In this document: piece by piece, positions 1-45,200 of the stretch
Layout of the letters: every line of letters starts with the position of its first letter
Position numbering within the stretch: the stretch's first letter is position 1
Assembly (NCBI GenBank): GCA_024278215.1
Contig: JAJRTR010000153.1
Coordinates: 1 to 45,200 of the forward strand
Direction: 5' to 3'
DNA length: 45,200 nucleotides
Source of the DNA: a bacterium
GTDB lineage: Bacteria > UBP15 > UBA6099 > JAJRTR01
Position numbers and translations under genes: made by a program
Notes under the pieces: generated by a model
What the model was told of the DNA's origin: nothing
Seen by the model: only the letters and a program-made list of their open reading frames with translations
Databases searched by the model: none

Positions 1-174
1 CAATTGCAAAATTATGTTCGTAGCGAGGTCGAGCTAAATTGTTCGGAGCAAGGCGGAGGTGTAAAATCCTCGCAGGCGTACTTGTAGAGTACGTCGAGGA
101 CGATTTTGTGCCGACAACGCAGCTATGGACAATAGCCGCCGACCTCAGCAGAATCAGAATTTTGCAATTGGCTC
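1..174 (+). mobile_element. MITE-like element copy 1 (first 4 nt of left TIR cut off by window edge)
   Basis: Highly similar to copies at 11435, 13650 and 39980. Begins inside the left TIR (CAATTGCAAAATT), ends AATTTTGCAATTGGCTC, and has the central GCGTACT-TGTAG-AGTACGT hairpin. Confidence 0.9.
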
Positions 175-250
175 CATATTAAATCGTTTCCTACCAGACA
201 CCTTTTTTCACTATAGAATTAACACTCAAGAAAACACAATGGTATAGAAC

Positions 251-1684
251 ATGACAATTCGATCAAAACTACTTTTGTCCATGTCGCTGACACTGTTTTT
301 TGTCTCACTCCTTGGATTTATTTACTATAAAAGTCTTGTGACCATGAAGCACAGACTTATGCTCATTGAGAGCATTGACGATCTGGGCGCCGACATCTCT
401 GATATGAGACGCGCGGAAAAAAACTATATGTTGTACCATGATCAGAACAGTTCTCAAAAGTGGATAATGCAGATTGATTTGATTTCCAGTGCTATTAAAG
501 AAAAGACCCCTGAGATGATAAAACTCGAAGGAAAGCAATATTGTATACAGCTCAAGCGCAGTTTCGATGCTTATGCCACCCTTGCACGCAAGCTTGTTTC
601 GACACGGGACACCAAAATCGACGAAGAAAAGATTCGCAGGAAAGGCCGCATGGTTTATGCCTCTTCTCGCAATATGATCAGGATGGAACGCAGGCAAATA
701 GATGTCATGGCGAGTTATATGTTCCGTGTTTTTCTTATTTCTATTTCGATTATGATTTTTACAGCGTTGGTGAGCATAATAATAATCGCGAGAGACATCA
801 TAAGGCCTCTGACCAGGATCGAGCGTGCGACACGCAAGGTTTCCGAGGGAAACTATGTTCCGCTGACAGGCGTTTACTTGAACGACGAGATCGGCAAACT
901 TGCAAAGGCGTTCAACTACATGATTCGCCAGATCGAGAAACATCAGGAAGAGTTGGTGCAGGCCGGCAAACTCGCATCGCTCGGCACACTGACTTCAGGC
1001 GTGGCCCACGAAATCAACAATCCCATAAACAACATCTCGATGATGGCTCAAGCCGGTGTTCAACTATATGATGATATGGATGATATGGAACGTATCGATC
1101 TGCTGTCGAAGATTGACAAGCAGTGCAAGCGCACGCGTGATATTGTTGATAATCTGCTGGATTTCTCTCGTGTGCGTCCGCGCACTTTCGAATCGACCCC
1201 TATAGATGAAGTAATCTACGAAAGCATCCAGCTTGTCAGCAATCAGCTTATCATCAATAACATAAAATACAATATCAATATAGAACCTGATCTGCCGGAA
1301 ATATTTATCAGTCGCAATCGCATCAAGCAGGTGTTGATAAATATATATACCAATGCTGTCAAGGCCATGCCCAACAGCGGCCAACTCGATGTGGAGGTGG
1401 CGCTTTCGCGCAATAAACGCTTCGTAAACATAACGATTACGGATTCGGGTGTCGGCATACCGCCTTCTGTACAGATGCACATATTCGATCCGTTCTTCAC
1501 CACAAGTGAGGTGGGGAAGGGCACAGGGCTTGGTCTCTCCGTCAGCTACAGCATTATCAAACGTCACGGGGGAACCATCACTGTGCGGAGCGAACAGGAT
1601 AAAGGCAGTACTTTCACAATATCGATCCCTATAAATAACAAGGAGACTAAAAATGGAAACGAAACCCAGGATTCTTGTAGTTGA
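251..1684 (+). CDS. Membrane sensor histidine kinase (2 TM, HAMP, HisKA, HATPase)
   Basis: HAMP DEIGKLAKAFN, H-box GVAHEINNP, N-box QVLINIYTNA, G1 DSGVGI, F-box IFDPFFTT, G2 GTGLGL. Confidence 0.95.
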   Translation: MTIRSKLLLSMSLTLFFVSLLGFIYYKSLVTMKHRLMLIESIDDLGADISDMRRAEKNYMLYHDQNSSQKWIMQIDLISSAIKEKTPEMIKLEGKQYCIQLKRSFDAYATLARKLVSTRDTKIDEEKIRRKGRMVYASSRNMIRMERRQIDVMASYMFRVFLISISIMIFTALVSIIIIARDIIRPLTRIERATRKVSEGNYVPLTGVYLNDEIGKLAKAFNYMIRQIEKHQEELVQAGKLASLGTLTSGVAHEINNPINNISMMAQAGVQLYDDMDDMERIDLLSKIDKQCKRTRDIVDNLLDFSRVRPRTFESTPIDEVIYESIQLVSNQLIINNIKYNINIEPDLPEIFISRNRIKQVLINIYTNAVKAMPNSGQLDVEVALSRNKRFVNITITDSGVGIPPSVQMHIFDPFFTTSEVGKGTGLGLSVSYSIIKRHGGTITVRSEQDKGSTFTISIPINNKETKNGNETQDSCS

Positions 1685-2024
1685 TGATGAGGAAGTTGTC
1701 TGCGTAATGACAAAACGTATCCTTGAGCACGATGGTTTCGACGTCACCGTGTTTATGGATTCCACCCGTGCGCTGGCCGCTCTCGAACAGGAACAATTCG
1801 ATGTGTTAATTACCGACCTGAAAATGAAAGATGTTGACGGTATGCAACTGTTGGATTTCACAAATAAAAAATGGCCCGAGACAAAAGTCATTGTTCTGAC
1901 TGCTTTCGCAACCACAGAAGTCGCCGCAGAAGTTTTCGACAAGAAGGCTTTCGATTATTTTACCAAACCCGTTCGAATAAGCGATCTTCAAGCATCTGTC
2001 AAGCGTGCTCTTGAACATAAATAG
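1653..2024 (+). CDS. Single-domain response regulator (receiver)
   Basis: ILVVDDE, ITDLKM (phospho-Asp), LTAF, KP. Overlaps the kinase 3' end; AGGAG RBS upstream. Confidence 0.93.
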   Translation: METKPRILVVDDEEVVCVMTKRILEHDGFDVTVFMDSTRALAALEQEQFDVLITDLKMKDVDGMQLLDFTNKKWPETKVIVLTAFATTEVAAEVFDKKAFDYFTKPVRISDLQASVKRALEHK

Positions 2025-2416
2025 ATATGAAAGTATCCCCTGATGACCGAAGAAAATGAACGAGCAAATGGAAATGACGAAAATGGGAACCTTCCCCGAA
2101 TCGCCCGTACTCTTATGAATTCTCATATGAGGAAAACAGGCTGACATCCACCCTTATTGAATCTGCGAAAAAACGCACCGAATATGCAGGAAACAGAAAG
2201 CGCCTGCTTCCACCGCTTACGATGCGACAAGAGCATTATCATAAATATTTCACCAGTGTGGGTTAACTAATAAGGCGTGATAACTGGTGTGTTTAATATC
2301 TATATAATAGAATGTATATACTGCTCCTGGCGATGGATATCATAGAATGGAAATATCCAAACGATTCACACGCTGGAGAAAGAGAAAAAAAGAAAGTGTA
2401 AGCTCCAGATAACTGC

Positions 2417-4222
2417 ATGGAAGAATATTCCGACAGAAATAAGAGGCCGCTGATTTCCATTCGCGCAAAGCTGATGGCCGCATTCGTTGTTGGAATATTG
2501 ATACCTGTGTGCGCGATGCTTTACCTGATGTCAATGAGGCTGCCGGAGAGATACGACAGGCTGGCGGAGCTTCGTGTTCGCAGCGCGCTCGACGGGATCA
2601 GCTCGGATTTCGATTCGCTGATGAACGACACCCGCGAACGTGTGAAATCAATTGCAAACGACGACAACGTGGTCGAGGAAGTCGCGTCGATTTCGCTGAA
2701 GGGATCACCCTACGGAGCAAGCTGGTTCACAAAACGCATACGCACACTGAAGGATGCGACCGGGCTCGATATGCTGAAAGTGATAAACAGAAAGAAAACG
2801 CTTATCGCCGACGCGGTGAATCCGGAGAAGTTCAATGTATCATATAAAAACGATCCCTATGTGGCGGAAGTTCTGAAAAACGGTGTCACCAGAACATTTG
2901 CAAGGACGGAGAAGGTGGGAGGGAAAAACAGCGTTGTAATAATGGTCTATCAGCCTGTGTGGTATCAGGGCGCGCCTGTGGCGGTATTGATCGGCGGCAG
3001 AAAGATCGGGCGTGATTATTTAAACAGGCTGCATCGGCTGAGCAGCGCGAGGGTTGTTCTTTATGTCGACTACAAACCACTGATAGATTCAAACAGCAGC
3101 GAAACATCGGCGGGGTTGCCGATCGACAAAAGTTTTCTCGAAGACCTCGATCGGAAGCCGGGCCTGATAAGGAAGGTGGGCAGCGGAGACGCTGATTTCA
3201 TGGTGGGCGGCGTGCCGCTGACGGAATCGCAGACTGGCGAACTGCTTGGTTTTTTCGTAATGGGGGTGAGCAGGGATCAAGTAAAAAACATCATGAGACA
3301 GACACGAGCCGATATCGTGCTGGTCGCGCTGGTCGGCATCGGCATATCGCTTTTTCTCGCCGTAATCATTTCAATAGGGATAACGCGACCTATCTCCCGG
3401 CTTGTGCAATTTGCAAGGAGTATCGGGCGCGGCGATTTCTCGAACAAGAATATATCCGCGACATCACGCGACGAAATAGGGCTTCTCGCGGAGACAATGA
3501 ATCGTATGGCTAAAGACCTGTCGGACTACAGCGAAAAGCTGGCCTACAGTGAACGGATGGCGGCGTGGAGCGACATAGCTCGACGCATGGCGCACGAGAT
3601 TAAGAACCCGCTTTCTCCTATTCAACTGTCGGTCGAAAACCTTCGCGCGAGCTTCGATGAAGACCGGGCCGCGTTCGACAGGCTTTTCCCCGAGAGCGCG
3701 GAGACGGTTCTCGAGGAAGTCGAAAAGCTGCGTAAGCTGGCGAACGAATTTTCGGAGTTCGCGCGGTTGCCCGCACCTGTTTTTGAAGATGTCGAAGCAG
3801 GCGAGTTGCTTCGCAATCTTGTAGCTTTTCATGCAGGTATTACTCCGGAAAACGTAAATATAGAATATAATATCGAGGAAACGCCTCTGAAAGTACGTGC
3901 GGACCGTGACCAGTTGAATCGCATATTCACCAACCTCATTAAGAACGGTATCGAGGCGATGGGTGAGGGCGGCACACTGCATGTTTCCTCTTATGCTGAA
4001 AATGGTTACGTTAAATTTATATTCAGAGATGAAGGGAAAGGAATCGCGGAGGAAGACCTTGAAAAGATTTTCATGCCGTATCACACTACAAAGGTGCGCG
4101 GTACGGGGCTCGGGCTTGCGATTGTAAAAAGAATCGTCCAGGATCACGGCGCAGGCATGACGGTGAGCAGCGAACCCGGCAGGGGCGCGACGTTCGAACT
4201 GGACTTCAGGCAGGTCGATTAA
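2417..4222 (+). CDS. NtrY-like sensor histidine kinase (Cache-like extracytoplasmic domain, HAMP, HisKA, HATPase)
   Basis: AAWSDIARRMAHEIKNPLSPI is an NtrY-type H-box; HAMP DEIGLLAETMN; GTGLGLAIV. Confidence 0.92.
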   Translation: MEEYSDRNKRPLISIRAKLMAAFVVGILIPVCAMLYLMSMRLPERYDRLAELRVRSALDGISSDFDSLMNDTRERVKSIANDDNVVEEVASISLKGSPYGASWFTKRIRTLKDATGLDMLKVINRKKTLIADAVNPEKFNVSYKNDPYVAEVLKNGVTRTFARTEKVGGKNSVVIMVYQPVWYQGAPVAVLIGGRKIGRDYLNRLHRLSSARVVLYVDYKPLIDSNSSETSAGLPIDKSFLEDLDRKPGLIRKVGSGDADFMVGGVPLTESQTGELLGFFVMGVSRDQVKNIMRQTRADIVLVALVGIGISLFLAVIISIGITRPISRLVQFARSIGRGDFSNKNISATSRDEIGLLAETMNRMAKDLSDYSEKLAYSERMAAWSDIARRMAHEIKNPLSPIQLSVENLRASFDEDRAAFDRLFPESAETVLEEVEKLRKLANEFSEFARLPAPVFEDVEAGELLRNLVAFHAGITPENVNIEYNIEETPLKVRADRDQLNRIFTNLIKNGIEAMGEGGTLHVSSYAENGYVKFIFRDEGKGIAEEDLEKIFMPYHTTKVRGTGLGLAIVKRIVQDHGAGMTVSSEPGRGATFELDFRQVD

Positions 4223-4240
4223 CATGCGGAGGCTGTTTGT

Positions 4241-5605
4241 ATGAGTGAAGCAGGTATACTTATTGTGGATGACGAAAAAAATATCCTTTCCGCAATGTCC
4301 GCAACACTCGAGTCTGCCGGTTACTCCGTGGGCACGAGTTCCAACGGCAAGGATGCTCTCGAAAAGATAGTCGGCAACAGATATGACGCCGTGCTGCTGG
4401 ACATACAGATGCCGGGCATGGACGGAATGGAAGTGCTGAAACGCGCGCGCGAGAAGCGGCCCGAACTCATAGCGATCATAATGAGCGGCCACGGCACGAT
4501 CAGTACGGCGGTGAAGGCGACGAAGCTGGGCGCTTATGATTTCATAGAAAAGCCTGTGTCGCGCGACAAGCTGTTGCTGACGATCAGGCGCGCGCTGGAC
4601 TTCCGGCGCCTCGAAGACGAAAACACCGAACTGCGCAGCCAGATAGCACATAAGTTTGACATCGTCGGGCAGAGCCCGAAAATAAAACAGTTGCTGAATA
4701 GGATCGAGACGGTCGGCGCGTCGCCCAGCAGGGTAATGATACGCGGCGAAAACGGTGTCGGCAAAGAACTCGTCGCCCGCGCTATCCACCAGGCCGGCGC
4801 GAGGGCCGACAAGCCGTTTATAAAAGTAAATTGCGCCGCGATCCCCAACGAATTGATAGAAAGCGAACTTTTCGGACATGAAAAAGGCGCATTCACAGGC
4901 GCCACCACTATGAGGCGCGGTAAGTTCGAGCTCGCGCACAGAGGCACTATCTTTCTCGACGAAATCGGCGACATGCACCTCGAAACACAGGCCAAGGTGC
5001 TGCGCGTGCTACAGGAAAATGAACTCCAGAAAGTCGGCGGCGACGAGCTGATAAAAGTCGATGTCCGCGTCATTACAGCAACAAACAAGGACCTCGAAGC
5101 AGAGATCAGAAATAATAATTTCAGGGAAGACCTCTTTTTTCGCCTGAACGTGATCCCCATCGAGGTGCCGCCTCTGCGGGAGCGCAAGGAAGACATACCA
5201 CTTCTTGCGCGTCACTTCTTCAAGAACTTCACAGACGAATACGGACGCACAAAAAAGCAGTGGACGGAAGATGCTTTCGACGCGCTTGTCGAGTATCCCT
5301 GGCCCGGAAATGTCAGGGAGCTACAGAACCTTACGGAACGTGTTTATATCATGTCTGAAACAGACGTTATCGACGCGGAGACAGTGAGGTCGTTTCTGCC
5401 GAAACATGCTCCGGACGGCACCGCGCTCGAGGATATAGACCCTGACAGGCCACTCAAGGAAGCGGTCCTCGCTTTCGAAAAAAAATATATAGAAAAGAAA
5501 TTGAAGGAAAGAAACTACAGGATAAGCGAGGCTGCGAGATCGCTGCAACTCGAACGCAGCCATCTCTACAAAAAAATTAAAGCACATGGAATAAATGTTC
5601 CTTGA
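4241..5605 (+). CDS. Sigma54-dependent response regulator, NtrX/NtrC family (REC-AAA+-HTH)
   Basis: Receiver domain, Walker A GENGVGKE, GAFTGA loop, FLDEIG, WPGNVREL, C-terminal HTH ERSHLYKK. Directly downstream of the NtrY-like kinase. Confidence 0.95.
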   Translation: MSEAGILIVDDEKNILSAMSATLESAGYSVGTSSNGKDALEKIVGNRYDAVLLDIQMPGMDGMEVLKRAREKRPELIAIIMSGHGTISTAVKATKLGAYDFIEKPVSRDKLLLTIRRALDFRRLEDENTELRSQIAHKFDIVGQSPKIKQLLNRIETVGASPSRVMIRGENGVGKELVARAIHQAGARADKPFIKVNCAAIPNELIESELFGHEKGAFTGATTMRRGKFELAHRGTIFLDEIGDMHLETQAKVLRVLQENELQKVGGDELIKVDVRVITATNKDLEAEIRNNNFREDLFFRLNVIPIEVPPLRERKEDIPLLARHFFKNFTDEYGRTKKQWTEDAFDALVEYPWPGNVRELQNLTERVYIMSETDVIDAETVRSFLPKHAPDGTALEDIDPDRPLKEAVLAFEKKYIEKKLKERNYRISEAARSLQLERSHLYKKIKAHGINVP

Positions 5606-5697
5606 GCGGAATAAAATCGACTTAATTGAAGAAGACAACTGAGTTTTGCAAGCGGCTCATAAAAGTGACGGCAGGAAACAACTCACGGAGGTAGAGC

Positions 5698-6921
5698 ATG
5701 AAAAAGTTAATTGTCCTGATTTCAACTATTGCGGTCGGAATCGTCTTTCTGGCTGGTTGTTCCAGTGTACCCGACGGCAAACCCGCTATGCCCACAACAG
5801 GCGCGGACAAGCTCAACTACAAGAATGAAGGCGCGCATTTCGAAAGTCCCTTCGAGTACTGGTATGTTACAGGCCATCTGGACACGGACGAAGGCCGGCT
5901 GTATTTCGCGACTCATTTTCACAGGGTAGGCAGTGTTTACATGCAGACCCGCAACGCCTACAACTCTTTGCGGCTGCCCGACGGTTCGTACGATTACCGT
6001 TCAGTCGGCGACGGTTTCATACAGACACTTACCGGGAACAAGCTTAAGGAAAAAATGGAAAGATATCCGGACATGAAGATATATAAGGAGATTCACGATA
6101 AGCTCGTAAATAACGAATCCGAGCATTTTACTTATGTGCCCGAGGAAGACCGACCGATGTACCGGAACAAACTTTTTATCCGCATGAACAAAAACAGTAT
6201 CGAAAGAGCAACAGATACCACGTATTTATATAATTTGAAACTCGACACATGGGCCGGACTTCTCGATCTGAAGATGGAAGCCGTCTCCGAGCCGGTAAGA
6301 CTGTTCCAGGACAATATCGTGCACGTCGGCGGCGGCTCACTGATATGGTATGCAAAACCGTGGCTCGACGTGAAAGGAACATTCGACAGAAACGGCAAAC
6401 AACAGCAGGTCAGCGGCGAGGCATGGATGACACACATGTGGGGAACACCCGACCCGCGTGCTATGTACTCACAAGAATTTATCATGTTGAGATTGAATAA
6501 CGGCGGCGCGTTTCTCCTTATAAATCTATATGACAAAGATAAAAAACTTGCCAATACGAAATTCGTTTATCAGAAACCTGACGGAACACTGGAAACAGGC
6601 ATGAAAGTCACGACTGAACCTGTCGACACATGGAAGAGCAAAGCAACTTTTGAAACTTACAATACAGGCTGGAAAACATCCGGAGATTTTACCGGAACCG
6701 TAAAAGCCTTATATCCCGACAGCGAGATCATGCTCGATTATGGAGTAGGTGCCTTCTGGCTCGGGCCGTGCAGGTTCGAAGGGAAAATGGGCGCGTCGCT
6801 TTTTTCACCTGAGATCACGGGAGAAGGCTTCTGCCGGGTTGTCGGCACAGAGGACAAACCCGGTGATTCAATAGTCGAGAAGATCAAGAAAAAGAAGACG
6901 GAAGAAACAAAGAGCAAATAA
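5698..6921 (+). CDS. Lipoprotein, CrtC/AttH-like lipocalin double-barrel family
   Basis: Lipobox FLAGC; EYWYVTGHL, VSGEAWMTHMWG and WKS..T...Y...W resemble AttH/CrtC-like motifs; GGAGG RBS. Confidence 0.65.
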   Translation: MKKLIVLISTIAVGIVFLAGCSSVPDGKPAMPTTGADKLNYKNEGAHFESPFEYWYVTGHLDTDEGRLYFATHFHRVGSVYMQTRNAYNSLRLPDGSYDYRSVGDGFIQTLTGNKLKEKMERYPDMKIYKEIHDKLVNNESEHFTYVPEEDRPMYRNKLFIRMNKNSIERATDTTYLYNLKLDTWAGLLDLKMEAVSEPVRLFQDNIVHVGGGSLIWYAKPWLDVKGTFDRNGKQQQVSGEAWMTHMWGTPDPRAMYSQEFIMLRLNNGGAFLLINLYDKDKKLANTKFVYQKPDGTLETGMKVTTEPVDTWKSKATFETYNTGWKTSGDFTGTVKALYPDSEIMLDYGVGAFWLGPCRFEGKMGASLFSPEITGEGFCRVVGTEDKPGDSIVEKIKKKKTEETKSK

Positions 6922-6979
6922 TGTAATATACGCAAGTCATGAACTTCATATATATAAAACCACTCGGATAAGGTGAAAC

Positions 6980-8253
6980 TTGTATCAGCACAACACACAA
7001 CAACAGGCGGCAACGACCGGCACAGGCAGGATTTCCCTCGATAAACGGCTTGTCGACGCCTGGAATATTGTCAGCGACAACCTTGTGCTGATCGTTCCGG
7101 CTTTTCTGGTCGCTGTTCTTAACATCATTGTATATGGCGGCCTCATCGGGCTGTTTTTCCTTTTATGTGTTAAGGACATCTCCGGGTTGAATATCAATTT
7201 GTCCGATCCTACGACATTTCCAATCGACAGAATCGGTGCATACATAATGCAATTCCTCACATATATTATCGGATTCGTGATAATAGGAAGCGTGTACAGC
7301 TTTGCAGTTAAAATCGTGCACGGAGCGGGATGGAGCAATATGTTCGCGTGTGCCGCAAGGAACGGAAAAACAGATTTCGGTGATTACATGGCAGGCATCG
7401 GAAACTTCACGGGGCGGATGTTCGGAATGCAGATGGTACGTACATCCATAATGCTGCTGCCTGTACTGCTTGTACTTGTGGCAGCGGTCGCATTCGCGGC
7501 CGTTGGTGGAGAAAACAGCGACGCGCCTTCATTGGTGATCATCATTTTCGGCGGATTAGCTTTGTTTCCGGTTATCGGTATTATTTCATTTATGCTGTGG
7601 ATGTGGCGGCCTGCAATGTTTGTCCGTGATATGCCGTTGATGGACTCTATGTTCGAGTGTATACGTTTTACACGCCTGCGACTCGCAAACCTTATTATAT
7701 TTCTCCTTCTGTGGATCGCCGCCACTGTGGCTGTGAGCACGATCTTCAGCGGTATGAATATGACATTTCAGATGATCGGAAGCGGAGCAAAGGACATCGT
7801 GTCCGGCTCGATTATTCTAATGATTATGTTCGCGGTAAGATTCGTATCCGGATTTTTCTTATTATGTATGAAGCTCTATTTCAACGCGATGTATTTCAAA
7901 TTCTACGCAGACGAATACGCTGTCGAACCTGCTCCGACGGGAATGATGTACAGGCAGCAGAATACGCAACCTTATTATCACCAGTCGTTGCAACGTCAAT
8001 ATCCCGGGCCTGTGTCGTCAACCGGTTTTCCGGCAGCCGGGCCTGTCGGACAACAGCCCGCGCCGGTTTCGGACATATTAAGTGAAATTGAAGAGATGAG
8101 CGATACAGACAGCGACACGAAACAATCCGGGAGCACGGAAAACAACAAGAAAACAGATGATATGCCGGACCATGATTCGCCGGAAAGTGAAGAAGAAAAA
8201 AACGGGCCGGACAAAGACGAAGGCGGCTCCCACACCCTGCCGCCGGACTTCTG

Positions 8254-8257
<4 letters not shown>
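6980..8257 (+). CDS. Hypothetical multi-pass membrane protein with Pro/Gln-rich and acidic C-terminal tail
   Basis: About 6 hydrophobic segments then a low-complexity tail; TTG start after AAGGTG; stop overlaps that of the convergent gene. Confidence 0.75.
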
Positions 8258-9789
<1,532 letters not shown>

Positions 9790-9893
9790 AGCCAGAGTCT
9801 CCGAATATCTTATGAGCCGACGGGCATTACGGATTTGCAGACCCATCAGGCAATATTCTATTTGTTTATGGATGTGCTTGTACAGAAGGGCAT

Positions 9894-9919
9894 AAAAAAT
9901 AAGGCCCCATGAAGGGGCC
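9894..9919 (-). terminator. Intrinsic terminator after the GILT-like gene
   Basis: Minus strand GGCCCC-TTCAT-GGGGCC followed by TTATTTTTT. Confidence 0.65.
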
Positions 9920-9957
9920 GATAACAATAGAATTCAGTCAGTTGAGATATCAGGTTA

Positions 9958-10887
9958 TCAGTTGCACGCATCGGGCGCATCGCCCGAATACATCTTGCAA
10001 AGTTTAGATTTTATGTTGTCATAGGGTACAGCGCCGACAATGTTTTTATTGCAATTGTAAACGGAAGTCGGTGATCCGCGCGCGCCGTAGTCCCTGGCGA
10101 GCTTCAGGTCCTTCTCGGCAAGCTGGGCGGCCTCCTCGGCAAAGCAGGTCTGCAACTTGTCTGTCGGTATTCCTGCTTGTTCCGCGCAATATTGCCATGA
10201 TTTCGCGTTGCCGCTTTTCGACTTGCCATAAATCTCAGTGCTGTAGCAATCCATGTAGTTGAGCCACATGTCGATGCCCCACTTGTCACGAATGCAAATC
10301 TGTCGCATGTCCTCGTCGACTTCCTTCTGGCCGTGCATCGAAGTAAATTTGTCGCCGTTCTTTTGCATAATGTAGTATGGTGTCCAGTCGAGGGTGCCGC
10401 CGAAATCATCTATCATCGGGCGCAGCACAGAAGAAACATACCTGACTCCATAGGGGCAATATGACATTATGAAAAAGTCGTTCTTGAGCTTGTCCTTGAC
10501 TATGCAGGCGAGGTTCCCGTTGTCGCTGACGAGTGACCTGCCCTGAATCTTGTAGTTGTCGACAATGTACAGGATGTCATTCTCGGACATAGAGCCGCTT
10601 ATCATTTTCTTGACAAGTCCGATAACCTTGTCTCCCTGCGGACAGAGTGCACCTTCAGCCTCGGCTTCGGCCATGCTGATATTTATCTTTGGGCAAACAT
10701 ATTTTTCCTTAACCTTTTTTATTACAGCATCTTCGTTTATTTTTGTGTCGGCAATCGCTGTTTTCATAATGCCCGCACCCGCTTCTTCATTATTGTTGCC
10801 GACTGCCGAGTTGTCGTACAGGTAGTACGCAACGAGCCCTCCTACAAGAAATGCAAGCAAAATAACCTTTGTTAATCCTGATTTCAT
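9958..10887 (-). CDS. Membrane-anchored thioredoxin-fold protein, GILT/DsbA-like, with N-terminal Cys-containing helical domain
   Basis: N-terminal TM; FFIMSYCPYG; FTSMHGQKEVDEDMRQICI; cis-Pro loop GSPT; GGGGGAG RBS. Confidence 0.7.
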   Translation of the reverse strand: MKSGLTKVILLAFLVGGLVAYYLYDNSAVGNNNEEAGAGIMKTAIADTKINEDAVIKKVKEKYVCPKINISMAEAEAEGALCPQGDKVIGLVKKMISGSMSENDILYIVDNYKIQGRSLVSDNGNLACIVKDKLKNDFFIMSYCPYGVRYVSSVLRPMIDDFGGTLDWTPYYIMQKNGDKFTSMHGQKEVDEDMRQICIRDKWGIDMWLNYMDCYSTEIYGKSKSGNAKSWQYCAEQAGIPTDKLQTCFAEEAAQLAEKDLKLARDYGARGSPTSVYNCNKNIVGAVPYDNIKSKLCKMYSGDAPDACN

Positions 10888-10975
10888 TTTCTCCCCCGTT
10901 CTCGAGTTGATTTCAGATTTTTAATATCTCAATTATAGTTTAACAGAGTAATAACAAAGTGTCCATGTCGGACTA

Positions 10976-11004
10976 TTGCTTGTATCGAATGAATTCTGTA
11001 TACT
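10976..11004 (+). promoter_or_regulatory. Putative sigma70 promoter for the phasin-like gene and tRNA-Pro
   Basis: TTGCTT-N17-TATACT, followed by AGGAG RBS and ATG at 11042. Confidence 0.55.
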
Positions 11005-11041
11005 TCTGAAATTCGCTAAATATTAATAGGAGTGCTCTGAA

Positions 11042-11416
11042 ATGGAAAGAGACATTGAACCGAGGCGCATTCTGATGATGGGGATCGGGCTTTTTGATTA
11101 CATCAGGGACAGGTTGGAAGAACTCCAGGAAGAGCTTGTCAGGCGCGGAGAGGAACGCACCGAGGACATAAGTGATTTCTGGGACGATGTCAAAGAAAAT
11201 CTTTCGATGAAATCAGATGCCGAAGATGATGGGGATTTCTCTTCAGGGGAAGATAGAGAAGAATCCGTACAGGAACTCGGCGGCCTTCTCACTGATGTCG
11301 ATCTGCCTGGAATGATAAGTGATTTTATCTATGATCTGGGATTGGCTACAACGCAGGATTTGTCGGAATTGAATGATAGAATAGACAGGTTGACGCGTGC
11401 CATTGAAAACTTCTGA
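11042..11416 (+). CDS. Phasin-like (PHA granule-associated type) coiled-coil hypothetical protein
   Basis: N-terminal GIGL...ELVRRGE and C-terminal LGLATTQDLSELNDRIDRL match the phasin-like pattern; AGGAG RBS. Confidence 0.6.
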   Translation: MERDIEPRRILMMGIGLFDYIRDRLEELQEELVRRGEERTEDISDFWDDVKENLSMKSDAEDDGDFSSGEDREESVQELGGLLTDVDLPGMISDFIYDLGLATTQDLSELNDRIDRLTRAIENF

Positions 11417-11434
11417 ATTTTCGATACAATATAA

Positions 11435-11612
11435 GAGCCAATTGCAAAATTATCTTCGAAGCGAGATCGAGCGAAATTGTTCAGCGCAAGGCGGAGGTGT
11501 AAAATCCTCGCAGGCGTACTTGTAGAGTACGTCGAGGACGATCTTGCACCGACAACGCAGCTATGGACAATAGCAGCCGACCGCAGCAGAATCATAATTT
11601 TGCAATTGGCTC
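11435..11612 (+). mobile_element. MITE-like element copy 2 (178 bp), TSD ATAA
   Basis: TIRs GAGCCAATTGCAAAATT / AATTTTGCAATTGGCTC, flanked by ATAA at 11431-11434 and 11613-11616. Confidence 0.93.
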
Positions 11613-11628
11613 ATAAGTCGTCGGATAA

Positions 11629-11703
11629 CGGGGAGTAGCGTAGTCCGGTAAACGCGCACGTCTGGGGGGCGTGAGAGCGGGGGTTCAAATCCCCCCTCCC
11701 CGA
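11629..11703 (+). tRNA. tRNA-Pro (anticodon GGG), CCA not encoded
   Basis: Acceptor stem CGGGGAG/CTCCCCG, anticodon arm CACGT-CTGGGGG-GCGTG, T arm GGGGG-TTCAAAT-CCCCC, discriminator A followed by TAC. Confidence 0.95.
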
Positions 11704-11717
11704 TACAACTGAAAATT

Positions 11718-11753
11718 GCGCCGTGGGGGCGACAGCCGCACGGCGTTTTTTTT
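11718..11753 (+). terminator. Intrinsic terminator after tRNA-Pro
   Basis: GCGCCGTG...CACGGCGT stem followed by a T tract. Confidence 0.85.
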
Positions 11754-11846
11754 GTAAATGCAATCTGCTGTAACTGTTTGCGGGATGTTTATTGATGACT
11801 CGGATTTTACAATATGCTTCTGGCAAAGCATATACGGAGGCTGGAA

Positions 11847-12611
11847 ATGAAAGTACTGCTGACAAATGACGACGGCTATACGGCAAAGGGCATACGCGCT
11901 CTGGCACGCGCGGTTGCCGACCGTGGACATGATGTCGTTATAGTCGCCCCGGAACGTCAGAGGTCCGCGGCGAGCCATGCTGTTACTCTTCATAAACCGC
12001 TCAGACTGAAAAGAGACGAAAACGCTGAAGAAGATCGAATCGAAGTTTATTACACGAGCGGAACCCCGGCGGACAGCGCCATGCTGGGCGTTCTGGAAGT
12101 TGCGCCCGATTGTGATATTATCATATCCGGCATAAACTCCGGTCCCAACCTGGGTGAAGACACAATTTATTCCGGGACTGTCGCAGCCGCTGTCGAAGGC
12201 GCGCTGATCGGAAAACGAGCAATATCTGTTTCACTCGCAGATTTTCTTTTCGACGACTACGAACTGGCCGCAGCATTCACGGCTGGACTTGCACAGCAGT
12301 TTGTGAAAATGAACCTGCCGAGCGGCGTTGTGATAAATGTGAATGTCCCGCCAATCGGAATTGATGAATACAAAGGTTTTCTCATAGCGCCGCTGGGCAC
12401 AAGAAAGTACAAGGATGTTCTACAGAAACGAACCGACCCGCGTGGACAGGAATTTTTCTGGATCGCAGGTGACATTATAAGAAATCACAGTGAGGTGGGT
12501 ACCGACAATGCGGCAATTGCTGATGGAATGATCTCTATCACACCGCTTGTTCTTAACCTCACTGCTTTCGAGCAATTGGAAATGATGAAATTCGACGATC
12601 CTCTTCAATAA
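11847..12611 (+). CDS. surE: 5'/3'-nucleotidase SurE
   Basis: MKVLLTNDDG, GTPAD, SGINSGPNLG, YSGTVAAA, ISITPL; GGAGG RBS before ATG 11847. Confidence 0.97.
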   Translation: MKVLLTNDDGYTAKGIRALARAVADRGHDVVIVAPERQRSAASHAVTLHKPLRLKRDENAEEDRIEVYYTSGTPADSAMLGVLEVAPDCDIIISGINSGPNLGEDTIYSGTVAAAVEGALIGKRAISVSLADFLFDDYELAAAFTAGLAQQFVKMNLPSGVVINVNVPPIGIDEYKGFLIAPLGTRKYKDVLQKRTDPRGQEFFWIAGDIIRNHSEVGTDNAAIADGMISITPLVLNLTAFEQLEMMKFDDPLQ

Positions 12612-12707
12612 GAAAACCCGGCGCAGGGCCGGTGCAGATATATCACAAACATTTGGCTCAATAATCAATCGCCTGCATTATCAGATGGACCGGGAAGTTC
12701 CTCCGAT

Positions 12708-13406
12708 CTAATACGCAGGACTCAATTGATCTATAACTGCGCGTTGTTCCGGTGTTCTCTTTTCTTTCGGTATCTGCTTGTATTTGTCCAGCAGAGCCTT
12801 TAGTTCCGGAGCTTTAACCGATGACGGATCCTTCTTGTATTGTTCCAGAATATCATGCAGCACAAGTGATTTGTCGTCGAAAGTTTCTTTGCCAAGCATC
12901 CTGGGAACGAAATAGCTTGGCCTTACGAACCTTGTCATGTGCAGCATTGCAAGGGCGCGAGCATACCTTTTTTCGAGGTCCTCCTGGTATTCCGGTACCC
13001 CCGGAGTGCTTGCAATAAGCTGCTCGACATATTCCGCGTGTTCCGCGTCGGTCATGAATGTTTCACGAATAAGCATCAATTCTCCCGAATCAAGGAAAAA
13101 GCCTCCGCAGAGGTAGCATTCATCTATATTGACCGCTTTAGCTCTTTTGTATTTATGTATGTGCATCGGCTTGCCGCATTTCGGGCAATTGATCTGCCCC
13201 CTGTCATTATCATTGACCCTTGGACTTTCGAGCGCTTCCTCCAGTGCGCGGCCCGCACCTTCGTGTTGTTCGTCCAGCTTGCCGAGTTCCATCCAGTCGA
13301 ACCACATACCCTTGCAACCGTTTTCGCAAACATCTACCAGCACACCGCCGAAATCTTTTTCGATCATTTCATTTGAACATACGGGGCAGTTCATTTTTAC
13401 CTCCAT
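12708..13406 (-). CDS. Tandem zinc-ribbon (zf-TFIIB-like) protein
   Basis: CPVC...DVCENGCKGMWFD and CPKC...DECYLCGGFFLDSGEL. The start may be the second Met (MNCPVC), which follows GGAGG. Confidence 0.8.
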   Translation of the reverse strand: MEVKMNCPVCSNEMIEKDFGGVLVDVCENGCKGMWFDWMELGKLDEQHEGAGRALEEALESPRVNDNDRGQINCPKCGKPMHIHKYKRAKAVNIDECYLCGGFFLDSGELMLIRETFMTDAEHAEYVEQLIASTPGVPEYQEDLEKRYARALAMLHMTRFVRPSYFVPRMLGKETFDDKSLVLHDILEQYKKDPSSVKAPELKALLDKYKQIPKEKRTPEQRAVIDQLSPAY

Positions 13407-13572
13407 AAATACATATTTATGATAGCCTCAAAGCAATATATAATGTATTATAAACATAATTGCAAATTATGATACCTCAAGCAGTGGCAAGTTCGATGTA
13501 ACCCGGATGCCTCACAAAGAAATCCGGAAAATCGCGATGACGCCTGTTTTACCGCAGTCAGTTTTCCGGATC

Positions 13573-13614
13573 GTCCCCAGGAAATTCTGCGCATGTTTCA
13601 AAAACGCACAAGTT
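13573..13614 (+). repeat. 42-bp direct repeat, copy A (upstream of MITE copy 3 and tpiA)
   Basis: GTCCCCAGGAAATTCTGCGCATGTTTCAAAAACGCACAAGTT; 38/42 identical to 14690-14731. Confidence 0.85.
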
Positions 13615-13649
13615 AAGTTAATATTGTTATTGTGTATCTGTACTCATTA

Positions 13650-13828
13650 GAGCCAGTTGCAAAATCATGTTCGAAGCGAGGTCGAGCGAAATTGGTCGGA
13701 AGCAAGGCGGAGGTGCAAAATCCCCGCAGGCGTACTTGTAGAGTACGTCGAGGATGATTTTGTGCCGACAACGCAGCTGTTGCCAATTGCAGCCGACCGT
13801 AGCCGAATCAGAATTTTGCAATTGGCTC
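13650..13828 (+). mobile_element. MITE-like element copy 3 (179 bp), TSD ATTA
   Basis: GAGCCAGTTGCAAAAT...AATTTTGCAATTGGCTC flanked by ATTA at 13646-13649 and 13829-13832. Confidence 0.93.
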
Positions 13829-13918
13829 ATTATACGAGAAATAAAAATAGACGTGTCGTTTGATTCAGTTGCGACATTGCTGATGACACAGCTAATCTGA
13901 AAACGGAGGAACTGGAAA

Positions 13919-14683
13919 ATGAGAAAACCTTTCATGGCGGGAAACTGGAAGATGAATGGAACAAAGTCCACGGCAAAAGAATTTATCGACAACTTTTCAT
14001 TATCTGCGGAACTTGCGGAAAAAAGACAGGTCGTAATTTGTATGCCGTTCACGCTGCTGCCTTTCTGGTCGGAATACGGCGGTGAGAAGAACCCTGTGAT
14101 CGAGATAGGCGCGGAGAATGTATATCCGGAACCCAAAGGCGCATATACGGGTGAGATTTCTGTCGATATGCTGAAGGATACCGGTGCTGCATACTGCATT
14201 ATCGGCCACTCGGAAAGACGCGAATATTTCAGCGAGAGCGACGAGTTTGTCAACAGGAAAATGAACGCGCTGCTCGATGGGGGAATTGTGCCGATAGTGT
14301 GCGTGGGTGAAACCCTCGAAGAAAGAGAAAAAGGCATCACGCAGCAGGTTGTAGGGAAGCAGATCGCACAGAGTGTAATCGCGTCGGCGGGTGAAAAAGA
14401 CCTGTCCGGCATAGTCGTTGCATACGAGCCGATATGGGCGATAGGCACGGGCAAAACAGCGACGAGCGAGCAGGCTGAAGAGGTTTGCGCATTTATCCGA
14501 AGCGAACTTGACAGGTGTATTTCGACCGCCGCCGCCGACAGCATCAGGATACTTTACGGCGGAAGCATGAAGCCGGCAAATGTCGACGAACTTATGAGCA
14601 AACCGAACATCGACGGCGGCCTTGTGGGAGGCGCAAGCCTGAATGCCGCGGATTTCTCGCGCATAGCCGCTTTTGAGGAATGA
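13919..14683 (+). CDS. tpiA: Triosephosphate isomerase
   Basis: AGNWKMN, GAYTGEIS, IIGHSERR, AYEPIWAIGTG, LYGGS, GLVGGASL. Confidence 0.98.
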   Translation: MRKPFMAGNWKMNGTKSTAKEFIDNFSLSAELAEKRQVVICMPFTLLPFWSEYGGEKNPVIEIGAENVYPEPKGAYTGEISVDMLKDTGAAYCIIGHSERREYFSESDEFVNRKMNALLDGGIVPIVCVGETLEEREKGITQQVVGKQIAQSVIASAGEKDLSGIVVAYEPIWAIGTGKTATSEQAEEVCAFIRSELDRCISTAAADSIRILYGGSMKPANVDELMSKPNIDGGLVGGASLNAADFSRIAAFEE

Positions 14684-14689
14684 CCGCGT

Positions 14690-14731
14690 GTCCCCGGGAG
14701 ATTCTGCACATGTTTCAAAAACACACAAGTT
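14690..14731 (+). repeat. 42-bp direct repeat, copy B (between tpiA and rodA)
   Basis: GTCCCCGGGAGATTCTGCACATGTTTCAAAAACACACAAGTT; 4 transition differences from copy A. Confidence 0.85.
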
Positions 14732-14762
14732 CCGGACTGATATGAACAGATAGAAGGACAAT

Positions 14763-15869
14763 ATGCTACCCCGCGGTTTTTTCAAGAATCTCGATGCCGG
14801 TCTTATCGGCTCGACTTTTCTGCTTGTGGCCATAAGCCTTTTCTTTCTCTACACACTGGGAGGACGCGGGTCATCATTCGGCGGCTACTTTTTCAGGCAT
14901 CAGGCGGCATGGGTGCTCGTTGCGATTGTCGCCGGCCTGCTGGGATTTACACTTAACTATAAATTATGGGAACGCTTTTCCTGGCTCCTCTATATAGTAA
15001 ACATAGCACTGCTTTTAGGGCTGTTGCTTTTCGGCAGCCGCACGAAAGGCGCTGAAAGCTGGTTCTCGCTTGGATTCGCAAGGTTTCAGCCTTCGGAGAT
15101 CGCGAAGATCCTTTTCATAATGACCTTCGCCGGTTTTCTGACCCGCTACAGATATGAGATCAACCGTCTTCCTGTGTTGCTGCTTGCGCTCGGCCAGTTT
15201 TTTCTCCCGTTCGGGCTTATTCTCCTCCAGCCGGATATGGGTACGGCGCTGGTGTTCATGGCGATATTTTTCGGAATGCTCTATGTCAGCGGCATAGACG
15301 GTTTTACCTATTTCCTTACACTCTTTGTGTTTATTTCAGCAGGTATCGCGGCAATACCTTTTTTTATCAAAGGCTATCAGTTCGCCAGGCTGACATCTTT
15401 TCTCGCGCCTGAAAGAGACCCGCTGGGGACAGGCTACCAGTTGATCCAGTCGAAGATCGCAATCGGATCGGGTGGCTTGCTCGGCAAGGGAATATTCAAC
15501 GGCACACAATCGTCACTGGGGTTTCTGCCCACATCCGAGTCGGATTTTATTTTCGCGACAATATGCGAGCAGGCAGGCTTCATCGGCGGCGCAATCGTGA
15601 TAATACTCATAGCATGGCAGTTGTCGCGCATCGTGAGTATCGGCTCGCACTCCGAGGACCTTTACGCGATGTTTATCGCGGCGGGCGTTTTCTGCATGTT
15701 CGCATTTCAGGCCGTTGTGAATATCGGGATGACGGTGGGGCTTTGCCCGATAACGGGAGTGCCGCTTCCGTTTGTAAGCTACGGCGGCAGTTCCCTGATG
15801 ACGAGCAGTCTTGCCGTGGGCTTGCTTCTGAATATATGTATAAGGCGCAGAAAGATTATGTTTGTGTGA
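14763..15869 (+). CDS. rodA: SEDS family peptidoglycan polymerase RodA
   Basis: FQPSEIAK, QPDMGT, DPLGTGYQLIQSKIAIGSGG, SDFIF, GVPLPFVSYGGSS. Confidence 0.9.
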   Translation: MLPRGFFKNLDAGLIGSTFLLVAISLFFLYTLGGRGSSFGGYFFRHQAAWVLVAIVAGLLGFTLNYKLWERFSWLLYIVNIALLLGLLLFGSRTKGAESWFSLGFARFQPSEIAKILFIMTFAGFLTRYRYEINRLPVLLLALGQFFLPFGLILLQPDMGTALVFMAIFFGMLYVSGIDGFTYFLTLFVFISAGIAAIPFFIKGYQFARLTSFLAPERDPLGTGYQLIQSKIAIGSGGLLGKGIFNGTQSSLGFLPTSESDFIFATICEQAGFIGGAIVIILIAWQLSRIVSIGSHSEDLYAMFIAAGVFCMFAFQAVVNIGMTVGLCPITGVPLPFVSYGGSSLMTSSLAVGLLLNICIRRRKIMFV

Positions 15870-16010
15870 TTCCGGTCGGGCGGCTTTCGTTTTGCAAACA
15901 GAGTCCCCTGTAAAAGCGGTAGAAACGACTTTTGCAAGAGACTCGACAGGATATTCTTCAAAATATCCTGCAAAATTTGGTTGGCGTAATGGATTGTATT
16001 TTATAGCCGG

Positions 16011-16406
16011 ATGAGCAACGATAAAAAGTATAGAGTCCTTATTGTGGACGACGCAATTTATGTGCGCTGGAAGATCAAAAAGGCATTCGAGTCCGACCCC
16101 CGGATCATTATCGTGGGTGAGGGGGAAAAGGGTGGAGATGCGGTCGAGATGGCACGCGCCCTCGACCCGGATATTATAACCCTCGATATTACTTTGAGAG
16201 AGAAAAACGGTATCGAGGCGACTCGTGAAATAAGGAAATTCAACGACAGGGCACGAATCCTGATCATATCCGCACTCGGGCAAAAGAGAAAAATCGTCGA
16301 AACGGTTACAGCCGGAGCCGACAGTTTCCTGCTGAAACCATTCACGGATCAAGGCCTGCTCAGGATGATCGAGCAACTGAAAAAGGGTGTCGAGCCGACA
16401 GGCTGA
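16011..16406 (+). CDS. CheY-like single-domain response regulator
   Basis: VLIVDD, ITLDITL, ISALGQ, LLKPF. Confidence 0.9.
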   Translation: MSNDKKYRVLIVDDAIYVRWKIKKAFESDPRIIIVGEGEKGGDAVEMARALDPDIITLDITLREKNGIEATREIRKFNDRARILIISALGQKRKIVETVTAGADSFLLKPFTDQGLLRMIEQLKKGVEPTG

Positions 16407-16469
16407 ATGGAATAAGTTTGAAACAGTATAAAAGCGAGAAAAATTCATGTAAGTTTGGAATTAACCATA

Positions 16470-16634
16470 ATGGACAACAAAAACGAAAATACGCATGAGG
16501 AGCGCAGAAAACTCTGTGCAAATTGTGCTTACAAGCAGTATTGCAAAAAGAGGTTTTCCGTAAATACAGTCAATGGAGAAGTCCAGTGTGTGGACTACGC
16601 GCCGGACTTAAAAGATTCAGGAGATGACCGGTAG
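16470..16634 (+). CDS. Small 4-Cys protein (54 aa), not in ORF track
   Basis: MDNKNENTHEERRKLCANCAYKQYCKKRFSVNTVNGEVQCVDYAPDLKDSGDDR. TAG stop overlaps the GTG start of the glmU-like gene (TAGTG). Confidence 0.7.
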   Translation: MDNKNENTHEERRKLCANCAYKQYCKKRFSVNTVNGEVQCVDYAPDLKDSGDDR

Positions 16635-17386
16635 TGGCGGCGGATGAATTGATCGTGTTGATACTTGCCGGCGGCAAGGGAACGCGGATGAAGTCGGACC
16701 TCGCGAAAGTGCTGCATGAAGTGTGCGGGCGAGCGATGATCGAGTATGTGCTCGACACCTCGGAAGCTCTGAAACCCGACAGGATAATAGTGATAGTGGG
16801 GCACCAGGCGGAGCGTGTTGAAAATGTGGTGGGCGGCAGAGGCGTATGCGTATTGCAGGAACCGCAATTGGGAACGGGACACGCTGTTATGTGCGCGGCG
16901 CACGAGATAAAGAAATCAGGAGCAGACGGCACGCTCGTGCTTCTTTATGGTGATGTACCTCTTATCACACCGGAAACAATAAATAAACTACTTGCTGAAC
17001 ATATCTCGCGTGGCCACTCCGCAACTGTTCTTTCCACTGTGCTGCCCGATGCCTCCGGTTACGGCAGGATAATAAGGAAAGAAGACGGAACGCTCGACAG
17101 GATTGTCGAGGATAAGGATGCGTCCGCCGAAGAAAAGAATATCAGGGAGATAAATTCAGGTATATACTGTTTTAATATAACAGACCTGATCGAGCTTCTC
17201 GATGAACTCACGAACGAAAATGCACAGGGCGAATATTATATAACCGACGCGGCAGAGATACTTAACTCGAAGGGGAAGACAGTTGGTGTTGTAACAGCGA
17301 AGGACCCGGGGGAAGTCGAGGGCGTAAATAATGTCGAACAACTGGCATGTGCGGAACAAACTCTGAAATCCCGTACCAACCGCTAA
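16634..17386 (+). CDS. glmU: GlmU uridyltransferase domain only (no acetyltransferase beta-helix)
   Basis: LILAGGKGTRMKS, QLGTGHAV, LYGDVP, GYGRI, EINSGIY, NAQGEYYITD, GVN; ends at 250 aa; upstream of prs. Confidence 0.88.
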   Translation: MAADELIVLILAGGKGTRMKSDLAKVLHEVCGRAMIEYVLDTSEALKPDRIIVIVGHQAERVENVVGGRGVCVLQEPQLGTGHAVMCAAHEIKKSGADGTLVLLYGDVPLITPETINKLLAEHISRGHSATVLSTVLPDASGYGRIIRKEDGTLDRIVEDKDASAEEKNIREINSGIYCFNITDLIELLDELTNENAQGEYYITDAAEILNSKGKTVGVVTAKDPGEVEGVNNVEQLACAEQTLKSRTNR

Positions 17387-17488
17387 CCCACTTATTTCAC
17401 CAACGCGGGCTAATTCCTTATTATTATTGACTTATTGAAATGTTTGCTTATCATAAGAATCTGTTGAATCGCGAAAGGAGTTCTGCAC

Positions 17489-18472
17489 GTGGACCGGAAG
17501 TCTAAGACGTTCCATCACACATTGAACAGGAAGTCGAAAATGGTTCTTGCCACCGGCAACTCGAATCCGAAACTGGCTGAAGCTGTTGCGGAATATCTGA
17601 GTACAGACCTTGCGGATGTTGTCGTAAGCAGATTCAGCGACGGCGAATCGCGCATACAGATAAAAACTAATATGCGGGGTATGGATGTATATATCATACA
17701 GTCCATGTGCTATCCGGTGAATGAAAATCTCATGGACCTGCTGATAATGGCGGATGCTATGAAAAGAGCCTCCGCGAGGCGTGTTATGGCGGTAACACCA
17801 TATTACGGATATGCGAGGCAGGATAAAAAACTTCAATCCCGCGAGCCGATAACGGCCAAGCTGGTTGCGGACCTGCTCGAGAGGGCCGGAGTGCGCCGCC
17901 TTGTTGCTATGGACCTTCACGCGGACTCGATACAGGGATTCTTCAACCGGCCTGTCGACCATCTGACTTCACTGCCCACTATAGTAAACTGTCTGAAAAA
18001 GCGAAGATACAAGCAGGAAAACACGGTAATCGTGTCGCCTGATGTCGGCGGTGTTGTGCGCGCGAGAATGGTCGCCGACAGGCTTGGATGTTCCATCGCG
18101 ATTATATCAAAGCGGCGGCCAAGACCAAATGTGGCTGAGGCTTCGGAACTTATCGGTGAAGTCGAAGGTATGCGCTGCATAATGATCGACGACATCGTGG
18201 ACACAGCAGGTACTCTCACCAAGGGCGCGGAAATGCTCAAGAGCAACGGCGCGAAAGAAGTCATCGCATACTGCACACACGGCGTGCTTTCCGGACCGGC
18301 CTACGACAGAATCGAAAAATCCACTCTCAAAGAGTTGATCATTACGGATACGATACCACAACCGAAAGATAAGAATTGCAGTAAGATAAAGATAATCTCG
18401 GTTGCCGATGTTTTCGGTGAAGCAATAATGAGGAATTTCGAACAGCGCTCTATCAGCGAACTGTTCGTCTGA
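17489..18472 (+). CDS. prs: Ribose-phosphate pyrophosphokinase
   Basis: FSDGE, PYYGYARQDK, DLHADSIQGFF, VSPDVGG, DDIVDTAGT; AAAGGAG RBS before GTG. Confidence 0.98.
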   Translation: MDRKSKTFHHTLNRKSKMVLATGNSNPKLAEAVAEYLSTDLADVVVSRFSDGESRIQIKTNMRGMDVYIIQSMCYPVNENLMDLLIMADAMKRASARRVMAVTPYYGYARQDKKLQSREPITAKLVADLLERAGVRRLVAMDLHADSIQGFFNRPVDHLTSLPTIVNCLKKRRYKQENTVIVSPDVGGVVRARMVADRLGCSIAIISKRRPRPNVAEASELIGEVEGMRCIMIDDIVDTAGTLTKGAEMLKSNGAKEVIAYCTHGVLSGPAYDRIEKSTLKELIITDTIPQPKDKNCSKIKIISVADVFGEAIMRNFEQRSISELFV

Positions 18473-18579
18473 ATTTTTTCCGAGCGGCGGCAGTACGCCG
18501 GGAATTAAGAATATGCAAAATATAGCATGATGGTGTGCCGGACGTTACGGCGTGCCGCTTTTATGAAGGGATGTAAAGA

Positions 18580-19254
18580 ATGGGAACTACAGTAGCTCTG
18601 AAAATGAAAGTACGTGAAGAAAAAGGGAAAGGCCCCATGCGCAGAATAAGGGAAGCGGGCATGGTTCCGGCGATTCTATACGGCGGCGGCAGCAGCCCGT
18701 TGCCGCTTAAAGTCGAATACAATGTGGTCGAAAGGGTACTTGCCAAACAGGCCAAGAATCCTATTCTCGACCTGGATATTGAAGGTCTGAATGAAAAGAC
18801 ACTCGCGATGTTCAAAGATATCCAGCAGGAAACCATCTCAAGCAAGATACTGCACCTGGACCTGTTGCGCATATCTATGGATGAGAAGGTTGAGATTGAG
18901 GTCAAGATCGTTCTCGTGAACGAAGAGACGGTGAGGAAGAGCAGCGGCATTGTGCAGCAATTGCTTAATAAGGCTGTTGTCTCATGCCTGCCGATGGATA
19001 TTCCCGAAAATATTGAACTTGATCTCTCGGAAGCCGAGATCGGCATGTCCTATAAAGTCTCCGACCTGAAAGTTCCCGAAGGTGTCGAGTTCATGCTGGC
19101 GGAAGATGATACAGTCCTTTCGATCCTTGCCCCGAAGGTCGAGGAAGAGCCGGTCGTCGAAGAGGGCGAAGAAGGCGAAGCCGAAGAAGGAGCAGAAGGC
19201 GAAGAAGGCGAAGCGAAAGAGGGCGAAGAAAGCGAAGGAAAAGATTCAAAATAA
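18580..19254 (+). CDS. rplY: 50S ribosomal protein bL25/Ctc, long form with acidic tail
   Basis: RRIREAGMVPAILYG, HLDL, CLPMDIPENIELDLS; after prs; Glu/Gly-rich C-terminus. Confidence 0.95.
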   Translation: MGTTVALKMKVREEKGKGPMRRIREAGMVPAILYGGGSSPLPLKVEYNVVERVLAKQAKNPILDLDIEGLNEKTLAMFKDIQQETISSKILHLDLLRISMDEKVEIEVKIVLVNEETVRKSSGIVQQLLNKAVVSCLPMDIPENIELDLSEAEIGMSYKVSDLKVPEGVEFMLAEDDTVLSILAPKVEEEPVVEEGEEGEAEEGAEGEEGEAKEGEESEGKDSK

Positions 19255-19271
19255 CTTATTGTCGAACTACC

Positions 19272-19311
19272 AAAACGCCGGGCCGGCATATCTCAAAGCC
19301 CGGCGTTTTTT
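19272..19311 (+). terminator. Intrinsic, probably bidirectional, terminator after rplY
   Basis: AAAACGCCGGGC...GCCCGGCGTTTTTT. Confidence 0.85.
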
Positions 19312-19412
19312 CATTTGGCGCTTATGTTTCAGATTTGTTCTCCCGATTTTTGGCCCGCATTGGTGAAATATGCGGGTTAAGCATGATAGAATATTATCGA
19401 ATTGCGGCTGTT

Positions 19413-20036
19413 ATGGCAGAGAATCTGATACAGGTACATGGAATCAAAAAGCGGTTCGGGACACACCTGATATTCAAGGATATCAATATGGAGTTGAGAC
19501 CGGGCGATTCGCGCTGTATATGGGGTCCGAACGGATCGGGCAAAAGCACACTGCTGAAAATTGTCGCGGGGCTGCTGAGACCGACTTCCGGCAGTGTCGA
19601 GTACTGCGTCGACGGGGCGTGCGGCCGCCCGGCGGTGTTCAGGAATTCCATCGGTTTCGTCGCGCCGGATGTCGTGCTTTATGGTGAACTCACACTGCGC
19701 GAAAACCTCGATTTCCTTTCGCAATGCAGGGGTATCACCCGCAACGTCGATTACGAAAACGAACTTGTCGAACGTCTGTTCCCGGAGGGACTGAGGGACG
19801 ATCTCGTGGGCGCGTTTTCGTCCGGCATGAAGCGAAAGGCGCAGTTTATCGCCGGTTTATGCCACAAACCCGCCGTGATTTTTCTGGACGAACCGACTTC
19901 ACACCTCGACGAAGCGGGCCGCGCGGAAGTTGCGAATATTATCAATACCCTAAAGAATGATAAAATATTATTGATTGCCAGCAATGACCCTGACGAACGT
20001 AGCTGGTGCGGAGAGACGCTTGAGCTTCATATCTAA
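19413..20036 (+). CDS. ccmA: Cytochrome c maturation ABC ATPase CcmA
   Basis: Walker A GPNGSGKST, FSSGMKRK signature, LDEPT; first gene of the ccm cluster. Start uncertain. Confidence 0.88.
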   Translation: MAENLIQVHGIKKRFGTHLIFKDINMELRPGDSRCIWGPNGSGKSTLLKIVAGLLRPTSGSVEYCVDGACGRPAVFRNSIGFVAPDVVLYGELTLRENLDFLSQCRGITRNVDYENELVERLFPEGLRDDLVGAFSSGMKRKAQFIAGLCHKPAVIFLDEPTSHLDEAGRAEVANIINTLKNDKILLIASNDPDERSWCGETLELHI

Positions 20037-20688
20037 AACCTGCGCTGTTGTCCGCAAAGACGGCATGTCGGAGTTTCGCACACGATACGCGCTGAACTCG
20101 GCACTTTTATTTTGCGTTACATGTGTTTTTGTCGTGAGTTTCGCAGTGAAGGGAACTGTGCAGGACACGCGCATAGTGTCCGCGATGTTGTGGGTGATAC
20201 TCTTCTTTTCGGCAATGACAGGGTTGTCGCGCGCATTCATAAAAGAGGAAGACCAGGGCACGATGAACCTCCTGCGGCTTTCCTGCGAGCCGGGGCCGTT
20301 GTTTTTCGGCAAGTTCCTGGTAAATTTTCTGCTTTTATTAGCGGTAGTAGTGATAGCGACACCACTTTTCTTTATAATGATGAATGTTGCACCCGGCAAT
20401 CCGGCATTTTTATGCGCCGCATTGCTGCCGGCATCTGCGGCGATGTCTGCGATCTGTACACTCGTATCGGCGATTATCGCAGGCGCAAGGGCGCGGGGTA
20501 TGCTCTTCCCTATACTCGCCTTTCCAGTCCTGCTGCCTGTGTTCTGGGTCGCGGTGGACGCTACAGACATAGCGATGTCCGCGAGAGGTGCGTGGCAACA
20601 TTCGAATATGCTGCTGTTCCTTGGATGCTATGCCGTGGCCGGAGTAGTGGGCGGCAGTTTTCTGTTCGAATACATTTTCGAGGAGTAA
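20020..20688 (+). CDS. ccmB: Heme exporter permease CcmB
   Basis: Hydrophobic; F.KEEDQGTM.LL, GK..NF, LFPILAFPVLLP. TTG start inferred after GGAGA. Confidence 0.88.
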   Translation: MSFISKTCAVVRKDGMSEFRTRYALNSALLFCVTCVFVVSFAVKGTVQDTRIVSAMLWVILFFSAMTGLSRAFIKEEDQGTMNLLRLSCEPGPLFFGKFLVNFLLLLAVVVIATPLFFIMMNVAPGNPAFLCAALLPASAAMSAICTLVSAIIAGARARGMLFPILAFPVLLPVFWVAVDATDIAMSARGAWQHSNMLLFLGCYAVAGVVGGSFLFEYIFEE

Positions 20689-20701
20689 GATCGGAAAGAT
20701 T

Positions 20702-21361
20702 TTGGAAAGAGTCCTGAAGGCAACACTTTTTTTATGGATGACAGGAGTACTGTGGGGCGCGTTTTTCTATGCACCGCCCGCAAGGGGACTCGGCGACTCC
20801 GCAAGGGTTATATTTTTTCATGTGCCGGCGGCTTGGATTGCGGTGCTCGCTTTCTGCATGTCGCTGTGGCACAGCATAATAGTGCTGCGGAGCGGCAACC
20901 GTATGAGCGATATTAAAGCGGAAGTTGCGGCACGTATGGGACTGGTGTTCTGTGTGTTCGCAACTGTTACAGGCGCGATATTCGCAAAATCCGCATGGAA
21001 CAGCTACTGGAACTGGGACCCGCGCGAAACGTCGATAGTCGTGCTGCTGCTGGTCTACATGGCATATTTCGGACTTCGCTCGGCCATCGACGACCCGGAC
21101 AAACGCGCGCGACTCGCCGCTGTCTATGCGATACTTGCATTCTGCGTGATGCCGTTCCTCGTGTTCGTGCTGCCTCGCATTACTATCAGCCTGCACCCCG
21201 ACCCGCTTATCAACTCGGAAGGACAGCAGAACATCGACCAGAAAATGCGAATTGTGCTTTTCGCTGCAATTGCGGGCTTTACGGGACTGTACGCATGGAT
21301 GTACAACCTGACGGTCAGGATCGAAAGGCTTGTGAGAAAAAAGGAGGGCGAGGATGTCTGA
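20702..21361 (+). CDS. ccmC: Heme handling protein CcmC
   Basis: FFHVPAAW, WWD motif WNSYWNWDPRET, SLHP. Confidence 0.93.
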   Translation: MERVLKATLFLWMTGVLWGAFFYAPPARGLGDSARVIFFHVPAAWIAVLAFCMSLWHSIIVLRSGNRMSDIKAEVAARMGLVFCVFATVTGAIFAKSAWNSYWNWDPRETSIVVLLLVYMAYFGLRSAIDDPDKRARLAAVYAILAFCVMPFLVFVLPRITISLHPDPLINSEGQQNIDQKMRIVLFAAIAGFTGLYAWMYNLTVRIERLVRKKEGEDV

Positions 21362-21458
21362 CTGGAGTACGGTTTTCGCGGTTTCCGTTGTGCTTTTTCT
21401 GGGGATTTTCGTGTATCTTTTATACCTGGATATGAAAGTAAGGAAACTGGAGAAATAA
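21354..21458 (+). CDS. ccmD: CcmD-like single-TM protein (34 aa), not in ORF track
   Basis: MSDWSTVFAVSVVLFLGIFVYLLYLDMKVRKLEK; lies between ccmC and ccmE and overlaps both (TAATG); AGGAGG upstream. Confidence 0.82.
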   Translation: MSDWSTVFAVSVVLFLGIFVYLLYLDMKVRKLEK

Positions 21459-21856
21459 TGAAAGCAAAACACATTATCGGAGGACTGGTCATAGTGGTTT
21501 GTGCAGTTGCCGCTGTGTACAGTCTCAGATCGGCGCTCACGCCTTACGTAAGCTTCGACGAAGCGAAGGTGTCGGGCCGGACAGTGCAGGTGGCGGGCGC
21601 TCTTGTCGCCGGCAGCCTCATTTTCGACAAACAGAAGGGCATGTACACATTCACGTTGCATGATCCCGACGGTGCTACAATCAATGTATCTACAAAGGTG
21701 ACTCTTCCCTCGAATTTCCAGCAATCAACTACAATAGTGGCAATCGGCGCTTACCGCGATAATTTCTTCCGGGCGAATCGCATACTTGTGAAATGCCCGT
21801 CGAAGTATGAGCGTGACAGCAAGGGCGATGCCCACCCCGGAGACAACCCGAAATGA
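21458..21856 (+). CDS. ccmE: Heme chaperone CcmE, CxxxY variant
   Basis: N-terminal TM, OB-fold pattern, LVKCPSKYE in place of HxxxY. Confidence 0.92.
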   Translation: MKAKHIIGGLVIVVCAVAAVYSLRSALTPYVSFDEAKVSGRTVQVAGALVAGSLIFDKQKGMYTFTLHDPDGATINVSTKVTLPSNFQQSTTIVAIGAYRDNFFRANRILVKCPSKYERDSKGDAHPGDNPK

Positions 21857-24081
21857 TAACAGGACAATTTTTGGTTTTAGCAGTATTCGCTCTGTGCATT
21901 GCCGTGTTCGGCGCGTACTTGATGTCGATCGGCAACGGTGAAAAAAGCGGATGGAAAACAGCGGGGCGGGCCGGTACATGGCTGATGTTTATCCTGTGCG
22001 GACTCGCGCTTGCCAATCTCCTCGTGCTTTTTCTCAACGACAGGTTTTTCGTCAAATACGTTTATGAAAACAGTTCGACCACAATGCCCGTGCTCTATAA
22101 GATTTCCGCGGTGTGGGCCGGTCAGGACGGCACATTCCTGCTCTGGCTTTTTTTCCTGACACTGACGAGCGTGTTGATGCTCCGTTCCCGCGTTGACAAC
22201 GAAAGCCGTGTGATGCTGTTCATGAAGGCGCTGGAACTGGTGATGTGTGTTCTGCTGATCCAGAAATCACCATTCATGCTGCTCGGCGGCGGTGCGACAC
22301 CGGCGGAAGGCTCCGGCATGAATCCATTGCTGATGAACCCCTGGATGGCGATCCACCCACCGGTGGTTTTCCTCGGCTTCGCGCTCACCGCGGCACCTTT
22401 CGTGATATTTTTGGGTTCGGTGTCCAAGGGCGATGCAACAGGCTGGACACGAAAAGCGAGGCCCTGGGCTATCGCCGCCCTTAGCATACTGGGCGCGGGC
22501 ATATTCCTCGGCTGCTACTGGTCATACGAAGTGCTGGGCTGGGGCGGCTACTGGGCGTGGGATCCCGTCGAGAACGCTTCTCTATTCCCCTGGATTGCGT
22601 TATGCGCACTTATTCACGGCATGATTCTGCAAACCTATCGCCGCAACTATGCTTTCTGGAACGGCGTCATGGTCACCATTGCTTACGTAATGGTCATCTT
22701 CAGCACATTCCTGACACGCAGCGGCATACTCGCCGATTTCTCTCTCCACTCATTCTCCGGTCTCGAACTCTATTACCCGCTTCTCACGGCTCTTGCAGGC
22801 ACGGCCCTGCTCGGTATCGTGATGCTTGTGAGGCAACTCGGGCTGGCGGTTGATCTGTCCGGCGAGACCAGGGGCAACCCGATGAAGCCGCTGCTCCTGA
22901 CATGGTCGATATACTTTTTCTGGATATTCTTCCTCTTTGTTTTCATCGGAACGACGTACCCGATTTTCGCAAAGATCATGGGCGCACAGCCTTCACCGGT
23001 ACAGGGCGGCTACTACAACAACACATCGGTCGTCGCGGGGATACCGATCGCGCTGCTCCTGACGGTTTGCCCAATATTATTCGGTCGTCGATCAGGCAAA
23101 GGCCTGCCGTGGTCGATGATCGCGCTATCAGTCGCGGGTGGCTGCGTCGCGGCATATTTGACGTATATCACTAAAACAGTGCATCCGGCGGTTGTGGCTC
23201 TTGCGTTTGTCGCGGCATCCGCCACAGTTGCAAATACATGGTGTTTCTTCAGCCACATACTCGCGCGTCGTATGCGGTTTACCAGCTATCTGTCACACAT
23301 CGGTGCGGCGGCGCTCATCGCTGGTTTCGTCCTTTCTTCAGTGGCATCACGGCAGGACAGGATTGTGCTGACACGCGGCGAGACAACGTCGGCATTCGGC
23401 TACAATGTTACACTTTCCGGCCTGAGTCCGACGGACACAGGCGCTCTGGCTGAATTCACAATTGAAAAAAATAAAAAATCATTCAAAGAAAATCTTGATT
23501 TCGTAAAGGATTCCATGCACAGAGTAAAACTTAATGTTCCTGCAATTCACCACAGCGCCTCCGGAGACGTATATCTATCGCCTGTGCAGATAATGCTGCT
23601 CGACTCGCAGGCAAGCGACGGCAGCGGCGAAAGCGTCATGATCGAACGCGGCAACACTTATGAAACAAAGAGCGGGCTTGAGATCACTTTCGTGAAATTC
23701 GATCTGGCGAGGATGCAGGAAATGGGCGTTGTAGGAATTGTGCTCGCGGTAAAGTTTGAAGACAGCGAACAACAGATAGTCATCGACTACGGCCCCGGTG
23801 CCGCCGAACCGGAAAAACAAAAGGTGCGTCTGCAAATAGCGCCTTTCGAGATAAGCGTGTCTTCAATAGAAGCGGCATCGGCGCGTGTGCGGCTCGAAGT
23901 GAGAAACACGAATGCAGAGACGAAACCGGAGAAAGAAAAACAGAAACAGGATGTCGCGGTAATGTTCCAGTTCAGCGTGAAGCCCTATATAGGACTGGTA
24001 TGGATGGGTATGCTGCTGCTGACCGGCGGTTCGTTGCTTGCAGTGTGGCGAAGAAGTCCGGCTGGAAAAACAAAAAACTGA
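21853..24081 (+). CDS. ccmF: Cytochrome c synthase CcmF
   Basis: WAGQDG, GMNPLL, IHPP, WSYEVLGWGGYWAWDPVENAS, TFLTRSG, SLHSF, HIG, KPYIGLVW. Confidence 0.95.
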   Translation: MITGQFLVLAVFALCIAVFGAYLMSIGNGEKSGWKTAGRAGTWLMFILCGLALANLLVLFLNDRFFVKYVYENSSTTMPVLYKISAVWAGQDGTFLLWLFFLTLTSVLMLRSRVDNESRVMLFMKALELVMCVLLIQKSPFMLLGGGATPAEGSGMNPLLMNPWMAIHPPVVFLGFALTAAPFVIFLGSVSKGDATGWTRKARPWAIAALSILGAGIFLGCYWSYEVLGWGGYWAWDPVENASLFPWIALCALIHGMILQTYRRNYAFWNGVMVTIAYVMVIFSTFLTRSGILADFSLHSFSGLELYYPLLTALAGTALLGIVMLVRQLGLAVDLSGETRGNPMKPLLLTWSIYFFWIFFLFVFIGTTYPIFAKIMGAQPSPVQGGYYNNTSVVAGIPIALLLTVCPILFGRRSGKGLPWSMIALSVAGGCVAAYLTYITKTVHPAVVALAFVAASATVANTWCFFSHILARRMRFTSYLSHIGAAALIAGFVLSSVASRQDRIVLTRGETTSAFGYNVTLSGLSPTDTGALAEFTIEKNKKSFKENLDFVKDSMHRVKLNVPAIHHSASGDVYLSPVQIMLLDSQASDGSGESVMIERGNTYETKSGLEITFVKFDLARMQEMGVVGIVLAVKFEDSEQQIVIDYGPGAAEPEKQKVRLQIAPFEISVSSIEAASARVRLEVRNTNAETKPEKEKQKQDVAVMFQFSVKPYIGLVWMGMLLLTGGSLLAVWRRSPAGKTKN

Positions 24082-24106
24082 AGACGGCGGATGTTTATTT
24101 AATGCG

Positions 24107-24781
24107 ATGACTGAAGAAATAAAAGAGACAAGAAAAAAACTGATCGGAGACTTGCACAGGCTCCGGCCTTACATGAGAAGTGAGTACAGGGCAATGCTCG
24201 GCGATGCCGGCATACCCGAGATGGACGAAAAATTATATCGCGAAAAAGTATTCGACTTCGAGCGCGCCCCCCATGTCGAAAAAAATGGCATAGAAAAAGC
24301 AATCGATATTATCGGAGCGGTAAGCGCGGATGTCTTTCCGAACACTACAATATATCTCTTTACATGCCTTCAGAGAACCGAAGCGTTTCACTATGAACTG
24401 CTCAGACCCGAGAACGAACCCGGCAAAGATGAAAGCCGGTCGCTTATGTTTAAACTCGGTTTAAGAAAAACAATACGGAAGACAGCCGCCATGTTGCCTG
24501 AAAGCGCCCTGAATATATGGAGATGCAGACGGCAGCTGCTGGATGTTCTGGAGAACGAACTATGGCGCATCGAACTCGATATCGGAGAGACCGCCGAAGC
24601 TGAAAAAGTGACTAAACTGCGTATGCTCGCCGACACTCTCCATGCAATAACACCCGCGCAGCTTTCCATTTTTGAATCCGACTCCGACTTGAAGGAATCA
24701 TTCGTAAGGGAAAACGGCGAACCGGCGAAAAAACTCTTGCTTTTCGTGGCGGACAAGAACATATCCCATGCGGCGGATTGA
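24107..24781 (+). CDS. Hypothetical protein (soluble, helical)
   Basis: Long ORF filling the gap after ccmF; no recognised motif; start uncertain. Confidence 0.6.
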   Translation: MTEEIKETRKKLIGDLHRLRPYMRSEYRAMLGDAGIPEMDEKLYREKVFDFERAPHVEKNGIEKAIDIIGAVSADVFPNTTIYLFTCLQRTEAFHYELLRPENEPGKDESRSLMFKLGLRKTIRKTAAMLPESALNIWRCRRQLLDVLENELWRIELDIGETAEAEKVTKLRMLADTLHAITPAQLSIFESDSDLKESFVRENGEPAKKLLLFVADKNISHAAD

Positions 24782-24933
24782 CACTTGACAACAGCATCAT
24801 TACAGCACTGGGAACGTCGGATTTTAACACCTGAATATTTTGTTCGATATATCTTGATTTTTACGGACAAAGATATAAACTGCACATAGGCAGTGAGCCG
24901 AAACAGTGCACAAAACAGAGGGAGGATAGTAAA

Positions 24934-25122
24934 ATGAAGGTAGAAGTAGACGCAGAACTGTGTGAGGGTTGTGAAACATGTATCGAGCTGGCACCGGATG
25001 TTTTCGAGATGGAAGGCGAAGTAGCTACAGTGAAAATCGACGGCGATGTCCCTGCCGACCAGCAGGAAGATGTACAGGAAGCCGCTGATTCATGCCCGGT
25101 TGAAGCCATCATCGTTTCATAG
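24934..25122 (+). CDS. Small single-cluster ferredoxin
   Basis: CEGCETC...APDVF...CPVEAI; acidic 62 aa; GGAGG RBS. Confidence 0.93.
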   Translation: MKVEVDAELCEGCETCIELAPDVFEMEGEVATVKIDGDVPADQQEDVQEAADSCPVEAIIVS

Positions 25123-25157
25123 GCTGGAAAACAGATATACAACCATTTGAGACTATA

Positions 25158-25190
25158 GCCTGCGGAGTGTGAAAACTCCGCAGGCGTTTT
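25158..25190 (+). terminator. Intrinsic terminator after ferredoxin
   Basis: GCCTGCGGAGT-GTGAAA-ACTCCGCAGGC then GTTTT. Confidence 0.8.
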
Positions 25191-25457
25191 GTTCGTAAAG
25201 GTTCTGGTTTGCATTTCTCCACCAGAGAGAAGGTTTCAAAATAGTGCCTTTTTTATCTTCACATCAAGTTGATCCCACATATTTATCATGAAACTTTTTA
25301 TTTTTTCTGTACATACATAACCCTATTCATACTATAATGAACAATAATGAACCTGTGCGTTTCTGAACATCGGTTCTTCTTGTGAAAACATTGCAGGTTA
25401 GCCGAAAGGTGGATGTTTTTCGCATATACAAGTGGTGTAAACAGGCGGTGTGCGACT

Positions 25458-25814
25458 ATGAAAAAGATACTCATCGTTGACGATAAGGAAAGCATTAGAA
25501 CCCTGATTGAAGATGAGTTGGAGGATGAGGGATACGAAGTCCTGTCGGAATCCAGCGGCAAAGAGGCGCTCGCCACACTCGATAATATCGAATATCAAGT
25601 CGACCTCGTTATGCTCGATATAAAAATGCCGGGTATGAACGGACTGGAAGTTCTTAATGAGATAAAAAAGAAAAATAAGAACCTGCCTGTAATACTGCTT
25701 TCGGCCTACCACACATACAAACAGGACTTCTCGTCATGGGCCGCCGACGACTACATTGTCAAATCCACAGATTTTGCAGAACTGAAATCCAAGATAGAAA
25801 ACCTTATCGGTTGA
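25458..25814 (+). CDS. Single-domain response regulator
   Basis: MKKILIVDD, MLDIKMPGMNG, LSAY, YIVKS. Confidence 0.92.
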   Translation: MKKILIVDDKESIRTLIEDELEDEGYEVLSESSGKEALATLDNIEYQVDLVMLDIKMPGMNGLEVLNEIKKKNKNLPVILLSAYHTYKQDFSSWAADDYIVKSTDFAELKSKIENLIG

Positions 25815-25836
25815 TGTTGTGATTTTGCAACCGGCT

Positions 25837-26574
25837 CTATTGCAGCTTACCTTGGCGGCGGGCTGTTTCGAAGATGGTCGCCGCAGCCGCGACGGATATG
25901 TTTAATGATGGAAAATCCGGATTCGTGGGAATCCGCAACAGAAAGTCGGACTCGTCTTTTGTCAGCCTCGACAAACCTTCCCCCTCGCTGCCGAACACAA
26001 GAACGAGCGGCATGGCGAGGTCGTGAGTGTAGCAGTTTTCTTTCGCCCTTTCGTCCGTGCCGGCAATCCAGCAGCCCCAGTCTTTCAGCTTTCGCAATGC
26101 CTGCCGCAAGTTTGCAACTCGAGCTATCGGCACAATATCCGCGCCGCCGCATGACGTCTCATAAACCGTCTCAGTAACTTCGCAACATCGTTTTTTTTCA
26201 ATAATAAAACCATCGGCGCTCACGGCGGCTGCCGTGCGTATAATCGCGCCGAGATTCCGGGGGTCCTGAATATGATCGACCGCGATAACGAGCGCACCGT
26301 CGCCGCTGTTACGTACGTTTTCGCCTATCAGCTCGATGTCCACATATTCAAATGGTTCGCAGTGCGCTTCGATGTCGGCTGTGCGTCTGCCCCTGCCGCC
26401 GCGACCACGCGGCGAGTCGGGAGGCGCCTTGTGAATCACAATGTTTCCGCCTCGCGCTATCGACAGCAGTTCGTTGATTTTTTTATCTGAAACATATTTG
26501 GGATTGACAGTCAGCGACTTGACTCTTCCCGCCCTCATCGCTTCATATATGGAATTCTTATCTCTTATTATCAT
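25837..26574 (-). CDS. rlmB: 23S rRNA 2'-O-methyltransferase, RlmB/TrmH family
   Basis: DHIQDPRNLGAIIRT, VFGSEGEG, SLNISVA. Confidence 0.9.
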   Translation of the reverse strand: MIIRDKNSIYEAMRAGRVKSLTVNPKYVSDKKINELLSIARGGNIVIHKAPPDSPRGRGGRGRRTADIEAHCEPFEYVDIELIGENVRNSGDGALVIAVDHIQDPRNLGAIIRTAAAVSADGFIIEKKRCCEVTETVYETSCGGADIVPIARVANLRQALRKLKDWGCWIAGTDERAKENCYTHDLAMPLVLVFGSEGEGLSRLTKDESDFLLRIPTNPDFPSLNISVAAAATIFETARRQGKLQ

Positions 26575-27061
26575 CTTTTCTTATCAGGCTTGCAACGCAT
26601 CGGGCCGAGATGCCCTCGCCCCTGCCTTCGGGTCCGAGTCCTTCGGGCGATTTCGCCCTGACCCCCACTCTGTCCGGCTTGATTCGCAATGCGTTCGCCA
26701 AATTTTCCTTTATACTATTTATGTACGGTGCCAATCGTGGCTCCTGCGCGACTACTACGGAGTCGATGTTGTTGACCGAAAAACATTTTTCTTCAATCAT
26801 GCCTGCGACACTGCCGAGAAGTATCATGCTGTCGATGTCCTTATATTCGGGATTATCCGCAGGAAAAAGTGTGCCGATGTCGGGCAGGCCGGCGGCGCCA
26901 AGGAGCGCGTCGCAAACTGCGTGCACGAGCGCGTCCGCGTCCGAATGGCCTTGCAGTCCGTAAGCGAACGGTATCTCGACGCCGCCCAGTTTCAGAGGCC
27001 CCGGCGCTGCAAGCGGATGCACATCCCAGCCGATCCCAACCCTGAACAGATCGTCAGACAT
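26558..27061 (-). CDS. ispF: 2-C-methyl-D-erythritol 2,4-cyclodiphosphate synthase
   Basis: RVGIGWDVH, GHSDAD, DALLGAAG, DIGTLFP, NID, GRGEGI. Confidence 0.96.
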   Translation of the reverse strand: MSDDLFRVGIGWDVHPLAAPGPLKLGGVEIPFAYGLQGHSDADALVHAVCDALLGAAGLPDIGTLFPADNPEYKDIDSMILLGSVAGMIEEKCFSVNNIDSVVVAQEPRLAPYINSIKENLANALRIKPDRVGVRAKSPEGLGPEGRGEGISARCVASLIRKDDNKR

Positions 27062-28157
27062 CTTCTCTGTCCTGATCATTATCGTTGTTCGTGGGAGAGT
27101 CCTGAATGATAGTAGCGAAGATCAGCCGCCCGGCGACAGACTGCATGATGTTTTTGATCTCGACCTCGAGTGTCTCGCCGATCTTTTTGTCGCCGTGTTC
27201 GATAACCACCATCGTGCCGTCGTCAAGGTAGGCGATCCCCTGCCCGTGTTCCTTGCCGTATTTTACGACATTGACTACCATGGTTTCGCCCGGCAACAGG
27301 CTACGGCGCAGGCTGCCTGCAAGCGTGTTGAGATTGTAGACCCGCACTCCCCTGAGTTCGGCGATTTTCGAGAGGTTGAAATCGTTTGTCACGAGCACGG
27401 CGGCAATGGATTTGCTGTAGTTCACGAGCCGGGCGTCAACAGCAGTCGCTTCGCCCGCGCGCGGCGCAGGCATATCTATGACTTCAAGTTCGATGTCTTC
27501 TCTTTCCTTGATTTTTGTGATAACGTCCAGTCCTCTGCGACCGCGCTTGCGGCGCAATCCGTCCGAGTCGTCTGCGATTCCCTGCAACTCGTTAAGTACA
27601 ATATCGGGAACAAAAAGCTTGCCCTCGATGAAATTATTTTCAAGCAGTCCCAGTATCCTGCCGTCGATCAGAACACTTGTGTCGAGCACTTTTGGCTTCG
27701 CCGCGTCGATACGATAGGCCGTCGTGCTGACAATGTTGCCGCCCCATAGCGAAACCCGGCTGAAGATCAGAACTCCAAGATAGCCGAAAATAATACTGGC
27801 GAGAATGGTCAGTCCCAGATTCAGTGTCCTCATGTCACCGGCAAACAGCCACAACGGCAATGTCACGAGAATTGCGAAAAGGAATCCCATCAGGAGACCG
27901 ATAAAACCTGACGCCAGCGCATGAGGAGAAAACCGCTGCAGCGATCTCATTATCTGCTTATGCAACATCAGCAGCCAGCGCTCGGTATACGGGGCTATCA
28001 GTAATCCGAATAAAAAACCTGCGCTGACAAATCCCGCGTTGTTATATAACTCGGACTGGTAATCCGTCAGGTATGCGCGGTTGAACATATCGGACAGGCG
28101 GTAGAACAACAACATTCCACCGGATATGCAGATTATGCGGACTAATAACGCAAACAT
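27054..28157 (-). CDS. Membrane-anchored PIN/TRAM domain protein (YacL-like)
   Basis: N-terminal TMs, LDTSVLIDGRI, RGRRGLD, TNDFNL, TRAM QGIAYLDDGTMVVIE; upstream of ispF. Confidence 0.93.
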   Translation of the reverse strand: MFALLVRIICISGGMLLFYRLSDMFNRAYLTDYQSELYNNAGFVSAGFLFGLLIAPYTERWLLMLHKQIMRSLQRFSPHALASGFIGLLMGFLFAILVTLPLWLFAGDMRTLNLGLTILASIIFGYLGVLIFSRVSLWGGNIVSTTAYRIDAAKPKVLDTSVLIDGRILGLLENNFIEGKLFVPDIVLNELQGIADDSDGLRRKRGRRGLDVITKIKEREDIELEVIDMPAPRAGEATAVDARLVNYSKSIAAVLVTNDFNLSKIAELRGVRVYNLNTLAGSLRRSLLPGETMVVNVVKYGKEHGQGIAYLDDGTMVVIEHGDKKIGETLEVEIKNIMQSVAGRLIFATIIQDSPTNNDNDQDREDV

Positions 28158-28307
28158 GATTTTTCAACTTCTTTTTGCCGTATTAAAAACAAAATACACT
28201 AACAAATGTAAACGCATTATACAATAAAAGCATAAGAAATGGCTATCGGCAACATATTGATGGTCTGCGCGAATACAACGGTAATCACTGTTAATTCCGA
28301 AAAATGC

Positions 28308-28316
28308 TGGTATAAT
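28308..28316 (+). promoter_or_regulatory. Extended -10 promoter element upstream of the mcsA-mcsB fusion
   Basis: TGGTATAAT (TGnTATAAT) about 30 nt before the start; no clear -35. Confidence 0.5.
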
Positions 28317-28344
28317 TCACATATCAGGCAGGGCGTTTCGGGAG

Positions 28345-29970
28345 ATGAATATGAAGTGCAGCAAGTGTCATGAAAACAATGCCGCGTATTATATATCGCA
28401 CCAGTCGTCAGGCGGCGCGTCGATTGGATTCTGCGATACATGCGCGGAAGAGATCGGTATTTTCTCGGTGCTCAGGCGTGTCGAGTCGCTTATGCACGGC
28501 TACGGAATGAAGACCGATGGATTGAGCGTGCTGCAACAATCAGATTTCCCCATCGATTTCGCCGAAGAGTGTAAAACTTGCGGAACGGAACTGCGCGAGT
28601 TCGAGCGGCGCTTCTATTTCGGGTGCGAAGAGTGCGGCATCGTGTTCGGATCGTTAATCAGCAATTACCTGACGCTGCTCGGTGGAAACACGAAAGACGT
28701 GTCTTCAGTTTATCACGGCACACCGCCTCTGAGCTATCGTGAAAAAATCGATATTCATACTGCCGAAAAAAAATTGAACGAAAAGATCGACGCTGAAAAC
28801 TACACAGCCGCTGAAGCAGGAAAAGCAAGGCTCGAAAAGCTCGAAGAAAAAAGAGCGCGCCGCCTGTGTCGCGCTTCCTCCTATGTTAAAAAAGGTAAAA
28901 CCAGAATCCCCGAAGCAGGGAAAAGCGAAAGAAACCGGATATTGCAGAAATCAGGCGTTTTTGCCCGTGGAGACCGCAACTGGCTGATGTCTTCCATAGA
29001 AATCAGGAGAAATTTCAGCGATTACAAGTTCCCCACAAAAAGTGACGGGGCAATGAAGGAATTTGTACGCCGATACGCATCCGGATTGCTGACTGAAAAA
29101 TATGCAAGAGGCCTTAAAACTATCTTATGGGACGAATGTGCGCCCGCGGAAAGAAACGCGCTCCAGACAAGCCTGATCGGCCGCAGACTCTTTCCACAAT
29201 CAAGTATTCTCACAGATTCAACGATGAACCGGGTTGTACTGCTTAATAATATGGACCATATAACCGTTCTTTCGAGAACCGGCGAACAGGACGCGGGAAC
29301 TGCCGTCGCGCAGGCGCTCGAACCTCTCAAAGGCATCGAACGCAAAGCAGACATCGCTTTTTCCAGCAGGTTCGGATATGTCACGGCTGTTCCGAAATAT
29401 CTCGGCACCGGTCTTTCGGCTTCCGTCCTATTGCATCTTCCCTACAGTCTTTTCAAAGGCCGCACATATTCTATTCCAAGTCTCTGTGCCGCAAAATCCA
29501 TCAAATGTGAACCACTCGTAGGCAACAACTTTGATCAGCACGGCTTTTTCAAAATTTCAAGCACAGTGGGTTTCAGCCGTAGCGAAGAAGATATCGTCGC
29601 CGAAGTTTTCGACTTCGCGGCAGGCCTTATAGATGAGGAAAGTATCATCAGGGCCGAACTCAAACCGAGCGAGACCCGGCGCATCGCAAACTCAATGAAG
29701 AAAGTTCTTTATCACGCCACACGCTCCTACCGTCTGTCATATTCCGACGCGCTTAGTTTCACTACTTTTCTCCATCTCGGGCTTGAGAATGATGTAGCGG
29801 ATATACCGGGTTTCCGCCTCGACGACGTTATCCCCTGTCTTTCTTCCGCATTCATTATGTACCGCGACGGCGGCAGGCGATACACCGTCAATATCTGCGA
29901 AAAGAGACGCGCCGACCTCTATGCCGACCTTGTCGAATCCTGGCAGCAGCCGGCAATAACCGGTGTTTGA
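28345..29970 (+). CDS. McsA-McsB fusion protein with degenerate arginine-kinase active site
   Basis: Four CxxC motifs (CSKC, CDTC, CKTC, CEEC) and a UVR-like helix as in McsA, then an ATP:guanido phosphotransferase-like region (RRNFSDYKFP, NNMDH, GYVTAVPKYLGTGLSASVLLHLP, SEEDIV) and an McsB-like C-terminal domain. Confidence 0.85.
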   Translation: MNMKCSKCHENNAAYYISHQSSGGASIGFCDTCAEEIGIFSVLRRVESLMHGYGMKTDGLSVLQQSDFPIDFAEECKTCGTELREFERRFYFGCEECGIVFGSLISNYLTLLGGNTKDVSSVYHGTPPLSYREKIDIHTAEKKLNEKIDAENYTAAEAGKARLEKLEEKRARRLCRASSYVKKGKTRIPEAGKSERNRILQKSGVFARGDRNWLMSSIEIRRNFSDYKFPTKSDGAMKEFVRRYASGLLTEKYARGLKTILWDECAPAERNALQTSLIGRRLFPQSSILTDSTMNRVVLLNNMDHITVLSRTGEQDAGTAVAQALEPLKGIERKADIAFSSRFGYVTAVPKYLGTGLSASVLLHLPYSLFKGRTYSIPSLCAAKSIKCEPLVGNNFDQHGFFKISSTVGFSRSEEDIVAEVFDFAAGLIDEESIIRAELKPSETRRIANSMKKVLYHATRSYRLSYSDALSFTTFLHLGLENDVADIPGFRLDDVIPCLSSAFIMYRDGGRRYTVNICEKRRADLYADLVESWQQPAITGV

Positions 29971-30125
29971 GCATAAGAGCCTGTATCTCGAACAATCCTG
30001 ACTTCCAGCATGATATTTCAGTCGTAAAACACTATCAACATATCACGCCACCTCTCATCATTCACCTCTTGGTTTGTTCCCACAATCAATATATAATCAC
30101 TTTATTCACTGAACAGGAGCGTGCT

Positions 30126-31163
30126 ATGAGCTGGATGCTTAAAGAAATACACGAACAGCCGGACGCGATGTCTCGTTTTTATGACAAAGAATCCGGCGCG
30201 ATAAAAGCGATTGCACAAAAAGCAAAAGGACTGAATATATCACATATAATGATAGTTGCTCGCGGCAGTTCCGATAATGCGGCGCGATACGGCAAGTATA
30301 TTTTCGAGTCGCATCTGGGGATACCGACCATACTTGCGGCCCCATCCATCGTAACCGTATATGGGAAGCAACTTAAACTCGGCAAAGGTGTCGTTATCGG
30401 TATCTCGCAATCGGGACAGGCACCGGATATCGTGCGTGTGATAAAGTCGGCGCGGCAAAGCGGCGCATACACAGTCGGCATCACAAACACAAAGGGATCA
30501 CCCCTCGCAAAGGCGGCCGACGACGCGATAATGTTGCGGGTCGGCAAGGAAAAGGGACTGGCGGCCACAAAAACTTACACGGCACAACTTATGTCCCTGA
30601 TGCTTTTCGCGGCTTTTTTTTCGGGCGACTCGAAACTGTTGGCGGCAATCAGAGATCTGCCGGCCGCTATGATGCAGACCCTCGCCGCCAGGGAACAGGT
30701 GGAAGAGATTGTCGAGCGCTACCGGTACATGGAACAATGCGTTCTCATAGGAAGGGGCTTCAATTATTCGACTGTCCAGGAAGCGGCGCTGAAGTTCATG
30801 GAGACATGTTATATTGTGGCACACCCGTTTTCGACTGCCGACTTTATGCACGGCCCCATAGCCATAGCAGGCACCGGGTTCCCCGTCTTTATCTGCATAC
30901 CGCAGGGAAAAACAACTAAGCAGCTTAACGAAGTCTGCAGCGGGCTGAATAAAAAACAACTCGAAACAATTGTTGTCTCACCGCTCAAAAGCAGTCTATC
31001 ACTCGGCACGCAATCGATCCGCATACCCGTAAGAACGAGTGAAATACTAAGCCCGATAGTCAATATCATTCCTTTCCAGTTCTTCGCCTGCTTTCTCTCG
31101 CGGGTGAAGGGGCTCGACCCGGACAATCCGCGGTTCCTCAAGAAAGTGACACGGACATTATAA
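30126..31163 (+). CDS. Double-SIS sugar-phosphate isomerase/deaminase (GlmS C-terminal-like, no glutaminase domain)
   Basis: MLKEIHEQP, ARGSSDNA, ISQSGQ, AATKTY, EAALK, HGP, DPDNPRFLKKVT; AGGAG RBS before ATG 30126. Confidence 0.9.
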   Translation: MSWMLKEIHEQPDAMSRFYDKESGAIKAIAQKAKGLNISHIMIVARGSSDNAARYGKYIFESHLGIPTILAAPSIVTVYGKQLKLGKGVVIGISQSGQAPDIVRVIKSARQSGAYTVGITNTKGSPLAKAADDAIMLRVGKEKGLAATKTYTAQLMSLMLFAAFFSGDSKLLAAIRDLPAAMMQTLAAREQVEEIVERYRYMEQCVLIGRGFNYSTVQEAALKFMETCYIVAHPFSTADFMHGPIAIAGTGFPVFICIPQGKTTKQLNEVCSGLNKKQLETIVVSPLKSSLSLGTQSIRIPVRTSEILSPIVNIIPFQFFACFLSRVKGLDPDNPRFLKKVTRTL

Positions 31164-31178
31164 ACATGGAGGCATGAA

Positions 31179-32018
31179 GTGGATAAACATCAACTTGACG
31201 AGAGAGCTATAAAGACCTTCGGCGGAGAATTCACTCCGAAGTTTCTGGCGACAGCAACACCCGACGGGACTCCGAATATCGTTCCTGTTATTTCGCTCGA
31301 AGCCTGGGACGCAAACACGCTTATATTCGGAGAATTGATGATATGGAAAACTAAGAAAAACCTGCTGGCAAACTCGAAAGTCGGCGCGTCGGTTTTCACT
31401 CCTGATATGAACTCATGGTCTGTAAAAGGCGACTTCTCTCACTTTGAACGAACCGGCGAAATATACGACAAACTCAATATGCACGACATGTACCGCTACA
31501 ATGCCTACACCGGGTTCCGCAATGCCGGAATTATCAATATAAAAGAAGCATGGCGTGAAAAGGGAATGATGTCGCCGGCGCGAATAGCCGAAATCGCGCT
31601 GATCGCCGCCACGACAAAAAAGCCCGTCCACAGCTTCGACGGACCTATGCCCCCGCAGGTTTCCGAGAAGTTTTCACGCATAAAAGCGGCGAAATACATT
31701 TCTTACATCGACGATGACGGATACCCGCTCGCGATACCTGCACTTTCTCTGACCGCCGCCGGTCACGATACTATGTTATTCGGTGCCGGCACGCTGATGG
31801 ATGAAAACGAAGCCCTGCCTGAACCTCCCTTTAAAGTGGCTGCCTGCGTGATCACATTCGACCCGGTGGCATACCAGGTCAAGGGAACAGTTACCGAATA
31901 CAGGAAACGTCTGGGGATAAGAATAGCGCGTCTGGAAGTCGAAGAAGTTTACAGCGCGTCGCCCCCGCTTCCCGGCAAGAGAATAGATGTCGATTACGAC
32001 GAAGCCGCAGGGGAGTGA
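31179..32018 (+). CDS. Tandem pyridoxamine 5'-phosphate oxidase-like (flavin split-barrel) protein
   Basis: KFLATATPDGTPN...KTKKNLLANSK, and a second repeat KYISYIDDDGYP...YQVKG; GGAGG RBS. Confidence 0.75.
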   Translation: MDKHQLDERAIKTFGGEFTPKFLATATPDGTPNIVPVISLEAWDANTLIFGELMIWKTKKNLLANSKVGASVFTPDMNSWSVKGDFSHFERTGEIYDKLNMHDMYRYNAYTGFRNAGIINIKEAWREKGMMSPARIAEIALIAATTKKPVHSFDGPMPPQVSEKFSRIKAAKYISYIDDDGYPLAIPALSLTAAGHDTMLFGAGTLMDENEALPEPPFKVAACVITFDPVAYQVKGTVTEYRKRLGIRIARLEVEEVYSASPPLPGKRIDVDYDEAAGE

Positions 32019-32150
32019 AAATATAAGATAAACGCGGAGCGTTCAGTGAATGTGTTCCGAACCGGCATAACTGCTCTTATTTCCACCAGGTTACAAACAT
32101 GACTTCTTAATATCTACCTGCAAGTCGGACACCCATAAGAGAGCCCGACA

Positions 32151-32178
32151 TTGCACCGGGCAGATTTTCTCATATAAT
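32151..32178 (+). promoter_or_regulatory. Putative sigma70 promoter for the XRE-cupin/CaiB/DctP unit
   Basis: TTGCAC-N16-TATAAT. Confidence 0.45.
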
Positions 32179-32215
32179 AATGCTTTGAGAGAACGCACAC
32201 AGAAAGGAATCAGCC

Positions 32216-32806
32216 ATGAATGATGAAATAAAAGATATGCCGGTCGGTGAAAAGATTAAACAACTCAGGAAAGAGAAGGGCATTTCGCTCCAGCAGTTTG
32301 CAGAGTTGTCTGGTTTTTCTTCCGCACTCCTGTCGCAGATCGAGAACCATCTGGTCTCGCCGCCGCTTGGCACGCTGATCAAGATTTCAAAAGCGCTGGA
32401 TGTGGAAATAGGATACTTTTTCGAAACTGTCAGAGAAGCTCCGTACACGATTGTGCGAAAAGATGAGCGGAAAAATATTTCCCGCGTTGCATCGAGGGAG
32501 GGCAAGAAGTACGGTTACTCTTATGAATCACTGGCGTTTGACAAAAAGGGACGCCACATGGAACCGTTCATGGTGACACTCGAACAGGCTACAGTTAAGG
32601 ACACGCACGCATACAGCCACGACGGCGAAGAGTTTATTATGGTGCTCGAGGGCAAAATGGAAGTGCAGCTGGGCGACCATAAGGACATACTCGAACCCGG
32701 CGACAGCATCTATTACGATTCGTCGATCCCGCACAGGGTTTCTTGCTGCGAAGGTGAAGAAACGAAGATACTGGCAGTGATATATACCGGCGAAGATAAG
32801 AAGTAA
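32216..32806 (+). CDS. XRE-family HTH regulator with C-terminal cupin
   Basis: GEKIKQLRKEKGISL...LSQIEN...PPLGTL; cupin HDGEEF...GDSIYYDSSIPH. Confidence 0.93.
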   Translation: MNDEIKDMPVGEKIKQLRKEKGISLQQFAELSGFSSALLSQIENHLVSPPLGTLIKISKALDVEIGYFFETVREAPYTIVRKDERKNISRVASREGKKYGYSYESLAFDKKGRHMEPFMVTLEQATVKDTHAYSHDGEEFIMVLEGKMEVQLGDHKDILEPGDSIYYDSSIPHRVSCCEGEETKILAVIYTGEDKK

Positions 32807-32875
32807 ATACAGCCGTATGCAACTTGACGACAGTGTCCCGCAACGGCAAACTGCGAGAATACCTGGAGGTCAATA

Positions 32876-34063
32876 ATGGGCGCACCGCTCGAGGGAATAA
32901 GAATACTTGATTTATCCCGGCTGCTGCCGGGCCCGTTCTGTACGATGATTCTCGCAGACCTTGGCGCCGAGATAGTGAAGGTGGAGGACCCGGTCCAGGG
33001 CGATTACGTTCGTTGGCTGCCTCCGTACATAGGCAAAACCGGAGTGCGTTTCCTGGTGCTCAACCGCAACAAGAAGAGCATAACCCTGAATCTGAAAGAC
33101 CCGCGCGGTGTGGAAATACTACTCGAACTGGTTAAGAACTACGATGTGGTGGTAGACAGTTTCCGTCCCGGTGTGCTCGAGCGACTCGGCGTGGGTTACG
33201 AAACGGCAAGCAAGTTGAATCCTGCGATAATTTATTGTTCGCTCACCGGCTACGGAAAAGACGGGCCGTACAGCATGAGGGCGGGGCACGACATCAATTA
33301 TGTAGGCTACACAGGTGTGCTGTCGCTGACGGGCGAGAAGGGCCGGAAGCCTGTGCTGCCGGGTGTTCAGGTGGGTGACCTGGCCGGTGCGATGTCTGCT
33401 GTAATCGCTATCCAGGCTGCGATTATCGAGCGGGCGAAGACGGGCAAAGGGCAGGCGCTTGACGTGTCGCTCGCGGACGCCGCGTTCTCGCTGCTGCCCA
33501 TGGATGTCGGCGCCATCGAGGCTGGAGAACCCGTGCCGCGCGCAGGCCAAACAACGCTTACCGGCCTGCAGGCATGTTACGGAACTTACGAAACCGCCGA
33601 CGGCAAGTATGTGGGGCTCGGTGCTATCGAACCGAAATTCTTTAAAAAATTCTGTGAACTCGTCGGGCGTGAGGACCTCGAAGTGGCGCACTTCAGCACA
33701 GGTGAAGAAGCGGAAAAACTGCGTGTTGAACTTACAGAGCTTTTTAAAACGAAAACCCAAAAAGAGTGGTGCGATCTGCTCGAGGAACAGGAAGTCTGTT
33801 TCGGACCGGTGAACGGGCTTGACGAGGCGCTGGAAGACCCGCAACTGCTGCATCGCGGCATGGTCATAAATGTTCCGCTTGCCGACGGTAGCGAGATGCG
33901 CCAGACAGGGCTTCCTTTCAAGCTGTCGCGCACTCCGCCTGTCGAACCCGCGCCTCCGCCGGAAATCGGACAGCACACGGCGGAAGTGCTCGCGCAAATC
34001 GGCATTGCCGATGCCGACCTTGCCGAACTCGAAGCAAAGGGTATTGTGAGAAGTGAAGGGTGA
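32876..34063 (+). CDS. Family III CoA-transferase (CaiB/BaiF, AMACR-like subgroup)
   Basis: LDLSRLLPGP, LADLGAEIVKVE, NRNKKS, FRPGV, GHDINY, GD active-site region. Confidence 0.93.
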   Translation: MGAPLEGIRILDLSRLLPGPFCTMILADLGAEIVKVEDPVQGDYVRWLPPYIGKTGVRFLVLNRNKKSITLNLKDPRGVEILLELVKNYDVVVDSFRPGVLERLGVGYETASKLNPAIIYCSLTGYGKDGPYSMRAGHDINYVGYTGVLSLTGEKGRKPVLPGVQVGDLAGAMSAVIAIQAAIIERAKTGKGQALDVSLADAAFSLLPMDVGAIEAGEPVPRAGQTTLTGLQACYGTYETADGKYVGLGAIEPKFFKKFCELVGREDLEVAHFSTGEEAEKLRVELTELFKTKTQKEWCDLLEEQEVCFGPVNGLDEALEDPQLLHRGMVINVPLADGSEMRQTGLPFKLSRTPPVEPAPPPEIGQHTAEVLAQIGIADADLAELEAKGIVRSEG

Positions 34064-34087
34064 TTTCAGAATAGGACCGGTACAGAA

Positions 34088-35128
34088 ATGAGAATAATAA
34101 AAGCAGCGAGTTGCCTTGTAATTATTTGTATTGCGTGCGCGGTGATTTATATGCCGAATGCGCAGGCGTCGAAGAAGAAAATATACCATGTAGAGATCGG
34201 CTCATACATCACGCCTTACAGCGCATGGGGCAAAGCGATTAATACGGCAATTCTAAAAATCAAGAAAAAAACCAAAGGTCAGGTAGTGGTCAAACACCTG
34301 CACTCGGGAATGCTGGGCAGCAACGATAGTATGCTCGAACAGGTTCTGCACGGCGGCATTCAGGGCGCGGGCATCGACACCTCGACACTCGCAAACTTCA
34401 TCCCGGAAATGAACATACTCGAAATGCCGTTTCTCTTCAGGGACAATGATGAAGCGCATTACCTGATTGACAATGTGATCACGCCCCACCTGCGCAAGAA
34501 AATGGATGCAAAGGGGCTCGTGACATCGACGATAATGGAAATAGGGTTTATGGATTTCCTGATGAGTGTGCCTATACACACCCCGGCGGACCTGAAGAAA
34601 GTGAAGATCGGTTCGTGGGAAAGCCCCGTGCATATCGCGTTCTGGAAAGCGCAGGGCGGAAATCCGATACCGATACCGGCCACGGAAGTTTTCAGCGCTT
34701 ATGCGCGCGGAATGGTCAACGGCGGGTCCATAGCACCCAATGCGGCAATTGCGTGGGACAAGCTTTTCGGCGGCGGACTTAAACGCAACGAATTGTATCT
34801 GACAAAAATAGCATACACATACCATGCAGGTATAATCGTATTTAATAAGAAGTTTTACGACAGTCTGCCGTCAGCTTTGCGGCGGGACCTGACGCAGGGG
34901 CTCGAAATAATGGGCCGCCAATTGAGAAAAGACCTGGCGGCGGCTGAACCCGAAACCTACAGACAACTCGGCAAACTTGGCTACAACATTATCGAACTGA
35001 CTCCCGAACAAAAACAGGCATTTATCGATAATTCGCAAGTTGTCTATGATGAGTTCGAAAGCATTATCGGCAAGGAATTCCTGAAGGAAGTTCTTGATGC
35101 ACGCGAAGCATACAGGAAAGGGAAATAA
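34088..35128 (+). CDS. dctP: TRAP transporter substrate-binding protein (DctP family), orphan
   Basis: Signal peptide, GMLGSN, LEMPFLF, PIHTPADLKKVKI, PIPATEVF, NKKFYDSLP. Confidence 0.85.
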   Translation: MRIIKAASCLVIICIACAVIYMPNAQASKKKIYHVEIGSYITPYSAWGKAINTAILKIKKKTKGQVVVKHLHSGMLGSNDSMLEQVLHGGIQGAGIDTSTLANFIPEMNILEMPFLFRDNDEAHYLIDNVITPHLRKKMDAKGLVTSTIMEIGFMDFLMSVPIHTPADLKKVKIGSWESPVHIAFWKAQGGNPIPIPATEVFSAYARGMVNGGSIAPNAAIAWDKLFGGGLKRNELYLTKIAYTYHAGIIVFNKKFYDSLPSALRRDLTQGLEIMGRQLRKDLAAAEPETYRQLGKLGYNIIELTPEQKQAFIDNSQVVYDEFESIIGKEFLKEVLDAREAYRKGK

Positions 35129-35157
35129 CCCGCATATTTCACCAATCCGGGTTGCAT

Positions 35158-37083
35158 TCAAATATCCTGGTAACGTATCTGGTGGTCGGGTCGTTCGGGG
35201 TCGAACGTGCGGGCGACATTGAGCAGAGAACTTTCAGTAAGCAAAATAGATACAGAATTTCCTTTTTCAAGTACTGTCTGTCCGTGAGGGATCGTTACGA
35301 GTCCATCCTTCTTCACAGTCAGTACAAGTGCATCGCCGGGCAGGGGAATGTCCTTGATGCGGCGTCCGACGACATCGGGATTAAGCACCTCGACTTCAAT
35401 CACTTCCGTGCCTTCCTGTTCGTGTGAGAGCAGGCTGTAGACAAGTGGTCTGTACATGAGATTTTCCAGCGCGATGACAGACGCAAGCGCTGTGTTCATA
35501 GGGACGATATCGTTTTCGATAAATAAGTTGATGTTAAGCGGATTGCCGACACGTGCCACGGTTCGCCTGACATGAAAGGTTTTTCGCGCGAGAACGCAGG
35601 CGTCGAAATTCACAGTATCATCGGAAGTCACAGCGACAAAGACACCGGTGTTTTCAGCTCCGGCCTGTCGCAATGTCTCCTTGCTCAACTTGTCATAGAG
35701 AATAGCTTTTAGCCCGAGCCTGCGGGTTTTCTTTACTGCTTCGGCATTGATATCAAGCAAGGCGACAGAGTGGTGGCGGTCGGCGAGCCGCTCGCCGAGC
35801 AGTCTGCCGACTTTGCCCGCACCGAGAATAATGATGCCGGTTTTTGTCTGCAAAGCGCTATTGCTTCTGAGTGCGAGGAAAAGCATGGGCGAGACCAGAC
35901 AGGTCACAATAGCGATCATAACGGAAACAGCTTCCAGCTCTTCCTGGAGCAGCCCCGCGCCGACTGCCACCTCGGCAAAAGCGATAATCAGGCTCAGGCG
36001 GCTGCTGAGAATAAAACCGCCTGCGGCGGCGTTGCGGGCTCCAAACCTGAACGACAGCAGCATGGACGGTACGAGTTTTACCGCGAAGGCTATAAGCAGC
36101 AACAGCAGAATCAGCCATACGAGCTCCGGCCTGTGCCATATTTCCGGCAGATCGAGTTTGACGCCGACCATGATGAAAAAAATCGGAATCAGGAATCCAT
36201 AGCCGACGGCGTCGAGTTTCATGTCCTCTGTGAGCCCCGTAGAATGGAACACCAGCCGGTATACCGCCCCTGCGAGGAATGCGCCGAGAACGATCTCGAC
36301 GCCGACTATGCTGCTCAGCATCGCGAAAAGAAGCATGAGCGCGAAAGCAGTGCGTATCCGCAACTGAGCCGACGTGTGCGTCAGTTCCGAATACAGTCTG
36401 CTGACACTCGATCCGGCCATGAATCGGGCGCCGGCTCGATATACGAAGAAGAAGACTGCGCAGAGCGCGGAGATCGCGAGCAACTCCGAGCCCCGCTGGC
36501 CGGGTGTGAGGAAAAGAATAAGAATTGTGGCAATGAGAATCGTTGCGAAATCGGCCAGCATCGCGTTGACAAGCAGCGATTGCCCGTAGGGGCTCTCCGT
36601 GTCGCGGCTTTCTTTCAGCGTAGGCACAACAACACCGACCGATGTTGTACTCAGCAACGCGGCGAGTATCATGGGCGATGTCGGCGCTGTGATGTAGCCC
36701 GCCCTCATTAAAAAAAGACTTGCCACATAGCTCATTGCGAAAGTCATGGCGAAAATCACTCCGCCGAGAACAAGCGGCGAGGACAGCTTGCTTTTCTGTT
36801 GTTTTGAAATAACACGCCGCGACAGGCCCAGTTGAGAAAAATTTATTTCCATCCCGCCGAGGAACATGAGATATGTGAATCCGAGTAGAGAAAGAAGGTT
36901 CAGAAACGGGTCGCCGGGGTCTATAAGGTTGAAACCTGTCCTGCCGACCACCAGCCCGCAAACGATTTCACCGACGACGACTGGTATCCTGGCGGGCCTG
37001 AACTTATGCAGCAGAATCGGGATGACAAGCGCCATCCCGCTGATAAGCAGCAACGAATACAATGTTCCACTCTGCGCTTCCAT
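35158..37083 (-). CDS. CPA2-family cation:proton antiporter with TrkA-N and TrkA-C (RCK) domains
   Basis: Multi-pass membrane domain (GEIVCG, MFLGGME, TTSVGVV, LGAFLAG, PIFF), Rossmann GAGKVG, C-terminal RCK_C (IPHGQTVLEKGN). Start at ATG 37083 after GAGG. Confidence 0.92.
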   Translation of the reverse strand: MEAQSGTLYSLLLISGMALVIPILLHKFRPARIPVVVGEIVCGLVVGRTGFNLIDPGDPFLNLLSLLGFTYLMFLGGMEINFSQLGLSRRVISKQQKSKLSSPLVLGGVIFAMTFAMSYVASLFLMRAGYITAPTSPMILAALLSTTSVGVVVPTLKESRDTESPYGQSLLVNAMLADFATILIATILILFLTPGQRGSELLAISALCAVFFFVYRAGARFMAGSSVSRLYSELTHTSAQLRIRTAFALMLLFAMLSSIVGVEIVLGAFLAGAVYRLVFHSTGLTEDMKLDAVGYGFLIPIFFIMVGVKLDLPEIWHRPELVWLILLLLLIAFAVKLVPSMLLSFRFGARNAAAGGFILSSRLSLIIAFAEVAVGAGLLQEELEAVSVMIAIVTCLVSPMLFLALRSNSALQTKTGIIILGAGKVGRLLGERLADRHHSVALLDINAEAVKKTRRLGLKAILYDKLSKETLRQAGAENTGVFVAVTSDDTVNFDACVLARKTFHVRRTVARVGNPLNINLFIENDIVPMNTALASVIALENLMYRPLVYSLLSHEQEGTEVIEVEVLNPDVVGRRIKDIPLPGDALVLTVKKDGLVTIPHGQTVLEKGNSVSILLTESSLLNVARTFDPERPDHQIRYQDI

Positions 37084-37200
37084 ACTGTTCCTCGGGCAAT
37101 TGCCTCTTTTGTCGATTCCTAACCCGGCAAAGCCGGAACTAAAAAGGACGTATTTTCGTGCCCAAACAAATGCGGTTTGAGCACGGCACACTGGGTTTCA

Positions 37201-37303
37201 TCGTTCCCAGAGTCTACCCCGGGAACACCTGGAACTGGACGTTCCAGCTTCTTATCGTTCCGGGGCTCCGACCCGGAACGCAACGACTGAACGCTCTGCG
37301 TTT
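37201..37303. repeat. Two tandem REP-like palindromic units (TCGTTCC...GGAAC)
   Basis: TCGTTCCCAGAG-TCTA-CCCCGGGAAC at 37201 and TCGTTCCGGG-GCTCCGA-CCCGGAACG at 37255, with a CTGGAAC/GTTCCAG hairpin between them. Confidence 0.55.
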
Positions 37304-37435
37304 ACCAATCTCTTTTTTAGCATTTCATTACCATCCTGCGTAGCATTTCAGTCGTAAGATCCTGATTACACAACAGGGGCGGCAATCAGGCGCTTATCGC
37401 ATCTTCATATCAGGCACGTGTTATGTCGAATGTTA

Positions 37436-37464
37436 TTGGTCACGATGCGCTGTGAGTGTATAAT
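37436..37464 (+). promoter_or_regulatory. Putative sigma70 promoter for the DHH gene
   Basis: TTGGTC-N17-TATAAT. Confidence 0.55.
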
Positions 37465-37503
37465 ATGGATATCGAGAGAAACGGTCAATAACGGGAACTG
37501 AAA

Positions 37504-38583
37504 ATGCCGGAAGACAAAAACGCACAGGATACGGCAGGCAGAGACACGGAAGCGCTGCTTGCGAAAATGGGCGCTGCCATCAGGTCGAGGAAAGCGGCCA
37601 TCGTGATGCACAATAACCCCGACCCCGACAGCCTGGCGGCGGCATTCGGGATGCGGCTGCTGCTGAGGCGTCGATTCAATACGTCAGGTTCGATCTATTA
37701 CGGCGGCATGATCGGCAGGGCGGAAAACAGGTGCATGGTCGCACAGCTTCGCATTCCCGTCAATCAGGTGCAGAAGGATATAAGCGAACTGGACCTGAGA
37801 ACATACCGGACAATCATTATGGTGGACACACAGCCCGGCGCGGGCAACAATGTCGTGCCGTACAATATCATTCCCCAGATTGTAATAGACCACCACAGGC
37901 CCATAAGGAAACTTACGAAAAGGGCGGCGTTCGTGGATGTAAACGCCAGCATGGGCTCGAGTTCCACAATTGTCACCGGCTATCTCAGGGCCGCCGGTGT
38001 CAGGCTCCCGCGCGCTGAAGCAACAGCGCTGCTGTATGGGATCAAGACCGACACATACGACCTGGGGCGCGACGCAGGCAACGAAGATATCGCGCAATAT
38101 CAGTATCTGCTGGATAAAATGGACCGAAAGAAAATCCATCGTATAGAACACCCCTTGCACCCACGCAGTTACTACGGCCAGCTCTACAGGGCCTTGCAGC
38201 ATGTCGAACTTTACGAAGATGCCTGCGTCACGGTGCTCGAAGATATTGATTATCCCGAGATCACTGCCGAACTCGCAGACTGGTTTTACAACTTATGGGG
38301 TGTCCACTGGGTACTGGCCGTCGGGGTCGGCGATGATGGAAAAATATACTTGTCGCTGAGAATAAGGAACCGGAAACGCAAAGCGGGCAGCCTGATAAAA
38401 AAGATCGCGGGGCGTCACGGGATGGCGGGCGGACACGAGCAGATAGCCGGGGGCGTCGTCATTGCGGCGGACAAATCTCCTGAGACTGTCGGGGCGGAGA
38501 TAGCGCGGATAAAACTGAGATTCCTCAAAGTGATCGGAATCGACGACAGTGTGAAACCCGCGCCGTTGATCCCGTCGCCCTGA
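37504..38583 (+). CDS. DHH/DHHA1 family phosphoesterase
   Basis: HNNPDPDS, MVDTQP, IDHH, GSSSTI, GIKTDT, LSLR, AGGH. Confidence 0.9.
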   Translation: MPEDKNAQDTAGRDTEALLAKMGAAIRSRKAAIVMHNNPDPDSLAAAFGMRLLLRRRFNTSGSIYYGGMIGRAENRCMVAQLRIPVNQVQKDISELDLRTYRTIIMVDTQPGAGNNVVPYNIIPQIVIDHHRPIRKLTKRAAFVDVNASMGSSSTIVTGYLRAAGVRLPRAEATALLYGIKTDTYDLGRDAGNEDIAQYQYLLDKMDRKKIHRIEHPLHPRSYYGQLYRALQHVELYEDACVTVLEDIDYPEITAELADWFYNLWGVHWVLAVGVGDDGKIYLSLRIRNRKRKAGSLIKKIAGRHGMAGGHEQIAGGVVIAADKSPETVGAEIARIKLRFLKVIGIDDSVKPAPLIPSP

Positions 38584-38690
38584 CCATGTCCGCCTGCCTG
38601 TGGCATCCACTCATTCACCATTTGCCCGACAGCTCCCGACCGGCATTTGACGATGATACTTAAGATGTACGGCATTAATTCAAATAGTGA

Positions 38691-38719
38691 TTGAGCGCCC
38701 GGCGCTTATGTGGTATATT
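38691..38719 (+). promoter_or_regulatory. Putative sigma70 promoter for pilT
   Basis: TTGAGC-N17-TATATT with extended -10 TG. Confidence 0.55.
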
Positions 38720-38729
38720 TTCAACTGAA

Positions 38730-38761
38730 GAGCCAATTGCAAAATTCCGATTCGGCTACGG
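38730..38761 (-). mobile_element. Truncated MITE fragment (right end only, inverted)
   Basis: GAGCCAATTGCAAAATTCCGATTCGGCTACGG is the reverse complement of the last 32 nt of copy 3 with 1 mismatch. Confidence 0.85.
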
Positions 38762-38833
38762 TAATGAACACAATATCGCGCCGCAACCACGACCGGATCA
38801 ACAACAATAAATTCATGATATGAGAGATCGAAA

Positions 38834-39910
38834 ATGAATTCAGAAATCGCGGAACTTGATATTGACGAACTTTTACAGAAGACCGTGCAGAGAAAAGCGT
38901 CGGACCTGCATCTGACTGCCGGGTTGCCGCCCGTACTCAGAATCGACGGTCATCTCGTCCCGATGGACACAGACAGAATCATCCCGACTATCTCACAGCG
39001 CCTTGTCTACTCGATGCTGACCGACCAGCAAAAGCAGGCTTTCGAAGAGAATTTCGAACTCGACTTCTCCTACGGTGTCGCAGGCATAGGACGGTTCAGA
39101 GTAAACATTTTCCTGCAGCGAGGCTCCATCGGCGCCGTCATGAGGGTGATTCCGTCGAAAATCCCTACCCTCGACGAGCTTCGAATACCAAAAATCGTAA
39201 AAACACTCTGCACAAAACCAAGGGGGCTCATTCTCGTCACAGGTCCCACAGGGTCAGGTAAATCCACAACACTCGCCGCCTGCATCGACCTCATAAACAC
39301 TACACGCGACTGCCATATCATCACTATCGAGGACCCAATCGAATACCTGCATCGCCACAAAAAAAGCATGATAAACCAGCGTGAACTTGAACTGGACACA
39401 AAATCATTCAAAAAAGCGCTCAGGTCCGTGCTTCGCGAAGACCCCGACGTGATTCTCATCGGTGAAATGAGAGACCTCGAGACGATGGAAGCGGCTATTA
39501 CTATCGCGGAAACAGGGCACCTCGTTTTCGCCACACTGCACACGAATACGGCCGCCGGCTCGATTGACAGAATTGTCGATGTGTTTCCGCCTCACCAGCA
39601 GACTCAGATACGCACACAGCTTTCGATGAACCTCGAAGCCGTATTGTCGCAGCAACTTCTTACCCGTGTAGGCGGCGTGGGGCGCGTGCCGGCTGTCGAA
39701 ATACTTGTCGCAACCCCGGGTGTGAAAAACCTGATCCGTGAGAACAAAGCCTACCAGATAAACGGCGCTATCCAGACAGGCGGCAATGTCGGCATGCAGA
39801 CTATGGACCAGGCACTCAAAGACCTTTACACCAACGGCCTGATAACTTATCAGGATGCACTGTTAAGGTCGTTCAACCCCGACGACCTTAAAAAGTTGAT
39901 ACACGGATGA
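38834..39910 (+). CDS. pilT: Type IV pilus retraction ATPase PilT
   Basis: ASDLHL, GRFRVN, GPTGSGKSTT, TIEDPIE, LREDPDVILIGEMRD, AETGHLVFATLHT, NLIRE, GMQTMDQ. Confidence 0.96.
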   Translation: MNSEIAELDIDELLQKTVQRKASDLHLTAGLPPVLRIDGHLVPMDTDRIIPTISQRLVYSMLTDQQKQAFEENFELDFSYGVAGIGRFRVNIFLQRGSIGAVMRVIPSKIPTLDELRIPKIVKTLCTKPRGLILVTGPTGSGKSTTLAACIDLINTTRDCHIITIEDPIEYLHRHKKSMINQRELELDTKSFKKALRSVLREDPDVILIGEMRDLETMEAAITIAETGHLVFATLHTNTAAGSIDRIVDVFPPHQQTQIRTQLSMNLEAVLSQQLLTRVGGVGRVPAVEILVATPGVKNLIRENKAYQINGAIQTGGNVGMQTMDQALKDLYTNGLITYQDALLRSFNPDDLKKLIHG

Positions 39911-39979
39911 TCAGCAAAGTTATGTGCGATGCTTGAAACTATACGCACCCGGGTATATAAGTAATTGTGTAACCTGATT

Positions 39980-40158
39980 GAGCCAATTGCAAAATTATGT
40001 TCGAAGCGAGGTCGAACTAAATTATTCAGAAGCAAGGCGGAGATGCAAAATCCCCGCAGGCGTACTCGTGGAGTACGTTGAGGAAGATTTTGCGCCGACA
40101 ACGCAGCTATGGACAATTGCAGCCGCCCGCAGCCGAATCAGAATTTTGCAATTGGCTC
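39980..40158 (+). mobile_element. MITE-like element copy 4 (179 bp), TSD GATT
   Basis: Full TIRs, flanked by GATT at 39976-39979 and 40159-40162; between pilT and pilC. Confidence 0.93.
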
Positions 40159-40247
40159 GATTGTATAACGATAAAATCTTTGTGATAAACGCCGCATTTG
40201 CTGAATTGTATCAGCAGCGATGCTTCGGAAGGAAAACAGCGAATCAA

Positions 40248-41456
40248 ATGCCGACTTTTGCCTACAAAGCAAGAGACCCCAAAGGCCAGATCGTTTCCAG
40301 CACGATGGATGCTGAAAACGAACAGGTCGTACGTAACCGTCTCCGCGAAAAAAACTACATCGTAACTTCGATCGCCCTGAAATCGAAGTCCTTCGACATG
40401 TCGGAATTTATCTCGAAGTTCCAGAAGGTGAAGGGGAAAGACCTCTCGATTTTCGCCAGGCAGTTCGCGACAATGGTCGGCGCCGGTCTCTCACTGGTCA
40501 GGGCGCTGGACATACTCGAGAAACAGGTGGACGACAAAAAACTGATGGAAATCATCAGGGATGTCAGGATAAGAGTCGAAGGAGGCTCGGCGCTTGCCGA
40601 AGCTTTCGCAGCGCACCCAAACACATTTTCCGATCTTTTCATCAACCTGACTAAAGCGGGCGAAGTCGGTGGTGTGCTCGACGAAACCCTCAACAGGATC
40701 GCGGAATTTCTCGAAAAAGACCAGGCTCTAAAGGCCAGAGTAAAATCCGCGATGACATATCCTACTGTTATCCTTATTTTCGCCATTGTAATCGTCATTT
40801 TTCTTTTAACTTTTGTTCTTCCTACTTTTATAACGGTATTCGAAGGACTCAATGTCAAACTGCCTGCCATGACACTATTCCTCGTCAATATCAGCAAAGC
40901 AATGAGAAACTACTGGTATCTCTTTGTGTTCGGTGGCGGAATAGCCGTTTTCTCCCTGAAATATTATGTGGGAACACCTCGAGGCCGCTATCACAAGGAT
41001 ATGCTTGTTCTGAAAGTTCCGGTATTCGGTATGTTGAATAAAAAGGTTACGGTAGCAAGATTCAGCAGAACACTCGGCACACTTCTCAGCAGTGGAGTGC
41101 CTGTAATGCAGGCTCTCGAGGTTACCAGCAAGGCAGCAGGAAACAAAGTCGTGGAAGAAGCACTCGAAAATGTTCGCGAAAGCATCAGAGAAGGCGAAAG
41201 CATATCGGTGCCGATGGACGAATCCGGGCTTTTCCCACCGATGGTGACGCAAATGATAGCCGTTGGTGAAGAGACGGGAAATCTGGATGCGATGCTGGAC
41301 AAGATAGCGGAATTCTACGACATGGAAGTCGAGGCCACACTTGACGCGCTCACGTCACTGCTCGAGCCGCTGCTCATGGTAGCTATCGGCGGGATAGTAG
41401 GATTCATCGTGATGGCAATGTTCATGCCGCTGTTCCAGATTGTCAATGCCGTATAA
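40248..41456 (+). CDS. pilC: Type IV pilus platform protein PilC (GspF family)
   Basis: MPTFAYKARD start, FARQFATM..AG, GEVGGVLD, SAMTYP, GEETGNLD, LEP. The N-terminal extension in the ORF track derives from the MITE and adjacent intergenic DNA. Confidence 0.95.
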   Translation: MPTFAYKARDPKGQIVSSTMDAENEQVVRNRLREKNYIVTSIALKSKSFDMSEFISKFQKVKGKDLSIFARQFATMVGAGLSLVRALDILEKQVDDKKLMEIIRDVRIRVEGGSALAEAFAAHPNTFSDLFINLTKAGEVGGVLDETLNRIAEFLEKDQALKARVKSAMTYPTVILIFAIVIVIFLLTFVLPTFITVFEGLNVKLPAMTLFLVNISKAMRNYWYLFVFGGGIAVFSLKYYVGTPRGRYHKDMLVLKVPVFGMLNKKVTVARFSRTLGTLLSSGVPVMQALEVTSKAAGNKVVEEALENVRESIREGESISVPMDESGLFPPMVTQMIAVGEETGNLDAMLDKIAEFYDMEVEATLDALTSLLEPLLMVAIGGIVGFIVMAMFMPLFQIVNAV

Positions 41457-41636
41457 CACGATCTGAATTTTCTCAAACCTGTCGTTCCAGGCGCAAGTAC
41501 CGGAGATCTCAAAGTTTACTGTCCTCGCGTATGCAGGTAACCAGTAGCTTTATACATGATTCAGTGGATGCTGTTGTCAAACCCGATACAATCATCGAAA
41601 TCTTACAATTTTATAACAGGGTGGGGGGATATTGTC

Positions 41637-44600
41637 ATGACAGTGAAAAAGTCAAAAAAACTATTATACGGAATTTCACTTTTTTTGCTTTCGGGACTGG
41701 TGATGCTTCTCGCAGGCTGCGGCGGCGGTGGCGGCGGAGTCGCCGCTACAACTCCGGGCGAGGGCACTGTTGCGGGCTATATGAACGCGCTTGTGGCGAA
41801 GACAGCAGCACGGAGCGCGGACTCTGTACCGGCGGGTTACGCGCCCGTCGAAAACGCGACTGTCGTCTGCGCGGGGAAATCCGACACGACCGATGCCGAC
41901 GGATATTATGAGATAAAGGAAGTGCCGTCCGGAACGCAGACATGCACGGCGACTAAAGAAAATCTCACCGAGATAACTTTCAGCGTTGTTGTCGTCGCAA
42001 ATGAGACTGTTGTGGCAACGGCGCAGGATTCGACGGATACCGCTTTCGAGCCGGAGGTGACGGGTGCCCTGTCTGTGTCTTCGACTCCGACAGGCGCGTC
42101 GATCTCCATCGACGGCACGACTATCGAGGATACAACCGACGCGACTCTGCTGCTTGTACCCGGCACATATTCTGTGGTTTTGTCGTTGACCGGTTACGAA
42201 ACCTCGCAGGCGAAGAGCGTGACTATCACACAGAACGCGACGGCTACGGCTGCTTTCGGAGCGCTGAGCCCGATGATTACGCAGATTGTCGTTTCTCCCG
42301 ACAGCTACGCTTTTACAACCGTTTCGGCTACTCGACAACTGGCAGCAAGCTGCACCTATATCGACAGCACTTCAGGTGATTGTACAAGCGACGTGACGTG
42401 GACGTCGTCCGACGAGCAGGCCGCCACGGTCTCCGCTTCGGGGCTCGTGACATCCGTCGGCGCTGGTTCGGCGACAATAACCGCATCGAATTCGGACGGG
42501 TCCGCCTCCGACACAATTATAGTGAGTGTTACAGATACATTTACTTCGATTACAGTAACACCGTCGAGCATTGACGACCTTATCGAGGGAACGACTCAGA
42601 CGCTGTCGGCGAGTTGCGTGTGGTCGATATCGGGAAGCGCCTCATGCGCTTCATTGACATGGTCGTCCGACGATGGAAATGTTGTCACAGTAGACGCGCA
42701 GGGCGTTGTGAGCGGTGTCGGCGCGGGCTCGGCGACTGTGAAAGCAAGTAGCGACGGGGTCGAGAGCGACGCTGTAAGCGTCACAGTGATCGAGGACACA
42801 CTTCAGACTTTATCTGTTTCTCCCTCGACAATAGACAGCCTGTTGATTGGCGCGACTTCGAACCTCTCAATTGTATGTCTGTGGACATCGTCGGGGCTGG
42901 CGGAATGTCCGGCGCTGACATGGAGTTCGGGCGACGACGACATTGCCACAGTCAGCGCGTCGGGTGTCGTAACCGGAATCGCAGTCGGCAACACGAATGT
43001 CACGGCATCTGCGAACGGGATCGACAGCAACTCGGTTGCCGTCACTGTAGTGGATGTCGGCACACTCGAGAACATATCCGTCACTCCGGCGAGTATAACT
43101 AATCTCGGCATCAATGAAACATCGGCACTTTCCGCGGCCTGCACTTTCGTCGGGACGGGCTCGGGACAGTGTCCGACGCTGACATGGACTTCCGCCGACA
43201 TTTCTGTCGCCACCGTCGACCCCTCGGGTGTCGTCACGGGTGTGGCCGCCGGTGACACGACTGTGAAAGCCGCATCCGGAGATGTGGACAGCAATAATAT
43301 TTCAGTCAATGTCAACACGCCGCCCGCGGCGTCGATAACATCGCCCGCGGACGGAGCTTCCTATGCTCAAACTGTCGACATCTCATTCTCCGGCACGGGC
43401 ACAGACGCCGAAGATACTTCCGGTGCACTGACATACAACTGGACTTCGGACATCGACGGCGAAATCGCGCAGACATCCGATTTTACCAAATACGACCTGA
43501 GCGCAGGTACACATACCATCACTTTCTCCGTCACCGACACCGGCAATCTCGCGGCCTCCACATCCACGACACTGATTGTCACTCAGAACAACGCGCCGAC
43601 CGCCCAGATCGTGCTGCCCGCCGACAACAGCACTTATAACGCCACAACAGACATTCTGTTCACTGGGGCTGCGACAGACCCCGACACTGGAACGAACTAT
43701 CTGACATACGCGTGGGTTTCAAATATCGACGGAAGCCTCAGCAGCGACGCGATATTCCAGACAAGCGACCTCTCCATCGGCACACACACTATCACCTTCT
43801 CCGCGACGGACCGCGGCAGCCTCACGGATCAGAAATCCATCACTGTCGTTATAGAACAGAACACGGAGCCTGTCGCGGGGATCGCATCGCCCACGACGGG
43901 CAGCTCTTTCGGCGAAACAGCGAGTATCACTTTCATCGGCTCCGCCACCGACGCGGAAGACAACCAGAGTGAGCTGACATATAGCTGGACTTCGGACATC
44001 GACGGCGAAATCGCCACGGACCTGGTCGCTGTAGTGGACACGCTGTCGCAGGGCGATCACCTGATAACCTTTACGATTACCGACACAGGCAATCTCACCG
44101 ATTACGCAACAATTACAATCACTATCGGCGCAAACACAGCGCCGACGGCTGTTATCACTTCACCCGCCGAAGGAGCGTCATACAACCAGACACAGACTAT
44201 AACCTTTAACGGGCTGAACTCGACAGACGCAGAGGAAAACGCGCTCGAACTCGGCTACCTGTGGGTATCGAATGCCGATGGAGTAATCGGCACAACAGGT
44301 ACATTCACCCTGGACGACCTTTCTGTCGGAGACCACACTATACTGCTTACAGTTAAAGATTCCGGCAACCTGGCGGACAGCACTACAGTATCCATCAGCA
44401 TAGGCGCCAACACCGCTCCGGAAGTTACCATATCCAGCCCAACCGACGGCGCCTCCTACAACCAGACGGACAACATCACATTCCAGTGCACCGTCGTCGA
44501 CGCGGAAGAGACGATTATGACGACATACGCATGGTCATCGAGCATCGACGGTTCATTCGGAGGCAACTCGCCGCTTGTGCAGGTGAGCACTCTTTCCACC

Positions 44601-44960
44601 GGCACGCATACGATTACGGTTTCAGTTACGGATTCCGGCGGCCTGTCGGACAACGATTCTATCGAACTTGTAATAAACGCGAACACTGCGCCGACAGCGT
44701 CGATAACATCGCCCGCGGACGGGGCTTCATATACCGGTGCCGACTACATAACATTCCAGGGAAGCGCTTCCGATGCCGAGGACGACGCGCTGGGGCTCAG
44801 CTACGAATGGTCATCGAGCATCGACGGCGTTTTCAGCACATTGATAATCGCGCCGCTCGTGAACACACTTTCGGCAGGCACGCACACGATTACATTCAAA
44901 GTAACCGACAGCGGCGCCCTCACCGCGGACGACTCTATAACGCTGCATATTGCGGATTAG
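41637..44960 (+). CDS. Large surface lipoprotein: beta-sandwich and PEGA-like domains, 4 Big_2 (Ig-like) repeats, 6 PKD-like repeats
   Basis: Lipobox LLAGC then a Gly linker; PEGA-like LSVSSTPTGASISIDG; four TWxSxD..ATV..G.V repeats; six N.AP.A.I.SP..G.SY...W.S.IDG...LS.G.HTIT repeats. Very acidic and Thr/Ser-rich. Confidence 0.88.
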   Translation: MTVKKSKKLLYGISLFLLSGLVMLLAGCGGGGGGVAATTPGEGTVAGYMNALVAKTAARSADSVPAGYAPVENATVVCAGKSDTTDADGYYEIKEVPSGTQTCTATKENLTEITFSVVVVANETVVATAQDSTDTAFEPEVTGALSVSSTPTGASISIDGTTIEDTTDATLLLVPGTYSVVLSLTGYETSQAKSVTITQNATATAAFGALSPMITQIVVSPDSYAFTTVSATRQLAASCTYIDSTSGDCTSDVTWTSSDEQAATVSASGLVTSVGAGSATITASNSDGSASDTIIVSVTDTFTSITVTPSSIDDLIEGTTQTLSASCVWSISGSASCASLTWSSDDGNVVTVDAQGVVSGVGAGSATVKASSDGVESDAVSVTVIEDTLQTLSVSPSTIDSLLIGATSNLSIVCLWTSSGLAECPALTWSSGDDDIATVSASGVVTGIAVGNTNVTASANGIDSNSVAVTVVDVGTLENISVTPASITNLGINETSALSAACTFVGTGSGQCPTLTWTSADISVATVDPSGVVTGVAAGDTTVKAASGDVDSNNISVNVNTPPAASITSPADGASYAQTVDISFSGTGTDAEDTSGALTYNWTSDIDGEIAQTSDFTKYDLSAGTHTITFSVTDTGNLAASTSTTLIVTQNNAPTAQIVLPADNSTYNATTDILFTGAATDPDTGTNYLTYAWVSNIDGSLSSDAIFQTSDLSIGTHTITFSATDRGSLTDQKSITVVIEQNTEPVAGIASPTTGSSFGETASITFIGSATDAEDNQSELTYSWTSDIDGEIATDLVAVVDTLSQGDHLITFTITDTGNLTDYATITITIGANTAPTAVITSPAEGASYNQTQTITFNGLNSTDAEENALELGYLWVSNADGVIGTTGTFTLDDLSVGDHTILLTVKDSGNLADSTTVSISIGANTAPEVTISSPTDGASYNQTDNITFQCTVVDAEETIMTTYAWSSSIDGSFGGNSPLVQVSTLSTGTHTITVSVTDSGGLSDNDSIELVINANTAPTASITSPADGASYTGADYITFQGSASDAEDDALGLSYEWSSSIDGVFSTLIIAPLVNTLSAGTHTITFKVTDSGALTADDSITLHIAD

Positions 44961-45154
44961 TGTCAACTTTGTGTTGACGTATGAAATGAAAAGCGCGGTC
45001 ACCGTCCCATGCCTATTCATCTTCACCTGTGTGTGCCATGCAGTTAAAGTATTAAAATATAAGGGGCATCCGGGAATCAAGTGGGTGACCACAACATGTA
45101 GTGTAGAAAGGATAGAAAGGCGAGTTTATCGCATTCAGGACGATAACTGGAGAG

Positions 45155-45189
45155 AAAAAGAAAGAGAGGCCCCATTGAGAGGGCCTCTC
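45155..45189 (-). terminator. Intrinsic terminator of a minus-strand transcript starting beyond the window
   Basis: Minus strand GAGAGGCCC-TCTCAATG-GGGCCTCTC followed by TTTCTTTTT. Confidence 0.65.
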
Positions 45190-45200
45190 CAGTTACCGTC

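Follow-up and report, generated by a model that had tools for sequence, protein, structure and literature searches.

The window, a 45.2-kb stretch of bacterial DNA, contains a gene in which counterparts of McsA and McsB are joined in one polypeptide. The reading frame is open throughout; its parts and surroundings are listed below, with residue numbers of the fused protein.

28345..29970, plus strand: whole open reading frame, stop codon included, for a fused McsA-McsB-like protein of 541 aa
28308-28316, plus strand: extended -10-like element TGGTATAAT, 29 bases before the first ATG, a consensus match only
28351..28494, plus strand: Z1, the first zinc-ribbon-like module (residues 3-50), with C5, C8, C30 and C33
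28549..28728, plus strand: Z2 and L3 (residues 69-128), with C76, C79, C94 and C97 and a Y.G.PP loop
28729..28974, plus strand: helical hairpin, equivalent of the McsA coiled coil, and basic linker (residues 129-210)
28975..29655, plus strand: McsB-type phosphagen-kinase-fold domain (residues 211-437), catalytic set replaced, according to PF00217 and residue mapping
29656..29949, plus strand: McsB-type C-terminal dimerisation domain (residues 438-535), with an altered pArg receptor pocket (S465, C518, E519, R522)
27054-28157, minus strand: divergent neighbour, a PIN + TRAM (YacL-like) protein by Pfam, context only

The first ATG is abutted by GGGAG at 28340-28344. Because this sequence lies directly against the codon and the homologues begin with MKC, the second ATG, at 28351, is the likelier start and, judging from the sequence, likely the true one. 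The extended -10 element proposed in a preliminary description of this DNA is indeed present at its place, as a consensus match and not as proof of a promoter: it is the single occurrence of TGnTATAAT on the plus strand of the window, and it is absent from the output of a two-hexamer promoter scan. An own -10-like element is apparent by eye before the fused gene in all ten gene-bearing genomes, and when the regions preceding the fused gene and clpC were compared by eye, no common operator was seen, only -10-like elements.

The N-terminal part of the protein corresponds to McsA. Four CxxC motifs, at residues 5, 30, 76 and 94, and YHGTPP at residues 123-128 were found as previously described. 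Z1 aligns to B. subtilis McsA (8wtb_B), and C76, C79, C94 and C97 align with McsA C81, C84, C99 and C102, whose roles are taken from PMC11046695; Z2-L3 thus corresponds to the stretch of McsA through which it binds the kinase domain of McsB. The sequence thus contains two predicted zinc sites of four Cys each, with L3 after the second, and both Cys sets are invariant in the 16 rows of the family alignment, where 14 of the 60 columns of Z2 and L3 are invariant. The least conserved part is the hairpin with its linker, where none of the 82 columns is invariant and mean pairwise identity is 0.21. A UVR-like feature had been suggested as well; the Pfam UVR model yields no match at E <= 1, although the AlphaFold model does show a hairpin at residues 129-182, made of helices 129-149 and 153-182.

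Assignment of the whole chain to McsA and McsB is based on several matches. Pfam PF00217 matches residues 286-433 (E 3.1e-20; 72.9 bits, above its cut-off of 22.4), and the NCBIfam McsB model NF002194 matches with E 2.1e-27 and 96.1 bits, without reaching its equivalog cut-off of 385. The other NCBIfam models behave likewise: NF053707 (McsB) gives 76.8 bits, below its cut-off of 500, and the McsA model NF053706 matches residues 3-170 (E 1.7e-11) with 44.2 bits, not reaching 210. Among PDB sequences, both McsB (8wtb_A, E 2.1e-17) and McsA (8wtb_B, E 1.4e-5) are matched, so the description of the gene as a single-chain McsA-McsB is borne out by family and PDB matches alike. The dimerisation domain alone has no McsB match among PDB sequences.

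The AlphaFold model of the chain (pLDDT 90.7, pTM 0.85) aligns to McsB 6fh1_B over 331 residues (VIA-align Z 33.6, rmsd 2.2 A, model residues 199-536), a match that covers the dimerisation domain and, with PF00217, identifies the ATP:guanido phosphotransferase catalytic-domain fold. Arginine and creatine kinases are matched as well, with Z 22-24 and about 290 aligned residues (model residues about 38-436). Since about 290 aligned residues exceed the 226-residue kinase domain, the McsA part appears in the model to sit at the position of the phosphagen-kinase N-domain; with the kinase domains aligned, the N-terminal part of the chain is predicted to overlay the N-domain of both enzymes. In the solved McsA-McsB complex, according to PMC11046695, McsA occupies the same position. 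The predicted chain is folded like a two-domain phosphagen kinase with an McsB tail.

The degenerate motifs read earlier in the kinase domain were found again: SSIEIRRN at 216-223, NNMDHIT at 301-307, TAVPKYLGTGLS at 347-358 and EPLVGNN at 389-395. Catalytic residues were compared in the numbering of B. subtilis McsB, and their roles were assigned via homology to arginine kinase, the roles of the equivalent Glu225, Glu314, Cys271 and Arg126/229/309 coming from PMC11075012, together with PMC11046695 and PMC8370763. The guanidinium-positioning Glu pair and Cys are replaced (E121 by M303, E212 by N394, C167 by V349), and so are the phosphate-binding arginines (R29 by S217, R31 by E219, R125 by T307, R176 by S358, R207 by E389). 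This loss, already noted for the protein, extends to its family: R125, C167, R176, R207 and E212 are each kept in none of the 16 informative rows, the R31 position is Glu in all 16, and E121 and R29 are retained in three and six rows, respectively, with NEEDH intact in three members. With nearly every catalytic residue missing, the fused protein probably works not as an enzyme but as a zinc-finger scaffold.

Most of the invariant positions of the kinase domain fall in the old active-site motifs (R221, R222, N223, H305, P350, G354, G393, H399, G400 and F401). Family-specific charged residues, namely E219, R221, K/R351, E/D389 and H399, are also found at these motif positions.

In the dimerisation domain, mapped via canonical McsB, the pArg receptor site is altered. 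R341 corresponds to R522 (16/16) and S285 to S465 (14/16), and D338 and R337 have become E519 and C518, each in 16 of 16 rows; binding of pArg by this pocket is putative.

The fused gene occurs in one copy in 10 of the 13 genomes examined from its small GTDB phylum, in each of the ten as an intact single ORF of 525-558 aa, and 11 further database proteins have the same single-ORF fusion. One homologue (P0005) is labelled Victivallales. The fusion is thus fixed in this uncultured lineage and is not a sequencing slip. On the tree the family forms one branch (SH-aLRT 100, stem 1.21). The dN/dS ratio is 0.077-0.143 in three pairs with dS < 0.2 and 0.12 in a 67%-identical pair, which supports purifying selection; loss of catalytic residues in a gene under such selection is what marks a pseudoenzyme, the inactivity here being predicted from sequence. 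Neither the genome itself (95% complete) nor its 12 relatives contain a second PF00217 or McsB-like match, so the fused gene, maintained by purifying selection, is the sole McsB homologue that was found in this lineage. The earlier suggestion that the protein inhibits a canonical McsB has to be abandoned, because searches of all 13 genomes turned up no second McsB-like gene. The fused gene may nevertheless be dispensable, since it is absent from G002 (94% complete), the only genome of the same family examined.

Constraint is unevenly distributed along the chain. Mean pairwise identity in the fused family is 0.55 for Z1, 0.56 for Z2 and L3, 0.46 for the dimerisation domain and 0.39 for the kinase domain, whereas in seven single-ORF McsA-McsB proteins outside the family the corresponding values are 0.29, 0.33, 0.32 and 0.40. 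In the fused family, conservation is therefore higher in the zinc modules and the dimerisation domain than in the kinase domain; in the single-ORF proteins outside it, whose motifs are largely intact, the order is reversed.

The head-to-head yacL-like gene of the preliminary description is the PIN + TRAM gene, beyond which lie IspF and then a SpoU methylase. This arrangement is not common to the relatives and thus carries little functional weight; no counterparts of YacL, IspF or SIS were found in the 12 loci searched. Only four of the nine relatives' genomes extend beyond about 2.5 kb to either side of the fused gene. Apart from the fused gene, 12 of 13 shared gene families are restricted to one group, either the three g10 genomes or G005 with G008; a GNAT gene is common to g10 and G008 in differing orientations, and a weak REC match (26% identity) links the window with G003. 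Conserved neighbours as a clue to function were rejected, nearly all shared families being confined to one group.

Of the expected pathway partners, ClpC is present in all 13 genomes of the phylum. As reported before, clpC is missing from the window; ClpC is encoded on another contig of the same genome, C112. The two genes are adjacent in one of the ten gene-bearing genomes, G003, where clpC starts 268 bp downstream of the fused gene on the same strand and has a -10-like element of its own. Prediction of a complex between the fused protein and the ClpC N-domain gave a score of 0.00 against a mark of 0.32, which speaks neither for nor against binding. CtsR was not found, and there was no obvious YwlE, neither of two LMW phosphatase matches having what we take to be a YwlE-like signature.

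The closest known system is the McsA/McsB holoenzyme of Bacillota (B. subtilis, G. stearothermophilus and S. aureus; PDB 8WTB, 8GQD, 6FH1 and 6TV6), which has the same order of parts: Z1, Z2, L3, coiled coil, kinase domain and dimerisation domain. Both zinc sites and the McsB fold are retained, and the McsB positions F41, P42 and R161, McsA contacts according to PMC11046695, are F229, P230 and R342. In contrast to the Bacillota proteins, the fused protein is one polypeptide and not two, its catalytic Glu pair, Cys and phosphate-binding Arg are replaced, the pArg receptor R337 is Cys in all family rows, its scores fall far below equivalog cut-offs, and its genome has clpC unlinked and no CtsR found. 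The model also superposes on the whole two-domain enzyme of the phosphagen kinases (arginine and creatine kinase; PDB 1P50, 1BG0 and 9B0U), so the fusion would restore the covalent layout of N-domain and kinase domain. Here, however, the N-domain is a zinc-binding McsA module, Z1, the hairpin and the dimerisation domain are added, and Glu225, Glu314, Cys271 and Arg229/280/309 have no counterpart.

Separate mcsA and mcsB genes are the rule, as assumed earlier: none of 77 loci in which an McsB ORF was recognisable, fetched using one sporadic single-ORF protein, has the fusion. Seven single-ORF McsA-McsB proteins do occur outside the family (P0019, P0030, P0063, P0070, P0072, P0086 and P0122; 502-535 aa), with four CxxC followed by a full McsB. 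Unlike the fused family, five of them have the complete set of the six catalytic residues checked; in P0019, Cys167 is replaced by Ser, and P0070 is without three Arg. On the tree, each of the seven stands by itself among unfused McsBs (7 changes for 7 rows). They are known from protein sequences alone, so that some could be gene-calling or assembly joins. Conversely, a clade of eight degenerate McsBs (P0021, P0037, P0039, P0042, P0055, P0073, P0081 and P0085; SH-aLRT 99) has lost canonical residues in an otherwise full-length McsB, like the fused family, but is unfused and separate from it on the tree. The protein was earlier called an undescribed variant. Given these single-ORF and unfused degenerate proteins, neither property is novel in itself; what is new is the fused and degenerate combination, fixed across a lineage without active McsB. 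Searches of the literature on McsB with pseudokinase, fusion or phylogenetic distribution turned up no description of a dead or fused McsB. One pseudokinase review has McsB in its reference list only.

We favor, with moderate confidence, a conserved non-catalytic single-chain McsA-McsB pseudokinase with a binding role, most likely either in stress sensing or in protein quality control connected with ClpC. The fused protein would no longer phosphorylate arginine, as suggested by its residues, and its kinase fold would provide rigid support for the zinc modules and the dimerisation domain, on which constraint is now strongest. By analogy with the McsAB adaptor of Bacillus, it may act through binding, with the zinc-cysteine sites and the invariant Cys518 as candidate sensing elements. 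The roles of ClpC adaptor and metal/redox sensor proposed earlier are both plausible, the only direct hint of ClpC being the clpC gene downstream in one relative. According to Kirstein et al. 2007, McsB adaptor function in Bacillus reportedly requires kinase activity, a point against this reading; a dead McsB would need to engage ClpC differently. Decay of a pseudogene, or an assembly or sequencing artefact joining two genes, has the loss of catalytic residues as its sole support and is practically negligible in view of the confident whole-chain model, and it was rejected on the single ORF in all ten gene-bearing genomes and 11 database proteins and on the dN/dS of 0.08-0.14. It is also highly improbable that the protein is still a protein-arginine kinase working via unconventional residues. 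In its favor are the retained fold, NxxDH core (N301, D304, H305) and glycine-rich loop (G354, G356), and some members keep E121 or R29, but the universal loss of the other five residues, the Glu at R31, the low equivalog scores, and the missing CtsR and YwlE-like signature all argue against it.

Other alternatives give the altered protein a new activity. Invariant old active-site positions are equally what one would expect if a new site for binding or catalysis had formed, which counts against a plain pseudokinase. The remodelled cleft and the altered dimerisation-domain pocket might thus form a site for a new ligand or reaction, involving neither ATP nor protein arginine. This is unlikely but has points in its favor: E219, R221 and H399 (16/16 each) and K/R351 and E/D389 (15/16 each) at old active-site positions; H364, kept in 16/16 and aligned with a His present in 48 of 50 unfused McsBs; and the old pArg pocket, with invariant C518, E519 and R522 and the family-specific invariant R463 and N516. 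On the other hand, conservation across the entire kinase domain is lower than in the zinc modules, the two phosphate-binding Arg positions that are now acidic could merely fill the pocket with salt bridges, and the gene context differs among genera and suggests no ligand. We regard as rather doubtful a ClpC-independent stress regulator, for instance a zinc/thiol switch acting on transcription or another partner and replacing McsAB signalling without CtsR. The high conservation of the zinc modules, the absence of CtsR, the varying neighbours with clpC mostly elsewhere, and the own -10-like element would fit such a regulator, but no DNA-binding domain was detected with Pfam or NCBIfam, there is no conserved partner gene, and the one informative linkage is to clpC. 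A similarly speculative extension, to which we assign a low probability, is that the rebuilt ATP site (E219, R221, K/R351, E/D389, H399) and the C518 pArg pocket (with E519, R522, R463, N516) read a small-molecule or redox signal and, with the eight zinc-bound Cys, relay it to ClpC proteolysis. If true, a one-protein stress sensor and adaptor would replace arginine phosphorylation in a whole phylum without arginine kinase.

McsAB has been studied almost only in Bacillota, and no other enzyme is known to write phospho-arginine as a mark for degradation. Under the favored reading of a non-catalytic pseudokinase, a lineage keeps the McsA-McsB-shaped machine in one chain with its chemistry discarded, so the kinase may be dispensable, and this argues for a conserved non-catalytic function of McsAB as scaffold, adaptor or zinc/thiol sensor. 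With its fixed 1:1 stoichiometry and no need for co-expression, the single chain could separate the binding role of McsAB from the catalytic one and could show the full-length arrangement of McsA and McsB. Together, the fused family and the unfused degenerate McsBs suggest that catalysis is lost repeatedly in the evolution of McsB-like proteins.

The open 541-aa frame proposed in the preliminary description for 28345..29970 (+) was borne out by translation, and its four CxxC pairs and the motifs YHGTPP, SSIEIRRN, NNMDHIT, TAVPKYLGTGLS, and EPLVGNN were all found as written there. Both halves have recognizable homologs: Pfam PF00217 matches residues 286-433 (E 3.1e-20), the NCBIfam McsB models match with E down to 2.1e-27, the NCBIfam McsA model NF053706 matches residues 3-170 (E 1.7e-11), and the solved B. 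subtilis structures of McsB and McsA match with E 2.1e-17 and 1.4e-5, respectively, every NCBIfam score being far under the equivalog cut-off. Thus the expected ATP:guanido phosphotransferase domain was recovered, but the UVR-like assignment was not, as the Pfam UVR model has no match at E <= 1. Since GGGAG at 28340-28344 abuts the first ATG with no gap and the homologs begin with MKC, the second ATG (28351) is the more likely start. The consensus match TGGTATAAT at 28308-28316 is the sole TGnTATAAT on the + strand of the 45.2-kb window.

Residues were mapped by a HMMER alignment to 8wtb_A and converted to native numbering (chain number = native + 2), the offset being verified on C167, Q160/R161, and S166, named in passages of PMC11046695. 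From B. subtilis McsB to the window protein, R29 is replaced by S217, R31 by E219, E121 by M303, R125 by T307, C167 by V349, R176 by S358, R207 by E389, and E212 by N394; N119, D122, H123, R34, and N35 are unchanged. In motif register the replaced positions are Arg124/126, Glu225, Arg229, Cys271, Arg280, Arg309, and Glu314 of arginine kinase, where, according to passages of PMC11075012, Glu225, Glu314, and Cys271 hold the guanidinium and Arg126/229/309 the phosphoryl group; by homology, the same roles are likely in McsB itself. The claimed loss of the catalytic set therefore holds at eight positions in the window protein, and five of them (R125, C167, R176, R207, and E212) are each kept in 0/16 informative family rows. 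The R31 position is Glu in 16/16 rows, while E121 is kept in 3/16 and R29 in 6/16. Glu at the E121 position was seen in database protein P0012 (which reads NEEDH) and the L012 gene of genome G001, and in P0015 (locus L020 of G004); these members still lack C167, R125, R176, R207, and E212, so the motifs were lost piecemeal. Judging from these residues, the family proteins very probably have no arginine kinase activity; that such activity persists in part is hardly credible, E121 surviving in a few members and the other five residues in none.

A word-indexed search retrieved 11 further proteins (36-76% identity, nearly all ~520-550 aa), and an exhaustive search of 1.84 billion representatives just eight with E < 1e-30, followed by ordinary McsBs at ~25% identity. 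The GTDB phylum of the window comprises only 13 species genomes of a single order; ten of these have exactly one PF00217 match, each time in one uninterrupted ORF (525-558 aa) with a zinc ribbon at its start. No match was found in G007 (80% complete), G010 (67%), and G002 (94%); completeness of the first two is too low to judge absence, and G002 looks more like a true loss. The dN/dS ratio (Nei-Gojobori) was 0.077-0.143 in three pairs with dS < 0.2, and 0.12 in a 67%-identical pair whose dS of 2.2 is close to saturation; the remaining pairs, saturated or nearly so, are uninformative. The single ORF in 10/10 genomes and the low dN/dS indicate purifying selection on the gene and exclude a read error as the cause of the fusion. 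As was proposed, the fusion is real and the frame is not decaying; a pseudogene or artefact, practically inconceivable, is ruled out by the same observations.

The AlphaFold2 model of the window protein, made from a 74-row alignment with one mis-cut partial sequence, is confident (pLDDT 90.7, pTM 0.85), low-confidence stretches being residues 20-22 and 52-60 only. Its top Foldseek match is McsB 6fh1_A (TM 0.86 on target), and VIA-align superimposes 331 residues on McsB over model residues 199-536 (Z 33.6, rmsd 2.2 A), so the resemblance to McsB covers the kinase domain as well as the dimerisation domain. Against whole arginine and creatine kinases, ~290 residues align over model residues ~38-436 (Z 22-24). 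As the kinase domain can account for no more than 226 residues, at least ~60 of those aligned come from the McsA part, which in the model thus takes the position of the phosphagen-kinase N-domain. In the solved McsA-McsB complex this position is occupied by McsA Z2-L3, and the McsB residues touching McsA are F41, P42, and R161 (passages of PMC11046695). The corresponding family positions are the invariant F229, P230, and R342. The geometry with which the McsA part docks is inferred, as are possible salt bridges within the former ATP site.

Mean pairwise identity by part (family, 120 pairs; seven single-ORF McsA-McsB proteins outside it, 21 pairs)
Z1 (zinc module): family 0.55, outside 0.29
Z2-L3 (zinc module and following loop): family 0.56, outside 0.33
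Hairpin/linker: family 0.21, outside 0.19
Kinase domain: family 0.39, outside 0.40
Dimerisation domain: family 0.46, outside 0.32

Among the outside proteins, conservation is highest in the kinase domain; this is not so in the family, where the domain's 18 invariant positions are found mainly in the McsA-contact loops and the four former active-site motifs; family-specific residues at such sites are E219, R221, K/R351, E/D389, and H399. Although these residues could fit a site rebuilt for ligand binding or catalysis, we consider that unlikely. The protein would act through binding, its zinc modules and dimerisation domain being the working parts. At the phospho-arginine (pArg) receptor site of McsB, described as S285, R337, D338, and R341 in passages of PMC8370763, the family has S465 (14/16), C518, E519, and R522 (16/16 each); R463 and N516 are further invariant residues of the dimerisation domain.

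In a phylogeny built on the kinase and dimerisation domains together (73 rows; fast search with SH-aLRT as the sole support measure), the family is a single branch (support 100, stem 1.21), whereas the seven outside single-ORF proteins are dispersed singly among unfused McsBs. Eight unfused ~350-aa McsB-like proteins without the canonical residues, from the exhaustive search (P0021, P0037, P0039, P0042, P0055, P0073, P0081, and P0085), form a separate clade (SH-aLRT 99), so degenerate McsBs arose more than once. P0021 and the family member P0010 come from the same source, each with a longest contig of 4905 bases, and may sit side by side. With the single-ORF protein P0063 as bait, 77 of the best 80 loci among 556 confirmed relatives had a recognizable McsB ORF with NEEDH intact (Bacillota 28, Verrucomicrobiota 27, Omnitrophota 8, Planctomycetota 7, Gemmatimonadota 3, Fibrobacterota 2, Zixibacteria 1, unnamed 1), and 0/77 were fused. 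This agrees with the assertion that mcsA and mcsB are normally separate genes; together with the scattered single-ORF proteins, it makes separation the rule well beyond Gram-positives and stable fusion rare, the family being the sole case seen of a fusion fixed across a lineage.

Genes around the fused gene, and one LMW-phosphatase-like match:
Window 24038-24781 (+), 247-aa ORF right after a CcmF-like gene, no Pfam family at E <= 0.001
Window 25413-25814, single-domain receiver gene 2.5 kb upstream, 26% identity to the G003 receiver
Window 25837-28157 (-), consecutive PIN+TRAM (YacL-like), IspF, and SpoU methylase genes
L029 (G003:C491) 1-339 (-), receiver-domain gene
L029 713-2320 (+), fused gene
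L029 2588-5053 (+), clpC
L024 (G006:C34) 6464-8332 (+), directly upstream of the fused gene, 622-aa protein with ~seven double-zinc-ribbon repeats
L028 (G012:C153) 4443-8361, also L021 and L022 (genus g10), fused gene overlapping a MobA-like NTP-transferase gene by 4 bases, then a 314-aa gene without Pfam family and a GNAT acetyltransferase; in G008 a related GNAT adjoins the fused gene, convergently
L055 (G000:C58) ~4446-4829 (-), one LMW-phosphatase/ArsC-like match inside a 587-aa open frame, possibly fused to another domain

Neither another McsB-like gene nor CtsR was found in the window's own genome (95% complete), nor a second McsB-like gene in the phylum's 13 genomes; the suggested role as inhibitor of a canonical McsB was rejected on these grounds. 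Both LMW-phosphatase matches of the own genome carry CTGNSCRSQMAE, which we take to be the arsenate-reductase signature and not that of YwlE. ClpC was found in 13/13 genomes. As had been noted, it is not adjacent to the fused gene in the window: it lies on contig C112 and combines two Clp_N repeats with a UVR motif. Its N-domain retains both Glu marking the pArg pockets of Bacillus ClpC, which decides nothing, as ClpCs of organisms without McsB keep them too. The described yacL-like neighbor is present, in a row with IspF and SpoU that presumably resembles the stretch downstream of the B. subtilis clpC operon; this arrangement was not seen in the relatives' loci, where the other neighbors vary from genus to genus. 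In G003, the fused gene is followed 268 bp downstream, in the same orientation, by the start of clpC (821 aa, 74% identity to ClpC of the window genome), while in the remaining nine gene-bearing genomes the two are on different contigs. By a rough estimate, assuming about six independent contexts and genomes of a few thousand genes each, the random chance of one such adjacency is well under 1%, and we read it as a remnant of an ancestral mcsAB-clpC linkage.

The ancestry of the system and this one surviving linkage tentatively suggest ClpC-linked quality control or stress sensing as the most likely setting. A zinc/thiol regulator independent of ClpC, with which the well-kept zinc modules would be compatible, appears even more doubtful than a rebuilt site. 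Neither a dead nor a fused McsB came up in our literature searches; all component parts are already known, and fusion and degeneration each occur elsewhere, separately. A natural single-chain McsAB of this kind would offer a means to separate the scaffold from the kinase functions.
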